Part shown: in pieces, positions 1 to 64,000 of the stretch | Layout of the letters: each line of letters opens with the position of its first letter | Position numbering within the stretch: position 1 is the stretch's first letter | Assembly (NCBI GenBank): GCA_964595865.1 | Contig: CAZQRL010000005.1 | Span: 62,433-126,432 of the forward strand | DNA from: an uncultured Chthoniobacteraceae bacterium | GTDB lineage: Bacteria > Verrucomicrobiota > Verrucomicrobiia > Chthoniobacterales > DYNR01 | Reading direction: 5' to 3' | Length of the DNA: 64,000 nt | Position numbers and translations under genes: made by a program | Notes under the pieces: generated by a model | Told to the model about the DNA's origin: nothing | Databases searched by the model: none | The model's input: only the letters and a program-made list of their open reading frames with translations

Positions 1-2
1 TG

Positions 3-317
3 CTGAATGGCTTCGACGAACTGGCCATTACCAACCTTGATGGCTTGGATGATCTGGCGGAAATTAAAGTCTGCACCGGGTATCGTTTGGGGGGGAAGTT
101 GTTGCGGTTGCCTCCTTCCGACTTTGAGGACTGGGCTTCTTGCACTCCGGTTTACACCACCCTGCCGGGCTGGGGAGTATCCACCGAAAAAGCCCAGACC
201 TGGGAAGAGCTTCCCCCGAATGCCCGACGCTATCTCGACTGCATCGCCGATACCATGCAGAGCCGGATTTCTCTGGTCAGCGTCGGCCCCTCCCGGGAGC
301 AAACGATCCGTCTCTAG
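3..317 (+). CDS. purA: Adenylosuccinate synthetase, C-terminal part (5' truncated by window)
   Basis: Frame open from nt 3: LNGFDELAITNLDGLDDLAEIKVCTGY...LPGW...ELPPNARRYL...VSVGPSREQTI, the typical PurA C-terminus. Confidence 0.93.
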   Translation: MNGFDELAITNLDGLDDLAEIKVCTGYRLGGKLLRLPPSDFEDWASCTPVYTTLPGWGVSTEKAQTWEELPPNARRYLDCIADTMQSRISLVSVGPSREQTIRL

Positions 318-326
318 GACCCCGCC

Positions 327-1121
327 TTGCAAAACCATCCCCACATAATTCCTGTGCCGCAACATGTGGCTATCATTATGGATGGCAACGGCCGCTGGGC
401 AGCGGAACGTGGATTGCCGCGTCTTGCCGGCCACGAAGAGGGCTCGAAGGCCGTGGGCGAGGCGCTCACGGCGGCGGCCAATGCGGGCGTAAAAATTCTT
501 ACCCTCTATGCTTTTTCCACGGAAAACTGGAAGCGTCCCAAGGAGGAAGTGGCGGGGCTGATGAGCCTGCTGCAACGGTTTTTAGAAGAGCGGGCGCGGG
601 AGATCATGCAGCGTAATGTGCGGTTGCGAGCGATCGGGCACATTGAGGAGTTGCCCGAGCCATGTTATCGGCGCTTGCAGCAGACGATTCAGGAGAGTGC
701 AAAAAATACCGGCCTGCAAGTCGTGCTGGCTTTGAATTACAGCTCGCGGCGGGAAATCACCGACGCCGTGCGCCGCATTGCTGCTGCCGCGGTGGCGGGG
801 CAGCTACCACCCGACGCTATCCGCCCGGAGACCATCTCTGCCCACCTCGATACGCACGACCTTCCTGATCCCGACCTCCTCATCCGCACTTCGGGAGAGT
901 TTCGCCTATCCAATTTCCTTCTCTGGCAGCTCAGCTACACGGAAATCCATGTCACGGAAAAGCTCTGGCCGGATTTTACTCGGCACGACTTCGCTCATGC
1001 CCTGAGTGATTTTGCCCGGAGAGAACGGCGCTTTGGAGGCTTGGGCGGATCTACGGAAAACGCGCCGCCAGTCCCCGCTGCCGAATTCGCTTCCCCTGCG
1101 GAAAATTGCCAACCTGTCTAG
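327..1121 (+). CDS. uppS: Undecaprenyl diphosphate synthase (cis-prenyltransferase)
   Basis: HVAIIMDGNGRWA, YAFSTENWKRP, DPDLLIRTSGEFRLSNFLLWQ motifs; TTG start. Confidence 0.95.
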   Translation: MQNHPHIIPVPQHVAIIMDGNGRWAAERGLPRLAGHEEGSKAVGEALTAAANAGVKILTLYAFSTENWKRPKEEVAGLMSLLQRFLEERAREIMQRNVRLRAIGHIEELPEPCYRRLQQTIQESAKNTGLQVVLALNYSSRREITDAVRRIAAAAVAGQLPPDAIRPETISAHLDTHDLPDPDLLIRTSGEFRLSNFLLWQLSYTEIHVTEKLWPDFTRHDFAHALSDFARRERRFGGLGGSTENAPPVPAAEFASPAENCQPV

Positions 1122-1124
1122 CTG

Positions 1125-2579
1125 ATGAAAACGAAACCTCCGCAGACTGTCCTCTTGGTGGACCAAGAAGTGGACTTTCTCGCCTGGGCCAAGCACCAAG
1201 TCGAATCCCTTGGAGTGCGGGTGATCACCGAAACCTCGGCCGATGCGGCCTATCGCACTTTTTGTGAGGAGCAGCCCGACCTGGTCTTCACCGAGATGAA
1301 TCTGGCGCCCTTCTCGGGGCAAGAGTTGCTGCTCAAACTGCGTAAGCACTCACCGAATGCCATGGTGATCGTCAACAGTGCCTTCGGCACGACCCAAGCT
1401 GTCATCGAGACCATGAAGCTCGGGGCCTTTGACTTTGTGCGCAAGGAGCAGCTGCCCTTCAACTTGAAGATCATCGTCGAGACGGCACTCAAAGCCCACG
1501 CAGAGCAGCAGAGTGCCAGTGCCTTCAAACCGCAGCTGACCCTCGAGCAGCATCAGGACGAAATCGTCGGCCAGTCCGATGCGATGCAGCAGGTTTTCAA
1601 AATGGTCGGCCGGGTGGCGGCCAGCGAGGCCCCGGTAATGATCACCGGCGAGAGCGGCTCGGGGAAGGAACTCGTGGCGCGGGCGCTGCATCATTACAGC
1701 CAGCGCAGTCGCAAGAGCTTCTTGGCGATCAATTGCGCGGCCATCCCGGAGAATCTGCTCGAGAGTGAGCTCTTCGGGCACGAGAAAGGCGCCTTCACGG
1801 GAGCGCACAGCCAGCGCATTGGCCGTTTCGAACAATGTGATGGCGGGACCCTCTTTCTTGATGAAATCGCGGAGATGCCTCTGGCCACTCAGAGCAAGCT
1901 CCTGCGGGTCCTGCAGGAATCGGAATTCTCCCGGGTCGGCGGTAATCAAACCATCCGCACCGATGTGCGCATCGTGGCGGCGACCAACAAAAATCTCGAG
2001 CAGGAGGTGCTGGAGAAAAGGTTCCGCGAGGATTTGTTTTATCGGCTGAATGTGGTGCGGATTCATTTGCCGCCGCTGCGCCAACGCACCGAGGACATTC
2101 GCCTGTTGGCGGAGTATTTTCTTCAGCGGATTGCCAACCGGAAATTGCGTCCGCTACTCAAGCTCTCGGAGGAAGCGGTGCGCGTCCTGGAAAGCTACCC
2201 ATGGCCCGGGAATGTGCGGGAGTTGGAGAATACCATGGAGCGGGCCAGCGTCTTGGCCACCACGGATGTGCTGCTGCCGAAAGACATCCCCCTCGGGCAA
2301 CCTGGCACCGTGTTGCCTTCACCGCGGAGCGGCGGAAAGTCGTTTTCCGATAGTGAGCCGAGTTGGAACGAGCTTCTCGATCTCCTGCTGCATCACCTGC
2401 GCCAGGAACATCCGGAGGGCAATTGGCTGGCTCTCATCGAAGAGGCCCTTCTGGTGCGGTTGCGCTCCGGTGAGAAAGATTCCCTCACGGCGGCGGAGTT
2501 GGCGGAGCTGGCAAATCTGCTCGGGGTCAGTAAAGCCTCGCTGAAGAAAAAATTGGCTGGTGCAGCGGAGGTGGTCTGA
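1125..2579 (+). CDS. Sigma-54-dependent activator, NtrC family (REC-AAA+-degenerate HTH)
   Basis: N-terminal receiver, GESGSGKE Walker A, ELFGHEKGAFTGA, LFLDEI, FREDLFYRLNV, WPGNVREL. Confidence 0.95.
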   Translation: MKTKPPQTVLLVDQEVDFLAWAKHQVESLGVRVITETSADAAYRTFCEEQPDLVFTEMNLAPFSGQELLLKLRKHSPNAMVIVNSAFGTTQAVIETMKLGAFDFVRKEQLPFNLKIIVETALKAHAEQQSASAFKPQLTLEQHQDEIVGQSDAMQQVFKMVGRVAASEAPVMITGESGSGKELVARALHHYSQRSRKSFLAINCAAIPENLLESELFGHEKGAFTGAHSQRIGRFEQCDGGTLFLDEIAEMPLATQSKLLRVLQESEFSRVGGNQTIRTDVRIVAATNKNLEQEVLEKRFREDLFYRLNVVRIHLPPLRQRTEDIRLLAEYFLQRIANRKLRPLLKLSEEAVRVLESYPWPGNVRELENTMERASVLATTDVLLPKDIPLGQPGTVLPSPRSGGKSFSDSEPSWNELLDLLLHHLRQEHPEGNWLALIEEALLVRLRSGEKDSLTAAELAELANLLGVSKASLKKKLAGAAEVV

Positions 2580-3365
2580 GTGGTCTGCTCAGCCTTGCTG
2601 ACCGCTGCGGGCTGGCAAAGCCCGGCTCTCATTCCGCCAGAGGACCGCGGATTCCGCTATGGGATGCACGTTTTTGAAACCATCTTCCGCCGCGCGCGAG
2701 TGTGGCAAGATTGGGATCTGCATGTGGCTTCGTTACGGTTTCATGGGGAGTCGGTCGGCTTCCGGGCAACGTCTCAGCAATGGGGCATGCTCCAGGACCC
2801 GCCGACAGAGGTTCCGGAATCTTGCCGGGTGCGGCTCTTTTGGACTGCCGGTGCGGGAGGACTGCTGGAGCCGCCGCGCGAGGGGTTGCTGGTCTTCACG
2901 GCGGAGGCTCTGGAAGAGAAAGATGTAGGAAGCCCAAGGGATTTGCGAGTCGGGTTCGCCGACACTCCCGTTTGCGCAGGCCCCGGGGTGGCCAAAAGCG
3001 GGAACTATTGGACCCGTTTGAACCTGCTGCAAGCCGCCCACGCCGCGGGCTTGGATGAGGCAGTGGTATTCAACCCACAGGGGCACTGGCTGGGATTTTG
3101 CTGCGGCAATGGCTTCGCTTTGGTGGAGGGGCAATGGCTCACGCCAGCTTGGCAAACTGGCACCCGGCGTGGGGTGACGCGGCAAAAAGCCCTCGCCGCC
3201 TTCCCGGGGATTCGCGAAACCCTGCTGGGGATGGAGGAACTCCGCCGGGCCACGGCTCTGGTCTTCGCCAGTAGCCGCACCGGGCTTTGTCCGGTGGCAA
3301 GCTTGGACGGCCGGGCTCTTGAGCGCCGGCTGCCAGGAGATTTTCCGCCTAAGCATTGCGCTTGA
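2580..3365 (+). CDS. Class IV PLP aminotransferase-like protein (PabC/IlvE family)
   Basis: DRGFRYGMHVFET, AKSGNY (PLP Lys), DEAVVFN, RRGVTR. Confidence 0.75.
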   Translation: MVCSALLTAAGWQSPALIPPEDRGFRYGMHVFETIFRRARVWQDWDLHVASLRFHGESVGFRATSQQWGMLQDPPTEVPESCRVRLFWTAGAGGLLEPPREGLLVFTAEALEEKDVGSPRDLRVGFADTPVCAGPGVAKSGNYWTRLNLLQAAHAAGLDEAVVFNPQGHWLGFCCGNGFALVEGQWLTPAWQTGTRRGVTRQKALAAFPGIRETLLGMEELRRATALVFASSRTGLCPVASLDGRALERRLPGDFPPKHCA

Positions 3366-3400
3366 CGCCGGGCGGGCTTCGCTCCCTCATTTGCCAACCT

Positions 3401-4105
3401 ATGGAGCAAGAATTAGCCCAACGATTGGAGGCGGTGCGGGAGCGAATCAGCCGCAGTCTGGCTCAGGCTGGACGCGGGGAGGGCGACTGCGAACTGGTGG
3501 CGGTCTCCAAACGCCATCCGGCGGAAACCGTGCGCCAGGCCGCGCAATGCGGGCAGGAAATTTTTGGTGAGAGCCGGGTGCAGGAAGCGGTGGCCAAGAT
3601 TCCGCTCTGCCCGGGGCGGCTGCGGTGGCATTTCATTGGGCATCTGCAGAAAAACAAAATCCGCAAGGCTCTGCCGCATTTTGAGCTTTTTCATGGGGTG
3701 GACAGTCTCGATCTGGCGGAGGATTTGAATCGCATCGCGGGAGAGGAAGGGGAGCGTCCAAAAATTCTCCTCGAGGTGAACACCTCGGGAGAGGCGAGCA
3801 AATTTGGCTTCCAGCCCGACCAGTTGCGCGCCCAGTTGGAAGACCTTCTGGAGCTGCCGCGGTTGGAAATCCTCGGGCTCATGACGATGGCTCCTGTGGT
3901 GCCCAAGCCGGAGATGGCGCGGCCTTACTTCGCAGGGCTGCGGCAACTGCGCGACCGCTTGGAGGAGGATTTTGGCCTTAAGTTGCCCGAGCTTTCCATG
4001 GGCATGAGTGGCGACTTTGAGGCGGCCATTCTTGAGGGCTCCACTTTGGTGCGCATCGGCACTTCCATTTTCGGCGAACGGCCACAGGACGACGCGGACG
4101 TGTGA
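3401..4105 (+). CDS. yggS: YggS/PLPBP pyridoxal phosphate homeostasis protein
   Basis: LVAVSK, FGESRVQE, WHFIGHLQKNK, GLMTMAP, LSMGMSGDF, VRIGTSIFG; ATG at 3401. Confidence 0.95.
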   Translation: MEQELAQRLEAVRERISRSLAQAGRGEGDCELVAVSKRHPAETVRQAAQCGQEIFGESRVQEAVAKIPLCPGRLRWHFIGHLQKNKIRKALPHFELFHGVDSLDLAEDLNRIAGEEGERPKILLEVNTSGEASKFGFQPDQLRAQLEDLLELPRLEILGLMTMAPVVPKPEMARPYFAGLRQLRDRLEEDFGLKLPELSMGMSGDFEAAILEGSTLVRIGTSIFGERPQDDADV

Positions 4106-5001
4106 GCCCGCTGTGGAAAATTCTCATCTATCTGCTGGCCGTGTTAGCGGCAGCGGTGCTGCTTTCGCCACCGATCTATTGGGTTTGCCAACTGGGCATC
4201 GAGCAAGGCTGGCTGGAGATGCTGCGGGGCTTTCCCTTCCATCGCTACTTCAGCCGCACGCTGCAGGTCGCGGCTTTGCTTCTGGCGATCCCGTTGTTTT
4301 TCTCGCTGCGCTTGCGGGGGTGGTCCGATCTGGGGCTGGAGGGTGATGCCGCGCGCTTCCGCCATTTGGGCCAGGGCTTGCTCTGCGGTCTCTTGCCGAT
4401 CGCCGCTTTGGCCGTCGGGTATTTCGCTTTCGGCATTTATGGATGGAAGGCTGATCCAGAGCTGAGCAAGCTGGGACGCATCGCTCTCACGGCCGCAGCC
4501 GTGGGAGTCTTTGAGGAGCTTTTTTTTCGCGGTCTGCTGCTTGGGCTGGCGGTGCGCTCCCTGGGGGCTTTTGCGGGAATGTTGCTGACGAGTATCATTT
4601 TTGCCGGGGTGCATTTTCTGCGTCCGGCGAAGGCCGGGACGAGCGGTGCGGTGACGTGGTGGAGTGGCTGGGAGCAGCTGCAAGCCCTGTGGAGTAATAT
4701 CCCTCCTTGGCCTCTGCTGGGCTTCGGATTGGCCACACTCTGCATTGCCGGATGGAATCTCGCCTTGGTGACGCGGCAGACCCGCTCGCTCTGGCCGGCG
4801 ATCGGTCTGCATGCGGGGTGGGTCTTTGGTCAGCAGAGTCTCCTGGCCTTGGCCAAGTTTCAGGTGCGCCCCCCCGAGGCTTTGCTGCCGCATGTCGGGC
4901 CCAACTTGGTGAGTGGGGCGGTGCCGACTGGTTGGATTCCCGCCTTGGTTGTTTTACTCAGTGGCTGGTGGCTCTGGCGGTGGCTGCGCCGAAGCGGCTG
5001 A
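4102..5001 (+). CDS. CPBP (Abi/CAAX-II) intramembrane metalloprotease
   Basis: EELFFRG, FAGVHF, SLWPAIGLHAGW motifs; multiple TM segments. Confidence 0.88.
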   Translation: MSPLWKILIYLLAVLAAAVLLSPPIYWVCQLGIEQGWLEMLRGFPFHRYFSRTLQVAALLLAIPLFFSLRLRGWSDLGLEGDAARFRHLGQGLLCGLLPIAALAVGYFAFGIYGWKADPELSKLGRIALTAAAVGVFEELFFRGLLLGLAVRSLGAFAGMLLTSIIFAGVHFLRPAKAGTSGAVTWWSGWEQLQALWSNIPPWPLLGFGLATLCIAGWNLALVTRQTRSLWPAIGLHAGWVFGQQSLLALAKFQVRPPEALLPHVGPNLVSGAVPTGWIPALVVLLSGWWLWRWLRRSG

Positions 5002-5014
5002 GCGCATTCCGGAC

Positions 5015-5758
5015 ATGGAAAGTGCCGCGGCAGAGCGATGGGCGCGCTGGAGGCCCTGGTGGCAGGCTGCTGCGGATTTGCTCTGGCCGCCGCATTGTCC
5101 GGCCTGTGATGTGGCCACGCCAGAACAGGGACTTTGCGCACGGTGCCGGGCTGAATGGCCCCGCATCACCGGACCCCGTTGTGAGGTCTGCTCGCAGCCC
5201 TTTCCCGGCGGGGCAGGTGGGGACTTTGTCTGCGGGAATTGCCGCGATCGCCAATTTCATTTTGTCTGTTCCTTATCTCCGGTTCTTGCCCGGGGTGGAC
5301 CACGTGAGCTCATTCACCGTTTGAAGTATGGACGAGAGCGTTGGCTGGCCACGGTGTTGGCGGAGGAAATGGTCATTTGTCTGTATGAAGAGCGACTGAG
5401 TGGACAAAAGCTGGAGGCTCTGGTGCCAGTGCCGCTGCATCCCCGGCGGGAACGGGAACGCGAATACAACCAGGCCGAGTTGCTAGCCCGGGCGCTGAGT
5501 CGGCGGTGCCATTTGCCTGTAGTCCGGCTGCTCCAGCGGGTGCGTTACACCGAGACCCAAACCCACTTTGATCGCCAGGCCCGCCTGGGAAATCTTCGGG
5601 GCGCCTTTGCCTTGGCCCACGGAGCGGAGCTCGCGGGCAAGAAATTCCTCCTCGTGGATGATGTTTTCACGACGGGTTCGACCTTGGATGAATGTGCCCG
5701 GGTTTTGTTGGCGGGTGGAGCTGCCGCGGTCTGGGCGGTGACGGCGGCACGGGCCTAA
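5015..5758 (+). CDS. comF: ComF family protein (zinc-ribbon region + PRTase domain)
   Basis: Four CxxC pairs, VPVPLHPRR..REYNQAELLA, LVDDVFTTGSTL. Confidence 0.9.
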   Translation: MESAAAERWARWRPWWQAAADLLWPPHCPACDVATPEQGLCARCRAEWPRITGPRCEVCSQPFPGGAGGDFVCGNCRDRQFHFVCSLSPVLARGGPRELIHRLKYGRERWLATVLAEEMVICLYEERLSGQKLEALVPVPLHPRREREREYNQAELLARALSRRCHLPVVRLLQRVRYTETQTHFDRQARLGNLRGAFALAHGAELAGKKFLLVDDVFTTGSTLDECARVLLAGGAAAVWAVTAARA

Positions 5759-5761
5759 ACT

Positions 5762-6697
5762 TTATCCCACTGCCAATGGAAGGGCTGAGGCCGACAGAGA
5801 GTGGTGTGGACCGACCAAGATGAGGGTCGGGCGTGGGTCCTGCGGCGGACTGGGTAAGGGGGCGATCTGGGGGGTATCGCTGGCCGAAACTTTTTGAAAA
5901 ATCACCCATTGCTCAGGTTCCTCTTGGACGCGAGCCAGCCCTTTGGCCCGCAACACTTCCGCCGGAAGATGGCGCAGAAAAGATCGCAAGGTCTCGGGGG
6001 AGATCACTTTGGGGAGAGCGATTTCCTGGGCAGAGAAGTGGTGCTCGTGATGGTGGGCGGAACGGTTTTCATCGGGCTGCTTGGTCAGGCGGCTTTCTTG
6101 CCGGGTTTGCGGGGCTAGGTCCTCCTGCAGGTGCCCCAATGCAGCCGCCAAGGCGGCAGGGTCTGCGGGTTGGACCTCTGGCAACAACGCTGCCAGAGCC
6201 TCGTGGACCTCTTGCAAGCGCTCGGCAGAGACTTCATCGGCGTGTCCGAGATAGAGGTGTGTCGCGGTGTGGACCTGCCGACGTTCGAGTCCATTGTGCC
6301 AAAACCGTTTCTGCCAGCGTTGGACATCCACGACGCTAATTTGCAGCGGCAATGAGAAGGACCGCAGCTTGGGGTCGGAGGCCAAGGCGGCAATGAGTTC
6401 TTCCGCATCGGTGGTGCCGTTGGCTTCGAGGAGCAGGATTCCCCGTGCTGGGTGCGAGTAGGCCAGCAGGGCGGAGCGTAATTCCTCCCGCGACCCGCAA
6501 CAGACGCAGCTGCCGCTGATCGGCGTCACTAGGAACGACAAGTCCCGAAAAAGCTCGGCGTCCACGCGGGCGTTTTGATAGTCGTTGAGAATCAAAGTCG
6601 GCACCCGGCCGGCCAGGATTAGCTCTGGGACCAGCTTGCGCAGGAGGGTGGTTTTCCCTGCTCCGAGAAAACCAACGACGACAACCAAGGGCGTCAT
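5762..6697 (-). CDS. CobW/COG0523 GTP-dependent metallochaperone
   Basis: GFLGAGKTTLL, CVCC metal motif, EANG, short His patch HHHEHH, VLRAKG C-domain. Confidence 0.9.
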   Translation of the reverse strand: MTPLVVVVGFLGAGKTTLLRKLVPELILAGRVPTLILNDYQNARVDAELFRDLSFLVTPISGSCVCCGSREELRSALLAYSHPARGILLLEANGTTDAEELIAALASDPKLRSFSLPLQISVVDVQRWQKRFWHNGLERRQVHTATHLYLGHADEVSAERLQEVHEALAALLPEVQPADPAALAAALGHLQEDLAPQTRQESRLTKQPDENRSAHHHEHHFSAQEIALPKVISPETLRSFLRHLPAEVLRAKGLARVQEEPEQWVIFQKVSASDTPQIAPLPSPPQDPRPTLILVGPHHSLSASALPLAVG

Positions 6698-7311
6698 GGT
6701 TGGCGAAACTCGGTGCGCCGGATCACCGGCTGGAGAATGGGATTCGGATGGGTGGTGATTTTTTGCCCGAGCGGGCGACCATCGGGACCAAAAACCGGAG
6801 TAAGGGTGCGAATGGGGCTCCCGTAATTCACAAACCCCTCCAGCTCCACCTGTCGAAAGCCGCTTTCGCCAAAACTCACGCCCGTGTTGACGGTGCGGAA
6901 GCGCGTGGGAGTCGAAGGCAGCACGACGATTTGTCCTCCGCCGACTTGGATTTGTGCGGGGCTGAATTGCACTGGCACAGGAACTTCCCGGCCGACCGAG
7001 AGAGTGCCGCTGACGCGCTGCGGTCGCAACTCGGTGCGGGCGGCTGCGGTGATGGGATTGGAAGCGGAGGGCAGGCGGATAATTTCCCGTTGTGGGGAGG
7101 GGCTGGGTCGGGGGCGCGGGGTGGGGGAGGGAGTGGGAGTCGGGGTGGGTAGCAGCAGGGGAGGGGGGCCGAGAAGGCTGGGGTCGTTGAGATAGAGGGT
7201 GCCGTGGCGATCCGTTTTGCTTTCCGGGCTGGCGGCCACCAGAAGCTGAAGGCCTGACAGCAGGGCCAAGGCGAAAAGAGCAACAAGGTGAGGGGTGACC
7301 GGGGCGACCAT
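6694..7311 (-). CDS. Exported Pro-rich protein carrying secretin-like C-terminal motifs
   Basis: Signal-like hydrophobic N-terminus, PTPTPTPSPTPRP linker, then PSTPTRFRTVNTGVS, VELEGFVNYGSPI, NPILQPV; stop overlaps the cobW start. Confidence 0.6.
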   Translation of the reverse strand: MVAPVTPHLVALFALALLSGLQLLVAASPESKTDRHGTLYLNDPSLLGPPPLLLPTPTPTPSPTPRPRPSPSPQREIIRLPSASNPITAAARTELRPQRVSGTLSVGREVPVPVQFSPAQIQVGGGQIVVLPSTPTRFRTVNTGVSFGESGFRQVELEGFVNYGSPIRTLTPVFGPDGRPLGQKITTHPNPILQPVIRRTEFRQP

Positions 7312-7317
7312 GGTTTC

Positions 7318-7346
7318 ACTTTAGGGTCAACTGGGCTGCGCGCCAA
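7318..7346 (-). promoter_or_regulatory. Sigma70-like promoter, apparently leaderless
   Basis: TTGGCG-N17-TAAAGT ending 6 nt before the ATG at 7311. Confidence 0.45.
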
Positions 7347-7458
7347 AAAAAAGTTTTTCTCCGCTCCAGCCAGCGGAGGACATCGGGCCGACTGCGGCCA
7401 AGAGAGGAGGATTGCCAAAAGCCAGGGCAGGACGCATCTTTTGCGGTTTTCCTTATCC

Positions 7459-9063
7459 ATGTCCGAGATTTCCCGTCGCCGCACATTTGCGATTATTTCG
7501 CATCCGGATGCCGGCAAAACCACGCTCACCGAGAAGTTCCTGCTTTATGGAGGCGCGGTGCAACTGGCCGGGAGCGTCACGGCGCGCAAAAACCAACGGG
7601 CGGCAACCAGCGACTGGATGGAGCTGGAAAAGCAGCGAGGGATTTCTGTGACTTCGACGGTGTTGCAGTTTGATTACCGCGACTGCGTGGTCAACCTCCT
7701 CGATACGCCCGGACACAAAGATTTCTCTGAAGATACCTATCGGGTGCTGACGGCGGTGGATGCTGCGATCATGGTGATTGATGCCGGGAAGGGGATTGAG
7801 GAGCAGACGCGCAAGCTTTTTGAGGTGTGCCGTCAGCGGGGAGTGCCGATTTTTACTTTTATGAACAAGCTGGACCGCCCGTCGCGTCCGCCGCTGGATC
7901 TGCTCGATGAGCTGGAAAACGTCCTCGGGTTGGCAGCGGTGCCGCTCAACTGGCCGCTGGGAAACGGGCCGTTTTTCAAGGGGGTCTATGATCGCCGCAC
8001 GCGCGAGGTGCATTTGTTTGAAAAGACGCCGGGCGGGGCTTACCGGGCACCGGTGCAGGTGAGTGGGATTGAGGATGCGGTGGTGCGGGAGGCGATGCCG
8101 CCGGATCTGCATGCGCAGCTTTTAGAGGAGGTGGAGCTCCTGGATTTGGCCGGGGTGGAGTTCTCCCGCGAAGCGGTGCTGGCTGGAGAAATGACCCCAG
8201 TCTTTTTCGGCAGCGCCATGAATAATTTTGGCGTGCAGTTGCTCTTGGATGCGTTCTTGGAATTGGCTCCGCCCCCGCAACCGCGCGACGGCTTGGTGCG
8301 CTGGGTGGATCCGCAGGAGCCCGGCTTCTCGGCTTTCGTTTTCAAAATTCAGGCCAACATGAATCCGCGCCACCGGGACCGTGTGGCCTTTCTGCGAATT
8401 GTCTCCGGCTGTTTCCGGCGCGATATGGTGACGCAACATCACCGCACCGGACAAAGCATCCGTCTGGGAAATTCGCAACGGCTTTTTGCCCAAGACCGCG
8501 AAACTGTGGACGAGGCCTGGGCCGGAGATGTGGTGGGGATTGTCGGAAATCTGGATTTCCAAATCGGTGATACCGTGGCCGACGATGGCACCCTCTGCTT
8601 CCGTGAAACCCCGCGCTTCGCTCCGGAGTGTTTTGCCTTTCTGCGCAATGCCAGCACGGCAAAATACAAGCGCTTCCGCGACGGGTTGGAGCAGTTGCTC
8701 AAGGAGGGTGTGGCACAGGTTTTTGAATTACCGGATGCGGTGCAAAAAGTGCCGCTCCTGGGGGCGGTGGGGCCGTTGCAATTTGAGGTGATGCAGCATC
8801 GCATGGAAATGGAATATCAGGCCGAATGTCGCACCGAGCCGTGTGCCTGGCAGATTGCGCGTTGGGTCGTGGATCAGACCAATGGCGAATTCGTCCGCGT
8901 GCGCCCGTCCCTCATTTTGCCGACCGGGGCCGTCTTGGCACTGGATGCTCTTTCCACCTGGGTGGTGCTCCTGCCCTCGGCGTGGACCGCAGCCTACCTC
9001 GAAGAAAAGAACCCCGATTTTGCTTTTCGCAAGCTTCCGCCCCAGGCTGGGGAAGCCGGATGA
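7459..9063 (+). CDS. prfC: Peptide chain release factor 3
   Basis: RRRTFAIISHPDAGKTTLTEK, SDWMELEKQRGIS, DTPGHKDFSEDTYR, NKLD, GAVGPLQFEV. Confidence 0.96.
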   Translation: MSEISRRRTFAIISHPDAGKTTLTEKFLLYGGAVQLAGSVTARKNQRAATSDWMELEKQRGISVTSTVLQFDYRDCVVNLLDTPGHKDFSEDTYRVLTAVDAAIMVIDAGKGIEEQTRKLFEVCRQRGVPIFTFMNKLDRPSRPPLDLLDELENVLGLAAVPLNWPLGNGPFFKGVYDRRTREVHLFEKTPGGAYRAPVQVSGIEDAVVREAMPPDLHAQLLEEVELLDLAGVEFSREAVLAGEMTPVFFGSAMNNFGVQLLLDAFLELAPPPQPRDGLVRWVDPQEPGFSAFVFKIQANMNPRHRDRVAFLRIVSGCFRRDMVTQHHRTGQSIRLGNSQRLFAQDRETVDEAWAGDVVGIVGNLDFQIGDTVADDGTLCFRETPRFAPECFAFLRNASTAKYKRFRDGLEQLLKEGVAQVFELPDAVQKVPLLGAVGPLQFEVMQHRMEMEYQAECRTEPCAWQIARWVVDQTNGEFVRVRPSLILPTGAVLALDALSTWVVLLPSAWTAAYLEEKNPDFAFRKLPPQAGEAG

Positions 9064-11507
9064 TGAACCCGCCGCCTCCGCGCCGATTCTGGACCCGACT
9101 GGTGCGGTTTATCGCCCGTGGGGTGCTTCTTCTTTTGCTGGTCGGGGTGCCCGGGATTTTGCTTTTGCTGCAGACGGTGGGGTTGCCGCGCCATTGGACG
9201 ACGCCGATTTTGGCATCCCTCAGCGGGGACCGCTATCGCATCACGATTGACCGCCTAACGTTTGGCGTGCTCTCGGGGTTCACGGCGCGTGGAGTGCATT
9301 TGGAAAGTCGGGAAGGAGAAGTGCTGGCCCAGGGCGACCGCATCACGCTGTCTCCAAATTTGGCGGCGTTGGGGCAGGGGAAGTTTATTGTGGATGCGTT
9401 AGAAGTGACCGGGGCCGACTGGCAAATTCCACTTTCCGGGGTTCCGCCGCTGGCGTTGCAGGAGGTGCGAGCGCGCTTGCGGGTGCTGCCGGGTCAGCTG
9501 CGGATCTCGCAGTTGCAGTTTGTCTGTGAGGGCATTGAGGTTTCCCTTACGGGAACGCTCCTGAATCCGGCGAATTTTCGCCTTCCTGAAAGAGAGGACG
9601 CTGCCCCACCGCCCTCTTTTTCGGTCTGGAAACGCGTGCAGACCCTGCTGGCTGAGGCCGAGTGGAGCGGGCCGCGTCCGCGCTTGGAACTAGAGGTCTC
9701 GGGGGATCTGGCCGATTTAGCCCAGATTGAAGCCGCGCCGATTCGCTTCCGCACTGGGAAACTGCGCTGGCGGGGAGCCGGGTGGGAGCAATTGGATTTA
9801 GAAGCCTCCTGGCGGGCCGGGGAGTTGGTTCTGGAGGAGTTGGCAATCAGCGAGGCTGGGCAGCGATTGGTGTTGCAGGGGTCCTGGCAACAGAAATCCC
9901 GCACCGGACAAGCGCATGGAGCTTCTTCCTTGAATCTTTGGCCTTGGCTGGAGGCCCTGGGGTATGCCGACCGGCTGCAGGAGGTCACGCCTCCTCGGCA
10001 GCTTTTGCTGGAAGGGCATGCGCAATTTGCCCAAAAGGACAACGCGCCGTGGGAAATTTTCTTAATGGGCGGGGTAAAAATCTCCAAGGCGGCTTTCCGC
10101 GGGGTGCCCATTGAGTTGTTGCAAAGTGAATTCGCCTGGCAGCCGGGGAAGTTTCTTACCCGCAACGCCCGCGTCGAGGCTGCCCCGGTGGCTGCCACCG
10201 TGGATTTTTTTCTCGAAGGGGATCGGGCTCGCTTGCGGGCCCGCGGGAAGGCCGATCCGACCCGGGGGCTGGCATGGTTGGACGAGGGGATGAAGCGGAT
10301 TTTTCGCGAGATGGAGTTCAGCGCTCCGGGGGAGGGGGAGATCGAGTTGGAGTGGCCTTTGCGCGAGTCGGCGAAGTTGCGTGGACAGGGGCACATTCGA
10401 CTTGGAGCGGCGGCCATGCGCGGCTCGTGGATAGATTCCGCCGAGGCGGATGTGGAGATTGCCGATCGGGCGGTGACCTATCGCAATTTGCAAGTGCGCC
10501 GTGGGGAAGGTTTGGGCACCGGAACCTTTGTCTATGATTTCGGGCAACAGCAGGTGCGCTTGGAAAAAATCGTCTCCACGCTCGATCCCTATCAAATCAT
10601 GCTCTGGGTGGATCCTAGAATCGCCGAGACGATTCGGGTGTATCGTTTTCGTTCCTTGCCGACGGTGGAAGCAGACGGGGTGGTTTTTATGAAGGCTCCG
10701 GAGCAGACCTGGCTGGATCTGCAAGTGCGCTCGGACGGGCTGGATTACGATTTGTTGGGGCGGACCTTGCACCTCGGGCGCACGCGCGGCACCGTCACCG
10801 TGCGCGGCCGCCAGTTGGAGGCCCAGATTCCCACGGCAACGCTCTTCGGGGGAAATATCGCTCTGGAGGCTAAGGTCTCGCTGGCGGAGGAGGATCCGAC
10901 CTACACCTTGCAAGCCCGGGCAGATCGGCTGGAGTTTGCGCCCCTGACCAGTCTCTACTTCGACTACACGGATTCCACAGGCTGGATGAGTGGTAATCTC
11001 TCCTACCGGGCTGCCTTTGCGGATCAGACGCGGCTGGAGGGCTCGGGCTTTATTCGTATAGACGAGGGGAATGTTTTCGCCATCCCGCTGCTGGGCCCCT
11101 TCTCTAGGATACTGAACGCGATTCTTCCGGGGCTGGGTTACCAAAACGCGCGTTCCGCCACGGCGGACTTTACCATCGGCAACCAAACCATCTCCACGGA
11201 CAACCTGGAAATCATTGGACAAGGCTTCAGCCTCTACGGTGAGGGGGACATTTATTTTATCGCGGATCGGCTGGACATGTCGGTGCGCATCAATGCCCAA
11301 GGGGTGCCAGGCTTGTTGCTTTTCCCGGTAAGCAAACTTTTCGAATACGTCTCCTACGGCACGGTGAGCGATCCTGTTTGGCGGCCGAAAAACGTGCCGC
11401 GCGAACTCATGGGCATCACCGATGAGCAAGCTCGTATCCCTGGCCGGACAGTCGCCCCAGGGAGTTCTCCGACCAATCCCCCGGGAAAAATCCGCCGTCG
11501 CCGCTGA
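9060..11507 (+). CDS. AsmA-like/YhdP-type repeating beta-groove protein
   Basis: Single N-terminal TM anchor, long beta-rich body, AsmA_2-like end (ADFTIGNQTISTDNLEI...YGTVSDPVW). Confidence 0.7.
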   Translation: MMNPPPPRRFWTRLVRFIARGVLLLLLVGVPGILLLLQTVGLPRHWTTPILASLSGDRYRITIDRLTFGVLSGFTARGVHLESREGEVLAQGDRITLSPNLAALGQGKFIVDALEVTGADWQIPLSGVPPLALQEVRARLRVLPGQLRISQLQFVCEGIEVSLTGTLLNPANFRLPEREDAAPPPSFSVWKRVQTLLAEAEWSGPRPRLELEVSGDLADLAQIEAAPIRFRTGKLRWRGAGWEQLDLEASWRAGELVLEELAISEAGQRLVLQGSWQQKSRTGQAHGASSLNLWPWLEALGYADRLQEVTPPRQLLLEGHAQFAQKDNAPWEIFLMGGVKISKAAFRGVPIELLQSEFAWQPGKFLTRNARVEAAPVAATVDFFLEGDRARLRARGKADPTRGLAWLDEGMKRIFREMEFSAPGEGEIELEWPLRESAKLRGQGHIRLGAAAMRGSWIDSAEADVEIADRAVTYRNLQVRRGEGLGTGTFVYDFGQQQVRLEKIVSTLDPYQIMLWVDPRIAETIRVYRFRSLPTVEADGVVFMKAPEQTWLDLQVRSDGLDYDLLGRTLHLGRTRGTVTVRGRQLEAQIPTATLFGGNIALEAKVSLAEEDPTYTLQARADRLEFAPLTSLYFDYTDSTGWMSGNLSYRAAFADQTRLEGSGFIRIDEGNVFAIPLLGPFSRILNAILPGLGYQNARSATADFTIGNQTISTDNLEIIGQGFSLYGEGDIYFIADRLDMSVRINAQGVPGLLLFPVSKLFEYVSYGTVSDPVWRPKNVPRELMGITDEQARIPGRTVAPGSSPTNPPGKIRRRR

Positions 11508-11524
11508 GGATTTTCCTCGCTGGC

Positions 11525-12376
11525 TCAGGCCTTGGCCATGCGGGTGAGGTGGAGTTTGCGGCTCAGACTGCGGCGCAAGCGCTCTCCGAGAAGATCCAGG
11601 GCCGTCACCACCAGCATCAACACCACTAGGACCGTGGAAAATTGCCGCCATTGCCCATATTCCTGAAAAATGTGCAACTGCAGGCCGATGCCACCGGCAC
11701 CAACGTAGCCAATGATGGCCGCCGAGCGGAGGTTGTATTCCAGGAGCCAGAGCGAATGGCTCCAGAAAAGGGGCTGCAGTCCTGGCCAGAGTCCGTATTG
11801 GAAGGCCTGCAGGGGATGTGCCCCGGTGGCGCAGAGGCTGCGCGCAACTTCGATATCAGCGGCCTCCAAAGCATCGCCAAAAAATTTCCCCAGATAGCCC
11901 AAACTGTAGAAAGTCAGCGCCAGAACCCCCGCCAGAGCGTTCGGTCCGACAATCACCACTGCCAATACGGCCCACAGTAGCGAGGGCAAAGTGCGAATGG
12001 CGTTGAGCAGCAGGCGCACCAGGCGCACCAACCAGCGGGGAGAGAAATTGCCCGCTCCCGCCAAAGCCAGCGGGATGGCCAGGAGAATGGCTCCCGCAGT
12101 GGAGACCAGTGCGATCTGGGCGGTCTCGAGGAGTGAGCGCAGAACCTCCGGGAGCACGGAGAAATCCGGTGGCCAGAGCCGTCCCAGAAAGCGCCCCAAA
12201 TTTCCAAGCACATCCACCGAGCGCCCAGGCCCCCGCAACTGCGTGATCGAAAGAGCCACTAAGAGCAGGAAAACCAGCAGCAGGATTCGCCCCAGCCCCA
12301 ATCGCTCATGCCAGCGCAACTCCGGATAATACGGCGCGGCTGGCGCAGCGGAAGATTTTTCCGCCTCGTGGGTCAT
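11525..12376 (-). CDS. phnE: Phosphonate/phosphite ABC transporter permease (PhnE/PtxC family)
   Basis: IRTLPSLLWA, GYLGKFFGDALE, EYNLRSAAIIGYVGAGGIG. Confidence 0.88.
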   Translation of the reverse strand: MTHEAEKSSAAPAAPYYPELRWHERLGLGRILLLVFLLLVALSITQLRGPGRSVDVLGNLGRFLGRLWPPDFSVLPEVLRSLLETAQIALVSTAGAILLAIPLALAGAGNFSPRWLVRLVRLLLNAIRTLPSLLWAVLAVVIVGPNALAGVLALTFYSLGYLGKFFGDALEAADIEVARSLCATGAHPLQAFQYGLWPGLQPLFWSHSLWLLEYNLRSAAIIGYVGAGGIGLQLHIFQEYGQWRQFSTVLVVLMLVVTALDLLGERLRRSLSRKLHLTRMAKA

Positions 12377-13114
12377 TCAAGCAGCTGCCGCCAAAGAGGG
12401 CTGGCGGGTTGTCAAAGTCCAAGAGGCCGGCTCCGTGCCACTCAAACGCAGGAGAGTATCGGCAAACTCCGCCGCTAGATCCTCCTGGTGCAAAACGCAG
12501 ACCACGGTCGTCCCGGCGTGATCGGCTTGTTGGCGCAAGCGTTGCAGGACTTGCCGGGCCAGGGCGGGATCGAGTTGCGAGACGGGTTCGTCGGCGAGGA
12601 TGAGCGATGGATTTTGCAGGAGAGCCCGGGCGACCGCCGTGCGCTGTTGTTCGCCACCGGAGACCTCGGCTGCGCGCGCCTGCAGTCTTCCTCCCAGCCC
12701 GAGTGCGCAGAGCAGGTCGGCCGCGCGCCGACGGTCACAGCTGGGAAAGCCGCAGAGGGTGCGCCAGCAGGCGTGCTGCCCCAAGCAACCACAAAGGGCA
12801 TTGTCGAGCAGGGTCAGGTTGGGCACGAGTTGGAGATTCTGCAAAACCAGACCCGTGCGGCCCCGGGAACCTGCGCCAGAGCAGGAGGAGGGGCGCACCA
12901 CCCGGCCCTCGGTCGGCTCGAGCAACCCCGCCAGGCATTGCATGAGGGAAGATTTGCCAGATCCAGAGGGGCCCATGATGACGAGAAAATCTCCGGCGTG
13001 CAGGCGGAGATCAAGCTCTCGCCAAAGCCAGCGGGAGCCGCGCCGCAGGCCGAGCTTTTCCGAGCGCAGGCTTTCGGCAGGAGAGTGGGAGGATTCGGAA
13101 AAGCAGGGGAGCAT
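12377..13114 (-). CDS. phnC: Phosphonate ABC transporter ATP-binding subunit
   Basis: GPSGSGKS, SGGEQQR, ILADEPVSQLDP, VLHQ; between phnD and phnE homologs. Confidence 0.85.
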   Translation of the reverse strand: MLPCFSESSHSPAESLRSEKLGLRRGSRWLWRELDLRLHAGDFLVIMGPSGSGKSSLMQCLAGLLEPTEGRVVRPSSCSGAGSRGRTGLVLQNLQLVPNLTLLDNALCGCLGQHACWRTLCGFPSCDRRRAADLLCALGLGGRLQARAAEVSGGEQQRTAVARALLQNPSLILADEPVSQLDPALARQVLQRLRQQADHAGTTVVCVLHQEDLAAEFADTLLRLSGTEPASWTLTTRQPSLAAAA

Positions 13115-13125
13115 CGGGAGGAAAT

Positions 13126-14043
13126 TCAGCGCCAGGCTTTGACCCAGGATAGGGCCTCGCCAATGCCGGCCAGATGGGTCTCGGGCTCGACTTCCACCAA
13201 GCGGCCAGTGAAGAGCCGCTTTCCAAGATCATTGGCCCCATTTGCAGTTTGACCCTCGTTGAGCCCAAGAAGGGCCTTTTTTAAGGCCGCTTGCCGTTTC
13301 GGCTCCAGCGATCGGCGCACCGCAATCACGTGAGTTGGCACCGGCCCCTGGCTCTGCAGAGCTCGCAATTGCTTCCGCTGCTCGGCTGTGAGGTGTTTAT
13401 CTTCGTCCAAAACATAGTAGCTCACCGCCGCTGCTTCCGCCTCGCCGGATAAAACCCGCTCCACTGCACTCACGTAGCCGGTGCCAAAAAATACCTGCCC
13501 GGCGCCGAAATAGTCCTCCGGATTTTCCCCGGCGCGCAACAACCCGCGGCGAACCAAATCCTGATACGGAATGACAAACCCGCTCATGCTGGTGCGGCTG
13601 GCAAAAGCCACCGGACGCCCGCGCAGGTCTTCCACCGATTGATAGGGCTTGTCTTGCAGCGTGACCCAATAGCTCGGGTAGGAGGTTTTGCCTTGGATCT
13701 CGCCCGCCAGGAGGATTTCCGCCGCTCCCCGCTCCCGCACCAAAACCATGTCGGCGGCACTCAAATACGCCGCGTCCACCGTGCCATTTTCCAGCCCTTC
13801 CAAAATTACCGCTCCCGACATCGGCACAATAACCCGCGCCGACTCCCCGGTGGCTTGTTCTAAGTAGTTCCCCAAGGCTACCCGCTCTTCCTTCATGACG
13901 TCCGGATTTTTATCCGGCTTCAACGCCACGACCCACTCGGCCCGAACAGTCGCAACCCCGGCCAAAAGGCCCCCCAAGAGGGTCAATGGCAGGATGGAGG
14001 CCAGGACGCGGCGGAATTCAAAGCGTGCAGTTTGCCAAAACAT
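13126..14043 (-). CDS. phnD: Phosphate/phosphite/phosphonate ABC substrate-binding protein (PhnD family)
   Basis: Signal peptide, SYPSYWV, DLRGRPVAFASRTSMSGFVIP; context with phnC/phnE. Confidence 0.8.
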   Translation of the reverse strand: MFWQTARFEFRRVLASILPLTLLGGLLAGVATVRAEWVVALKPDKNPDVMKEERVALGNYLEQATGESARVIVPMSGAVILEGLENGTVDAAYLSAADMVLVRERGAAEILLAGEIQGKTSYPSYWVTLQDKPYQSVEDLRGRPVAFASRTSMSGFVIPYQDLVRRGLLRAGENPEDYFGAGQVFFGTGYVSAVERVLSGEAEAAAVSYYVLDEDKHLTAEQRKQLRALQSQGPVPTHVIAVRRSLEPKRQAALKKALLGLNEGQTANGANDLGKRLFTGRLVEVEPETHLAGIGEALSWVKAWR

Positions 14044-14135
14044 GGTGCTCAAGCTAATGAGACGCGTTCTCAAACGCAAGGGGGAGGTTGCTTTTTTCAC
14101 GAAAATTTTCCGGCTCACCGACCGGCAAAGTGCGA

Positions 14136-15956
14136 TCAATCGGGGTGCGGACGGCGAACGGTGCGCCGCAGGCAGGGCAAGGCGGCGAGGAGGAGCCACC
14201 AAGAGGCAGGTTCGGGGATGACGCTCAGGGAGCCGGTGCCGAAGGACAAGGCAAAGCTCTCCCAGGTGCCGAAGTGCGCAAAGTCGGTGTTCGTGGAGCT
14301 ATTCTGCAGGGAGATGGACCAGACTCCATTGAGATCTTCGCCGAAGTAGGCATAGCTGATAAAAGTCCAATCGAGCGCAGCGGCCAGGCTGCGATTGGGC
14401 TCGAAGGAACCTCCGATGAGATTGCGGTCGTTGCTGAATAGGGCGTAGCTGGTGCCGCTGGGGGAGATGAGTTGAGCGGAGAGATCGCCCAGGATGGCAC
14501 CAACCCCGTTCTGGTAGTCCGTGAGATCGGTTTGCAGGCCGCTGAGCGTGAGGCGTACTTGCACGTATTCCAAGGGCAGGGCGGCGGGATGCTGCACGAG
14601 GAGGTTTTGGCTGAGGCTCAGGTTCCCGGAGCCGAAGTGCTGGCCCGTGAGAATTTGGGGAGCTTCGGAGTAAACCGTCAGTTCACTGAGGCTTTGCACC
14701 TGCGTGGCGGCTAGGGTGAAAGCATCGGCGTCTATAAGCCCGAATCCATAGCTTTTGTTGAAGTGGTAACCCGCGGCGTTAGTGATCCAGTCGGCATGGT
14801 CGGCATCCACAAGACGGCTGGTGCGGGCCAGGAGGTGGCGGGCCATGCGCAGATCGAGGTCTGGATTGGCTTCCACGCCCAGGGCCAGGATGCCCGCGAC
14901 GAGCGGGGCGGCGGAGGAGGTGCCGCCGAAATTGCTGGCGTAGTTCCCGAGATCGCCCGTGCTCACTGGAGCAAAAAAGGCATCCGGCCCATCTTCGAAG
15001 CTGTTGTAGCCATCCGAGCCAGTGCGGTCGGTGGTGGAGATGGAAAACAGCCCCGGTGGTGCCAGGGAATTGGAGGGAGCCGTTACGAGAACATTTGCGC
15101 CGAAGCTCGAGTAATCGGCATGCCGCCCGTCGGAGCCCAGTGCCGCCACGACGATCCCGTATGGGCTAACAGCGTTCCAATTCGTTGCCGCATCCTGCGT
15201 GGGCCACTCGTTACGCTGGTTCCCCGCGCTGAAAACATGCAGCACCTTGCGCTGGGCACTTTGCTCTAGAGCCGGGTGAATCAACTCCCAGTCGGTGTCC
15301 AGGACGAACCCCTCGCGGAATCCATAGCTGTGATTCATGACCCGCACCGGTGCGACGCCTCCCGTGAACACCACCGAGGGATCCAACTCGTCCGCAAGAT
15401 TTCTTTGGCCTTGAAAACCGATGGCCCAAGCTTCCGCTTGGTGATGGGAAACCCCGCCAGCGGGGGTTTCGATAAGTAAACGCTGGGCGGCGATTCCCGC
15501 AAACGGCGCGGCCCCGGTCACTCCGATCCCATTTCTTCCCCGGGCGGCCGCGACCCCAGCCACTGCGGTGCCGTGATTGTCCAATGGGAGCAGCGGGGTG
15601 CCTCGCCAGGCCGCAGCATTGTTCGCCCCCACGGTGAGCGAGTAATCCCAGCTAAAGTCATTGCGGAAATTTTCTATGAGGTCTGGGTGATTGCCTTGGG
15701 TGCCGCTGTCGAGAATGCTAATGATGACGCCCGCTCCGGTGAGACCGCGTTGCCACGCGCCCCAGACGTTGGCATCAAGTCCGGCATTGCCAGGGGAAAG
15801 GGCCAGGAGGTTCCGAAGGTGCCATTGCCCGGGGTATGCGGAATCGGTGATATTTCCGGTGACTCCGGGGAAGTAGTAAGGATCATCGGGGGAGAATTGG
15901 GCGCAGGCGGAGGCCAGGAGCCATCCGCTCACGAGCCAAACCAAGAGCGCACGCAT
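14136..15956 (-). CDS. S8 (kexin/furin-like) serine peptidase with P-domain and PEP-CTERM-like tail
   Basis: ILDSG, NHGTAVAG, SAGN, GGTSSAAP triad and oxyanion motifs; YGFGLIDA; P-domain (GDLSAQLISPSGT...GEDLNGVWSISL); IPEPASWWLLL..RR. Confidence 0.92.
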   Translation of the reverse strand: MRALLVWLVSGWLLASACAQFSPDDPYYFPGVTGNITDSAYPGQWHLRNLLALSPGNAGLDANVWGAWQRGLTGAGVIISILDSGTQGNHPDLIENFRNDFSWDYSLTVGANNAAAWRGTPLLPLDNHGTAVAGVAAARGRNGIGVTGAAPFAGIAAQRLLIETPAGGVSHHQAEAWAIGFQGQRNLADELDPSVVFTGGVAPVRVMNHSYGFREGFVLDTDWELIHPALEQSAQRKVLHVFSAGNQRNEWPTQDAATNWNAVSPYGIVVAALGSDGRHADYSSFGANVLVTAPSNSLAPPGLFSISTTDRTGSDGYNSFEDGPDAFFAPVSTGDLGNYASNFGGTSSAAPLVAGILALGVEANPDLDLRMARHLLARTSRLVDADHADWITNAAGYHFNKSYGFGLIDADAFTLAATQVQSLSELTVYSEAPQILTGQHFGSGNLSLSQNLLVQHPAALPLEYVQVRLTLSGLQTDLTDYQNGVGAILGDLSAQLISPSGTSYALFSNDRNLIGGSFEPNRSLAAALDWTFISYAYFGEDLNGVWSISLQNSSTNTDFAHFGTWESFALSFGTGSLSVIPEPASWWLLLAALPCLRRTVRRPHPD

Positions 15957-15962
15957 CCCGCG

Positions 15963-15991
15963 CAACTAAGCAGCAAATTTGACCCCGTCAA
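15963..15991 (-). promoter_or_regulatory. Sigma70-like promoter, apparently leaderless
   Basis: TTGACG-N17-TAGTTG ending 6 nt before the ATG at 15956. Confidence 0.45.
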
Positions 15992-16052
15992 GCTGGGAGG
16001 GCAATTCCGGTTGCCTCGCCCAGGGTAAATTAGCTAGATTAGCACTCGCACC

Positions 16053-18530
16053 ATGATGGCCTCGAATTCACATCATGCCGGTGCCCCTCATGGCCCGACT
16101 CATCGGCTTACGTTGCTGCTGGTGGGGCTAACATTGCTTTACTTGTTGCTCCTGGGGGTAATCATTTGGGGCACGGATCGGCGGATGCGCGCCAACTTTT
16201 TGCTCGAGGCCCAGCTAGCTTCCGCGGCTGTGGATCGTTCCCTGGTGCAGGAACTTCGTGGGGAGTTGGCAGACAAGAATCTGCCTGCTTACGAGAAACT
16301 CGAGCGCGCCCTTACGGAAATCTTACAAATCAATACCGACTACCAATACGTCTATCTGATGCGCCAATCGCCCGAAGGCGCCCTGATTCTGATTGGTATC
16401 CAGGATGATGCGCGGGAGGAAACCGCCCCCATCGAACCGGGCACCCTGTATGAAGACGCCTCTCCAGAGCTGCTGAAATTACTGGCTGATCCGCAAATGG
16501 GAGCCTTTGTGGAGGGCCCGCTTGAGGACGTCTATGGGAGTTGGGTCTCGGCCTTGCTGCCCTTGCGCGATCCCGACACCGGGGAGGCAGTGGCCGTCTT
16601 TGGCATTGATATCCATGAGAACTCTTGGAGGACGCGGTTGTTCCTGGAAGTGGCTCCGTTTGGGGGGCTCCTGCTAATTTTTTTCATCGCTTTTGCGGCG
16701 TATTATCTCCTGCGGAAGCGGCCCTCTGCAGAACCCAAGGTGCGGTCGGTTTCGCAGCGGCTCCTGCTCCCTTTGTTGGGAGCGCTCCTGGTGTTGTTGG
16801 CGGCTTTTCTCCTGGTGGTCTTGTATTGGCAGAAGCGCCAGGTGGACCATGCCAAATTGGTTGCCACCCAGCGTGTCCAAGGAACCTTGGAAACCTTGCT
16901 GGCCGAGCGGGAGAAATTCCTCCGGGCCATCGCACAGACTTTCACCACCACCCCTTGGATCACGCAGATGTTGGCCCAGGGCGATCGGCAAACGCTCTTG
17001 CAGCATTACGAGAATCTCTGGGAGAGCTTGCGCCAGGAGGCCGGGGTAGATTTGTTTTACCTGATTGATAAAAACGGTCGCTGTGTTCTCCGGGTGCATG
17101 ACCCGGCGCGCTATGGGGATGAAGTCACGGATGAGATTTTTCTCCGGGCACGAGAGACTGGGCGGATGGAGGCTGGAGTTGGACTGAGCCTGCGCGGGCG
17201 GCCGGCTCTCCGGGTGAGTGCCCCCGTCTGGTATCAAGGTCAGTTGGTGGGATACATTGAGGTGGCCTCGACGCTGCCGAACCTCCTGCAAGAATTGGAA
17301 GAAGCTGGCCGTGTGGACTTGGTGGCGACCTTGGACCGGGAGAATCTCCGTCCCGAATACGGTCCCTGGTATCAACCGCAGGATCCTTGGGTCGGTGATG
17401 AATTTGGCAGTGAGGTGATTTTTTACGCTTCCTCCCAACAACTGCTTCCGGAGATCCTTGCTTTCCAGCATGGGAAAAGCCACACGCGGCTGCCGAAGAG
17501 TGGCGCTGATTGGGAAATCTCGCGCCTGCCGCTGCGAACTTCCGCGGGCAAGGATTTTGGTAACCTCTACGTCTTTCTCAACACGGCGGCCTCCCAGCGG
17601 GAATTCCACCTGTTTGTCGGGCTGGCCTTGGCAGTATTCGGCACCGTGAGTGTCGCCTTGGTGAGTTCTCTTTACGTCACTCTGCGCCGCACCGATCAAG
17701 CATTGCTGGCCCAGCACGAGCAACTCTTCGCGGCCAACCAAGAGCTGGCGCAACAACGAGTGCAAGCGGAGGAGCTGGCCCGCAAGGCCGAAGCGGCAAC
17801 TCAGGCAAAAAGCGATTTTCTCGCTTTTATGAGCCACGAAATCCGCAACCCTTTGGGAGGGATCATCGGGCTCACGTCCCTGCTCAAGGAGTCGCCGCTC
17901 CCGTCCGATGCCGCCCAGATTACCGGACTCATTGAAAAGAGCGCGCAAGATCTGCTCAGCCTGATCAACAACGTGCTGGACTACTCGCGCCTCGAGGCTG
18001 GCCGGATGGAATTGGAAGCGATCGAGTTTTCTGTGGCAGAATTGCTCCGCGATGCCGCTGCGCTGTTTCAACCTACTGCGGCCAAAAAAGGATTGGAATT
18101 TCAGGCGCAGCTCGATCCTGCTTTGCCGACCCGGGTTTGGGGGGATCCCACGCGCCTCCGCCAAGTCCTGCATAATCTCCTCGGGAATGCGTGCAAGTTT
18201 ACCCACCATGGTCGCATCACCCTGGTGGCTCGTCTTTTGCCTGAGGCCTCGGACCGGGCGACGGCAGCGGTGTGTTTTGAGGTGCACGATACCGGGGTGG
18301 ACATTCCGGCGGACAAGCTATCGCAGATTTTTGAGAAGTTTCGTCAAGCCGACCAGTCCACGGCACGGGAATTTGGAGGCAGCGGGCTCGGGCTGGCGAT
18401 CTCGCGCGAGCTTGTGCAACGCATGGGGGGGGAGCTGCGGGTCGAGAGTACGGCAGGAGAGGGTTCGACTTTTGGGTTCAGCATTCCTTTTTCCATCCAG
18501 CCTCCCACATCCGAGACGCCCAAGGGCTAA
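16053..18530 (+). CDS. Membrane sensor histidine kinase with two extracytoplasmic Cache-like modules, no receiver
   Basis: About 4 TM helices, KSDFLAFMSHEIRNPL H-box, NLLGNACKFT N-box, GGSGLGL G2-box. Confidence 0.9.
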   Translation: MMASNSHHAGAPHGPTHRLTLLLVGLTLLYLLLLGVIIWGTDRRMRANFLLEAQLASAAVDRSLVQELRGELADKNLPAYEKLERALTEILQINTDYQYVYLMRQSPEGALILIGIQDDAREETAPIEPGTLYEDASPELLKLLADPQMGAFVEGPLEDVYGSWVSALLPLRDPDTGEAVAVFGIDIHENSWRTRLFLEVAPFGGLLLIFFIAFAAYYLLRKRPSAEPKVRSVSQRLLLPLLGALLVLLAAFLLVVLYWQKRQVDHAKLVATQRVQGTLETLLAEREKFLRAIAQTFTTTPWITQMLAQGDRQTLLQHYENLWESLRQEAGVDLFYLIDKNGRCVLRVHDPARYGDEVTDEIFLRARETGRMEAGVGLSLRGRPALRVSAPVWYQGQLVGYIEVASTLPNLLQELEEAGRVDLVATLDRENLRPEYGPWYQPQDPWVGDEFGSEVIFYASSQQLLPEILAFQHGKSHTRLPKSGADWEISRLPLRTSAGKDFGNLYVFLNTAASQREFHLFVGLALAVFGTVSVALVSSLYVTLRRTDQALLAQHEQLFAANQELAQQRVQAEELARKAEAATQAKSDFLAFMSHEIRNPLGGIIGLTSLLKESPLPSDAAQITGLIEKSAQDLLSLINNVLDYSRLEAGRMELEAIEFSVAELLRDAAALFQPTAAKKGLEFQAQLDPALPTRVWGDPTRLRQVLHNLLGNACKFTHHGRITLVARLLPEASDRATAAVCFEVHDTGVDIPADKLSQIFEKFRQADQSTAREFGGSGLGLAISRELVQRMGGELRVESTAGEGSTFGFSIPFSIQPPTSETPKG

Positions 18531-19240
18531 ATCAACCCGAGCTCCCGGAAGCTGGTGAAAGGCTGGCGATCCGGGGCGGGTTGCCCGATGATAATGTGGT
18601 CCAGCAGGCGCAGGCCGAGCACCTCTGCAGCTTGCACCAAGCGGTGGGTGAGCCGTCGGTCCGCCTCACTGGGAGCCGGATCACCGGAAGGGTGGTTGTG
18701 CACCACCGCCAAAGCAAAAGCCGAGTGGATGAGCGCTGGACGGAAGATTTCTCGCGGATGGGCAATACATTCGTTGACTGAGCCCAGTCCGATTGTCTCG
18801 ATGGAGATGAGTTGGTATTTCGTATCCAGCAGAAGCACCCGCACTGTCTCGGTGCGCAGAGCCTGCAACTCCGGCCCCATGAGATCGTAGATCGCTTGGG
18901 GATCGCGCAGGGCCACCCGCGGTCCCGGTCCCCGCGCCAAGCGGCGTCCCAGTTCCAAGGCCGCAGCAATCTCGCAGGCCTTGGCCGGCCCGATGCCTTT
19001 GATAGCCCGACGCAATTCGCGCACCCCGCAGCGTGCCAGGCCATGCAAACCTTCCATTTTTTCCAAGAGTTCCCGGGCCAACCGCACCGCATTCCGTCCT
19101 CGTGTGCCAGTGCGAATGAATACCGCAAGCAGTTCCGCATTGCTCAACGAGGCCGGGCCGTGAGCCAGCAGCCGTTCTCGCGGACGTTCGTCATCCGGGA
19201 GTTCGCGCAGGCGTTCCGAGGGGGAATCTGGCAGAGGCAT
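18527..19240 (-). CDS. radC: RadC/JAB domain protein
   Basis: ERPRERLL, KGIGPAKA HhH, HPREIF, HNHPSGDPAPSEAD, LLDHIII. Confidence 0.95.
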   Translation of the reverse strand: MPLPDSPSERLRELPDDERPRERLLAHGPASLSNAELLAVFIRTGTRGRNAVRLARELLEKMEGLHGLARCGVRELRRAIKGIGPAKACEIAAALELGRRLARGPGPRVALRDPQAIYDLMGPELQALRTETVRVLLLDTKYQLISIETIGLGSVNECIAHPREIFRPALIHSAFALAVVHNHPSGDPAPSEADRRLTHRLVQAAEVLGLRLLDHIIIGQPAPDRQPFTSFRELGLI

Positions 19241-19252
19241 TGGAGTGCTTGG

Positions 19253-19711
19253 TTAGAGGGCCATGCGCAGTTCGTCCAACTGCTCGATGAATGCTCCCGG
19301 AGTGCTGGCCGCCCAGAGTTCAGCCCACGCTGCAGGCGTGCGAAACAAGCGCACCAAGCCGCCAATGAGCTGTAGATATTGCTGGTCGAATGCGGAGGGG
19401 ATTCCCGCCGCCAACAAGAGCACAACCCGTCCGGGAGCATCGGGAAACACCAACCCCGGATCGTGGGTGGAAAGCCCCAAGAGTAGAGAGCTCACGGCGT
19501 TGGTGCGGCCGTGGCAAATCCACAAACCGGTCTCCCCATCGAAGAGCGGTCCGGCATTGCGCTCCTGCATGCTGCTCCGGAGTTGTGCTGGGTCGGTAAG
19601 CCGGGGATCTCCGGTGAGAAGGTCCAAGAGGGCGTCCCGGGCGCCCCAAGGATCATCGCCAGTTTGTCGCAATCGCACATGTTCCGGATGCAAATAGTCC
19701 GCGAATTTCAT
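19253..19711 (-). CDS. PTS EIIA (fructose/nitrogen-type) domain protein
   Basis: GLWICHGRT (phospho-His motif), YLQLIGGLVRLF; size fits PTS_EIIA_2. Confidence 0.75.
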   Translation of the reverse strand: MKFADYLHPEHVRLRQTGDDPWGARDALLDLLTGDPRLTDPAQLRSSMQERNAGPLFDGETGLWICHGRTNAVSSLLLGLSTHDPGLVFPDAPGRVVLLLAAGIPSAFDQQYLQLIGGLVRLFRTPAAWAELWAASTPGAFIEQLDELRMAL

Positions 19712-19724
19712 GGTCGCATGGAAA

Positions 19725-20336
19725 TTACAAAGCACGTCGCCCGGCCAGGGCGTTTTCTAGCGTGAGCGCGTCGGCATGCTCCAATCCGCCGCCGGCGGGC
19801 AAACCATGGGCAATACGCGAAAGGGGGATTCCCAAAGGCCGCAGAAGTTCGCACAGGTAGCTCGTCGTGGCCGTGCCTTCCACATCGGCGGAGAGGGCGA
19901 TAATAATTTCCGTGGGAGTTTCACGCTCCAGACGTTCCAGGAGTTGCGGTAAGCGCAGGTTTTCCGGACCGATACGGTCCAGCGGAGCAATTTTTCCCCC
20001 CAAAGCATGGTAGCGCCCGGTGAAGCGTCCGGTGCGCTCGAGCGGCAAAATATCCGTCGGCTGCTCCACAATGCAAAGTTCCCGCCCACCTCGCGCTGGA
20101 TCGGCGCAGATGGGACACCGGTCCGCATTGGCGTAAAATCCACAATCCCGGCAGGGGCGGAGGCTGCAGGCGGCCTTTTGCAGGACCTCCGCCAAAGCGG
20201 TCGGCCGGGTCGGGCTATCGGCCAGCAGCCACAGGGCCAAGCGCTCCGCACTCCGATGGCCCACTCCGGGTAAGCGGCGCAGTTCTTTGAGAAGCTGCTC
20301 CAGCTCCGGTGGGTAGGAACGCAAAGGCGCGGGCAT
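19725..20336 (-). CDS. recR: Recombination mediator RecR
   Basis: LPGVGHRSAERLA, CRDC..CPIC zinc finger, GRYHALGG, Toprim, SRIAHGLPAGGGLEHAD. Confidence 0.96.
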   Translation of the reverse strand: MPAPLRSYPPELEQLLKELRRLPGVGHRSAERLALWLLADSPTRPTALAEVLQKAACSLRPCRDCGFYANADRCPICADPARGGRELCIVEQPTDILPLERTGRFTGRYHALGGKIAPLDRIGPENLRLPQLLERLERETPTEIIIALSADVEGTATTSYLCELLRPLGIPLSRIAHGLPAGGGLEHADALTLENALAGRRAL

Positions 20337-20339
20337 GAC

Positions 20340-21581
20340 TCAGCCCGCCGAGAAGGTCGTGTGGTGACGCGCCCGCTCGTTCTCCAAACGCTGGAGATAG
20401 TAATCCAACGGACCATCCGGTAGCCCTTTGATGCGGGCTTTGGTGAATTCCGCCAGCGCTTCCTCGTAGCGTCCAGCCCGGGTGTGGGTGACGCCATTCC
20501 AAAAATGATCCCGACTGCGTTTGCGCTCTGGGGAAAGCTGATCTTTGACCGCGAGGAGTTCGTAAATCTCCCGTGGCTTGCCGCCGGGGAAGGTGAGCAG
20601 ATCAATCGGCCGCACCTCAAAGGATTCCGCAGCCTCGGCGTGCGCATCCATGCTCAGCAAAATCCGGCATCCATAGACCGGCGCTGCCAGAGCCAGTCGG
20701 GTGGCTTCTTCCAGAGCTGGCCCCGTCGCCGCGTAAGGCAACCCTCGCGCCGAGCCGAATACTCCTGCGAGCAACTCCCCTGCAGCGATGCCCACGTAAA
20801 AATCCAGGATATGATGCCATTTGGAATCCGCCTCCAAGTTCAAGCGTTCCAAGCGATGCACCAACTCCACCGCTTCCTGACAGGCCGCTGCCGCCGGGAG
20901 CTCCCGCGGTAATGGCAGGCCGAAAATCGCGCGGATGGATTGCCCCCCGCAGGACTCGATGAAAGCACCCGCCTCGGCGAGATGCTCCGCGGCCAAATTA
21001 AGATACGCCCGATACATCTCGGCCTGGCTCTCGGCAGACATGGCCGTGTGCTGCGTCGGGTTGCAGGAGATGTGCAGTGACAGGACGGCGGCAGGTTGGC
21101 GCACCGGAGTTTGCAAATGCGATGCCGGCCCATCGTAGAGGCTGCGCAGGGACCGGCGGCTCAGGGAATTGACAAAGACTTCATCCACCCGGCGGCGAAA
21201 GGCTCCAGGACCGATACGGGTGAGGAAGCTCGTGCAGGCCAACCCGCCAAAAGCTCCCAAAATCGGAGCGAAAGGGGAAAAGCCAATCTGGTAGAGCCCT
21301 AGGACCAAGGCTCCTGTGCCGAGAAGCAGCATCGCCAAGGTGCCTAACAACCAGCGTTGGCTGGCCCGAGGCACATCGGCGGCAATCCAGGCGAGAACGT
21401 AGGAAAGCAGGAGCCCGAGAACAAAAGAGCCGTCCGGTGAGACGACCGCAGGAAATTTCCCGGCGTGGAGAGACTGCAGCACCAGCCCATCCACCACCGA
21501 GAAAAAGCCTGCCAAGCGAAGGGCAAAAAGAATGATCGCACCCAGGGTGCCGCCCACGGCGACGGTGAGGAAGGTTCTCAT
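20340..21581 (-). CDS. Membrane-anchored class III nucleotide cyclase-like protein, catalytically degenerate, with C-terminal TPR-like helices
   Basis: About 4 TM, AIFGLP, VGIAAGE..AGVFGS, YGCRIL, FEVRPIDL..GGKPREIYELL; catalytic Asp/Lys/Asn positions replaced. Confidence 0.7.
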   Translation of the reverse strand: MRTFLTVAVGGTLGAIILFALRLAGFFSVVDGLVLQSLHAGKFPAVVSPDGSFVLGLLLSYVLAWIAADVPRASQRWLLGTLAMLLLGTGALVLGLYQIGFSPFAPILGAFGGLACTSFLTRIGPGAFRRRVDEVFVNSLSRRSLRSLYDGPASHLQTPVRQPAAVLSLHISCNPTQHTAMSAESQAEMYRAYLNLAAEHLAEAGAFIESCGGQSIRAIFGLPLPRELPAAAACQEAVELVHRLERLNLEADSKWHHILDFYVGIAAGELLAGVFGSARGLPYAATGPALEEATRLALAAPVYGCRILLSMDAHAEAAESFEVRPIDLLTFPGGKPREIYELLAVKDQLSPERKRSRDHFWNGVTHTRAGRYEEALAEFTKARIKGLPDGPLDYYLQRLENERARHHTTFSAG

Positions 21582-21649
21582 TCGGAAAAACGCCTGCCGG
21601 ATTGGCGGCGCAGGCAAAGGGCGAGAAGACGAGAGATAAGCATGAGAGT

Positions 21650-23206
21650 TTACGATGCAGGCTGCTCCTTATAGCTGGAAACAATCCACTCGCTCAAGGC
21701 TTCAGCAGGATTTTCCAAAGTCTTGGCCGTAACTTCGAAATGAGTCTTGGCGGGATCTCGCGCGGCCAGCTTGAGCCCGTATTCATAGTCTTGGAAGAGT
21801 TCGCGTGCCAGATCGCAGACATCGCGATTTTCCGCTCCGGCCCGCGCCACCAGCTGTTCGATAGCCTCGGAAGAAAAGGAAAAACCGACTTCGGCCCGAT
21901 GCGCCAGTCCATCGGCGAACTGCCGGAGTTGATCCCGCAGCGATTCCTGCAGGTTCTCCCTTCCTTGTGCCAAAAGCTTTTGCAAGGTTCCGGCGGGATC
22001 TTGAATGAGGCTCGCGTCCACGCGTAGCCGCCGAACTCCCGAGCCGGGGAGGTAAAATTTGAAGTCGCGAAAGACCTCTTCGCAGACACTGAGCAGCCCG
22101 CGCGCCCCGGTTTTTTCCAGTGCCGCCCGGGCCGCCAACTCATGCATGGCCTCCTCGAGGAACTCCACCTCGATGCCATACGCGGCAAAGGCACTGGTGT
22201 ATTGGCGCAACAGACTACCCTCCGAGGTTTTGAGGATGGAGAATAAATCCTCCGCCGAGAGGGCAGAGCAGGCCACACGCACCGGCAGACGCCCGATAAA
22301 CTCCGGCTCCAGCCCGAAGTCCACAAAATCCCGCGTCGTGGCCCGGGCCAGCAAGTTGGGCTCTTCGAGCGGCAGGGTCGGGTCCGCCCCAAAACCGATC
22401 CGCGTCTGCCGAAGGCGCTTGGAAATGATTTCCGGCAGCGAGGTGAAAGCTCCGCTCACCACAAAAAGCACATGGCGGGTGTTGATGGATTCGCGGGAGA
22501 TGCGGCCTTTCCTTTGAAACTCCAACATGGCCTGCATTTGCCCAGCCAAGTCGGAGGGATTCCGCAGCGGCACCTCTGTTTCTTCCATAAGCTTCAACAG
22601 GGTGGTTTGCACGCCCCTCCCACTCACATCCCGCCCACTGACATTACTCGAAGTGGCGATTTTATCTATCTCATCAATGTAAATGATGCCGTGCTCGGCG
22701 AGCGTCAGGTCGCCATCCGCCCGGTCGTAAAGCTCCCGCACCAAATCATCCACATCCCCTCCGACATAACCGGTCTCGCTGAATTTCGTCGCATCCGCTT
22801 TGACAAAAGGCACCCCGATCAATTCTGCCACATGCTTCACCAGGTAGGTCTTGCCCACTCCCGTGGGGCCGAGCAACAGGATGTTCGGTTTGTTGTATTC
22901 CAACGGCAGCGTTCGTCCTTCCGCCTTGGCCCGCGCCACCCGCCGCGCATGGTGATAATGATCGCAGACCGCCACCGCTAAAACCTTCTTCGCTTCATCC
23001 TGGCGAATGACAAAGCGGTCGAGATGGCGTTTGATGTCCGCGGGGGAGAACCGGAAATCATCCAGAGGCGAGCGCGTGGGCTCGGCTTTGGCTGAGGGCG
23101 CCTCGGCGGCCGGAGCGGGTGATCCCGTCTGGACGAAACTGCTGCGGAGAAACTCCTGCAGCCGCTGTTGCAAAACCTCAGGACTCGGAAAAGGCGGTTC
23201 GTTCAT
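21650..23206 (-). CDS. ClpX-like AAA+ ATPase lacking the zinc-binding domain
   Basis: NILLLGPTGVGKT, DATKFSETGYVGGDV, IYIDEIDKI, RDVSGRGVQ, RIGF, PEFIGRLP, TGARGL. Confidence 0.88.
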   Translation of the reverse strand: MNEPPFPSPEVLQQRLQEFLRSSFVQTGSPAPAAEAPSAKAEPTRSPLDDFRFSPADIKRHLDRFVIRQDEAKKVLAVAVCDHYHHARRVARAKAEGRTLPLEYNKPNILLLGPTGVGKTYLVKHVAELIGVPFVKADATKFSETGYVGGDVDDLVRELYDRADGDLTLAEHGIIYIDEIDKIATSSNVSGRDVSGRGVQTTLLKLMEETEVPLRNPSDLAGQMQAMLEFQRKGRISRESINTRHVLFVVSGAFTSLPEIISKRLRQTRIGFGADPTLPLEEPNLLARATTRDFVDFGLEPEFIGRLPVRVACSALSAEDLFSILKTSEGSLLRQYTSAFAAYGIEVEFLEEAMHELAARAALEKTGARGLLSVCEEVFRDFKFYLPGSGVRRLRVDASLIQDPAGTLQKLLAQGRENLQESLRDQLRQFADGLAHRAEVGFSFSSEAIEQLVARAGAENRDVCDLARELFQDYEYGLKLAARDPAKTHFEVTAKTLENPAEALSEWIVSSYKEQPAS

Positions 23207-23344
23207 TTCGGCACCATGACCCGCCGGAGGCGCGGAGTCAATCAGGGCCACTCACCGCGCCCAGCAACTTTGCCAAGCGCAGAAAAATGGTTTGCCTCCC
23301 GGGCGGCTCTTGCGGCACGTTGGGGGTTCCGCAAGTTGGATTGC

Positions 23345-23428
23345 GCCGGTGTGGCGGAATTGGCAGACGCGCTAGACTCAAAATCTTGTGTCCGAAAGGG
23401 CGTGGGGGTTCGAGCCCCTCCACCGGCA
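23345..23428 (+). tRNA. tRNA-Leu (CAA)
   Basis: GCCGGTG/CACCGGC acceptor stem, GGCGGAATTGGCAGAC D-arm, CT-CAA-AA loop, long variable arm, GGTTCGAG; CCA not encoded. Confidence 0.93.
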
Positions 23429-23555
23429 AACTGCTCGGTAAAACCACCCCGGTTCCCAGGTTGGCTGCCGCCCGGATGCCCGAAACGGCCTTAACCGGAG
23501 GTTTCATGGGGACGTTGCTCCCGGAGCTGGCCACTGGCCCGTGGCTCGGAAGGTT

Positions 23556-24780
23556 TCAGCTTTGTTGCAGGAACCATTTTTCCCGGGAATCCGGCCGGTC
23601 GGGGATTTTATCCTGAGCCAGTTCCTCCTTCTCGGTGACAACCACTGCCAATTTTTCTCCCTCCTCCCGCAGCACGGTGAGGTTGGGGCGCAGCTTTCTC
23701 GCCAGGCTTTGGGTTTTGGCCCCGGTGGTAGTGAGTTGGCTCCGGGTCAAAGATTGCCGCAGAGCAGCTTTTGTCTCACGAAGATTATTGAAGGCACACC
23801 GACGTGACTGATCCGGGAGAAATGAGGAGGTAAATTTTTCTGCTTTTTCGATGAGCTGGCGCAAATGCCCCTGCAGCGAGCAAACCGCCTCATTCACCCA
23901 GGGTTCGTTGCTAACTTCGGTCACCACTTTGCGGCCAATCGGTTGTGCAAGGCCAGAGAAGCTCCCCCTTTCCTCGTGACAACGTAGCACATAGGCCTCC
24001 AGCGACCGCATGGACCGCACGGAATCTTGCGCCTCCTGAACCAAATCTTGCAGTCGCTTTGTGCTCCGCTTCGGCAGTCCGAGTTCCGCACGAATGCCGC
24101 AGATTCGCTGGCTAATTTCCCGCCTGGTCGGAGGCAAAATAAAGAGCCCCGCCTCGAAAAAGCGGAAGAGCAATTCCTCCGGCAAAAAATCCTGAGGCGT
24201 TGATTGCCTGCTGGTAGGCTTCATGGCGATTGAACTCCTCGGCTTCCGAAGCTTGAAAACCGACTGTCGGACGGGGACGGCAGGCATTTCATTCGTCCTG
24301 CCAGGCACCAGCCCCGATGATGAGGAAACGGCTCTGGAGTCGCTGCACCATTTCCTTGTCGAATTTGCCGGCCAAGAGCCGGTCATCCCCGTCAAGCAAG
24401 GCGATGACTTCGTTCAACACTCCGGTGGACCAAGCATGCTCCAGATGCGAATTGCGGAACTTGCTGATCTCATCCAGAGAGATCACGCCCTGGCTCTTGC
24501 CGCTGACGAATTCGGCAATCGCATGCAAGGTGAAAGCTGCGTGCTTGGCACCGATGGGGACCCAGTTACCGATGGGGACCGGCAGCATCGGGAATTGGTG
24601 CTAGTTGCAGAAGTGGGCCACGGTTGCGGTCTTTCCCGAGCCCGAGGGGCCTACGATGCACGGCGTCGTGCGCGGCTCGATCCCGGCGACCTTGGTCGTG
24701 TCGGATTGGTTGCGCCAAAGGAACTTTTCCAGCTGTTGTGCGACGGCAAGTTGGTTCGTTGTGAGTTGTGTAATGTTCAA
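23556..24780 (-). pseudogene. Disrupted ClpX/HslU-like AAA+ ATPase (2 nonsense codons + 1 frameshift)
   Basis: Joined reading: IVGPSGSGKT..HFCN*(24601) ..ISLDEISK..FLIIGAGAWQDE*(24289)NACRPRPTVGF..QAINA / frameshift ~24194 / QDFLPEELLFRF..RSMRSLEAY. Confidence 0.75.
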
Positions 24781-24863
24781 TAGACAAATTTTCCCGACAA
24801 CCCTCGGAGCCTCCGATTTCTTCCCCAAAACCCGGAAACTTTTTGCCGCGCCGGGATTTTAGC

Positions 24864-24891
24864 TTGCCTCTGGAACCGGAGACACTACTTT
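24864..24891 (+). promoter_or_regulatory. Putative promoter of tRNA-Arg
   Basis: TTGCCT-N16-TACTTT, 14 nt upstream of the tRNA. Confidence 0.45.
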
Positions 24892-24905
24892 TACCAGTCT
24901 AGGTT

Positions 24906-24982
24906 GCAGCCGTAGCTCAATTGGATAGAGCATCTGACTACGGATCAGAAGGTTTGGGGTTCGAATCCCTACGGCTGCGCCA
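24906..24982 (+). tRNA. tRNA-Arg (ACG)
   Basis: GCAGCCG/CGGCTGC stem, AGCTCAATTGGATAGAGC, TCTGA-CT-ACG-GA-TCAGA, GGTTCGAATCC, encoded CCA. Confidence 0.96.
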
Positions 24983-24987
24983 TTGAT

Positions 24988-25000
24988 AATCAATGGGTTA
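24988..25000 (+). promoter_or_regulatory. IHF-consensus site just after tRNA-Arg
   Basis: AATCAATGGGTTA matches WATCAANNNNTTR exactly. Confidence 0.5.
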
Positions 25001-25071
25001 TGCCTTCTGCCAGAAGGCCCTTCGAGCCGGGGCGCAGCAAAATCACCGGATTTTCGATTGAGGTGGTGCGC

Positions 25072-25364
25072 TGATCCGTTGCCAGGGAGCTCGTTAGTTT
25101 TTGGCTCGTCTCTGGGGTGTAACCCAAGCCAACAGAGGCATGAATTCGAAGAAAAGGTTCCACCGCCCGGAGTGCAAGGCGCGGGGAGTGTTGGGGGCGA
25201 TCCGGGGATTCAGGACGGTGTAGCAAATCGCGGCAGAAAACCACCTGCATGCCGTGCAGGTGACGCAATGGAAAGGCCCGATCTTGGGGTCGGCGGCCGG
25301 GGTGTTTGAACGAGGGGGCCGCCAGGAAGTCCGCGCCCGAGAGAAGGGGAAGAAAAATCCGGCC
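25072..25364 (+). mobile_element. IS3-family remnant (orfA HTH pseudogene)
   Basis: From ATG 25140: MNSKKRFHRPECKARGVLGAIRGFRTV*QIAAENHLHAVQVTQWKGPILGSAAGVFE, which resembles IS3 OrfA; stop at 25221; possible TG-starting end at 25072. Confidence 0.7.
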
Positions 25365-26453
25365 TCAGCGCAAGGGGCCAAAAGCTCGGGAAAATTCGGC
25401 GAGGATTCGCTCTGGGGTGACGGCCTCGAACCAGCGGTTTTCGGGGAGTTTGCGATCGGGGGCGATCCAGAGTTGGTTCCCATCTGGGGAGTAGGGTCCG
25501 TAGACGCCGGGGTGGTGGCCCGCAGAGAGAATGAGGCTGGGGCGTCGCAAGGCACAGGCGAAGTGAGCGGCGGCGGTATCCACGGTGAAGATGCGCGCGG
25601 CTCCAGCGAGAACGGCTGGATATTGCTCCACGGGGACTGGGGGGAGAATGGAGACATCTGGAATTCCAGCATTTTGGAGTGTGCTGGCCCAATGTTGGAG
25701 CTGGTTTTGTTGATAGGGGGCCGCAGAGAGCCGCAGTGGAGCACCGGCGCGCCAAGGAGCAAGGGCTTGAAAAACACGAATCCACGACTCCAGTGGGTAA
25801 TCCTTTTTCACGCTGGAGCTGAAGGGAGCTAAAACCCAGGCGCCTTGGGCGAGCGGGTTTGGGGCGGCGAAGTGCAGGGAAGGCCAGGTCTCTGCGAGGT
25901 CGAGAGTGCGTCCAAGCACGGCCGAAGTAACCAAGCGATTGGCCTGTAAATCCGTGGGGAGTGGAGAACCTGGCTCGCGGGCGGGGTAGGGTAAGAGTGT
26001 GGGGTGAAAGATTTTTTTGACTGCAGACTCGACGGCGGGGCGGCGTTGGCGTTTTTGTTTTCCGAGCAAATTTTCGCAGGCGATGTAGTGGCGGGCCCTG
26101 GGGGTGTAGAAGAGCACGGTGTGCAGATAAGAACGCAGACTGCGCAAACAGATGGCCCATTCCACCCGGGTGCGCCGTAGTTGATTCCAGACTCGCCAGT
26201 TTAGCCCGATATTGACGAGCGTCACGTTGAGGACTTTGCGGCGGCGGCGGAACTCCAGCGCATGCACGGTCGCGCGGGGAAATTGACTGCGCGCCAAGGG
26301 AGCGGCGGCCTTGCTCACGGCTAGAAGCAAATTTTCTTCCCCCAGCTGGGTTGCCAGAGTGCGCAAGCAACCGGTGGTGAGAATGAAGTCTCCGATCTCA
26401 TCCGGCTTGAGAACGTAAAGGCGCCGACTGGATTCAGGGGTCGGAGATGGCAT
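25365..26453 (-). CDS. Glycosyltransferase family 9 (heptosyltransferase-like)
   Basis: KPDEIGDFIL, APFSSSVKKDYP, FTVDTAAAHFA. Confidence 0.85.
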   Translation of the reverse strand: MPSPTPESSRRLYVLKPDEIGDFILTTGCLRTLATQLGEENLLLAVSKAAAPLARSQFPRATVHALEFRRRRKVLNVTLVNIGLNWRVWNQLRRTRVEWAICLRSLRSYLHTVLFYTPRARHYIACENLLGKQKRQRRPAVESAVKKIFHPTLLPYPAREPGSPLPTDLQANRLVTSAVLGRTLDLAETWPSLHFAAPNPLAQGAWVLAPFSSSVKKDYPLESWIRVFQALAPWRAGAPLRLSAAPYQQNQLQHWASTLQNAGIPDVSILPPVPVEQYPAVLAGAARIFTVDTAAAHFACALRRPSLILSAGHHPGVYGPYSPDGNQLWIAPDRKLPENRWFEAVTPERILAEFSRAFGPLR

Positions 26454-26489
26454 GGAATAGGGCGGCGCTGGAGGGGCGGGCTGGGAGGA

Positions 26490-27038
26490 TCAGGCGCGGG
26501 GAGCGCGGACCTTACCCACGTATTCGAGGAAGCCCTCACTTTGGGCGCGCAGCCGTTTTTCCAGCGCTTCCTCCAAGTCTTCCGCGGGAAGAAAGTCATG
26601 TGCCCGAGGCAAAAAGACGCGTTTGGGGTAAATATGGGAGTTACGATAGCCGAAGATGCCCTGCAGGTGTTCGACGGCGCGCAGAGCCCCCCAAGTCCCT
26701 GAAGCGAGACCGACGAAACACACCGGGCGATCTTCAAAGCTTTCTGGGAAGGGAAGGAGGTCAATGAAGTATTTCAAAATGCCGGGGAAGCTGCCGTTGT
26801 ATTCGGGCACCACTACTACTAGCCCGTCGGCCTGCAAAATGGCATCCGACCAACTTTGGAAAGAGGCCGGTTTGGTTTCATAAACCGACGGATGGAAAAT
26901 TTCCGGGGGTAATTCCACCAGATCGAGCACGCGTGGGGCGGCGCCCAGGTCACGATAGATTTCCGCCAAGTGTTGGGCCAAATGCAGGGAGCGGCTTTGC
27001 GGGCGGTTGGTTCCAGAAATCAAGACGATTTGCTTCAC
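26490..27038 (-). CDS. NADPH-dependent FMN reductase
   Basis: ISGTNRPQSRS, PEYNGSFPGILKYFID, WGALRAVEHL. Confidence 0.9.
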   Translation of the reverse strand: MKQIVLISGTNRPQSRSLHLAQHLAEIYRDLGAAPRVLDLVELPPEIFHPSVYETKPASFQSWSDAILQADGLVVVVPEYNGSFPGILKYFIDLLPFPESFEDRPVCFVGLASGTWGALRAVEHLQGIFGYRNSHIYPKRVFLPRAHDFLPAEDLEEALEKRLRAQSEGFLEYVGKVRAPRA

Positions 27039-27191
27039 GGGGCACTAATAGCTTGGTTGGGGGAGTCGTCCAGCGACAAAATTGCCGCAGGAATTGCCGG
27101 GGATTCGGCTGGCGAGGGGTGGATGGCGAATCGGGCGAAGGAGCGCGGATTTTTTCCGGAAGATTCGGTCGGTGGCCGAAGGTGGGAGTTT

Positions 27192-28628
27192 TTAAGCTGG
27201 GGGTTGGGGAGGCTGGAGTTCGATGAGTTCCAAGCGCTGATTGGAGCCGGGGCGGTTTCGGCTGGGGCCGGCTAGGAGCATGATGCGATGGCAATTAAGG
27301 CAGAGCTGGGATGAGAGTTCCCGGGCGTAGGCGTTCCAATCCTCTGGTTCCTCTGGCAGATCAATCGGGAAGACTCCCGCGGAAAATTGCAACTTTTGCA
27401 AGATGTCAGCATGGGCACTCACGGCGAGAATCCAGACGCTGGGCCGATTGCTAGCCACGGCCCGGGCGGTGCGACCAGCGTGCGTGGGAACGAGAATAGC
27501 ATCACAGGGCACCAGCTCGAGAGCGCGTTCCACCAGGATCGCTTTGGGATGCACGCCTGGGATGGCTTTGGGCAGGGGGAGCTCGCGGGTGCGGATTTTG
27601 TTATCGTGCCGATGGGCCTCGGCGGAACGCGCGATTTTTCCGAGCATTTCCACAGATTCGACCGGGAAGGCCCCCATGGCGGATTCGCCGCTGAGCATGA
27701 CGCAATCAGTGCCATCGAGGATGGCATTCGCAACATCGGTAGCCTCCGCGCGGGTGGGCAAACGATGCACAATCATGGACTCGAGCATCTGCGTGGCGGT
27801 GATCACGGGTTTGCCGGCTTGGTTGGCTTCGGCGATGAGCCGTTTCTGGGTAATCGCCATGTCTTCGATTGGCACCTCCACGCCGAGATCTCCCCGCGCA
27901 ATCATGATACCGTCCGACACCGAAAGGATCTCGGAGAAATTCGCCAGCGCACCAGCGCGTTCAATTTTTGCCACCAGGAAGGGATTGGCTCCACAGGCGG
28001 CGGCTGCCTCGCGCACGGCCAAGATGTCCTCCGCTTTTTCTACAAAGGACTGGCTCACGGCGTCCACTCCGGCAGACAGGGCAAATGCCAAGCATTTGCG
28101 GTCATGCTCGGTGAAGGCGCTGATGCCGAGCGGAATCCCGGGCAAGTTGAGCCCTTTGCGCGAGCTCAACGAGCCTCCCACGGCCACGCGGCAATGCACA
28201 TCATCGCCGCTGACCTGCTCTACGACAAGTTGCACCATTCCGTCGTTGAGGAAAAGCCGGTTCCCCGGTTGGACGACCTCGGGCAAGCGTTCAAAGGTCA
28301 TGGAAACCCGGGCACGGTTGCCGATGATATTGGCACGAGTGAGGCAGAAGGGATCGCCTGGGGCGAGCTCGATGGGACCGGGTTCGATTTCTCCCAAGCG
28401 CATTTTCGGGCCCGGTAGGTCAGCCAAAATCGCCACCCGACGACCGGTGACGGCTGCGGCTTCGCGAACTCGCCCGATGGTCTCCCCATGCAGCGTGAAG
28501 TCACCATGCGAGAAATTCAGCCGCACGATATTAACTCCGGCTTCCAGCAAAGCGCGGAGCACTTCGGGCTCGCGGGAAGCCGGGCCTATGGTGGCGACAA
28601 TTTTGGTGAAGTGGCTGGGCAACTGCAT
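27192..28628 (-). CDS. pyk: Pyruvate kinase
   Basis: TKIVATIGPAS, RLNFSHG, DLPGPKMR, AKIE, MIARGDLGVE, TATQMLESM, MLSGESA. Confidence 0.97.
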   Translation of the reverse strand: MQLPSHFTKIVATIGPASREPEVLRALLEAGVNIVRLNFSHGDFTLHGETIGRVREAAAVTGRRVAILADLPGPKMRLGEIEPGPIELAPGDPFCLTRANIIGNRARVSMTFERLPEVVQPGNRLFLNDGMVQLVVEQVSGDDVHCRVAVGGSLSSRKGLNLPGIPLGISAFTEHDRKCLAFALSAGVDAVSQSFVEKAEDILAVREAAAACGANPFLVAKIERAGALANFSEILSVSDGIMIARGDLGVEVPIEDMAITQKRLIAEANQAGKPVITATQMLESMIVHRLPTRAEATDVANAILDGTDCVMLSGESAMGAFPVESVEMLGKIARSAEAHRHDNKIRTRELPLPKAIPGVHPKAILVERALELVPCDAILVPTHAGRTARAVASNRPSVWILAVSAHADILQKLQFSAGVFPIDLPEEPEDWNAYARELSSQLCLNCHRIMLLAGPSRNRPGSNQRLELIELQPPQPPA

Positions 28629-28814
28629 AAGAGATGAGAAGGTTCTTTGAGGGCAAGTTCAGGAGGAGCTTGAGCGGAGTAAAGTTGGAACTCGTGAATT
28701 TCTCGACATCCCGATCTGCGGAGGATGGCCTGGCTGGTGGAACCTACTTGGGAGGGCTGGCCCGAGGCCCGGTTGGTGGAGAATCGCCGTCGCAAGAGCC
28801 CGCTGGGGCGGTAG

Positions 28815-30224
28815 TCAGGGATGGGTCATTTCCTCGGCTACGACCCAGCGATCGAACTCCTCTTCCGTGAGGTGGCCCAGCGCCAAGGCGGCTTCTTTGA
28901 GGCTGGTTTTCTCCTTATGGGCCTTCTTGGCAATCTGCGCGGCTTTATCGTAGCCGATGTGCGGATTGAGGGCCGTGACGAGCATGAGGGAATTTTTCAC
29001 GTATTCCTGAATTCGCTCCAGGTTGGGCTCGATGCCGACAGCGCAGTGCTCGGTGAAAGAACGGCAGCTATCGGCCAAGAGCCGCACGGAATTGAGGAAA
29101 TTGAAAACGATCACTGGCTTGAAGACGTTGAGCTCAAAGTTGCCTTGGGAAGCCCCGATGCCGATAGCGGTATCGTTGCCCAGCACCTGCACCGCCACCA
29201 TGGTCATGGCCTCACTTTGCGTGGGATTGACCTTGCCAGGCATAATAGAAGAGCCGGGCTCGTTTTCGGGAATAGTGAGTTCGCCAAGGCCGCAACGCGG
29301 GCCAGAGGCCAGCCAGCGGATGTCATTGGCGATTTTCATGCAGGAGCAGGCGAGGGATTTGAGGGCTCCGGAAGCGAAAACAAACTCACTGTGGGCGGAG
29401 AGGGCGGCAAACTTATTCGGGGCGGAGATGAAAGGCAGCCCGGTAAGCTGGGCAATGTGAGCGGCGGCGCGGTCGCCGAATTCCGGGTGGGAGTTCAACC
29501 CGGTGCCCACCGCTGTCCCACCGATGGCCAGCGAATAGAGCCCGGGCAGGGTCGCTTCGATACGGCGAAGATCCTCGGTGAGCAGGGTTACGTAGCCGGA
29601 AAATTCCTGTCCTAAAGTCAGCGGCGTGGCATCTTGCAGGTGGGTGCGGCCGATTTTGACGATGGAGGCAAAAGCATCGGCTTTGGCCTGCAGGGCATCG
29701 CGCAACTCCCGCACTGCTGGCAGCAGATGCGACACGACCTGCATCGCGGCCGCGATGTTCATAGCGGTGGGGAAGGTGTCGTTTGACGACTGCGACATAT
29801 TCACGTCGTCGTTCGGGTGGATAGGTTTTTTCGATCCCAGGACGCCGCCGGCCATTTCGATCGCGCGGTTGCTGATGACCTCATTGGCGTTCATGTTGCT
29901 TTGGGTGCCGCTGCCGGTTTGCCAGACGCGCAGTGGAAAATGCTCATCGAGCTTGCCGGCGATCACTTCGTCCGCCGCTGCGGCGATGAGGTCTCTTTTT
30001 TCTGGGGCAAGCTTCCCGAGATCGGCATTGGCCAAAGCGCAGGCTTTTTTCAGGATGCCCAGGGCACGAATCAGCTCCCGCGGCAGGACGTCGTGGCCGA
30101 TGTGGAAGTGGATCAGGGAGCGGGCGGTCTGGGCACCGTAATAACGATCGTTGGGCACTTCGATTTGGCCCATGGTGTCGGATTCGAGACGGACGTTGGC
30201 GGAGGAGGCAGGAGAGGTATTCAT
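28815..30224 (-). CDS. fumC: Class II fumarate hydratase
   Basis: [53 protein letters not shown]. Confidence 0.97.
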
Positions 30225-30302
30225 AAAGGACCCCGGCATCCTACTTGTGGCCGCGGGCAAGGGAAGGAGAAATTTGTCCCGAGAAAATTCGCAACGGTGA
30301 CT

Positions 30303-31244
30303 TTAGATACTACCCTGAACCATCTGGAGGATTTGCCCCGGTTGGAGGGTTTGGGCTTGGTGCTGGATTTGCGGCAGGTAGCGGCGGTGGAGTTCGAGGG
30401 CGTTCTTTTGCAGTTCGCTGAAGCCAGCTTTGAGGGCGGCGGTGTCCAGGCGGCGACCGCTGCCATAGTAACGATCAGCCAAGTGCCCGATGGCGTAAGT
30501 GGCGGCGAAGCTCGTGGCGGAGCCGGCGGCCTGTTGCGCCAGCCGCCCGACGGGTTTGCCGCCGAGGGAACGGCCGAGCTTCCCGAGGAGATTCCGGGCG
30601 AAGCCTTCCAACATCTGGCTTCCAAGCCCCAGTCCTGCGGTGGCCAAGAGCTCGCGAATATGCCCGCGGTCGAGGGCAAAGCCATGGGATTGGCCGATGC
30701 GATAGACCATTTTCATTTGCAGCGGCAAAATGGCCATGGTGGCGAGGGTTTCTGGCAGCAACTCCAGAGCGCCATTGAGGATGGCGTAGCGCAGGATCAT
30801 TGGGCCGTTATCCATGCCCGAACCAGCGGAGGGAGCTGGTGTTTGGGATTCGGGAAGAGCCGGGGGCAGGATCGCCCGGACTTCCTCCTCGGCTTGAGCA
30901 GAGGCCTCGGCTCCCAGGCCAAGTTGATCGCGCAGTGCGGAGAGGAAGGTTTTCTCGGCTGGGCTGACCTCTCCCGAGGCCTGGCAAACCGCGAGGGCCA
31001 TTTCGTAGGCGAGTTGTTTGGCCGCCGGAGTGGATAGTGCGGCACAAGCGGCAGCGAGATCACCACTCTGACGGAGAAGTTTGCGGGTGGCCTGAGCCGG
31101 GTTGGCAAATTCTAATTCTTGCGCCAGTTCCGAAATGGCGGACCTTTCGGCGTCTTGCTTCTCTCCATCGGCCAAGGCGGCGGCGAGAGCAATCGCGAGC
31201 TGCGCTTCGGCTTCGGAGAAGCTCTGAATCGGGTTGGTGGGCAT
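30303..31244 (-). CDS. TerB-like N-terminal domain + DUF697/YcjF-like domain protein
   Basis: AAALADGEKQDAER, AYEMALAVCQASGEVSPAE, AILPLQMKMVYRIG, FAATYAIG. Confidence 0.65.
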   Translation of the reverse strand: MPTNPIQSFSEAEAQLAIALAAALADGEKQDAERSAISELAQELEFANPAQATRKLLRQSGDLAAACAALSTPAAKQLAYEMALAVCQASGEVSPAEKTFLSALRDQLGLGAEASAQAEEEVRAILPPALPESQTPAPSAGSGMDNGPMILRYAILNGALELLPETLATMAILPLQMKMVYRIGQSHGFALDRGHIRELLATAGLGLGSQMLEGFARNLLGKLGRSLGGKPVGRLAQQAAGSATSFAATYAIGHLADRYYGSGRRLDTAALKAGFSELQKNALELHRRYLPQIQHQAQTLQPGQILQMVQGSI

Positions 31245-31297
31245 GACGGGAAGATTCACCAAATTCGGGAAAATGCCAACTCCGTGGCCGGAGCGGG

Positions 31298-32779
31298 CTA
31301 CTTTCCTCGCAGACGGCAAAATTTCTCCCAAGCCGCGCTCCAGGAGGCTTCCTGGGAGGGGCGGAAAGTTTCCAGCGGAAAAGAATGGGCTACGGTTTGC
31401 CGGAGGTGGTCAAGGTCGCGCAGGCAGCCGGCGGCGATCGCTTGAATGAGGAGATTCCCGATTGCTGTGGCTTCGACGGGGCCGGCGAGGACCGTGCGCC
31501 CGGTGGCGTCGGCGGCAAATTGATTGAGCAGCGCGCTGCGGCTACCGCCTCCAACGATGTGCAGGAGCTCGATTTTGCGGTCGGTGAGTTTTTCCAAGTT
31601 AGCCAGCTCGGCGCGATAGGTGAGAGCCAGACTCTCCAGCACACAGCGGGCCATAGCGCCTTTTTCCGCCGGGACGGGCTGCCCGGTCTCACGACAAAAA
31701 GCGGTGATTTTTTCCGGCATTTGCCCGGGTTTGAGGAAGCGTGGGTCGTTGGGATTGATGAGGCTGACGAGGGCGGGAGCCTCAGCGGCGAGTCGGGTGA
31801 TTTCGGAGTAACTGATGGCTTCGCCTTCGCTCTCCCAGGCCCGACGACATTCTTGCAGAATCCACAGGCCGACGATGTTTTTCAAAAAACGAGTCGTGCC
31901 GCCGTAGCCCCCTTCGTTGGTGAAGTTGGCTTCGAGCACGGCTGGATCGAGGTGGGGCGCAGGCAACTCGACACCGAGGAGGGACCAAGTGCCGCTGCTC
32001 AAGTAGGCCCAGTTCTCGCCCGCAGTGGCCGGAACCGCTGCCACGGCCGAGCCAGTATCGTGCGAGCAGGTTGCCACGACTTGGGCGTGTGGGAGAGAGC
32101 ATTCGCGCCTCCATTCTTCCCGCAGAGGTCCCAGGACCGTTCCAGAGGGGACGATTTCCGGGAAAACTTCCCGCCGCAGGCCGCAAGCAGCAATGAGCTT
32201 CTCAGACCAAACTCTCTGGTCCGGGCGGTAAAGCTGGGAGGTGCTGGCGAGGCTTTCCTCGGCAACTGCGCGACCGCTGAAAAGGAAATTGAAGTAGTCT
32301 CCGAGCATCAGGAAACGCTCCGCTACCCGCACCATGGCCGGACTTTCTTCATGGTCAGCAGTCAGCTGGAAAATCGTATTGAAGGGCATGAATTGCAGGC
32401 CGGTCTCGGCAAAGATCTCGGCGCGGGAGACCCGCTGCAAAAGCCGCGCCATGGCCCGATCGTTGCGGGTATCGCGATAGACCACCGGAGGAGCCAGGAG
32501 AGGTTGGCCGGCACCCAGCCAAGCGTAGTCCACGCCCCAGGTGTCCACGCTCAGACTCGTGAGAGGGATGCCACGCTGCCCGAGCTTTGCCAGACCGGCC
32601 TTCATTTCGCGGAAGAGACCCAGGATATCCCAGCGCAGAGTGCCGCCGAGGTTTACCGGGAGGTTGGGAAAACGGTGGATCTCCTCCAACTCGAGTCTCC
32701 CTCCGGCAAGGGTGCCGAGCATGACCCGTCCGCTTTCCGCGCCAAGATCGCAGGCAGCAAAATAATTTCGGGAAGACAT
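31298..32779 (-). CDS. rhaB: Rhamnulokinase family FGGY kinase
   Basis: DLGAESGRV, EIHRFPN, DTWGVDY, HDTGSAV, YLSSGTWSLLG, FTNEGG, VGGGS, GPVEATAIGN. Confidence 0.9.
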   Translation of the reverse strand: MSSRNYFAACDLGAESGRVMLGTLAGGRLELEEIHRFPNLPVNLGGTLRWDILGLFREMKAGLAKLGQRGIPLTSLSVDTWGVDYAWLGAGQPLLAPPVVYRDTRNDRAMARLLQRVSRAEIFAETGLQFMPFNTIFQLTADHEESPAMVRVAERFLMLGDYFNFLFSGRAVAEESLASTSQLYRPDQRVWSEKLIAACGLRREVFPEIVPSGTVLGPLREEWRRECSLPHAQVVATCSHDTGSAVAAVPATAGENWAYLSSGTWSLLGVELPAPHLDPAVLEANFTNEGGYGGTTRFLKNIVGLWILQECRRAWESEGEAISYSEITRLAAEAPALVSLINPNDPRFLKPGQMPEKITAFCRETGQPVPAEKGAMARCVLESLALTYRAELANLEKLTDRKIELLHIVGGGSRSALLNQFAADATGRTVLAGPVEATAIGNLLIQAIAAGCLRDLDHLRQTVAHSFPLETFRPSQEASWSAAWEKFCRLRGK

Positions 32780-32791
32780 GCGGTTTGAGGG

Positions 32792-33685
32792 CTATTCGGT
32801 GAGCCAGGCCAGGATGGCTTTCTGGGTGTGCAGCCGATTTTCTGCCTGTTGGAAAATCGTCTCGGCGTGCGCTTCCATGACTTCGTCGGTGATTTCCTTT
32901 TCCCGATACGCGGGCAAGCAGTGCATCACCGCGGCATTGGGCGAATGGGAGAGCAAGGCCCTGTTGATTTGGTAGCTGTGCAGTTGGGCGATGCGGTAGG
33001 CCGACTCCTGTTCTTTGCCCATACTGACCCAGACATCGGTGTAGAGGACATCGGCCCCTTCGGCGGCCTCCGCCGGGTCGGTGGTGGTGCGGATGTTTCC
33101 ACCCGCTTTGCTGATGAGGCTGGCCGGAGGTTGGAACTTTTCGGGTGCCGCAAGTCGCAGCTCGATATCGAGTTTAGCGGCCGCCCAGATCCAAGAGCGA
33201 GCCACGTTGCAGTCCGCATCTCCGATGAAACAAACCTTCAACCCATCGAGCGATCCGCGTTGTTCCTCGATGGTTTGCAAGTCGGCCAAGATCTGGCAGG
33301 GATGCTCTTGGTCGGTGAGCGCGTTGATGGTTGGAATGTCGCTAAAGCGGGCAAAGTCCTCCACCTCGGTCTGGTCAAAAGTGCGGATGACTGCTCCATG
33401 GATCATGCGCCCGAGGACGCGGGCGGTGTCTTTCACAGGCTCTCCCCGGCCGAGCTGGATGTCGGAAGCCGAGAGAAACATCACCTGGCCACCGAGTTCG
33501 CGGATGCCGACTTCGAAACTGACCCGAGTGCGGGTGGAAGATTTGGAAAAAATCAAGGCCCAAATCTGACCTGTGAGGGGTTTTTCCGTGGAGCGGCCGC
33601 GCTGCTTTTTCATTATATGAGCACGCTCAAGGATGTGGCGGATCTCATCGGAGGAAAGGGCTTGAATGGAGAGGAGGTGTTTCAC
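32792..33685 (-). CDS. argF: Ornithine carbamoyltransferase
   Basis: SSTRTRVSFE, HPCQILAD, DVWVSMG, HCLPA, QQAENRLH. Confidence 0.95.
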   Translation of the reverse strand: MKHLLSIQALSSDEIRHILERAHIMKKQRGRSTEKPLTGQIWALIFSKSSTRTRVSFEVGIRELGGQVMFLSASDIQLGRGEPVKDTARVLGRMIHGAVIRTFDQTEVEDFARFSDIPTINALTDQEHPCQILADLQTIEEQRGSLDGLKVCFIGDADCNVARSWIWAAAKLDIELRLAAPEKFQPPASLISKAGGNIRTTTDPAEAAEGADVLYTDVWVSMGKEQESAYRIAQLHSYQINRALLSHSPNAAVMHCLPAYREKEITDEVMEAHAETIFQQAENRLHTQKAILAWLTE

Positions 33686-33827
33686 GGTGTGCGAGGATGA
33701 GGAAGCCAGGCCCGGCGAGGGGCTTGGCCACGGTCTTGGATACCGGTAAACGTGGAGCTTCCCGGAGAGGAATTGGTTAGTGGATTTACGGGGAAATGCA
33801 AGGAAATGCCGGAAAGCCGTCGCAAGG

Positions 33828-34739
33828 TCAGAAGTCGCGTTGTAGGAGCTTCTCGGCCAAATGGCGGAGGAGTTGCCCGGAGGCTCCTAGCGGGGCCAAG
33901 GCCGCGATGGCCTCTTGAGTGAGTCGAGCCGCTTCGGTTTTGGCCCGCTCGAGTCCGAATACGGCCGGATACGTCACTTTTCCTGCCGCCACATCTTTGC
34001 CCGCGCTTTTGCCGAGCACCTCGCTGCTTTGCGTGCAGTCCAGAATGTCGTCTATGGCTTGGAAGGCCAGCCCCAGCTTGGCGCCAAATTCCGAGATTTG
34101 CAGCAGGCGATTGCGAGTCGCGTTGGCGGACATGGCTCCGAGCCGCAGCGAAACAACAATCATGGCTGCTGTCTTACCCTGGTGGATGAAGAGCAGGTCA
34201 TTGCGCGTGGGGTTATCTTTTCCCTCGGCTTCCATGTCCGCAACTTGGCCAGCAATGAGGCCCTGGCTACCTGCGGCAAAACCGAGTTCGGCCAAGAAAT
34301 GCCCGAGAGCATAACGTGCAGTGGGGCGCTGACTGGCGAGGAGGAGAAAGGCCTGGGTGAGCAGCGCATCGCCGGTCAGCACCGCCAGGGCCTCGCCGTA
34401 AACTTTGTGACAAGTCGGTCGCCCCCGGCGCAGATCATCATCATCCATGCAGGGAAGATCATCATGCACCAGGGAGTAGGTGTGCAGGAGTTCCACGGCG
34501 CAAGCTGAAGGCAGCGCTTGAGCAATTGCCCCTCCGCAGGCCTCGGCGGCGGCAAGGGTCAGAATCGGGCGCAGCCGCTTGCCGCCATTGAAAACGGTGT
34601 AACGCATGGCTTCATGCAAGGAGGTGGGGCGGATGGAAGCTGGGGGTAGAGACCGTTCCAGTTCCTTTTCCAAGCGGACTTTCCACTGGCGGAGTTGGCG
34701 GTCCAAGGAAGCGGGTGAGTTGGGTGTTGCGGTGGGCAT
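33828..34739 (-). CDS. ispA: Polyprenyl (farnesyl/geranylgeranyl) diphosphate synthase
   Basis: GGKRLRP, HDDLPCMDDDDLRRG, GLAFQAIDDILD, GKSAGKD, KVTYP. Confidence 0.92.
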   Translation of the reverse strand: MPTATPNSPASLDRQLRQWKVRLEKELERSLPPASIRPTSLHEAMRYTVFNGGKRLRPILTLAAAEACGGAIAQALPSACAVELLHTYSLVHDDLPCMDDDDLRRGRPTCHKVYGEALAVLTGDALLTQAFLLLASQRPTARYALGHFLAELGFAAGSQGLIAGQVADMEAEGKDNPTRNDLLFIHQGKTAAMIVVSLRLGAMSANATRNRLLQISEFGAKLGLAFQAIDDILDCTQSSEVLGKSAGKDVAAGKVTYPAVFGLERAKTEAARLTQEAIAALAPLGASGQLLRHLAEKLLQRDF

Positions 34740-34806
34740 GAGCAGGGAAATTTTTATGACTGCTTTGACTGGTCAGGGAAAGCGGGAAGATGCAGGATGC
34801 GCGGCC

Positions 34807-35403
34807 ATGAATTGCAAACCCCGCCTGGCACTCCTTGGCTCCGGTAAAGGCTCCAACGCCCGCGCCATTCTGCAAGCGGTTCGGGCTGGGCAGATTGCTG
34901 CCGAGGCGGCCCTCATCGTCACGGATCAGCCCGGCGCGGGAATCTTGCAGTTGGGAGCGGAGTTCCAGGTGCCCACCTGGGAGTTGCACGAACCTCGCTA
35001 TCGCACCCGACTCTCTCCGGAGGTGGAAGAAGCGCTGGCGCAGCGGTTGCGGGATGAGCGAGTGGATCTGGTCATTCTTGCTGGCTATCTGAGGGTGGTG
35101 AAAGCCCCCCTGCTGGAGGCTTATCCGCAACGAATCCTCAATATCCACCCGTCCTTGTTGCCGAAGTATCCCGGGTTAGCCGCTTGGAAGCAGGCTTTGG
35201 AAGCGGGCGAAACCGAGACCGGCTGCACAGTGCATTGGGTGGATGCCGGGGTGGATACGGGACCGATTTTGCAGCAAGCTCGGGTGCCGATTCTCCCGGG
35301 AGATACACCGGAGTCTCTGCATGCCCGCATCCAGGCCGCAGAGCATCAACTCTACCCTCAGGTCGTGGCGGGCATCTGTCAGGATTGGGCTTCTGTCGCA
35401 TGA
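34807..35403 (+). CDS. purN: Phosphoribosylglycinamide formyltransferase
   Basis: GSGKGSN, LAGYLR, NIHPSLLPKYPG, GCTVHWVDAGVDTGPI. Confidence 0.95.
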   Translation: MNCKPRLALLGSGKGSNARAILQAVRAGQIAAEAALIVTDQPGAGILQLGAEFQVPTWELHEPRYRTRLSPEVEEALAQRLRDERVDLVILAGYLRVVKAPLLEAYPQRILNIHPSLLPKYPGLAAWKQALEAGETETGCTVHWVDAGVDTGPILQQARVPILPGDTPESLHARIQAAEHQLYPQVVAGICQDWASVA

Positions 35404-37409
35404 GCCGCTTCCGACTCTTTGACCTCAATCCGGAGCAGCAACGCGCCGTAACGCACCCCGGCGGACCGATGCTCATCCTGGCCGGAGCTGGCACAGGCAA
35501 AACCCGGGTCATCACGGCTCGCATTGCTTGGTTGATTGGCCAGGGAGTGCCGCCGGGAGAGATTCTCGCCGTGACCTTCACCAACAAAGCCGCCCGGGAG
35601 CTCAAGGAGCGTATTGCTGGGATGGTTCCGCCAGAGGCTGCTCAGGCCATCACGGCTTCGACATTTCATTCCCTCTGTGTGCGCATCCTGCGCCAAGATG
35701 CCGCCCTCGTCGGTTACAAGAAAAACTTCACGATTTTTGACGAAGGTGACCAGACCGGGTTGATCAAAAAAATCATCGCCCGTTCGGCGGCCAAAGATGA
35801 GAAGCTCGATGCTCAGGTCGCCCGCAGTGCTATCAGCCGGGCCAAAAACTCCGGTTGGAAAGCTCCCGGAGAGAACGAGAGCCTCTTGGGCACGGTGTAT
35901 GTCCGCTACCAGAAGGAGTTGAAAAACCAGAACGCGATGGACTTCGATGATTTGCTAGTTCTGGCGGTGAAAGTGCTCCACGAGCATCCAGAAGCCCGGG
36001 CGCATTGGCAGCAGCGGTGTCGCCATTTGCTGGTGGACGAGTTTCAGGATACCAATCGGCTGCAGCTGGATTTGGTGAGCCTTTTGGCCAGTGGTCGTCC
36101 GCCGAATGTATGTGTGGTCGGTGATGATGATCAAAGCATCTACGGTTGGCGTGGGGCGGAGATTTCCAACATCCTGGAGTTCGAGCGCCACTTCCCGACC
36201 CCGGCGATTTTCAAGCTCGAACAAAATTACCGCTCCACGAATGCCATTCTCGGGGCGGCTAATCGCCTGATTCGACATAATTCCCGACGCCGCAGCAAGC
36301 GGCTTTGGAGCCCCGGAGAAGCCGGCAAGCCGGTGCAGGTGGTCACGATGTCGCACGAACAGGAAGAGGCAGAGTTTGTGGCCTCCGAGATCGCCGCCCG
36401 GTGCGCCGGGGAGAACCTTCCCTGGGAGGCTTTTGCAGTTCTTTTTCGCATGAATGCCCAATCCCGCCTCATCGAAGGTGAACTCCGCCGCCTGCGGATT
36501 CCCTACCGGTTGGTTGGCGGCAAGAGCTTTTTCGACCGCCGCGAAGTGCGGGACCTCCTGGCCTACCTGGCGGCTATTATTAATCCGCAGGATGATCAGG
36601 CTCTCCTGCGTATCATCTCCACCCCTCCGCGGGGAATCGGGGCGGCAACGGTGGAGATGGCCCTGGAGGAAAGTTCGCAACTTGGCTGCAGTGTGCAGGA
36701 AATGCTTCTGCAACCGGCCTTCCTCGACCGCTTGAGCAAGAAAGGGCGGGCCGCCATTGAAGCATTTGCCGCGGAGTTGCAAACCCTCCGCGTGCGGGCC
36801 ATGACTCCCGGCACCGACCTGGCCGAGCTCATTGGAAGCTACCTTGATAATTGTGGCTACTTCGATGATCTGCGACGTGCCTGCAAAACGCCCGACGAGG
36901 CCCTGCGCCGGGAAAGCAATCTGCGCGACTTGATACAACAGCTGGCTGATTATCAGAAACGTTCGCAGGATGGATTGGAGGGTTTTCTGGACGAAATGAG
37001 CCTGGATCGCGACCGCGAGGAGGATGAGGCGGAGAATACCCGCGGCGTGACCCTCATCACCTTGCACGCGGCCAAGGGCTTGGAGTTTCCCCATGTGTAT
37101 CTTCTCGGAGCGGAGGATGGGCTGCTGCCTCACAGCCGCTCCCTCGCCGAGGGCACTCTCGATGAAGAACGCCGCCTCTTCTATGTCGGGATCACCCGCG
37201 CCCGGCAAAGCCTCACCATCACACACTGCCACGAACGCTCGCGTTATGGCGGGACCATGACCTGCACCCCCAGCCGCTTTCTCGAGGAAATTGCCGGGGA
37301 TGGGGTTGAGCGGACTTCCTTCGCCGAGGTGATGAATCAGGCTGCGGATGATGATTACGTCTTGGCAGAATTCGGGCGGTTGCGGGAGATGCTTGAAAAA
37401 GGAGAATGA
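35400..37409 (+). CDS. uvrD: UvrD/Rep/PcrA SF1A helicase
   Basis: AGAGTGKT, TFTNKAA, VDEFQDTN, VGDDDQSIYGWRGA, QNYRST, TLHAAKGLEF, EERRLFYVGITRA. Confidence 0.93.
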   Translation: MSRFRLFDLNPEQQRAVTHPGGPMLILAGAGTGKTRVITARIAWLIGQGVPPGEILAVTFTNKAARELKERIAGMVPPEAAQAITASTFHSLCVRILRQDAALVGYKKNFTIFDEGDQTGLIKKIIARSAAKDEKLDAQVARSAISRAKNSGWKAPGENESLLGTVYVRYQKELKNQNAMDFDDLLVLAVKVLHEHPEARAHWQQRCRHLLVDEFQDTNRLQLDLVSLLASGRPPNVCVVGDDDQSIYGWRGAEISNILEFERHFPTPAIFKLEQNYRSTNAILGAANRLIRHNSRRRSKRLWSPGEAGKPVQVVTMSHEQEEAEFVASEIAARCAGENLPWEAFAVLFRMNAQSRLIEGELRRLRIPYRLVGGKSFFDRREVRDLLAYLAAIINPQDDQALLRIISTPPRGIGAATVEMALEESSQLGCSVQEMLLQPAFLDRLSKKGRAAIEAFAAELQTLRVRAMTPGTDLAELIGSYLDNCGYFDDLRRACKTPDEALRRESNLRDLIQQLADYQKRSQDGLEGFLDEMSLDRDREEDEAENTRGVTLITLHAAKGLEFPHVYLLGAEDGLLPHSRSLAEGTLDEERRLFYVGITRARQSLTITHCHERSRYGGTMTCTPSRFLEEIAGDGVERTSFAEVMNQAADDDYVLAEFGRLREMLEKGE

Positions 37410-38092
37410 AAACCGCCACCCGCTCCACCATTGTGGTCCTTTCCGGAGCAGGCATAAGCGCCGAAAGCGGACTGCGAATTTTCCGCGGCGCAGGCGGGCT
37501 CTGGGAGGGGCACCGGGTGGAGGAAGTGGCTACGCCCGAAGCCTGGAAGCGGGATCCTGAGAAAGTTCTGCGGTTTTACAACGAGCGGCGACGGGCTTTG
37601 CTGGAGGCCGAGCCAAACCACGGGCATCGCATCATCGCCGCTTGGGAAAACCACTTTCGGGTGTTGGTGGTAACGCAAAATGTGGATGACCTGCACGAAC
37701 GCGCGGGTTCCTCCAAGGTCTTGCATCTGCATGGCGAGCTGCGCAAAGCCCGCTCCACTTTGGATCCGGATTACGTGGTGCAATTACCCAGCTGGGAGTT
37801 AAAACTTGGTGACTGTTGTCCTCGCGGAGGTCAACTTCGGCCGCACATTGTCTGGTTTGGTGAAATGGTGCCACTCTGGCCCGTGGCCGAGCGCTGGGTG
37901 CAGGAAGCCGATGTCCTCATCGTGGTGGGAACGTCCCTGCAGGTTTATCCCGCCGCAGCCTTGGCTTATGCTGCTCCCGCCAAGGCCCGCAAATTTCTCG
38001 TGGACCCGAACCCTCCAGCCGTTCCTGGCTTTGAAATCATCGCCTTGTCCGCTTCCCAGGGGCTAGATGAGGTTCGGCGTCAGTTGGTTTGA
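37406..38092 (+). CDS. cobB: NAD-dependent deacylase (class III sirtuin)
   Basis: GAGISAESG, FYNERR, TQNVDDLHERAG, HLHGE, RPHIVWFGE, VGTSLQVYPAA. Confidence 0.93.
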   Translation: MKTATRSTIVVLSGAGISAESGLRIFRGAGGLWEGHRVEEVATPEAWKRDPEKVLRFYNERRRALLEAEPNHGHRIIAAWENHFRVLVVTQNVDDLHERAGSSKVLHLHGELRKARSTLDPDYVVQLPSWELKLGDCCPRGGQLRPHIVWFGEMVPLWPVAERWVQEADVLIVVGTSLQVYPAAALAYAAPAKARKFLVDPNPPAVPGFEIIALSASQGLDEVRRQLV

Positions 38093-38114
38093 AGATCCGA
38101 GATCTGGCAGAAGG

Positions 38115-38534
38115 CTACAATTCCCAACGACGTTTGGGACGCTTGTTATCCGAGAAGATCGAGTCTTCGAAATTCCCGAGTCGGTCAATTTTGGCGTGCA
38201 ACAGGTAGAACCAGACAAAACCGGTGACCGAACCAACGATTCCAGCGCCAAGGATCACTAAGCCGAAAACCTCGGGAGCCAAAGCGGGGCCAGAACCATC
38301 TTTTAGCAGAATAAAGAGAACGCTCGCGGCGGCTGCAGCCAAAAAGCAGAGGCCGCAGTTTCTTGTCGCCACCGAGCGCCACAAAGCGTTTGGGTCTCCC
38401 GAAAAAAAGATACTCACGGAGACGATTAAGGAAACAACCAAAGCCACCCCGCTCACTGCAAGATAGAGCGATGGTGAAGGGTCCGCCGGAGCCTGGCTGG
38501 CCCCCGAAGCAAGCAGGATTGTCAGATTAGTCAT
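38115..38534 (-). CDS. Hypothetical membrane protein (3 TM)
   Basis: 139-aa ORF with three hydrophobic segments; lower GC than neighbours. Confidence 0.55.
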   Translation of the reverse strand: MTNLTILLASGASQAPADPSPSLYLAVSGVALVVSLIVSVSIFFSGDPNALWRSVATRNCGLCFLAAAAASVLFILLKDGSGPALAPEVFGLVILGAGIVGSVTGFVWFYLLHAKIDRLGNFEDSIFSDNKRPKRRWEL

Positions 38535-38762
38535 GTTGAAGTGGATTTTTGACCTATCTCAATGGGGGCCAGATGAGTTTTGTTGGACAATGCAAAGCAA
38601 TTCTCAGGCCAGTTCCTCAACCGGGAAGTGACATTCGCGTCGAACAAAGTGACGAATGGCGAAAATTTCGCCTGACCGAGCCAGGCCCCCGACAAAAACC
38701 CGTAAAAATCAGCAAATCTTTTGCTGGAAAACTCGTCTCCAGCCTCTAATGTGCCCACTAGT

Positions 38763-38836
38763 TGCCCGATGGTGTAACGGTAACACAGCGGCCTTTGGAG
38801 CCGTTATTCATGGTTCGAATCCATGTCGGGCAGCCA
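38763..38836 (+). tRNA. tRNA-Gln (TTG)
   Basis: TGCCCGA/TCGGGCA stem, GGTGTAACGGTAACAC, GCGGC-CT-TTG-GA-GCCGT, GGTTCGAATCC, encoded CCA. Confidence 0.95.
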
Positions 38837-38859
38837 TTTTGGGCGAGAATTTTGGGCGA
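38836..38859. repeat. 11-bp direct repeat abutting the tRNA-Gln 3' end
   Basis: ATTTTGGGCGA at 38836-38846 and 38849-38859. Confidence 0.7.
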
Positions 38860-38945
38860 TATCTCCAACCATTCTTCCACGGTGTTTGGGAATAGTTCCT
38901 TGGAGCGAGAAGCCCCCAAGATTCCTCTTTAACAAGACGGAAAAT

Positions 38946-40016
38946 TTAGTGCCGTAGATCCGCTTCACGAATTTTTCGCCGCGATTTGTCTTTCGGAGGA
39001 AAGAGGGATTTGCCTTGAAACCACTCGGGTTCGATGACGGTCTCGGAAGGGTATTTGCCAAAGCCTTTGCGGTTGTTTCGGATAAGCTCAATGAGCTGAT
39101 GCAGAGCAATCTTGTGATGGTCGAGAACTCTGACGAGACAGCCGGCGATTTGGTGGGGGTTGGAGAAGCGGTCGGGTTCGACGTGAAAAGCGGCGACGGA
39201 GGGGCAGCGCTGCTCAGGCGTGGTCTGGTTGAGATAGGCCTCAGCCATGCCCCGGTGCAAAAAAACGGCGACATCGGGCTGCAATTTCTGGAGCCAGAGA
39301 AGCGTCTCCGGCTTGAGTGGTGCGGCTGGGGGGGCGGTGGAGATGTGTATGGACAACCGCGCTCCCGGCGGGAGTTTGCGCTCGCGAAAATTATACACGG
39401 CCCCGAAGCGGGCGTCGTCGTCCAAGCTGGAGGGTGTCTCAATGAGAACAACTGCAAGATTTTTGTAACCCAGTGCGCAGATGTTCTCGAGGCTGCGGTT
39501 GGCGTAGTCAAAAGCACTGTGGCGAATGATGTTGCAACGAATGTCGGGGCAGGCGCGGTCGAGCTTGATAAGGGAGAATTTGTCCCAAGGAAAATGCCGC
39601 CGCTCTTCTGGGGTCCAAGGTATACTGTTCGAAGTAAAGAGCAAACCTTCGAACCCGAGGTTGTAAAGGGCCTTGCCAGTGGCGGATGGGCTGCTGAAGG
39701 CAGTCAAATCTACCAACTCGACATCAATATCCATCTCCTCGGCAGCGCGCAAAAGAAGTTCCTGGCGGTAGGCGTGAAAGGTTCGCTGCAAGTAGCCAAT
39801 CTTGAAACGCTTTTTTGCTGCCGAGTGACGCTGACTCGACAAAACTGAAGCCGCAATGTTGGGCTTGTAGCCAAGGCGCTTGGCAACACTGAGAACATGC
39901 CTCCGGGTCTTCTCGGAAGGGCCAGATCGTCCTGCCACCACTTGAGATACGGTAAAGGTGGAAACCTTGGCGGCAAGCGCCACCTCCTTACGGGTGATTT
40001 TTTGTGCGGGTGACAT
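38946..40016 (-). CDS. LacI-family transcriptional regulator
   Basis: ITRKEVALAAKVSTFTVS...SEKTRRHVLSVAKRLGYKPNIAASVL HTH and hinge; divergent ligand domain ending PEWFQGKSL. Confidence 0.85.
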   Translation of the reverse strand: MSPAQKITRKEVALAAKVSTFTVSQVVAGRSGPSEKTRRHVLSVAKRLGYKPNIAASVLSSQRHSAAKKRFKIGYLQRTFHAYRQELLLRAAEEMDIDVELVDLTAFSSPSATGKALYNLGFEGLLFTSNSIPWTPEERRHFPWDKFSLIKLDRACPDIRCNIIRHSAFDYANRSLENICALGYKNLAVVLIETPSSLDDDARFGAVYNFRERKLPPGARLSIHISTAPPAAPLKPETLLWLQKLQPDVAVFLHRGMAEAYLNQTTPEQRCPSVAAFHVEPDRFSNPHQIAGCLVRVLDHHKIALHQLIELIRNNRKGFGKYPSETVIEPEWFQGKSLFPPKDKSRRKIREADLRH

Positions 40017-40124
40017 AGGCTAGATAGAGGCGAGGTCCAGCGTGGGGAAAAAACTCTGAGAACAAGCTGGACGTGGAGCTTTGTCAATCTGGATGCTGGA
40101 TAAGCCCGCAAAAAACTACCCGAG

Positions 40125-40365
40125 TAGAAAAAATGGTGCCCGGTTGGTGGCGATTTGCCATTGGAGGCAAGCCTCGGCGGCTCCGGCTCATTTGCGGCAG
40201 GAGACTCCGCGAAGGACCCGAACCGCTGGGTCTCGATCTATTGGGGATTCCGGGTGTGGAGCGGGCGGAAGGGGTGATGCCGTATGCTTCCGGTCCGGTG
40301 CGGCTTGCCTGGAAACGAAACCCGGATCGCACTTTTGCACCCGAAATTGAACCCCCTACCACAAT
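40125..40365 (+). pseudogene. Fragment resembling an alpha-L-rhamnosidase (GH78) C-terminal domain
   Basis: PGWWRFAI...AEGVMPYASGPVRLAWKR resembles the GH78 C-terminal A.G.VPTP.G.V.V.W motif; no N-terminus present. Confidence 0.4.
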
Positions 40366-40375
40366 CTCTCTGCAA

Positions 40376-41183
40376 ATGAAAAACCACCCCTTGCCAACCA
40401 ACCATCCAATCAAGAGTTCCTATTCCCCCACCATTTATTTTGCGCACCTCCGACAACCGGAAGTCTTCGCGCTCATTGAACAGCTGGTAGTGATCGCGAT
40501 CATTGGGGTCCTTGCCGCCTTGCTTTTTCCTGCGTTTGGCAGCCTGCGAAAATCGGCGATGTAGAGCGATGCGATCAGCTGCCAACGGCAGCTTTATGGG
40601 GCGCTTTCCTCGTTTGCCACTGAGAATGGACGACTGCCCGTCGGCGATGAAGGAAAGTAACCAGACACTCCGAACCAGCGAGGAATCATCTGGGTAAATC
40701 CTCTGGCCCGGTATTTGGATCATCCGGAGCTCGAACCTAGCGCGAGCCATGTTCACGAACTTTCCTGGAAAGTTATCACCGGAAAATAAGCTATAGCGGC
40801 ATGGGTTTGTCCGGGGTTGCTGATGAAAATATTTGTGCCGGACTCTAAGGCTGGGCTGGGAAAAATTCACTTCGACCAGATCAAGGCCCAGACGCCCGAT
40901 CTGATTGGTGGCGTGGGCTACAACGTAAAACCTCTCGCGCCGAGCAAGAGTGCCAATGCGAGCTGGAATACCAACTGGACCGACACGACGTGCAACTGGG
41001 CGGTCTTGAGCCAGATGTCTTGGCGGGGAGTGTTTGCTTCCTCCTACGACTGGTATCTCGAGATAGGAGGAGCCCGGGCTTATGACCGCTTCGGCTCCAA
41101 CCGTGCGGTGATGACTTTTTTTTGATGGGAGCTCGCGGTTCGTCAATCGCACCGAATTTGAAAAAGCCCTAGACACTCCCTGA
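40376..41183 (+). pseudogene. Prepilin-type N-terminal / H-X9-DG family protein, pseudogene
   Basis: FALIEQLVVIAIIGVLAALLFPAF; three in-frame stops (first TAG at 40562); WVCPG, VGYN; T8 frameshift at ~41116-41123 restoring RFGSNRAVMTFF-DGSSRF. Confidence 0.8.
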
Positions 41184-41205
41184 ATCGCAGCTGGGAGGCA
41201 GGTAA

Positions 41206-41721
41206 CTAGAGGGGTGGAAAAAGCGGATGGATGGGAGGGTGAGTGTCAAAAAAGGTTGACCGCAACATATTTGCCACAAGGGAGTAAATCCCGGGTTCCT
41301 GGCTTTCGCGCGAGCCAGCTACATTGAGAACGCGGACAGAATGCCGGAGCAGAAACTCTCGGAGAATTGGGGAGAGGTTGGCGGGGTGCGAGTCGTCTCG
41401 TAGAACGAGATGCAGTAAAGGTTTGCCAAAAGCTTGGGCGATTTGAAGCGTGGCCAGCGAGCCTCCGATGGGCTTTTCTGCTCGAGTGAAAACGACGGTT
41501 CCATCGCTGTCGCGCACATTCCACTCTGTGCGTTGCCGGGGGTCGGAAGAGGGAGTTTCCCGCAAGCGGTAGCGGGGAGGAATCGGTCCGTCTTCGGCCC
41601 AACGTCCGGCAGGGCACCAACCTCCATGAGGAAAATTGTATTCCAGTGCCACATCGAGGGCCGCGCGATCGGCACCCGTTTGCCCTCCAGAGACAAATTG
41701 ATGAGGTAGAGGAGTTACCAA
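41206..41721 (-). CDS. cpYpsA/SLOG-family ('putative molybdenum carrier') protein
   Basis: VSGGQTGADRAALD, GGWCPAGR.AEDG, RTEWNVRDSDGT, GGSLAT, LNVAGSRES; start approximate. Confidence 0.85.
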   Translation of the reverse strand: MVTPLPHQFVSGGQTGADRAALDVALEYNFPHGGWCPAGRWAEDGPIPPRYRLRETPSSDPRQRTEWNVRDSDGTVVFTRAEKPIGGSLATLQIAQAFGKPLLHLVLRDDSHPANLSPILREFLLRHSVRVLNVAGSRESQEPGIYSLVANMLRSTFFDTHPPIHPLFPPL

Positions 41722-41758
41722 GATGAGGGGGACGGAGGTTGCGGATCGGATTGTGTGT

Positions 41759-42265
41759 CTACAGTGCCGGAAGTTCGGCCCAGAGCGGCTGTAGATCCGG
41801 ATCAGTGCTCGCAAGAGAGCCGAGGGACTCGTGCAGTCGGAACGCCTGGGCGAGTAACCTGCGGGCGGCAGGTAGGTCTCCCAGTTGACAGGCATAGCAG
41901 GCCAGGTTGAAATGAATGAGGGGCTCGCTGGGATGTCTTTCCAAGGCCCGCAGCAATATCTCTTGAGCGGCCTGTAGAGAAAGGGAACGGCGCGTGGCAT
42001 AGGCCCACTCCAGCCACCATTGCGCTTGGTCGGGGAAGAGTTCGACGAGTTGGGCGGCGACTTTGGTGAGCTCCGCCCAGCTTTGCCCGTGGTGGTGCAG
42101 GAGCGCGCGCAGCGCGAGAACGGGAGTAGAGCCCCTTTTTTCCGGGGAGATTTTCCCAAGACATTCCCACGCATCATCCAGCATCCCCAACTCCATGTAG
42201 CCTTCCGCTTCGCAGCAGAGGCGTTGCGTAACTGAATCACTCGAAGCGGGAATTTCTTTTGGCAT
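41759..42265 (-). CDS. TPR-repeat protein
   Basis: AEGYMELGMLDDAW, WLEWAYATRR, IHFNLACYACQLGD. Confidence 0.75.
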   Translation of the reverse strand: MPKEIPASSDSVTQRLCCEAEGYMELGMLDDAWECLGKISPEKRGSTPVLALRALLHHHGQSWAELTKVAAQLVELFPDQAQWWLEWAYATRRSLSLQAAQEILLRALERHPSEPLIHFNLACYACQLGDLPAARRLLAQAFRLHESLGSLASTDPDLQPLWAELPAL

Positions 42266-43196
42266 GGCTAGAATCACGGCGAGGCAACCAGCAGGCGGAT
42301 CCTGCGATGAGGAGCAGAATCCAAGTGGAGGGTTCGGGTATAGCAGCGAGGATAGCGGCGGAGTAGTTGGCAATCTGGGCACTGAAGGTGACGCTCCGGT
42401 CTCCGGGGCTGCTGGCGATGCTTGCCACGGCAGTTTGCGAGGGCTGTCCGAGGAAGTTATTTTGATATGTTCCATTTTGCAGCACCCCGACTGCCAACAT
42501 GATCCCCACCAGCTCCCAGCTACCAGATTTTTTCGTGAATACGGCTCCTCCAGAGTCCCCCAAAGATCCTTGGGCTTGCCCGGCTGTAGGGCCGAAGTCC
42601 GTGGAAAAATAGACCGTGCTGCTTCCTGTGAGATTCACATCCTGCACGGAACTGGTGCCCCAGCGCAGAACATTCGGAGAAGACCAAGTGTAGCCTTCGG
42701 CATTCGAGCCGCCCTCGGTCCAGGGATTCGTCGAGGTATTCCAAGTTACTTTCGTGCCGGTGCGTCCGTTGCCCATCATGACCACGGGGTCTCCACTCTC
42801 CGGGGCATTTGAGGCGAGGGTTATGGGAGTGAGTCCGGTAAGGGCGGTGTTGAGACGGAAAACTTTGAGGTCCGCAGTGCCAATCTGTTGCTGGTCGTAG
42901 AAGTCGGTGAAAGTTTGCTCGGCGATTTCCAGGCTGTTGCCACTGACGGAGAAGTGGTTGGCGGTGAGAAACCAAGCAGAGCCGCCGTAATTACCCAAAA
43001 AGACGGCTGTGGCCACGTGAGTGGTGAATCGCCCGATGGAGTTCCAGCCGGGGTCATCCAACGGGGCAACGAGATTCGCCGCCGTGCCATCATAGACCAA
43101 AACGGCCTCCAAGCGTGGCGCCAGAAGGAGGAAGCCAGCTATTAGAGCAAGGGATTTCAACGAGAACACTCTCTTCGGAAGTGCCAGAAAAATCAA
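42237..43196 (-). CDS. PEP-CTERM-anchored trypsin-like (S1) serine protease
   Basis: Signal peptide, LTANH, DLKVFRL, GDSGG triad motifs; IPEPSTWILLLIAG tail. Confidence 0.85.
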   Translation of the reverse strand: MIFLALPKRVFSLKSLALIAGFLLLAPRLEAVLVYDGTAANLVAPLDDPGWNSIGRFTTHVATAVFLGNYGGSAWFLTANHFSVSGNSLEIAEQTFTDFYDQQQIGTADLKVFRLNTALTGLTPITLASNAPESGDPVVMMGNGRTGTKVTWNTSTNPWTEGGSNAEGYTWSSPNVLRWGTSSVQDVNLTGSSTVYFSTDFGPTAGQAQGSLGDSGGAVFTKKSGSWELVGIMLAVGVLQNGTYQNNFLGQPSQTAVASIASSPGDRSVTFSAQIANYSAAILAAIPEPSTWILLLIAGSACWLPRRDSSHAKRNSRFE

Positions 43197-43220
43197 TCTC
43201 GCCCGCGTTGGGGGTGCGAT

Positions 43221-44204
43221 TAGAGTAAAATCATTTAGGGTTTATCATGGTGAGAGCGGCGAGAGCGATGGAGGGCTTGTGTGGGCAGCGTTCGGCGAGC
43301 TTGGGCCAGGAGAGGTGCGGTTGGCCCGCCGGGGATCCTGGAAGTGCTCGCGCGAATAGTCGCGCAGGGAAAGCATCTGGTCTTCGGTGCGAGGCGGGTT
43401 GCGCTCGTAGATCTCTAACTTGAGCGCCCGGCGATATCCCTCGGGCACATTAATGGCCTGCAGAATGCGCCACTGTTGCGGTTCAGCCTCCTGAGCCAAT
43501 ACTTTTTCAGCCGCCCTTACCGGTCAATATTCAGCCGGGCAAAGCTTTGGGTCATCCCGCAGGACTCCCTCCCGGTGGCCTTGTCGCAGCTGCCCCGCGT
43601 AGCTCTCGATGTCGGTGAAGGTTTGCCACATTCGCCACCCGGCAGCTGCGCCCTTTGGGCTGCATTGGCACGCAGGCTATCTCGCCCGGCTCCGCCGGGC
43701 TCGGTTACGCCAGCAGCGGGCGGTAGCCGTGGGTTGCCTCCCGGTGATCGGGCAGCGCCTTGGAAGCGAGGCTGGGCATTGGCGTGGCTCCGAAAACCAA
43801 GAACCGCCGGTTCTGCACCATCAGCCCAATGCGCTCCCCGCGGTGCGGCGCGGTCCATCCGATGCGGCTCTCCCGGTCGGCCAGCTTCCACGCCGCCGGA
43901 CCTCAACCCAGCAGCGCCCCTCAGCGATCTCCCGCTTCGACCACTTGGAGCAGACAGCGACCACGCCGCAAATCCCCAAGGTAGGGCTCGTCAGCGAAAT
44001 ACGGCCCGGCTCTCTCGTATTCATCCTCTCGCAGAGCGCGAACACCCAGGCGCCAGAGTTCAACAAAAACAGGTTCCTTTTCCAAGAGTGGGGTTTGGCG
44101 CGGGTTCTTCACCCCCTTATGGCAAAAAAATCATCCATTTTGGTAAGACTTTTTCTTCTTCACACCCTCTTTCAGGCTCGGCCCGTCTAAAAGAATTTAC
44201 CCTG
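43221..44204 (-). mobile_element. Decayed, internally deleted DUF4338 + ISAs1-family IS
   Basis: Imperfect terminal IRs CAGGGTAAATTCTTT (44204-44190) vs TAGAGTAAAATCATT (43221-43235), 11/15. Broken frame GDR*GALLG*GPAAWKLADRESRIGWT..MVQNRRFLV..HGYRPLLA..TFTDIE..KKYWL (DUF4338), then FQDPRRANRT (ISAs1 N-term); no DDE core. Confidence 0.75.
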
Positions 44205-44232
44205 GGGACGCTAATTTTTCCTAAAAAAGGAC

Positions 44233-44260
44233 TTGGCAAGGCGAATTGGAGGGATAGTTT
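44233..44260 (+). promoter_or_regulatory. Putative rpoA-rplQ promoter
   Basis: TTGGCA-N16-TAGTTT with an A/T-rich upstream tract. Confidence 0.5.
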
Positions 44261-44388
44261 TCCCCTCTGCGCTAAACCACTAAGCCGTCGGTCCCCGGGG
44301 AGTTTGCCTCGCAAATTTCCCATGCGCACGGGGGTAACCCGGTCGAAATCACTTCCGCCTACCGGAAACGGTTGGCCCCATAAAAAAC

Positions 44389-45405
44389 ATGCCCATTCGT
44401 TTAGGACGATTTGAAATCCCGAAGACGCTCATCAAAGAAGAGAGCACCCTCACGGATACTTACACCAAGTTCATCGCCGAGCCCTTCGAGGCCGGTTACG
44501 GTCACACCATCGGCAACTCTCTGCGCCGGGTCCTGCTTTCCTCCCTCGAAGGAGCAGCCATCACGGCGGTGGAAATCGCTGGAGCTCCGCATGAGTTCAC
44601 CAGCCTGGATGGGGTGGTGGAAGATGTCACCGACATCATTCTCAACCTCAAGAAGGTCAAATTCAAAGTGCAAGACCGCGAGACGCATCGCCTGAAAATC
44701 TCCGTGCAGAAGGAAGGTCCAGTGACTGCGGCAGACATTACTACCACCCATGCCTGCGAAGTGGTGAATCCGGACCAGCTCATTTGCACCTTGGACAAGA
44801 AGCAAAAGTTCGAGGCGGAGTTGCAAGTGCGCATTGGGCGTGGCTTTGCCACGGGGGATGAAAACAAATATCCCGACATGCCGATTGGGGTCATTCCGAT
44901 AGACTCGATCTTCTCTCCAGTGACCCGCGTGAAATATGCCGTGGAAGCGCACCGCGTGGGGCAGCGCACGGACTACGACAAGCTGGTTTTGGAAATCTGG
45001 ACCGATGGGCGCCTGACGCCTGAAGACGCCCTCCTGCAGGCTTCCGCCATTCTGCGGCATCACCTCGACGTGTTCGTCAACTTCGACGATTCACAGGTCG
45101 AGATTGATGAGACTCCGCAAGAGGTCAGCCAGGAAAACACGCGCATGAAGAAGCTCTTGAACATGAGCGTGAATGAAATTGAACTCTCTGTGCGCGCTGC
45201 CAACTGCCTGAACAACGCGAACATCATCTCCGTGGGCCAGCTGGCGATGAAGACCGAAGGCGAGATGCTCAAGTATCGCAACTTCGGTAAAAAGTCGCTC
45301 AACGAAATCAAAGACAAGCTGCAGTCTCTGGGACTTAGCTTGGGCATGAAGTTTGAGCCCGGGTTGGTGGACCTGCCGGTCGAAGCCGAGAAGTCCGAAG
45401 ATTAG
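44389..45405 (+). CDS. rpoA: RNA polymerase alpha subunit
   Basis: EPFEAGYGHTIGNSLRRVLLSS, HEF..GVVEDV, IDSIFSPV, ELSVRAANCL, RNFGKKSLNEI. Confidence 0.98.
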   Translation: MPIRLGRFEIPKTLIKEESTLTDTYTKFIAEPFEAGYGHTIGNSLRRVLLSSLEGAAITAVEIAGAPHEFTSLDGVVEDVTDIILNLKKVKFKVQDRETHRLKISVQKEGPVTAADITTTHACEVVNPDQLICTLDKKQKFEAELQVRIGRGFATGDENKYPDMPIGVIPIDSIFSPVTRVKYAVEAHRVGQRTDYDKLVLEIWTDGRLTPEDALLQASAILRHHLDVFVNFDDSQVEIDETPQEVSQENTRMKKLLNMSVNEIELSVRAANCLNNANIISVGQLAMKTEGEMLKYRNFGKKSLNEIKDKLQSLGLSLGMKFEPGLVDLPVEAEKSED

Positions 45406-45428
45406 GCCATTTTTCCGAAATTAACGTC

Positions 45429-45956
45429 ATGAGACATCAGAAAAAAACCGTCAAACTGGGCCGCAAGGTGGAGCATCGGGATGCGCTGCTGGCCAATCAG
45501 GTCTGCAGTTTGATCGAGCACAAGCGCATCAAAACCACGCTGGCGAAAGCCAAGGCCGTGCGTCCCCTGGCGGAAAAGATGGTCACTCTGGGCAAACGGG
45601 GCGACCTCCATGCCCGGCGTTTGGCCATTAGCTACCTGCGCCAACCTTCCACAGTGAAAGTGCTTTTTGACAAAATTGCTCCAGCTGCTGCGGAGCGCAA
45701 AGGCGGCTATACGCGCATCATCAAACTCGGGCAGCGACCAAGCGATTCTGCCCCGATGGCCTATCTCGAATGGGTGGACATCGCTGTCGCTGCGGAGGCG
45801 GAGCTTCCGCTTGCTGCGGGAACCGCGGTTGAGGAAAAGCCCGCCAAGGAGGCGAAAGCTCAGAAAGAACCCGCCGCGAAAAAGGAAAAGTCCGCTGAGC
45901 CCAAAAAGCCGACGGCCGCGAAAAAGTCGGCGGCGAAAGAAGAAGCTGCGGAATAA
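45429..45956 (+). CDS. rplQ: 50S ribosomal protein L17 with Lys/Ala/Glu-rich tail
   Basis: MRHQKK..KLGR, IKTTLAKAK, GGYTRIIKLG.R.SD.APMA. Confidence 0.97.
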   Translation: MRHQKKTVKLGRKVEHRDALLANQVCSLIEHKRIKTTLAKAKAVRPLAEKMVTLGKRGDLHARRLAISYLRQPSTVKVLFDKIAPAAAERKGGYTRIIKLGQRPSDSAPMAYLEWVDIAVAAEAELPLAAGTAVEEKPAKEAKAQKEPAAKKEKSAEPKKPTAAKKSAAKEEAAE

Positions 45957-45985
45957 GATTCCGGCGCTCTCATCTGAACCGACTC

Positions 45986-46024
45986 TCCCCGGGGCACGGC
46001 CAATCCGTCCCCGGGGATTTTTTT
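45986..46024 (+). terminator. Rho-independent terminator after rplQ
   Basis: TCCCCGGGG-C-ACGG/CCGT-CCCCGGGGA hairpin followed by T7. Confidence 0.85.
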
Positions 46025-46069
46025 ACGGACGCTTCTGCAGGTATGAGCTGCTTATTCTGACTTCCGGTC

Positions 46070-47263
46070 GTGAAGCATTTCCGAATTCACATGGAGGCGT
46101 TTTTACGTGGAGCCTGGGCTGCTCGGGCAGCGCTGGCGATTTGGCTGACTTATGGGTCGGTTTTGGGAGTCCTTGTCGCGCTGGAACCCGATCGGCGAAC
46201 CGTGACGCCGAATTACCGACAAGCCGCAGAAAAATGGTGGCCCGGAGAGGAAGACATCTACACCGGCAAGAAAAAGGGATTTCTTTACCTGCCGCAGGCG
46301 GCAATTCTTTACTCGCCGTTTGCCATTCTGCCCAAGCGCCTCGGCGAGCCGCTCTGGCGATGGGTGAGTCTAGGGATTCTGGCCTGGGCTCTGTGGCGTG
46401 CGGCCCGCGTTTTCCGCTCCAGCGCGTTGCCCGAAGGCGGGGCCTTTTTTCTCCTCACGGTGCTGACTTTTCCGGCGAGTTTGGCCAGTGCTGGCAACGG
46501 GCAGATGAATATCCTCTTGGCTGCGCTCTTTCTGCACACTGCGGTCTGTCTGGCCAAGCAAAAGTGGGCCCTCTCTGCCGGGACCTTGGTCTTGGCCTTT
46601 GCTTGGAAGCCTTTGGCGGCAGTCTATTTCTTGCTCGCGGGTGCGCTCTTGCCCAAGCTGCGCGGATTGCTTCTCGGGGCCTTGGTTTTGGCTTTTGCCC
46701 TGCCATTTTTGCATCCCTCCCCGGAGTTTGTCTGGCGGCAGTTTCAACTTGGTGCCCAGGTTTTGCGGGCTTCAAGCCAGCCGGGATTTCATGAATTCTG
46801 CGATTTGGCGGGAATGTTCCGCACCTTTGGCATGCCTTTGTCGGATGGGGTGTGGTTCATCCTGCGCGCCTTCGCAGCCTTGGGGACTTTGGGGTTGGGG
46901 TGGCTCGCGCTGCGGCGCCGTCCATGGCCCGAAGCTCAGCTTCTGCTCTACGCGCTGGCAGTAACCTATCTGGTTCTATTCAATCCGCGCACCGAGGCCA
47001 ATAGCTACATCCTTCTCGCGCCGGCGGTGGCCATTTGGACCTTGAGAGCGTTTCCCTCGGTCGGCACGGAACGATTCTCCCGGCTTTTTCTTCTGTTGGT
47101 TGGCTTGGCGATTGCTTTGGGGTGTGACAGCTACGGCTTCATTCACCACTGGACGAATCTCTGGTTCAAAGCCCTCGCTACCTCCTTTTTTGCCGCTTGG
47201 GTGGCTTGGCAGATTCTTGCCAATCCTGGTTCAAGCACGGCTGCGCGGTCAGGAGCCGGGTAA
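46070..47263 (+). CDS. GT87/DUF2029-like polytopic membrane glycosyltransferase
   Basis: GFLYLPQAAILYSPF, GNGQMN, AWKP, NPRTEANSY; about 10 TM. Confidence 0.7.
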   Translation: MKHFRIHMEAFLRGAWAARAALAIWLTYGSVLGVLVALEPDRRTVTPNYRQAAEKWWPGEEDIYTGKKKGFLYLPQAAILYSPFAILPKRLGEPLWRWVSLGILAWALWRAARVFRSSALPEGGAFFLLTVLTFPASLASAGNGQMNILLAALFLHTAVCLAKQKWALSAGTLVLAFAWKPLAAVYFLLAGALLPKLRGLLLGALVLAFALPFLHPSPEFVWRQFQLGAQVLRASSQPGFHEFCDLAGMFRTFGMPLSDGVWFILRAFAALGTLGLGWLALRRRPWPEAQLLLYALAVTYLVLFNPRTEANSYILLAPAVAIWTLRAFPSVGTERFSRLFLLLVGLAIALGCDSYGFIHHWTNLWFKALATSFFAAWVAWQILANPGSSTAARSGAG

Positions 47264-47264
47264 C

Positions 47265-48083
47265 TTAGGCGATCATTCCCTGATAGCCTTGGGGGTCAAA
47301 CTCGACTTCAGCAAAGCCACAATCACGCAGCTGTGGCGAAAGCTCGTGCGCTGCTGCCAGAAGTGCCGGAACTTCCGCGGGCGCAACCAGCACTCGGGCG
47401 ATGGGCCCGGCAGGTCCCAATAAATGTCGCACTCGTATAATCCGAAAACCCCTTTCTTGCAGAAGGGCTTCGGCTCGTTCGACTCGCTGCAGCGCGGGGA
47501 GGGTGACGAGCTGGCCGTGGGGAATGCGGGAACTCAGGCAAGGGGCGGCGGGTCTTTCGGCGCTGGAGAGGGCGAAAGCGTGGGCCAGGGCGCGGATTTC
47601 GCTTTTATGTAAATCGGCAGCTCGCAGGGGAGCGAGTACGGAGAATTCCTGTGCCGCGCGGGATCCGGGGCGGGCGGCGGGGGGATCATCGGCATTTTCT
47701 CCGTAGGCCAAGGAAGCAAAGGCGCGACGTCGGGCCTCTGCTTCCATTTTTTGAAAAAGCTCCGCTTTGCAGAAATAGCAGCGGTCGGGCGGATTGGCCA
47801 CGTAGCGTGGATCAGCGAATTCCTCGGTCGCCAGGACTTCCACTGGCGCGCCGATCTGGCGAGCCTGCGCAAGAGCGGAGGCAAGGTGTGTGCGCGGCAG
47901 GCTGGGACTATCAGCGATGAGCCCGAGAAAGGCCACACCGGATTGCTGTGCCAAGGCCAAGAGGACTGAGCTGTCCACTCCGCCGGAGTAGGCAATGAGC
48001 ACTGGAGCGGACTCGCGCAAAAGCTCTTGCGCAGCCCGGGCCTTCTCTACCAGGGGAGTGGGGAGCGAGGTCGGGAGAGGCAT
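47265..48083 (-). CDS. larE: LarE-family ATP-dependent sulfur transferase
   Basis: AYSGGVDS PP-loop, NPPDRCYFCK, GENADD..RPG, KSEIR, CLSSRIPHG. Confidence 0.9.
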   Translation of the reverse strand: MPLPTSLPTPLVEKARAAQELLRESAPVLIAYSGGVDSSVLLALAQQSGVAFLGLIADSPSLPRTHLASALAQARQIGAPVEVLATEEFADPRYVANPPDRCYFCKAELFQKMEAEARRRAFASLAYGENADDPPAARPGSRAAQEFSVLAPLRAADLHKSEIRALAHAFALSSAERPAAPCLSSRIPHGQLVTLPALQRVERAEALLQERGFRIIRVRHLLGPAGPIARVLVAPAEVPALLAAAHELSPQLRDCGFAEVEFDPQGYQGMIA

Positions 48084-48905
48084 TTAGTCCACAATGGCCA
48101 AACGCTGCAGCAAGTCTGCAGGCTCCATGCAGAGCCCAATAAAAAAGTCGCCAAACTCCGCATACTGCGCGCTCACAGGGTCGAAGCGCATTTCATAAAC
48201 GATGGCTTTGATATCACTCGTGTTGTGGGCCAGCAGCGTCACGCCCCACTCCATTTCATCCAGGCCAGTGGAGCCGGTGATCAGTTGCAGGATACGCCCT
48301 GCATAGGTGCGTCCCACTCGAGCGTGGCCTTTCATCAACTCGCGCCGTTCCGTGAAGTCCAAAGCATACCAATTTTGCCCGACGGCGCGGCGTTTGGACA
48401 TGGGGTAAAAGCACAGCACGGGCCAGGGTGGCAGATTGGGATAAAGACGGTCCTGGGTGTATTTGGCCATGCGCCGACGAAACTCCTCCATTTTTGTGGT
48501 GTATTCCGGGGAGTCCGGGGTCAGACCTTCCTCATGGACCAAGGTCGCGGCGTATTCTTCCTCGGAGGTGGTGTATTCGCTGCGCTCGGTCATGGAGAGG
48601 TAGCTGTAGGTAGGGTCGAGAACTCCCGGGCCGAAGGATTTTTCGAGAGCTTTGTGCAACCGGTCCAGCTCCTGCAAATCGGGGGTCATGAGCAGCCAGC
48701 CAAGATCGGCTTTGGGGCCAACGACGCTGAAGAGGATGAGCTGGGTATTAGGCCTTTGGCGGATGTTTTGCGCGAGCGAGAGAAAATCTGCGGCGTCGCC
48801 CGATTCCGCCCAAGCCAAGCGATCGAGGCGGTAAAAGGCATGGAGAACGTGGCGGCCCTCGGTGGGGAGGACCGGGGCGGGTGCGGTATCGGCGGAGCTT
48901 GGCAT
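48084..48905 (-). CDS. chdC: Coproheme decarboxylase / chlorite dismutase family heme protein
   Basis: YSYLSMTERSEY, RLYPNLP, FYPMSKRR..NWY, ELMKGHARVGR, GSTGLDEMEWGV, YEMRFD..SA.YAEFG. Confidence 0.85.
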   Translation of the reverse strand: MPSSADTAPAPVLPTEGRHVLHAFYRLDRLAWAESGDAADFLSLAQNIRQRPNTQLILFSVVGPKADLGWLLMTPDLQELDRLHKALEKSFGPGVLDPTYSYLSMTERSEYTTSEEEYAATLVHEEGLTPDSPEYTTKMEEFRRRMAKYTQDRLYPNLPPWPVLCFYPMSKRRAVGQNWYALDFTERRELMKGHARVGRTYAGRILQLITGSTGLDEMEWGVTLLAHNTSDIKAIVYEMRFDPVSAQYAEFGDFFIGLCMEPADLLQRLAIVD

Positions 48906-49036
48906 GGGATCTGCGGTGGCTAATTGACTCGAGAGGTTGACGACTGGAGATGGCACGCAAAAAACCGTTGCAATCGCAAGGTCGGGCAATACTCTAACAA
49001 CTTCGATTCAGCAATCAAACAGCTCATTTCAGGATT

Positions 49037-49267
49037 ATGGCAGACGTAGCGAACAAATACCCTGACAACGTGGCCGGCGCCTTTTACGTGGACGATCAGT
49101 GCATTGACTGCGACTTGTGCCGGGAAACCGCCCCCGCCAATTTCACCCGCAACGACGACGGAGGTCACTCCTACGTTTACAAGCAGCCGGAGACTCCGGA
49201 GGAAGAAGCCCTTTGCAAAGAGGCCATGGAGGGGTGTCCGGTCGAAGCTATCGGCAACGACGGTTAA
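49037..49267 (+). CDS. Ferredoxin (single 4Fe-4S type)
   Basis: CIDCDLC...GCPVEAIG; acidic, 76 aa. Confidence 0.92.
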   Translation: MADVANKYPDNVAGAFYVDDQCIDCDLCRETAPANFTRNDDGGHSYVYKQPETPEEEALCKEAMEGCPVEAIGNDG

Positions 49268-49312
49268 GAAAAGCCTCGCTGTTTTCTCGCCAGCCACGCG
49301 CCAATCGCCCCG

Positions 49313-49669
49313 ATGAATCCCCACCTGCGGGCGGCCTTGCTGGCGGAGTGGCGCGGATTACCCGAGCCGCCTCCGCAGCCGGACAAACTTGCCGAAGTTT
49401 CCGCGGTGTTGCGGAAAGTGCTCGATGGTCTGGGGCTGGGAGAACGTCTGGAAGAGAGCCGGATTCAAGCTGCCTGGCAGGAGCTGGTCGGGGAGTTTAT
49501 TGCTTCGCACGCGGCTCCGGTCGGTTTGCTGGATGGTTGTCTGACGATTCGGGTCTCGCACCCCATTGTGCGCTATGAGCTAGAGACAGCCTGGAAGAAA
49601 AAAATTCTCTCGCATTTGCGGAAGGCCTTTCCGCAAGCCCGGATCAACGAGCTCCGGTTCCAAACATGA
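49313..49669 (+). CDS. DUF721/DciA-family protein
   Basis: AWQELVGEFIASHAAP..L.DG.LTIRVSHP...IL..L. Confidence 0.75.
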   Translation: MNPHLRAALLAEWRGLPEPPPQPDKLAEVSAVLRKVLDGLGLGERLEESRIQAAWQELVGEFIASHAAPVGLLDGCLTIRVSHPIVRYELETAWKKKILSHLRKAFPQARINELRFQT

Positions 49670-50283
49670 TCCGCAATATCCTTTTTGATTGGTCCGGGAC
49701 GTTGGCTGATGATCTTGGGCCCGTCTGGCGTGCAACCAATCTCATTTTTCAAGAATACGGCCGAGCTCCGCTGACCCTGGAAGATTTCCGGCGGCACTTT
49801 CGTCTGCCGTTTTCTGGCTTTTATGCGGAGTTCCTTCCCGAAGCCACAGCAGAGGGCCTGGAGGCACTCTACGAACGGTTTTTCCGCGGGCTGAATGACG
49901 AGGTGCAGCTGCTTCCCGGAGCGCGCAAGCTTTTGGAATTCTGCCGGGAGCGCGGGCGGCGAATTTTTTTGCTGAGCACGATCAAAGCCTCCCACTTTGA
50001 GCTGCAGGCCACGCGGCTTGGGGTGCGGGAGGTCTTTGAGGAAGCCTACGTGCAGATCAACGACAAGCGGGAAGTGATTCGGCGGATCTTGGAGGAGAAG
50101 CAGCTCGATCCGGCGGAGACAGCTTTCGTGGGCGACATGGTGCACGATGTGGAGACGGCGCGATTTGGCGGAGTGCTCTCGATTGCGGTGCTCACGGGGT
50201 TCGATTCCCTGGAAAAACTTGCTCCGGCACGCCCGGATGTGGTGGTGCGAGATTTGCCGACGTTGTTGCGGTTGCTAGCATGA
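49666..50283 (+). CDS. HAD-superfamily (IA) phosphatase
   Basis: FDWSGTL motif I, LLS motif II, K, FVGDMVHD motif IV. Confidence 0.88.
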   Translation: MIRNILFDWSGTLADDLGPVWRATNLIFQEYGRAPLTLEDFRRHFRLPFSGFYAEFLPEATAEGLEALYERFFRGLNDEVQLLPGARKLLEFCRERGRRIFLLSTIKASHFELQATRLGVREVFEEAYVQINDKREVIRRILEEKQLDPAETAFVGDMVHDVETARFGGVLSIAVLTGFDSLEKLAPARPDVVVRDLPTLLRLLA

Positions 50284-50645
50284 AGAGTGGGCGATCCTTA
50301 ATTCAATTGGACTCGCTGGTGGTCAGCAGTTACGTGGGTGTGCCGGAGGAAGAACGCGCCAATCCGCAGCAGCTCTGGCTCGATGTGGAGTTGGAGCTGG
50401 GGTGCGAGTTTGCCCAGATGCACGATATGATTAGCCAGACGGTGGACTACGCGGAGCTGGCGCGGGAGTTGGCCGATTTGGCGGCGATTCGTCCGCGGCA
50501 CCTGATTGAAACTTTGGCGGCGGATTGTGTGGGTCATCTCTTAGGCTACCCGCTGGTTCGACGCGCTCGGGTGCGGGTGCGGAAAAAAATTCTCCCCGAA
50601 ACCGACTTTGTCGCTGTGGTTTGCGAGCAGACCAAGTTGGGGTAG
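50280..50645 (+). CDS. folB: Dihydroneopterin aldolase
   Basis: GVPEEERANPQ.L.LDV, TVDY, LIETLA, VRVRK. Confidence 0.88.
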   Translation: MKSGRSLIQLDSLVVSSYVGVPEEERANPQQLWLDVELELGCEFAQMHDMISQTVDYAELARELADLAAIRPRHLIETLAADCVGHLLGYPLVRRARVRVRKKILPETDFVAVVCEQTKLG

Positions 50646-50692
50646 TTTTTTTCTGCTTGGCGCATGGGCTGCCTGCGCTTGGATGTTTGAGC

Positions 50693-51475
50693 ATGGCCCT
50701 AAAACTGCTCAGCACGGATTTTGACGGCACCCTGGTCGGCTTCCCGGCGAGGCTGGCCTGCCCGGCTCCGCTGGCGGATGCCTTGGTGGCCGCGCGTGCT
50801 GCTGGAGCGGTGTGGGTGGTCAATACCGGGCGCAGCCTGTGGCATTTGCAGGAGGGCTTGGAGGAATTTGCCGCTCCGCACGCTCCGGATTTTGCTATCG
50901 TCAATGAACGGCATTTGTATGAGCTCCGCGATGGCAAGTGGGTGAGCCGCGAACCTTGGAACCAGCAATGCGATGTGGCGCATGAGCGCTTGGGGCGCCT
51001 CTCCGCTCCAGCTCTGCGGCAGATTCTTTACCATGCGGCGCGGCAGCTCTCTTTCGAGATTCTGGAACAGCACGGCTACCCGGCCGGAGTGGTCACCAAG
51101 GATGAGGCCACGATGGATGAACTCGTGCGGCACTTGCATCCTCTGGCGGAAGAACACCCGGACTTCGACTTTCAACGCAACGCGATCTACTTGCGCTTTA
51201 GCCACCGCAGCTACACCAAAGGCACGGCTTTGGCCGAGCTGGCCCGGCATTTGCAGGCCCCGCGAGAGGATATTCTCGCCGTGGGCGATAATCACAATGA
51301 TCTCTCAATGTTGGACGGCAAGCACGCCGGAATGGTGGCTTGCCCGGCGAATGCGGTGCAGGAGGTGCAGCAGGCGGTGCGTGCAGCGGAGGGGTGGGTG
51401 AGTCCTCACCCGGATGCCTTGGGAACCGCCGAGGCGATTTTTTATTTTCTCGCGCCACAAGGCCGGAAAATCTAG
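50693..51475 (+). CDS. HAD-superfamily IIB hydrolase (SPP/Cof-like)
   Basis: STDFDGTL, NTGR, YTKGTAL, VGDNHNDLSML, PANA. Confidence 0.88.
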   Translation: MALKLLSTDFDGTLVGFPARLACPAPLADALVAARAAGAVWVVNTGRSLWHLQEGLEEFAAPHAPDFAIVNERHLYELRDGKWVSREPWNQQCDVAHERLGRLSAPALRQILYHAARQLSFEILEQHGYPAGVVTKDEATMDELVRHLHPLAEEHPDFDFQRNAIYLRFSHRSYTKGTALAELARHLQAPREDILAVGDNHNDLSMLDGKHAGMVACPANAVQEVQQAVRAAEGWVSPHPDALGTAEAIFYFLAPQGRKI

Positions 51476-51488
51476 CCTTCACGACACT

Positions 51489-52520
51489 ATGATTATTGTT
51501 CTGCGGGCTCACGCCACACCGGCGCAAATCGAGGAGGTGCTGCGCGAAGTAACGACTCTCGGCTACACGCCGACCCCGATTCATGGGGTCAACCAAACCG
51601 TGATTGCCGCCATCGGCGATGAGACGACGCATGCTAACCTGGAGTCTTTGGATGTGCTACCGCAAGTCGAGCGGGTGCTGCGGGTGCAGAAGCGCTACAA
51701 GCTGGTGAGCCGGGAGTCGCATCCCCAAGACACGGTGGTGGATGTGGCTGGGATTCCCGTCGGTGGCCAGCAGTTCACCCTCATGGCAGGTCCTTGCTCA
51801 GTGGAAAGTGAGACCCAGCTCCTGCAAACGGCGCAGGCCGTGCGGGCTGCGGGGGCGACGATACTGCGGGGCGGAGCCTACAAGCCGCGCACTTCTCCCT
51901 ATGAGTTCCAGGGGCTGGGCACGGAGGGTTTGCGCCTGTTGGCCAAGGCCCGGGAAGAGACCGGCCTGCGGATTGTCACCGAGGTGCTGAGCGAGAACGA
52001 TGTCGAGCGTGTGGCCGAGGTGGCGGACATTCTGCAGATCGGGGCGCGCAACGCGCAAAATTTCCAGCTCCTCATCGCCTGTGCGCGCAGCGGCAAACCG
52101 GTCCTGCTCAAACGGGGGATGAGTGAGCGCATTGAAGAGTGGCTGCTCGCGGCGGAGTATCTGCTCGCCCATGGCAATCCGCACGTCATGCTTTGCGAGC
52201 GGGGAATCCGCACCTTCGAGACCTACACCCGGAATACGCTCGACTTGGCCGCAGTGGCCATTGCCAAGAAAGAGAGCCATCTGCCTGTGATCGTGGATCC
52301 GAGTCAGGGTTGTGGTCGGGCGGATTTGGTCGTGGCCCTTTGCTGCGGTGCGGTTGCCATGGGGGCGGATGGTTTGATTGTCGAGGTGCATCCGAATCCC
52401 GCCGAGGCCATGAGCGATGGCCAGCAGCAGGTGGATTTTGCCGGGTTTGCCGCCTTGGTTGAAAAGCTCGGACCTTTCCTGCAGGCGGTCGGTAAAAGGG
52501 CGCATCCGCCTCTGCGGTGA
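51489..52520 (+). CDS. aroF: DAHP synthase type I-beta with N-terminal regulatory domain
   Basis: AGPCSVES, RGGAYKPRTSPY, QIGARN, LKRG, CERGIRTFE, EVHPNP..A.SDG. Confidence 0.95.
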   Translation: MIIVLRAHATPAQIEEVLREVTTLGYTPTPIHGVNQTVIAAIGDETTHANLESLDVLPQVERVLRVQKRYKLVSRESHPQDTVVDVAGIPVGGQQFTLMAGPCSVESETQLLQTAQAVRAAGATILRGGAYKPRTSPYEFQGLGTEGLRLLAKAREETGLRIVTEVLSENDVERVAEVADILQIGARNAQNFQLLIACARSGKPVLLKRGMSERIEEWLLAAEYLLAHGNPHVMLCERGIRTFETYTRNTLDLAAVAIAKKESHLPVIVDPSQGCGRADLVVALCCGAVAMGADGLIVEVHPNPAEAMSDGQQQVDFAGFAALVEKLGPFLQAVGKRAHPPLR

Positions 52521-52588
52521 GGCCCGCGCAGAGCTGAGCACGCCCTTGCTTTTCTGGACTGACTACTCCATAAGCGGGCCTCAAACTT

Positions 52589-53917
52589 ATGGCAGGTATC
52601 CTTGATCCGGCGGACCTCGTGGTGCACAACCTCGGGCCGCGCACTTTTGATTCTCCGCTCGACCGGGCTCTGGGCCCCGGGCACATTGATCACGCTTTTT
52701 ACAGCGACGACCACCGCGTGCTGGTGCGGCATTTTTTACCGGAAATCCGGCAGATGATGGAATACGGGGAGGAGTTCCCCTGTTTCGAAGTGGCGGGGCC
52801 GCGGAAGAAACTTTTTTTCAACCCGGCGAAAACCAACTGTGCGATTGTCACCTGCGGGGGGCTTTGCCCGGGGTTGAATGATGTGATTCGGGGTATCGTC
52901 ATGCAGGCGCACCATCGCTACGAGGTGCGCAAAGTCTATGGAATGCCGTATGGGTTTGAGGGGTTGGTGCCGGAATACGGGCATCGTCCGATCGAGCTCA
53001 CGCCGGATGCAGTGCAATCCATCCACCAATTCGGGGGAACCTTTCTGGGGACTTCGCGTGGCCCGCAGGATGTGGAGCGCATGGTGGATTACCTGGCCGA
53101 GTTGGACGTGCGGGTGTTGTTCGTCATTGGCGGGGATGGGAGTCAACGCGGGGCGATGGCCATTGACCAGGAGGCTCGCCGCCGCGGCTACACCCTGTCT
53201 GTAGTCGGGGTGCCGAAGACGATTGATAACGACATGATTTACATGGACAAGAGCTTCGGCTACGAGACAGCAGTCGCGGCAGCCGTGGTGGCCGTGCATG
53301 CCGCCCACGTCGAAGCCCGCAGCGCCCGTAACGGTATCGGGCTGGTCAAGCTGATGGGGAGGCACTCCGGCTTCATCACCTGTGCGGCGGCGATCGCCAG
53401 CGGGGAGGTAAATTGTGCGCTCATTCCTGAGCTGCCCTTTGCGCTGGAGGGCGACCACGGCTTCCTTGAGCAGATGCGCCAGCGGGTTTTGGAGCGGGGC
53501 CATGCGGTTATTCTGGTGGCCGAGGGAGCTGGCCAAGAGCATCTTGGCTACGTGGCGGGGACGGATGCATCGGGCAATGCCAAATTGGGCGACATCGGGC
53601 CCTTTCTGCGCGATCGCCTGGTGGAGCACTTCCATCGCTGCGGCACGGAGTTGACTTTGAAATACATTGACCCCAGCTATCTCATTCGCAGCGTTCCCGC
53701 CTCGCCGCAGGATCGGGTTTATTGTCAACGCCTGGCGCAGGCGGCCGTGCATGCCGCCATGGCGGGCAAGACGGGCATTCTCGTGGCTCGGTGGCACAGT
53801 GTCTATGTGCATGTGCCAATGAAGATCGCCACCTCGGCGCGACGGCATGTGGACCCGCGCAAAGACATCTGGCTTTCGGTCTTGGAAGCCACCGGGCAGC
53901 CGGCGCGGTTTTTTTAG
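52589..53917 (+). CDS. pfkA: ATP-dependent 6-phosphofructokinase (group X-type)
   Basis: TCGGLCPGLN, LGTSRG, GGDG (Gly indicates ATP type), PKTIDND, MGRHSG, KYIDPSY. Confidence 0.92.
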   Translation: MAGILDPADLVVHNLGPRTFDSPLDRALGPGHIDHAFYSDDHRVLVRHFLPEIRQMMEYGEEFPCFEVAGPRKKLFFNPAKTNCAIVTCGGLCPGLNDVIRGIVMQAHHRYEVRKVYGMPYGFEGLVPEYGHRPIELTPDAVQSIHQFGGTFLGTSRGPQDVERMVDYLAELDVRVLFVIGGDGSQRGAMAIDQEARRRGYTLSVVGVPKTIDNDMIYMDKSFGYETAVAAAVVAVHAAHVEARSARNGIGLVKLMGRHSGFITCAAAIASGEVNCALIPELPFALEGDHGFLEQMRQRVLERGHAVILVAEGAGQEHLGYVAGTDASGNAKLGDIGPFLRDRLVEHFHRCGTELTLKYIDPSYLIRSVPASPQDRVYCQRLAQAAVHAAMAGKTGILVARWHSVYVHVPMKIATSARRHVDPRKDIWLSVLEATGQPARFF

Positions 53918-53923
53918 AGGGGG

Positions 53924-54592
53924 ATGAGTGGGCCTTTGGTCGTGATTACTTGTGGCCCGGCGGCGGAGCCGATTGATGCGGTGCGGCGGATCACGAATTT
54001 TTCCACGGGTGCTCTGGGCACGGCCATGGCGGAAGTTTTAGCTGGGCAAGGTTGGGAGGTGCTCTGCTTGCGCAGCCAAGGGGCTTCGGCACCGCCTCCG
54101 ATAAACGGAGTAGTGCGGCCCTGGGTGACGAATGCGGACCTGTGGGAAGAGTTGCGCAGCCTTCCAGAAGAGCCGGCGGTGGTTTTACACGCGGCAGCGC
54201 TGGCGGATTTTACCGTGCGGGAAGTGCAGCAAGGCGGGCGGGTATTGGGGGCGACGCCCGCCAAGCTGGAGAGCCGGGGAGGGGATCTCCTCCTCACCCT
54301 GGCACCGGCGCCAAAATTGATTGCCAAGCTGCGAGAGTTGTTTCCGCGCAGTCGTCTCGTCGGTTGGAAGTATGAGGCGGATACGGAGGAGGGTGCAGCC
54401 GAGCGGGCGGCTTTGCGGGCCCGACAGCAGCTCGTCGAAGCCCGGTTGGATGCCACTGTCCTCAACGGCCCGAGTCTGGGTTGTCGGCTGGAATGGTGGA
54501 CGCAGCAGTCGGGAAGGCGTATTTTTGCCAATCGGGAAGAATTTGTCTCGCAACTCCCGGGCCTTTTGCGGTTCGATAATCTTGGCCAATGA
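53924..54592 (+). CDS. coaB: Stand-alone CoaB-like phosphopantothenate-cysteine ligase domain
   Basis: ITCGP..EPIDAVRRITNFSTG.LG, HAAALADF, PKLI, LVGWKYE. Confidence 0.75.
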   Translation: MSGPLVVITCGPAAEPIDAVRRITNFSTGALGTAMAEVLAGQGWEVLCLRSQGASAPPPINGVVRPWVTNADLWEELRSLPEEPAVVLHAAALADFTVREVQQGGRVLGATPAKLESRGGDLLLTLAPAPKLIAKLRELFPRSRLVGWKYEADTEEGAAERAALRARQQLVEARLDATVLNGPSLGCRLEWWTQQSGRRIFANREEFVSQLPGLLRFDNLGQ

Positions 54593-56193
54593 GTCATCAC
54601 ATTCCAGTCGCCATCGTCGGTGGGGGGCCTTGTGGGATGCTCACGGCCCTGCTGCTCGCCCGGCATGGTGTTGCAAGCGAACTTTTCGAGGCCAAGACCG
54701 GGATTTCCACCCATCCCAAAGCTATGGGAATCACCCGCCGCACTGGGGAAATCTTTCGACAACTCGGGCTGTGGGATGAGCTTGCGGCCCGGTCTTTGCC
54801 CTTGGAAGGAAGAGACTTGATTCATTGGTCCAAAGGCTTGGTAGGTGAATCGCTCGGAGCGGTGCCGCTACCTCCGCTGCATTGTGAACATTCTCCTTGC
54901 CCGCCGCTGCATTGTCCGCAGACGCTGCAAGAGGAAGTGCTTTTGGCGGCCTTACGGAAAGAGCCTCTCGTGACCTGCCACTTCGGGCAAAAAATCACTC
55001 AAGTCCGGGTGGGCGACCAAGGTGGCGAGTTGGTGACACCGCAAGGCGAGACGGTGACTTTCGATTGGTTAGTAGTGGCCGATGGAGCAGGCAGTGGGAT
55101 CCGGCGGCAGCTGGGCATCCCGGCCCATGGCCCCGGAGACATGGGGCATTTTCTCAATCTGCATTTCCGGGCTGCTTACGGTGAGAGGCTCCGGGATCGT
55201 CGGGCGATTTTGTATCACTGCGTCTGGCCGGAGCACTTTGAGGCCTTCGTGGCCATCAATGGAGAAGACCTCTGGCTCATGCACCACTTCCTTGATGCCG
55301 CAAGCCGCGAGCACAATCCCTCACGCGAGGAGCTCACGACTTTGATCCGGGAAGCCTCGGGTATGCCGGAGGTTCCGGTGGAGTTGCTCTCGGTGCATTC
55401 CTGGGTGATGAGCCCGAAACTAGCCCAGAGTTTTCGCCACGGGCGGGCCTTGCTGGTGGGGGATGCGGCGGCGCGTCTTTCCCCAGCGGGAGGACTGGGG
55501 TTGAATACGGGGCTGCAGAGCGCGCACAACCTGGCCTGGAAGCTCGCCTGGGTCGTCCTGGGACGCGCTGGGGAAGGGCTCCTGGATTCCTACGATCGCG
55601 AGCGGCGCACCCAGAGTGGACACGTAATGCGGCACACCAATCAGAATGCCGGAGAGATTTTTGCCGTCATGGCGGAAGCGTCTCGGGAGCATTGGGAGGC
55701 AGTGCGCAGTTTGGTGCAACATAGCCGTCGTGGAGGTGAGGGCTTGGGTTTGGATTTTGGTTGGAACTACCTCGAGGAAACTACCAGTGCCGCTGGCGAA
55801 AGGGATTGGAATTTCGTCAATGACTACCGCCCGTTTGCCCATCCGGGACATCGCGCTCCGCATGTGCCGTTGCGCCCGGAAGGCTCTGCGGGACGCACCA
55901 GTCTGCTCGACTTTTTTGGTTGGGAATTTGTTCTGCTGACAACCGCGCAGGGATGTTCGTGGAAGGAGGCGGCGGATGGGGTGCGGGTCCTTTCGGAGGG
56001 CGAGGATTTTTGCAGTGCTTCGGCTTCTATGGACGGGCGGAGTGATTTTGCCAGACTTTATGATTTGCCTCCCGAGGGCGCGGTCTTGGTGCGACCGGAT
56101 GGGACGGTGGCGACCCGCTTTGCTGGAGTGCCCGAAAACCCGTGTGCCATCATCACAGATGCTCTGCACGTTGCTCTTCTGGGGAGATTATGA
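54589..56193 (+). CDS. FAD-dependent aromatic monooxygenase (PheA/TfdB-like)
   Basis: [51 protein letters not shown]. Confidence 0.9.
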
Positions 56194-57590
56194 AATTCGA
56201 CTCGGCTGACTCTGCCGATAGAGGGGAGAATACCGAGGAGATATTCAGCTCGGGAGTGCTGCGCCGCCCGCTTCCGAGGAAACATTTTCCTCTGCACGAA
56301 GTCCCAGCCCGGGAGGCCTATCAGTTGGTGCATGATGAGCTGCTGCTGGATGGCAACTCGCGGCAAAATCTGGCGACTTTTTGCCAGACTTGGGAAGAGC
56401 CAGAAGTGCACCAGCTCATGGAGGATTGTTTGGATAAAAACCTGGTGGACAAGGATGAGTATCCCCAGACGGCTGAACTGGAGGCTCGGTGTGTGCGGTT
56501 GCTGGCCGATCTGTGGCATGCTCCGGACGTTTTCGGGGTTATGGGGTGCTCCACCACCGGCTCCAGTGAGGCGGCCATGTTGGGAGGGATGGCTATGAAA
56601 TGGCGGTGGCGGGCCCGGCGACAAGCGGAGGGAAAAGACGCCTCCCGGCCGAATCTGGTCTGCGGTCCGGTGCAGGTTTGTTGGCATAAGTTTGCCCGGT
56701 ATTGGGACGTGGAGCTGCGGGAAATCCCGGTCGAGCCAGGCTCTTGGGGGCTGACTCCCGAAGAGGCTGTGGCCCGTTGCGATGAAAACACCATCGGCGT
56801 GGTGCCCACCTTGGGGGTCACTTTTACTGGACACTATGAACCGGTCGCCGGGCTCAGCCAGGCGCTGGACGATTTGCAGCAGAAAACGGGCTGGGATATC
56901 CCCATCCATGTGGATGCAGCCAGCGGAGGATTCACCGCTTCGTTTTGCGCGCCGGACCTGCTGTGGGACTTCCAGTTGCCGCGAGTAAAGTCCATCAATG
57001 CCTCGGGCCATAAATTTGGTCTGGCTCCGCTGGGGGTTGGCTGGGTGCTCTGGCGAGAGCAAAAGGACTTGCCGGAAGACTTGGTTTTCCGGGTGAACTA
57101 TCTCGGTGGCGACATGCCGACCTTCGCCTTGAACTTCTCCCGCCCTGGAGGCCAGGTGGTGGTGCAATATTACAACTTTGTGCGCTTGGGGCGCGAGGGC
57201 TTTCGCAAAGTGCATGCGGCGTGTTATGAGACCGCGCGTTATTTTGCGCAGCGGATTCAAGAGCTGGGGCCATTTGAGGTCATCTATGGCGGAGTGGCAG
57301 CGGAGGGAATTCCTTGTGTGAGCTGGAAGCTCCGCGATGGAGCCGAGGTGCCGTTCTCGCTTTATGATTTGGCGGATCGGTTGCGGGTGCGTGGGTGGCA
57401 AGTGCCGGCGTATTCGCTGCCACGGAATTGCCAGGAGATCGTGGTGCAGCGGATCCTGGTGCGGCACGGGGTGAGTCGGGATTTGGTCGAGTTGCTCTTG
57501 GAGGATTTTCAACGGGGCCTGCGGCACTTCGATCAACATCCGGTGACCACTCCGCTGCAAGCTCATGAAGCCAGCGGCTACCATCACTGA
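56190..57590 (+). CDS. gadB: Glutamate decarboxylase
   Basis: [51 protein letters not shown] (PLP Lys), LNFSRPG. Confidence 0.96.
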
Positions 57591-57591
57591 G

Positions 57592-58935
57592 ATGGTCTCT
57601 GGCAAATTGCAGGAGGGCCATTCGGAGTGGGAAGAAATCGGGCGGGCACTGGGAGCGGTGCTAATCGGTGGAGTGGGGATCGGTCTTCTGGGAGCGGCCT
57701 TTCGGTTGAGCTTGGACTGGGTTGGCACCTGCTATGTGGCTTTGGTAGAGGCGGGGCAAAATGGGTCCTCGCTCGCTTGGTTTTGGCCGATTTTGCTTGG
57801 TGCGGCAGGCGCAGGCTTGGCACGATTTTTCACCCGGGCCCAACCCTTGGCGGCTGGTTCGGGAGTGCAGCATGTCGAAGCTCTGATGCGGAATGAGGCC
57901 CCGCCGGCTTCGTTTTGGGTGCTACCCATAAAATTTGTCGGCGGGATCCTGGCGATTGGGGGAGGATTGGCGTTGGGGCGGGAAGGTCCAACGATTCAGA
58001 TGGGCTCTATTCTGGGGACTTCTTTGGCGCGCGGGTTTCGATCTTCGCCGACGGCGGTCCAAGAAGTGCAGGCAGCTTTGGGAGGGGCCGGGTTGGCCGT
58101 AGCTTTTAATGCGCCGGCTGGGGGTGCCCTTTTCGTGTTTGAGGAGGTGGCGCGATCCTTCCGGGTGCGGTTGATGATCCTCACCCTCCTCGCGGTGGCC
58201 GTGGGTGTGAGCACCTCCCGGCTCATTCTGGGAGACCAACCGGATTTTGCGGTTGAGAGATTGGCGGACCCAAGTGCCCCCAGCCTGGCCATTTTTTCCT
58301 TGTTGGGTTTTCTGCTCGGTCTGCTGGGGGTGTCCTATAACCGCTTGCTCATCGCCTGCCTGGAGGGCCTGGAGCGATTGCAAAGACTCCCGGTGGAATT
58401 GCGCGCCGCTCTGGTGGGAGCATTAGTCGGAGTGCTTGGGTGGTTTGCTCCGACTTGGGTTGGAGGTGGGGAGCGCCTCACGCAGGCCATCCTCTTGGGA
58501 GGGCTGCCGCCTTTGACTTTGTTGGCCATCCTCTTGTTGCGCTGGTTTCTGGGTCCGCTTAGCTATGCTGCTGGGACTCCCGGGGGGATTTTCTCGCCGC
58601 TGCTTCTGTTGGGAGCGGTGCTGGGTGCCCTTGCTGCGTGGGGCCTCAACTTCCTTCTTGGGCCCGAGTGGGCGGTTTCGCCAGTGGCGCTGGCCATCGT
58701 CGGAATGGCAGCCTTCTTTACCGGGGTAGTGCGCGCTCCTTTAACCGGGGTGGTTTTGATTGCGGAAATGACCGCCAGTCCTGATTTGCTGGTGCCTTCC
58801 TTGCTAGCCTGTGGTGCGGCAATGTTGGCCGCGACTTGGGTCCGGGGCGAGCCGATCTATGATACCTTGCGTCGTCGCATGACGGCCCGATGGGCCGATC
58901 GTTCTTTGGGGAGTGCGGGAGCCCAAGAGAGTTGA
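57592..58935 (+). CDS. clcA: ClC-family H+/Cl- antiporter
   Basis: GSGVQ, GREGPT (gating Glu), FVFEE, GGIFSP, VRAPLTG, PIY. Confidence 0.92.
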   Translation: MVSGKLQEGHSEWEEIGRALGAVLIGGVGIGLLGAAFRLSLDWVGTCYVALVEAGQNGSSLAWFWPILLGAAGAGLARFFTRAQPLAAGSGVQHVEALMRNEAPPASFWVLPIKFVGGILAIGGGLALGREGPTIQMGSILGTSLARGFRSSPTAVQEVQAALGGAGLAVAFNAPAGGALFVFEEVARSFRVRLMILTLLAVAVGVSTSRLILGDQPDFAVERLADPSAPSLAIFSLLGFLLGLLGVSYNRLLIACLEGLERLQRLPVELRAALVGALVGVLGWFAPTWVGGGERLTQAILLGGLPPLTLLAILLLRWFLGPLSYAAGTPGGIFSPLLLLGAVLGALAAWGLNFLLGPEWAVSPVALAIVGMAAFFTGVVRAPLTGVVLIAEMTASPDLLVPSLLACGAAMLAATWVRGEPIYDTLRRRMTARWADRSLGSAGAQES

Positions 58936-58983
58936 GATGGCAAAACCACTGAGGAGGCAACGCAAAGGGAAGTCCCAGTCGGC

Positions 58984-59014
58984 CTTGGGATGGAGAAATT
59001 TCCTCCATCCCGAG
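58984..59014 (+). terminator. Hairpin between clcA and secY (no U-tract)
   Basis: CTTGGGATGGAG / CTCCATCCCGAG 12-bp stem (one G-U), 7-nt loop. Confidence 0.5.
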
Positions 59015-59015
59015 C

Positions 59016-59044
59016 TTGCCAGTCAGCAGGCGCTTGGCTAGCGT
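59016..59044 (+). promoter_or_regulatory. Putative secY promoter
   Basis: TTGCCA-N17-TAGCGT, 27 nt before the ATG. Confidence 0.5.
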
Positions 59045-59071
59045 CCTCCCTCCTTTGGATATCCATTTTTC

Positions 59072-60574
59072 ATGATCTCTGCCTTCACGGACATTTTCAA
59101 AATCCCCGAGCTGCGCCAGCGGGTGCTATTCACCCTGGCCATGTTAGTCATTATTCGCATCGGGGCAGCGATTGCAACGCCTGGGGTCAACGCTGAAGTC
59201 TTGCGGCAGTGGTTTCTCAGCGCGGCTGAGTCCACGCAGGGCGGGGTGGCGGCGCTTTTTAACCTCTTCAGCGGAGGGGCTTTGGAAAACTGCGCCATTT
59301 TCTCGCTGGGCATCATGCCGTTCATTAGCGCCTCAATTATGATGCAACTGCTCACCGCAGTGATTCCGCAGTTGGGCAAGCTGCAGCGTGAGGACGGGGG
59401 GCGGCAGAAAATCATGCAATACACGCGCTATCTCACGCTCGTGCTTTGCATTTTCCAAGGTTACTTGCTCGCGCTTTCCTTTGAGAATCCGCAGGCCAAC
59501 CCATTTCTTCCGGGAATCATGGATACCATTTCCCGCATGGGCGTGCCTTTGGTGGCTGATCCCGGCTTGGGATTCCGTTTGCTCACGGTCATTACCATGT
59601 CGGCCGGGACGATGTTCCTCGTCTGGCTGGGGGATCAGATTACCGAACGGGGTATTGGCAACGGAGTTTCCTTGATCATCACGGTGGGGATTCTGGCTCA
59701 ATTGCCGGCGGGCTTGATCCAAGCCTGGCGGACATTTGTTCCCAGCGAAGCCAGCCCGACGGCGAATGTGAGTCCGGTGGTCTTGGTTCTCATGGTGGCT
59801 TTTCTGTTGATCGTCATTGCGGCGGTGATTGCGGTGACGCAAGCCCAACGCAAAGTCAGCGTGCAGTATGCCAAGCGGGTCGTGGGGCGCAAAGTTTATG
59901 GAGGGCAGACCCAATACATGCCGCTCAAGGTGAATTATGCTGGGGTGATGCCGATCATTTTTGCCCAAGCGATTTTGCTCTTTCCTTCGACGATCATCAA
60001 CATGGCTTTCCCTGGACAGCGTTGGGCGGCGGAGTTTTCCAACCTCCTCGCCACGGGCTGGCTGCATTATGTGCTCTTTGGGGCGATGATTTTCTTCTTC
60101 AGTTACTTCTGGGTGGCCACGCAATTCCAGCCCGTGCAGATTGCGGATGACCTTAAGAAATACGGCGGGTTCATCCCTGGGGTGCGGCCCGGCAAGCCCA
60201 CGGCCGACTTTTTGGATTATACGATGACTCGCCTGACCTTCGCTGGGGCCATCTTCCTGACGGTTATTGCCGTTCTGCCGATGATGCTCACCCAATGGAT
60301 GCAGGTTCCCTACATGACTTCGCAATTTTTCGGTGGCACAGGTTTGTTAATTATCGTGGGTGTGACACTGGATACCATGCGGCAGGTGGAAACCCACCTT
60401 CTGCAGCGGCATTACGACGGGTTCCTGCGCAAGGGAAGAATCCGTGGGGCGCGCGATCGGGTGCGCACCAGCACGGGTGACACCGTGGATAGCGGAACCC
60501 TGATTTACCTCTGGGTGATTCTTTCCGCCATTGCCTTGGCTGGGGTGACGATTGCGATTTACCGCGGGATTTAA
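59072..60574 (+). CDS. secY: Preprotein translocase subunit SecY (with C-terminal extension)
   Basis: FSLGIMPFISASI, ITERGIGNGVSL, PLKVNYAGVMPIIFA, FIPGVRPGKPT, GGTGLLIIVGV, HYDGFL. Confidence 0.97.
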   Translation: MISAFTDIFKIPELRQRVLFTLAMLVIIRIGAAIATPGVNAEVLRQWFLSAAESTQGGVAALFNLFSGGALENCAIFSLGIMPFISASIMMQLLTAVIPQLGKLQREDGGRQKIMQYTRYLTLVLCIFQGYLLALSFENPQANPFLPGIMDTISRMGVPLVADPGLGFRLLTVITMSAGTMFLVWLGDQITERGIGNGVSLIITVGILAQLPAGLIQAWRTFVPSEASPTANVSPVVLVLMVAFLLIVIAAVIAVTQAQRKVSVQYAKRVVGRKVYGGQTQYMPLKVNYAGVMPIIFAQAILLFPSTIINMAFPGQRWAAEFSNLLATGWLHYVLFGAMIFFFSYFWVATQFQPVQIADDLKKYGGFIPGVRPGKPTADFLDYTMTRLTFAGAIFLTVIAVLPMMLTQWMQVPYMTSQFFGGTGLLIIVGVTLDTMRQVETHLLQRHYDGFLRKGRIRGARDRVRTSTGDTVDSGTLIYLWVILSAIALAGVTIAIYRGI

Positions 60575-60576
60575 GA

Positions 60577-62805
60577 TCAGTTCGCGGCTGCGACGGTTGC
60601 GGCCAGTTTTTCCAGAATCGCCACCAGGGCTGCGCTTTGCAGAGGCTTGGTGAGGTATTCATCCATCCCGGCCTGGCTACATTGGCTGCTGGCGGCCTCG
60701 GTGACGTTCGCTGTCACGGCGACGATCAGGGTGCGGTTTAGGCCACGGAGTTTTTCCAACTGGCGAATACGGCGCGTAGCTTCCAAGCCATCCAGATGGG
60801 GCATCTGTAGATCCATAAGGATGCAGTGAAAGGACGCGTCCTCGCATGCCTTCACCGCAGCTAGTCCATCGCTGACGACTACCGGGGTGATGCCCAGCTT
60901 TTTGAGGTGGAGCAAAAGCAGCTTTTGGTTGATGGGGTTATCTTCCGCGACCAAAACCTTGAGATGGGCGAGATGAGGGGCCGCAGGGGCGGGGGCACTT
61001 TTCGGAGCCGGTTGCTTTTCTTTGAGCGGTGAGGGCAGGGCCATGACGGCAGGGCAGGGAATGGAGAAATGAAAACAGCTTCCCTGGTTGAGCTCGCTTT
61101 CGACCCAAAGTCTCCCGCCAAGAAGCGAAACCACCCTCCGACAAATAGCCAATCCCAGGCCCGTCCCTCCGTGCTGACGGCTGGAGCTCGCATCTACCTG
61201 GGTAAAAGGGTGAAAAATCGTTTCCAACATATCGGGTGGGATGCCGCACCCGGTATCCCGTACGGAAAAGTGCAGCTCGTTTTCCTTCTCACCCGGTGAA
61301 ACAACAGTCTCCACCTCACCCGTGCTGGTGAACTTGAGAGCGTTACTCAAGAGGTTGAGGAGGACTTGGCGCAGCCGCTGCCGATCGGTGAGGATGCTGG
61401 CGGGGCAGGCAGGATCTACCTGCAAGCTCAGGCGGATGCCTTTGCGGCGGGCGGTGGATTGTTGCAGCTTGGTCACTTCGTCAAGCAGTTGGCGTAAGAC
61501 CACTGGCTCGGTGCTCAGCTCCATGGCTCCGCTTTCAATTTTGCTGAAATCCAGAAGATCGTTGAGCAAGAGAAGCAGGGTCTCACCGCTGTTTTGCACG
61601 GTGTGAACGAACTCCTGCTGCTCGGGGGAAAGATGAGTTGACCGGAGCAGCTCCGTAAAGCCCAGGAGACCATTGAGCGGGGTGCGAATTTCGTGGCTCA
61701 TCACCGCCAAGAAGTCATTTTTGGCTTCGTTCGCTCTCTGGGCCGTGCGGGCGGCCTCCTCCGCCTTCTCGATTGCCGCTTGCAGTTCCCGATTGCTGGC
61801 CTGCAGCTCGGCTTGAGTTTGCAGCAGGTGCTGCTGCGATTTTTCCAAAGACTCCAGCGCTTTCTCGCGTTCTCGTTGATCCCGCAAGATTCGACGGAAG
61901 AAGGACCAGAATACCAAGGCCAGGAGCCCGAGAAATAAAACTGTCGCCCAAAAGATGATCCGCCAGCTCCGGGCCAAGGAGCTGAAGATGCGTTGCTCAT
62001 CAATCGAAACCAGGACGAGGATCGGGCGCTCTGCCAAGGTGAGAGGCGCATAGACCGTGATAATCCAAGGGCCGCTCTGGGTATCCACTCCCCGGTGGCT
62101 GACCTTGCCCTCGTATTGTTCCCGGAGATCCTCCGCCAGCAGTTGTTGCGTCGCAACCGAGAAAAAATCGTCTTTTTCTTTGCGGCTGCCGACGATTTGC
62201 AGCTCGCCTTGATTTCGCAGGAGGGCATGGATGGTGTGGCGGGGATGGCTGGCTTGAAACCGCTGCAGGTGGCTCTGGAGAAAACCCGGGAGGTTGAGCT
62301 CGGCTCGCACTTCGCAAAGCAGGTGTCCGTGCAAATCCAACACAGAGCCGCGCAGAGCATTGGAAGAATCCCGCACTCTTGCCCGAGCTTCCTCCCAAGT
62401 CGGCTGGGAAATGGAGAAATACCCGGCCTTTTCAAAGGTCAATTCCCGCGCCTGGCCTGCTGGAGAGACGATGAGGAGATTGCGCACCAAGGGTTGATTG
62501 AGGGCCAGAAAACGCCGCACCGGGAGGATAATCGCCGGATCGGATTCGTGTCCCTGTAGAAGCTGGGGGTAATTGAGACTGGTCAGGGAAAAGATAAACT
62601 CTTCCCGGAAGTCTTGAAAATCTTCCCGAATGGAACGGACTTGGCCGAGGGCCAGCTGCCGCGCTTCGTTGATAGCCTGCTCGCGTTGGCCTTGGAGCAG
62701 TTGTTGGTTGAGTGACCAGACCGCAATGACCACTCCCAAAAAAACCAGCAGGACCAGGAGACCTGGGACTTTCAAGTGCGACCAGGTGGCAGAACGTGCA
62801 GGCAT
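60577..62805 (-). CDS. Hybrid sensor histidine kinase (TM-sensor-TM-HisKA-HATPase-REC)
   Basis: FLAVMSHEIRTPLN, NLLSNALKFT, DTGCGI, GGTGLGL, AEDNPINQ, ILMDLQMP, YLTKP. Confidence 0.93.
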   Translation of the reverse strand: MPARSATWSHLKVPGLLVLLVFLGVVIAVWSLNQQLLQGQREQAINEARQLALGQVRSIREDFQDFREEFIFSLTSLNYPQLLQGHESDPAIILPVRRFLALNQPLVRNLLIVSPAGQARELTFEKAGYFSISQPTWEEARARVRDSSNALRGSVLDLHGHLLCEVRAELNLPGFLQSHLQRFQASHPRHTIHALLRNQGELQIVGSRKEKDDFFSVATQQLLAEDLREQYEGKVSHRGVDTQSGPWIITVYAPLTLAERPILVLVSIDEQRIFSSLARSWRIIFWATVLFLGLLALVFWSFFRRILRDQREREKALESLEKSQQHLLQTQAELQASNRELQAAIEKAEEAARTAQRANEAKNDFLAVMSHEIRTPLNGLLGFTELLRSTHLSPEQQEFVHTVQNSGETLLLLLNDLLDFSKIESGAMELSTEPVVLRQLLDEVTKLQQSTARRKGIRLSLQVDPACPASILTDRQRLRQVLLNLLSNALKFTSTGEVETVVSPGEKENELHFSVRDTGCGIPPDMLETIFHPFTQVDASSSRQHGGTGLGLAICRRVVSLLGGRLWVESELNQGSCFHFSIPCPAVMALPSPLKEKQPAPKSAPAPAAPHLAHLKVLVAEDNPINQKLLLLHLKKLGITPVVVSDGLAAVKACEDASFHCILMDLQMPHLDGLEATRRIRQLEKLRGLNRTLIVAVTANVTEAASSQCSQAGMDEYLTKPLQSAALVAILEKLAATVAAAN

Positions 62806-62820
62806 GCGCCGGGGCAAAAT

Positions 62821-63831
62821 TTAGGCTGCGGGAGTGAACTGGAGCACCCACCAATTCGTTTCCGGCACCGGGGCTGCATCCATGGCAAATCGCCCCTCCA
62901 GGAACTCCAACTCGAATTGCTGTGGGGTTTTGCCTTGCATGAGCTGCCTGAGCGTCTGGCGCAGCTCGCGGTTTCTGCTTTGCAACAGGTTGTAATCCTC
63001 GGGCCGGAAGGTGTCTTCTTTCACAGTTTCGAGGTATTTGTGGCTTTGCAGTGGCGGGAGGCCGAGGAGTTTGATCGCTGGCTCGGTAGCCATCACTACT
63101 GTTCCCGAGGCACTCATAACGACGACAGGAGTATCTTCAAGGTGGCTGAAGTAACGCTGCAGCAGGACATCCAAAGTTACGTCCAAGCCTGGCACGCCGA
63201 CGAGATTGTCTTGGTAATAAACCGGGGCGATCGCGCTTACCATCCAGCCACGGCCAGCGGGGTCAATGTAGGGCTCGTTGACCCAGACCCCACGTCGCTC
63301 GGGGTTGTGATTGGCGTCAGCCAGGAAGTAAAAGTTGAAACTTGGGATGTCCATTTTTGGGGGGTATTGGGCGATGGCATCGAACCAAGGGTAGATACGG
63401 TTGAGGCTGTGTTTGTCGTTGTAATAGCTTTGCACGACCTCCGGATGCCGCGCATGGATTTCCGGGAGGATTTCATCTAGAGGCTCCGTGAGGTAAGCGA
63501 CTTCCTTGACCTCCTCCGTGATCGGCACCACGCCAGAGATCCAGAGAGCCGTTTTCCCATCGTTAGTGAATTTGTAGAAAGCTCCGTTGTCAGACAGGCG
63601 GTAGTCTTCCTTACAAGCCTGGGCAACCAGGGCCTCTCGCTGAGCATAGAGCTCAGCAATTTTTGCCGCCAAGGATTCGACTTCCTCCCGCACATTTCGC
63701 AAATCCATGTCGAGCTCGGCCGCCAAAGAGGAAGCCAGCTGGCGGTTCGGTCGAGGGGAGGGTTTTTGGCAGGCCAGGGGAACGAAGGCGATCCCACCGA
63801 GTAAGAGCCAGGTGAAAACGTTGCGGAACAC
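62821..63831 (-). CDS. Cache-domain lipoprotein
   Basis: Lipobox VPLAC; FYFLAD..HNPER..VW.EPYIDPAGRGWMVSAIAPVY...GVPGLD Cache motif; no second TM. Confidence 0.78.
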   Translation of the reverse strand: MFRNVFTWLLLGGIAFVPLACQKPSPRPNRQLASSLAAELDMDLRNVREEVESLAAKIAELYAQREALVAQACKEDYRLSDNGAFYKFTNDGKTALWISGVVPITEEVKEVAYLTEPLDEILPEIHARHPEVVQSYYNDKHSLNRIYPWFDAIAQYPPKMDIPSFNFYFLADANHNPERRGVWVNEPYIDPAGRGWMVSAIAPVYYQDNLVGVPGLDVTLDVLLQRYFSHLEDTPVVVMSASGTVVMATEPAIKLLGLPPLQSHKYLETVKEDTFRPEDYNLLQSRNRELRQTLRQLMQGKTPQQFELEFLEGRFAMDAAPVPETNWWVLQFTPAA

Positions 63832-64000
63832 ACGAAACGCTTAACCTGCCCAACCTCGAAGTTCAAGCTGCCTGGTCGGGGAAGTTGGTGGTGGTTGCTG
63901 TTTCCCTGCTCGCCTAGTCGGCGTATTTTCTCTAACTTATTGCTTTCGTTGTCTTCATGCTTTCGCAAAATTTGGTCTTGGCAAACTTTCGCCGTCTGCA

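Follow-up and report, generated by a model that had tools for sequence, protein, structure and literature searches.

The gene at positions 6694..7311 on the minus strand of the window (the whole 64,000-nucleotide stretch of an uncultured Chthoniobacteraceae genome analysed here) encodes a stand-alone secretin gate-module protein, hereafter the mini protein (P0001), recognised from the open reading frame (ORF) list, its translation and its short homologues. Its likeness to verrucomicrobial secretins is far above chance; its architecture is new, as is the unnamed family, of secretin-domain descent, to which it belongs. Our preferred reading, to which we assign a probability of about 0.6, is that the mini protein is an exported, soluble paralogue of the gate region of these secretins, for which side-by-side association is likeliest, and that its coupling to a CobW-like GTPase is local to its lineage.

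The ORF is intact, as the earlier note on this DNA had claimed, running uninterrupted through the 6694-7311 frame on the minus strand to yield a product of 205 aa plus stop. At its N-terminus, a hydrophobic stretch read from the translation (aa 9-27, ...LLVAA|SPE) and a helix modelled by AF2 at residues 7-20 point to a predicted signal peptide at aa 1-27 (7231..7311, minus strand), the predicted cleavage after VAA being a guess from sequence reading. This is followed by a low-confidence region (aa 28-100; 7012..7230, minus strand; AF2 pLDDT 47-76) with the motif GTLYLNDPSLL...PLLLP and then, at approximately aa 49-73, a Pro/Thr/Ser-rich linker, rich in Arg as well at about aa 55-73. The composition of its PT-rich column block is conserved across the short family, and the hhalign profile comparison found no homology of aa 28-100 to secretins. 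The signal peptide and Pro/Thr linker that the same note had proposed are thus both discernible. The rest of the protein, the gate module (aa 101-205; 6697..7011, minus strand), is delimited by hhalign, AF2 and VIA-align and is modelled by AF2 as eight beta strands with a pLDDT of 84-97. Its four motifs can be read directly from the translation, aa 107-196, in the order originally given: GREVPVPVQFSP (107-118), VLPSTPTRFRTVNTGVS (130-146), VELEGFVNYGSPI (155-167) and NPILQPV (190-196). The module abounds in charged residues, and its only histidine, H188, lies at a variable position where the family consensus has glutamate. There is no cysteine in the entire mini protein, which rules out a lipoprotein or pilotin identity; a sequence of the form ...IGC... 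is present in only some short homologues.

The genome has four Secretin-domain genes, of which two, both of the Amuc_1098 type, form a tandem pair located on contig 10 and downstream of a pilM-like gene. One of these tandem secretins, of 831 aa, scores 848.8 bits against a cut-off of 750 with the NCBIfam model NF042912 (Amuc_1098_fam), whose name is Amuc_1098 family type IV pilus outer membrane protein. In a BLASTP search of the genome's own 16,930 ORFs of at least 60 aa, this secretin is the best non-self match of the mini protein (E 1.9e-5, 50% identity over 50 aa). Profile-profile comparison by hhalign of 41 short homologues (alignment A2) with 47 verrucomicrobial secretin C-termini (alignment A3) returned a probability of 99.7% and an E-value of 3e-26, aligning aa 101-203 of the mini protein with aa ~606-728 of its own secretin. 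These results bear out the likeness to the motifs of verrucomicrobial PilQ-type secretins that the earlier note had pointed out, with such a comparison proposed as its check. NF042912 is also the sole NCBIfam match of the mini protein (E 3.5e-8; 32 bits against the cut-off of 750) and of two of its homologues (E 2.9e-9 and 7.2e-15, both far below cut-off). Further, the short-family profile matches long TPR-plus-Secretin proteins at their aa ~600-750 (E 1e-9 to 1e-4), and Secretin was above cut-off in 25 of the 42 profile matches scanned with Pfam (taken from among the best 150 of 158), several with TPR repeats. With the mini protein alone, Pfam gave no Secretin at E<=1, the best hit being a meaningless TALPID3 (E 0.54); querying PDB sequences with the family profile brought up no secretin, its matches being Pro-rich low-complexity ones alone (best E 0.053); and the ESM Atlas had no usable match and does not contain the exact sequence. 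The mini protein falls short of the cut-offs and has neither the N domains nor the outer-barrel block, and it lies outside the membership of Secretin PF00263 and NF042912; its action would at most resemble that of one part of a secretin.

The part of the secretin domain that is kept comprises inner-barrel strand 1, Gate 1, strands 2 and 3, Gate 2 and the start of strand 4. The matched segment of the secretin is contiguous, the mini protein being internally shortened by about 14-25 aa, and hence the missing barrel strands flank the retained part. The earlier note had held both the N-domains and the intervening strands to be missing: the former are indeed absent, but the lost barrel strands do not lie between the motifs. 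In place of the periplasmic N domains (TPR, N0/N3-like) the mini protein has its signal peptide and Pro/Thr-rich region. Its C-terminal end is equivalent to secretin aa ~728, and the outer-barrel/membrane-insertion block has no counterpart in it. Solved classical secretins align with the genome's own secretin almost only at aa ~720-794, the GGL...VPxLGDIPxxGRLF...NLxIFVT block that begins where the mini protein ends. Thus, relative to the classical secretins (GspD/PulD, PilQ, InvG and phage pIV; PF00263), the mini protein corresponds to the inner barrel with Gates 1 and 2, and the part that these share best with the verrucomicrobial ones, the last ~75 aa, is exactly what it lacks.

Structural models are consistent with this delimitation. 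For the AF2 model of the last 300 aa of the genome's own secretin, the top 28 VIA-align rows are all secretins (Z 6.9-10.2); pIV 243-403 superimposes on model residues 56-260 (Z 9.0, rmsd 4.6, 137 aligned) and VcPilQ 420-571 on 61-261 (Z 8.5). In this model the strands equivalent to those of the mini protein are followed by two long strands and a helix that it misses, and the AF2 models show no counterpart in it of E207-223, H232-238 and E240-255. Strand 2 of the mini protein has 15 residues (19 in the secretin model), strand 3 has 12 (18) and strand 4 has 10 (~17), all three being 4-7 residues shorter than the equivalent inner-barrel strands. The outer face of the inner barrel in secretins packs against the outer barrel, and how a free inner barrel would be stabilised without it is a puzzle for the gate-module reading. 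The model of the mini protein matches solved chains weakly (Z 3.6-4.7), with secretins accounting for seven of the top 50 VIA-align rows and unrelated rows mixed in, and Foldseek found nothing in the PDB at E<=0.001. Among the secretin rows, its residues 98-205 align with VcPilQ 430-509 (Z 4.7, rmsd 4.2, 65 aligned), and other ranges are PulD 445-530 and BfpB 376-472.

The VcPilQ range includes the hinge and both gate hairpins, which the excerpted text of the structural report places at Gly439 (hinge), S448/S453 (lower gate) and T493 (upper gate) (PMC7545093). For pIV, the corresponding excerpts give Gate 1 as G267-G297, with hinge glycines, and Gate 2 as D321-N335, with outer-barrel residues flanking the gates both before and after (PMC8563730). 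In the PulD and VcPilQ alignments, the family-invariant G107 (VGRE) aligns with the classical hinge glycine in 'vGqEvP'; verrucomicrobial secretins read IRE where the motif of the mini protein reads GRE. A further glycine, G144, stands before strand 2 in the short family. With the N-domains, the outer-barrel strands and the membrane-insertion helix all missing, the mini protein cannot be a pore; the gate-region homology, together with the absence of the outer barrel and the amphipathic membrane-insertion helix, upholds the original view of it as secretin-derived and not a pore.

The mini protein is one of a conserved family of short proteins. A search of 1.84 billion (1.84e9) protein cluster representatives with the short-family profile recovered 158 proteins at E<=0.001; of the 25 representatives reaching E<=1e-10, 24 measure only 59-287 aa; a word-index search recovered 28 proteins of 170-222 aa. 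No Pfam family was found in the eight short representatives scanned. All 41 aligned short forms share the hydrophobic start, the Pro/Thr-rich linker and a C-terminus 5-10 aa past the QPV motif. Among the collected genomes, the named ones that carry the short form are Chthoniobacter sp., Terrimicrobiaceae and 'Spartobacteria' MAGs. The distribution is patchy: two of 60 same-order genomes have the short form, and 25 other matching genomes of the order match through long frames, 24 of these being of 679-940 aa and the remaining one a 382-aa frame on a 1.7-kb contig. The family is under purifying selection, with Nei-Gojobori dN/dS values over the gate module of 0.05-0.45 and a median of 0.115 (25 of the 190 pairs from 20 short-form genes, kept at 0.05<dS<1.5), a median that excludes the window's own gene, the pairs of which are saturated (pS 0.68-0.80). 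The earlier note had proposed asking whether short homologues are conserved with dN/dS<1 and had named, as grounds against its own reading, a want of a significant profile match to secretins or of conserved short homologues; a significant match and conserved short homologues are what was found. A quick maximum-likelihood tree built on gate segments puts the 41 short forms on one side of a branch (SH-aLRT 98) opposite the 47 secretin gate segments, with the long-branch rows P0052 and P0061 close to the split. This one-sidedness is consistent with a single old origin of the short family and argues against repeated local truncations. The branch lengths between the short family and the secretins are 0.87 and 1.36.

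The gate module is predicted to associate with itself. When four copies of aa 98-205 were co-folded with alignment A2, the complex score was 0.46 (the median of three runs, with a contact agreement of at least 96% and a partner pLDDT of at least 76), against 0.02 for the best control. In the calibration of the complex tool, its mark was reached by 20 of 30 proteins solved as same-chain pairs and by one of 23 solved as single chains, counts that are only rough for the mini protein, for which four copies and a custom alignment were used. In the predicted interface, residues 102-113 of one copy lie against 192-205 of its neighbour, and residues 122-138 against 161-172 and 180-185. Among the residues involved are the family-invariant F138, Y163, P132, P135 and Q194, which sit in motifs invariant in secretins too. 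As modelled, this pattern is that by which neighbouring secretin subunits join, via their inner-barrel sheets and from Gate 1 to Gate 2; in pIV, Gate 1 contacts the adjacent subunit's Gate 2, according to the excerpted account (PMC8563730). Since secretin rings are among the training data, the score shows likeness and does not prove binding, and it may only echo solved secretin rings that the model had learnt. On these predictions, we regard the self-assembly of gate modules into an arc or ring as having about an even chance; the rings of secretins themselves are 12-15-mers.

Under our preferred reading, the mini protein would be an exported, cysteine-free, soluble protein consisting of a signal peptide, a flexible Pro/Thr-rich region of ~70 aa and a beta domain of ~105 aa, the last being an old paralogue of the inner barrel and gates of Amuc_1098-family type IV pilus secretins. 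Its abundance of charged residues and its want of a membrane-insertion loop suggest that it would be soluble in the periplasm after export. There, we infer, the exported modules would line up laterally, using the contacts that hold adjacent secretin subunits together: each copy's first strand would meet the last strand of its neighbour, and Gate 1 would face the Gate 2 of an adjacent copy, to give an arc or ring of gate modules. The analyses above establish the module's homology, its extent, its conservation and the purifying selection on it; export, oligomerisation and any link to PilQ are all inferred here. Since conservation of these interface residues extends to the secretin, the mini protein might also dock onto the gates of the cell's PilQ.

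Of the alternatives, the one that survives best, although we consider it unlikely, makes such an action on the cell's Amuc_1098-type PilQ the actual function: the mini protein would be a plug, a gate mimic or an assembly modulator, much as the earlier note had suggested, and would bind the gates or subunits of the secretin while it assembles, via the shared Gate 1/Gate 2 interface. It draws on the occurrence of the self-association residues in motifs that are also invariant in secretins, and on the presence in the genome of the two tandem Amuc_1098-type secretins beside the pilM-like gene. However, pilus or secretin genes do not adjoin the short form at any locus examined, and a genomic link to PilQ is therefore absent. 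Moreover, the depth of the split between the short family and the secretins does not imply co-evolution with the present secretin, and in the assembled ring, as far as the excerpted description of pIV goes, the gate interfaces are all taken by neighbours (PMC8563730).

A bolder conception, which we regard as distinctly improbable, takes the inner barrel and gate of secretins to be a unit able to fold and oligomerise autonomously, which evolution set free as a separate protein. In these Verrucomicrobia the mini protein would then be a free periplasmic diaphragm or a detachable second gate docking on the Amuc_1098-type PilQ. The docked module would control pilus passage or envelope tightness, and a zinc-type COG0523 chaperone would be tied to its production in the window's lineage.

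The chaperone in question would be the product of the downstream COG0523/CobW-family GTPase gene (5762..6697, minus strand), in which the Pfam models cobW (82 bits) and CobW_C (35.7 bits) both exceed their cut-offs and every NCBIfam subfamily model scores below its own. It carries a CxCC motif (GSCVCCG) and a His-rich run (HHHEHH). The claimed 4-nt overlap is present as ATGA, shared by the mini stop (TGA) and the ATG of the cobW-like gene. Upstream, the divergent intergenic region (7312..7458) separates the mini gene from prfC (Pfam GTP_EFTU and RF3_C), the ATG of which is at 7459. The promoter of its own that the earlier note had ascribed to the gene was not confirmed: a consensus scan of 5600-7600, covering the sigma-70-like type only, found no such promoter and no intrinsic terminator, and there are no inverted repeats in 7290-7470, including the mini/prfC intergenic region. 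The window's DNA was found in hot-spring and microbial-mat metagenome runs, among which no RNA run was listed, and the mini-cobW pair is kept in two relatives from other runs: a 99.7%-identical contig of 33 kb from another study, which covers window positions 5000-8500 with 11 differences, and a ~93%-identical contig, which bridges 5582-7079.

Beyond these close relatives, the linkage vanishes. BLASTP at E<=1e-5 found no cobW homologue near the short form at any of seven genome loci (seven among the 80 genome loci) or 15 metagenome loci (15 among 80 loci), and Pfam scans of neighbours found none next to it in the two same-order genomes that have it. A conserved cobW linkage across the family is thus rejected (0 of 24 other short-form loci), and the coupling put forward as a general property in the earlier note, together with its suggested check for linked short homologues, reduces to the window's gene and contigs of ~93-99.7% identity. 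Since it persists in two close relatives and is missing at the other 24 loci, the translational coupling to the COG0523 GTPase is a feature of the window's lineage and not of the family. Neighbours of the short form vary by lineage, with peroxiredoxin, N-acetylmuramoyl-alanine amidase, an RND pump, a GH35 enzyme, a Mur ligase, RecQ and an aldo-keto reductase among them; opposite-strand genes often flank it, and no conserved neighbourhood of any sort was found among the loci examined. It is hence very doubtful that the mini protein and the GTPase act together in zinc or cobalt homeostasis, for example with the former as a periplasmic metal-responsive factor. The overlap, its retention in the two relatives and the CxCC motif and His-rich run of the GTPase would fit such a role, but the neighbours elsewhere are unrelated housekeeping genes, and the gate module has no cysteine and only a histidine that is not conserved.

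That the gene is instead the functionless, decaying leftover of a secretin duplication, or an ORF that arose by chance, is scarcely credible: its want of a Pfam family, the patchy distribution among relatives and the clustering within its ORF of nine of the 11 differences (four of them non-synonymous) from the 99.7%-identical contig over 3.5 kb might speak for this, but it is contradicted by the intact frame, by a signal peptide and linker not expected on a secretin fragment, by the short homologues conserved in several lineages with an identical C-terminal end point, by the median dN/dS of 0.115 and by the confident model of the gate module, with a pLDDT above 90.

Returning to the mini protein as an exported gate paralogue, its closest known relative is the Amuc_1098-type secretin, with which it agrees motif for motif (REFxYP..PP, PxTPTxFETRxTGV, EFEGFINYGSPI and NxIxQPVF in the secretin) and shares the predicted secretin-type neighbour contacts. 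That secretin, however, is of ~800-900 aa against ~205 and has TPR/N domains, outer-barrel strands and the VPxLGDIPxxGRLF helix-loop, all of which the mini protein lacks. Among small exported proteins, the pilotins (such as PulS/AspS/TadD), TsaP and BfpG could act at a secretin; the secretin domain is not the source of these partners, many of which are lipoproteins. The mini protein is likewise small and exported by prediction, but it has neither cysteine nor lipobox and is itself a secretin-domain paralogue. A nearer parallel for the use of a secretin-derived gate region outside a pore-forming secretin is offered by the BlaR1-type M56 membrane proteins P0060 and P0159, which end in a degenerate secretin domain (matching Pfam Secretin positions 1-125 and 3-124 of 169). 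Unlike the mini protein, they have this region fused to a sensor of the membrane metalloprotease-like kind; their inner-barrel hairpins are of full length, their C-terminal strand region is degenerate, and they are outside the short family. If the diaphragm or second-gate conception were true, it would, together with these M56-secretin fusions, define a class of non-pore secretin-gate proteins.

A search of the open literature, main texts only, found no description of a stand-alone gate module. In the excerpted text on Akkermansia muciniphila, the Amuc_1098-family PilQ is the most abundant outer-membrane protein, and full-length PilQ alone is described (PMC4960237).

For the Chthoniobacterales-like Verrucomicrobia, these findings provide an origin and a name for exported proteins hitherto annotated as 'hypothetical'; for secretin biology at large, their relevance is bounded by the narrow taxonomic range of the short family. 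To our knowledge, the double-walled barrel of secretins has always been regarded as one unit. A conserved, selected family that retains the inner wall with both gate loops and nothing else of it would demonstrate this part's ability to stand alone, and the BlaR1-type sensor fusions are an indication of more non-pore uses of the secretin gate. The short family would thus offer a natural minimal system for gate folding, for the contacts between neighbouring gates and, possibly, for gate regulation.

The short gate-module protein P0001 (205 aa; 6694-7311, minus strand), whose residues 101-205 are homologous to the inner barrel together with Gates 1 and 2 of Amuc_1098-type PilQ secretins, bears ahead of this module a motif that recurs among its aligned homologues. 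This motif, GT.YL.DP.LL...P.LLP (aa 40-57; 7141-7194), is common to one subgroup of the family, comprising P0001-P0005, P0031, P0036, P0038 and P0046, and is replaced in a Terrimicrobiaceae-like subgroup by the acidic EEEEEIR.NHRFLGEP. In the AlphaFold2 model of P0001, residues 41-70 have pLDDT values of 67-76. Both N-terminal motifs could be docking peptides.

A near-identical 33-kb contig from another study (run X3, record 1) spans positions 5000-8500 of the window with 11 differences in all. Nine of these fall within the 618-nt gate-module ORF, four being non-synonymous (S19P, P71L, S72T and L131V) and five synonymous, such that the ORF has diverged by ~1.5%, as against ~0.07% for its flanks. 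This excess may reflect a local recombination patch, or else relaxed or diversifying change. The adjoining cobW-like gene (5762-6697, minus strand), whose start overlaps the stop of the gate-module ORF by 4 nt, codes for a GTPase that shows two marks usual in COG0523 proteins of the zinc type, the CxCC motif and a HHHEHH run, and scores below every NCBIfam subfamily cut-off (e.g., CobW, 59 bits versus 332; ZigA, 34.5 versus 600).

The source genome also codes for secretins of its own. A region of contig C10 (23339-32142; 9340-18142 of locus L108, minus strand) contains two TPR-secretin genes in tandem, encoding 862 and 831 aa; upstream of them are a PilM-like gene (594 aa) and two genes that have no annotation (311 and 320 aa), and an L,D-transpeptidase (YkuD) gene comes after them. 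In the NCBIfam scan, the 831-aa protein is a full member of the Amuc_1098 family (NF042912); the 862-aa protein, scanned with Pfam, has Secretin and TPR_19 domains. Contig C2 bears two further secretins, both classical. When the AlphaFold2 model of the last 300 residues of the genome's own secretin (mf6809a21b36a) was compared structurally, ssRNA-phage coat proteins (from PP7, Qbeta and other such phages) ranked next below 28 secretin rows, matching the gate and inner-barrel sheet (residues 64-204) with Z-scores of 4.9-5.8; this probably reflects only a common curved β-sheet arrangement.

Further architectures were recovered in the homology searches. P0051 (681 aa) combines a small N-terminal β domain, also present in P0061, with a gate module whose Gate 2 loop is deleted (YGSGIKQPVF), after which comes a region with a weak likeness to Peptidase_C39 (E = 0.0016, short of the cut-off). 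P0060 and P0159 are BlaR1-type M56 membrane proteins of ~605 aa with a degenerate secretin domain at the C-terminus, respectively covering positions 1-125 and 3-124 of the 169 in Pfam Secretin; both have lost the VPxLGDIP membrane-insertion block and keep the gate motifs intact. They are a second case, independent of the first, in which the secretin gate region is used other than as a pore.
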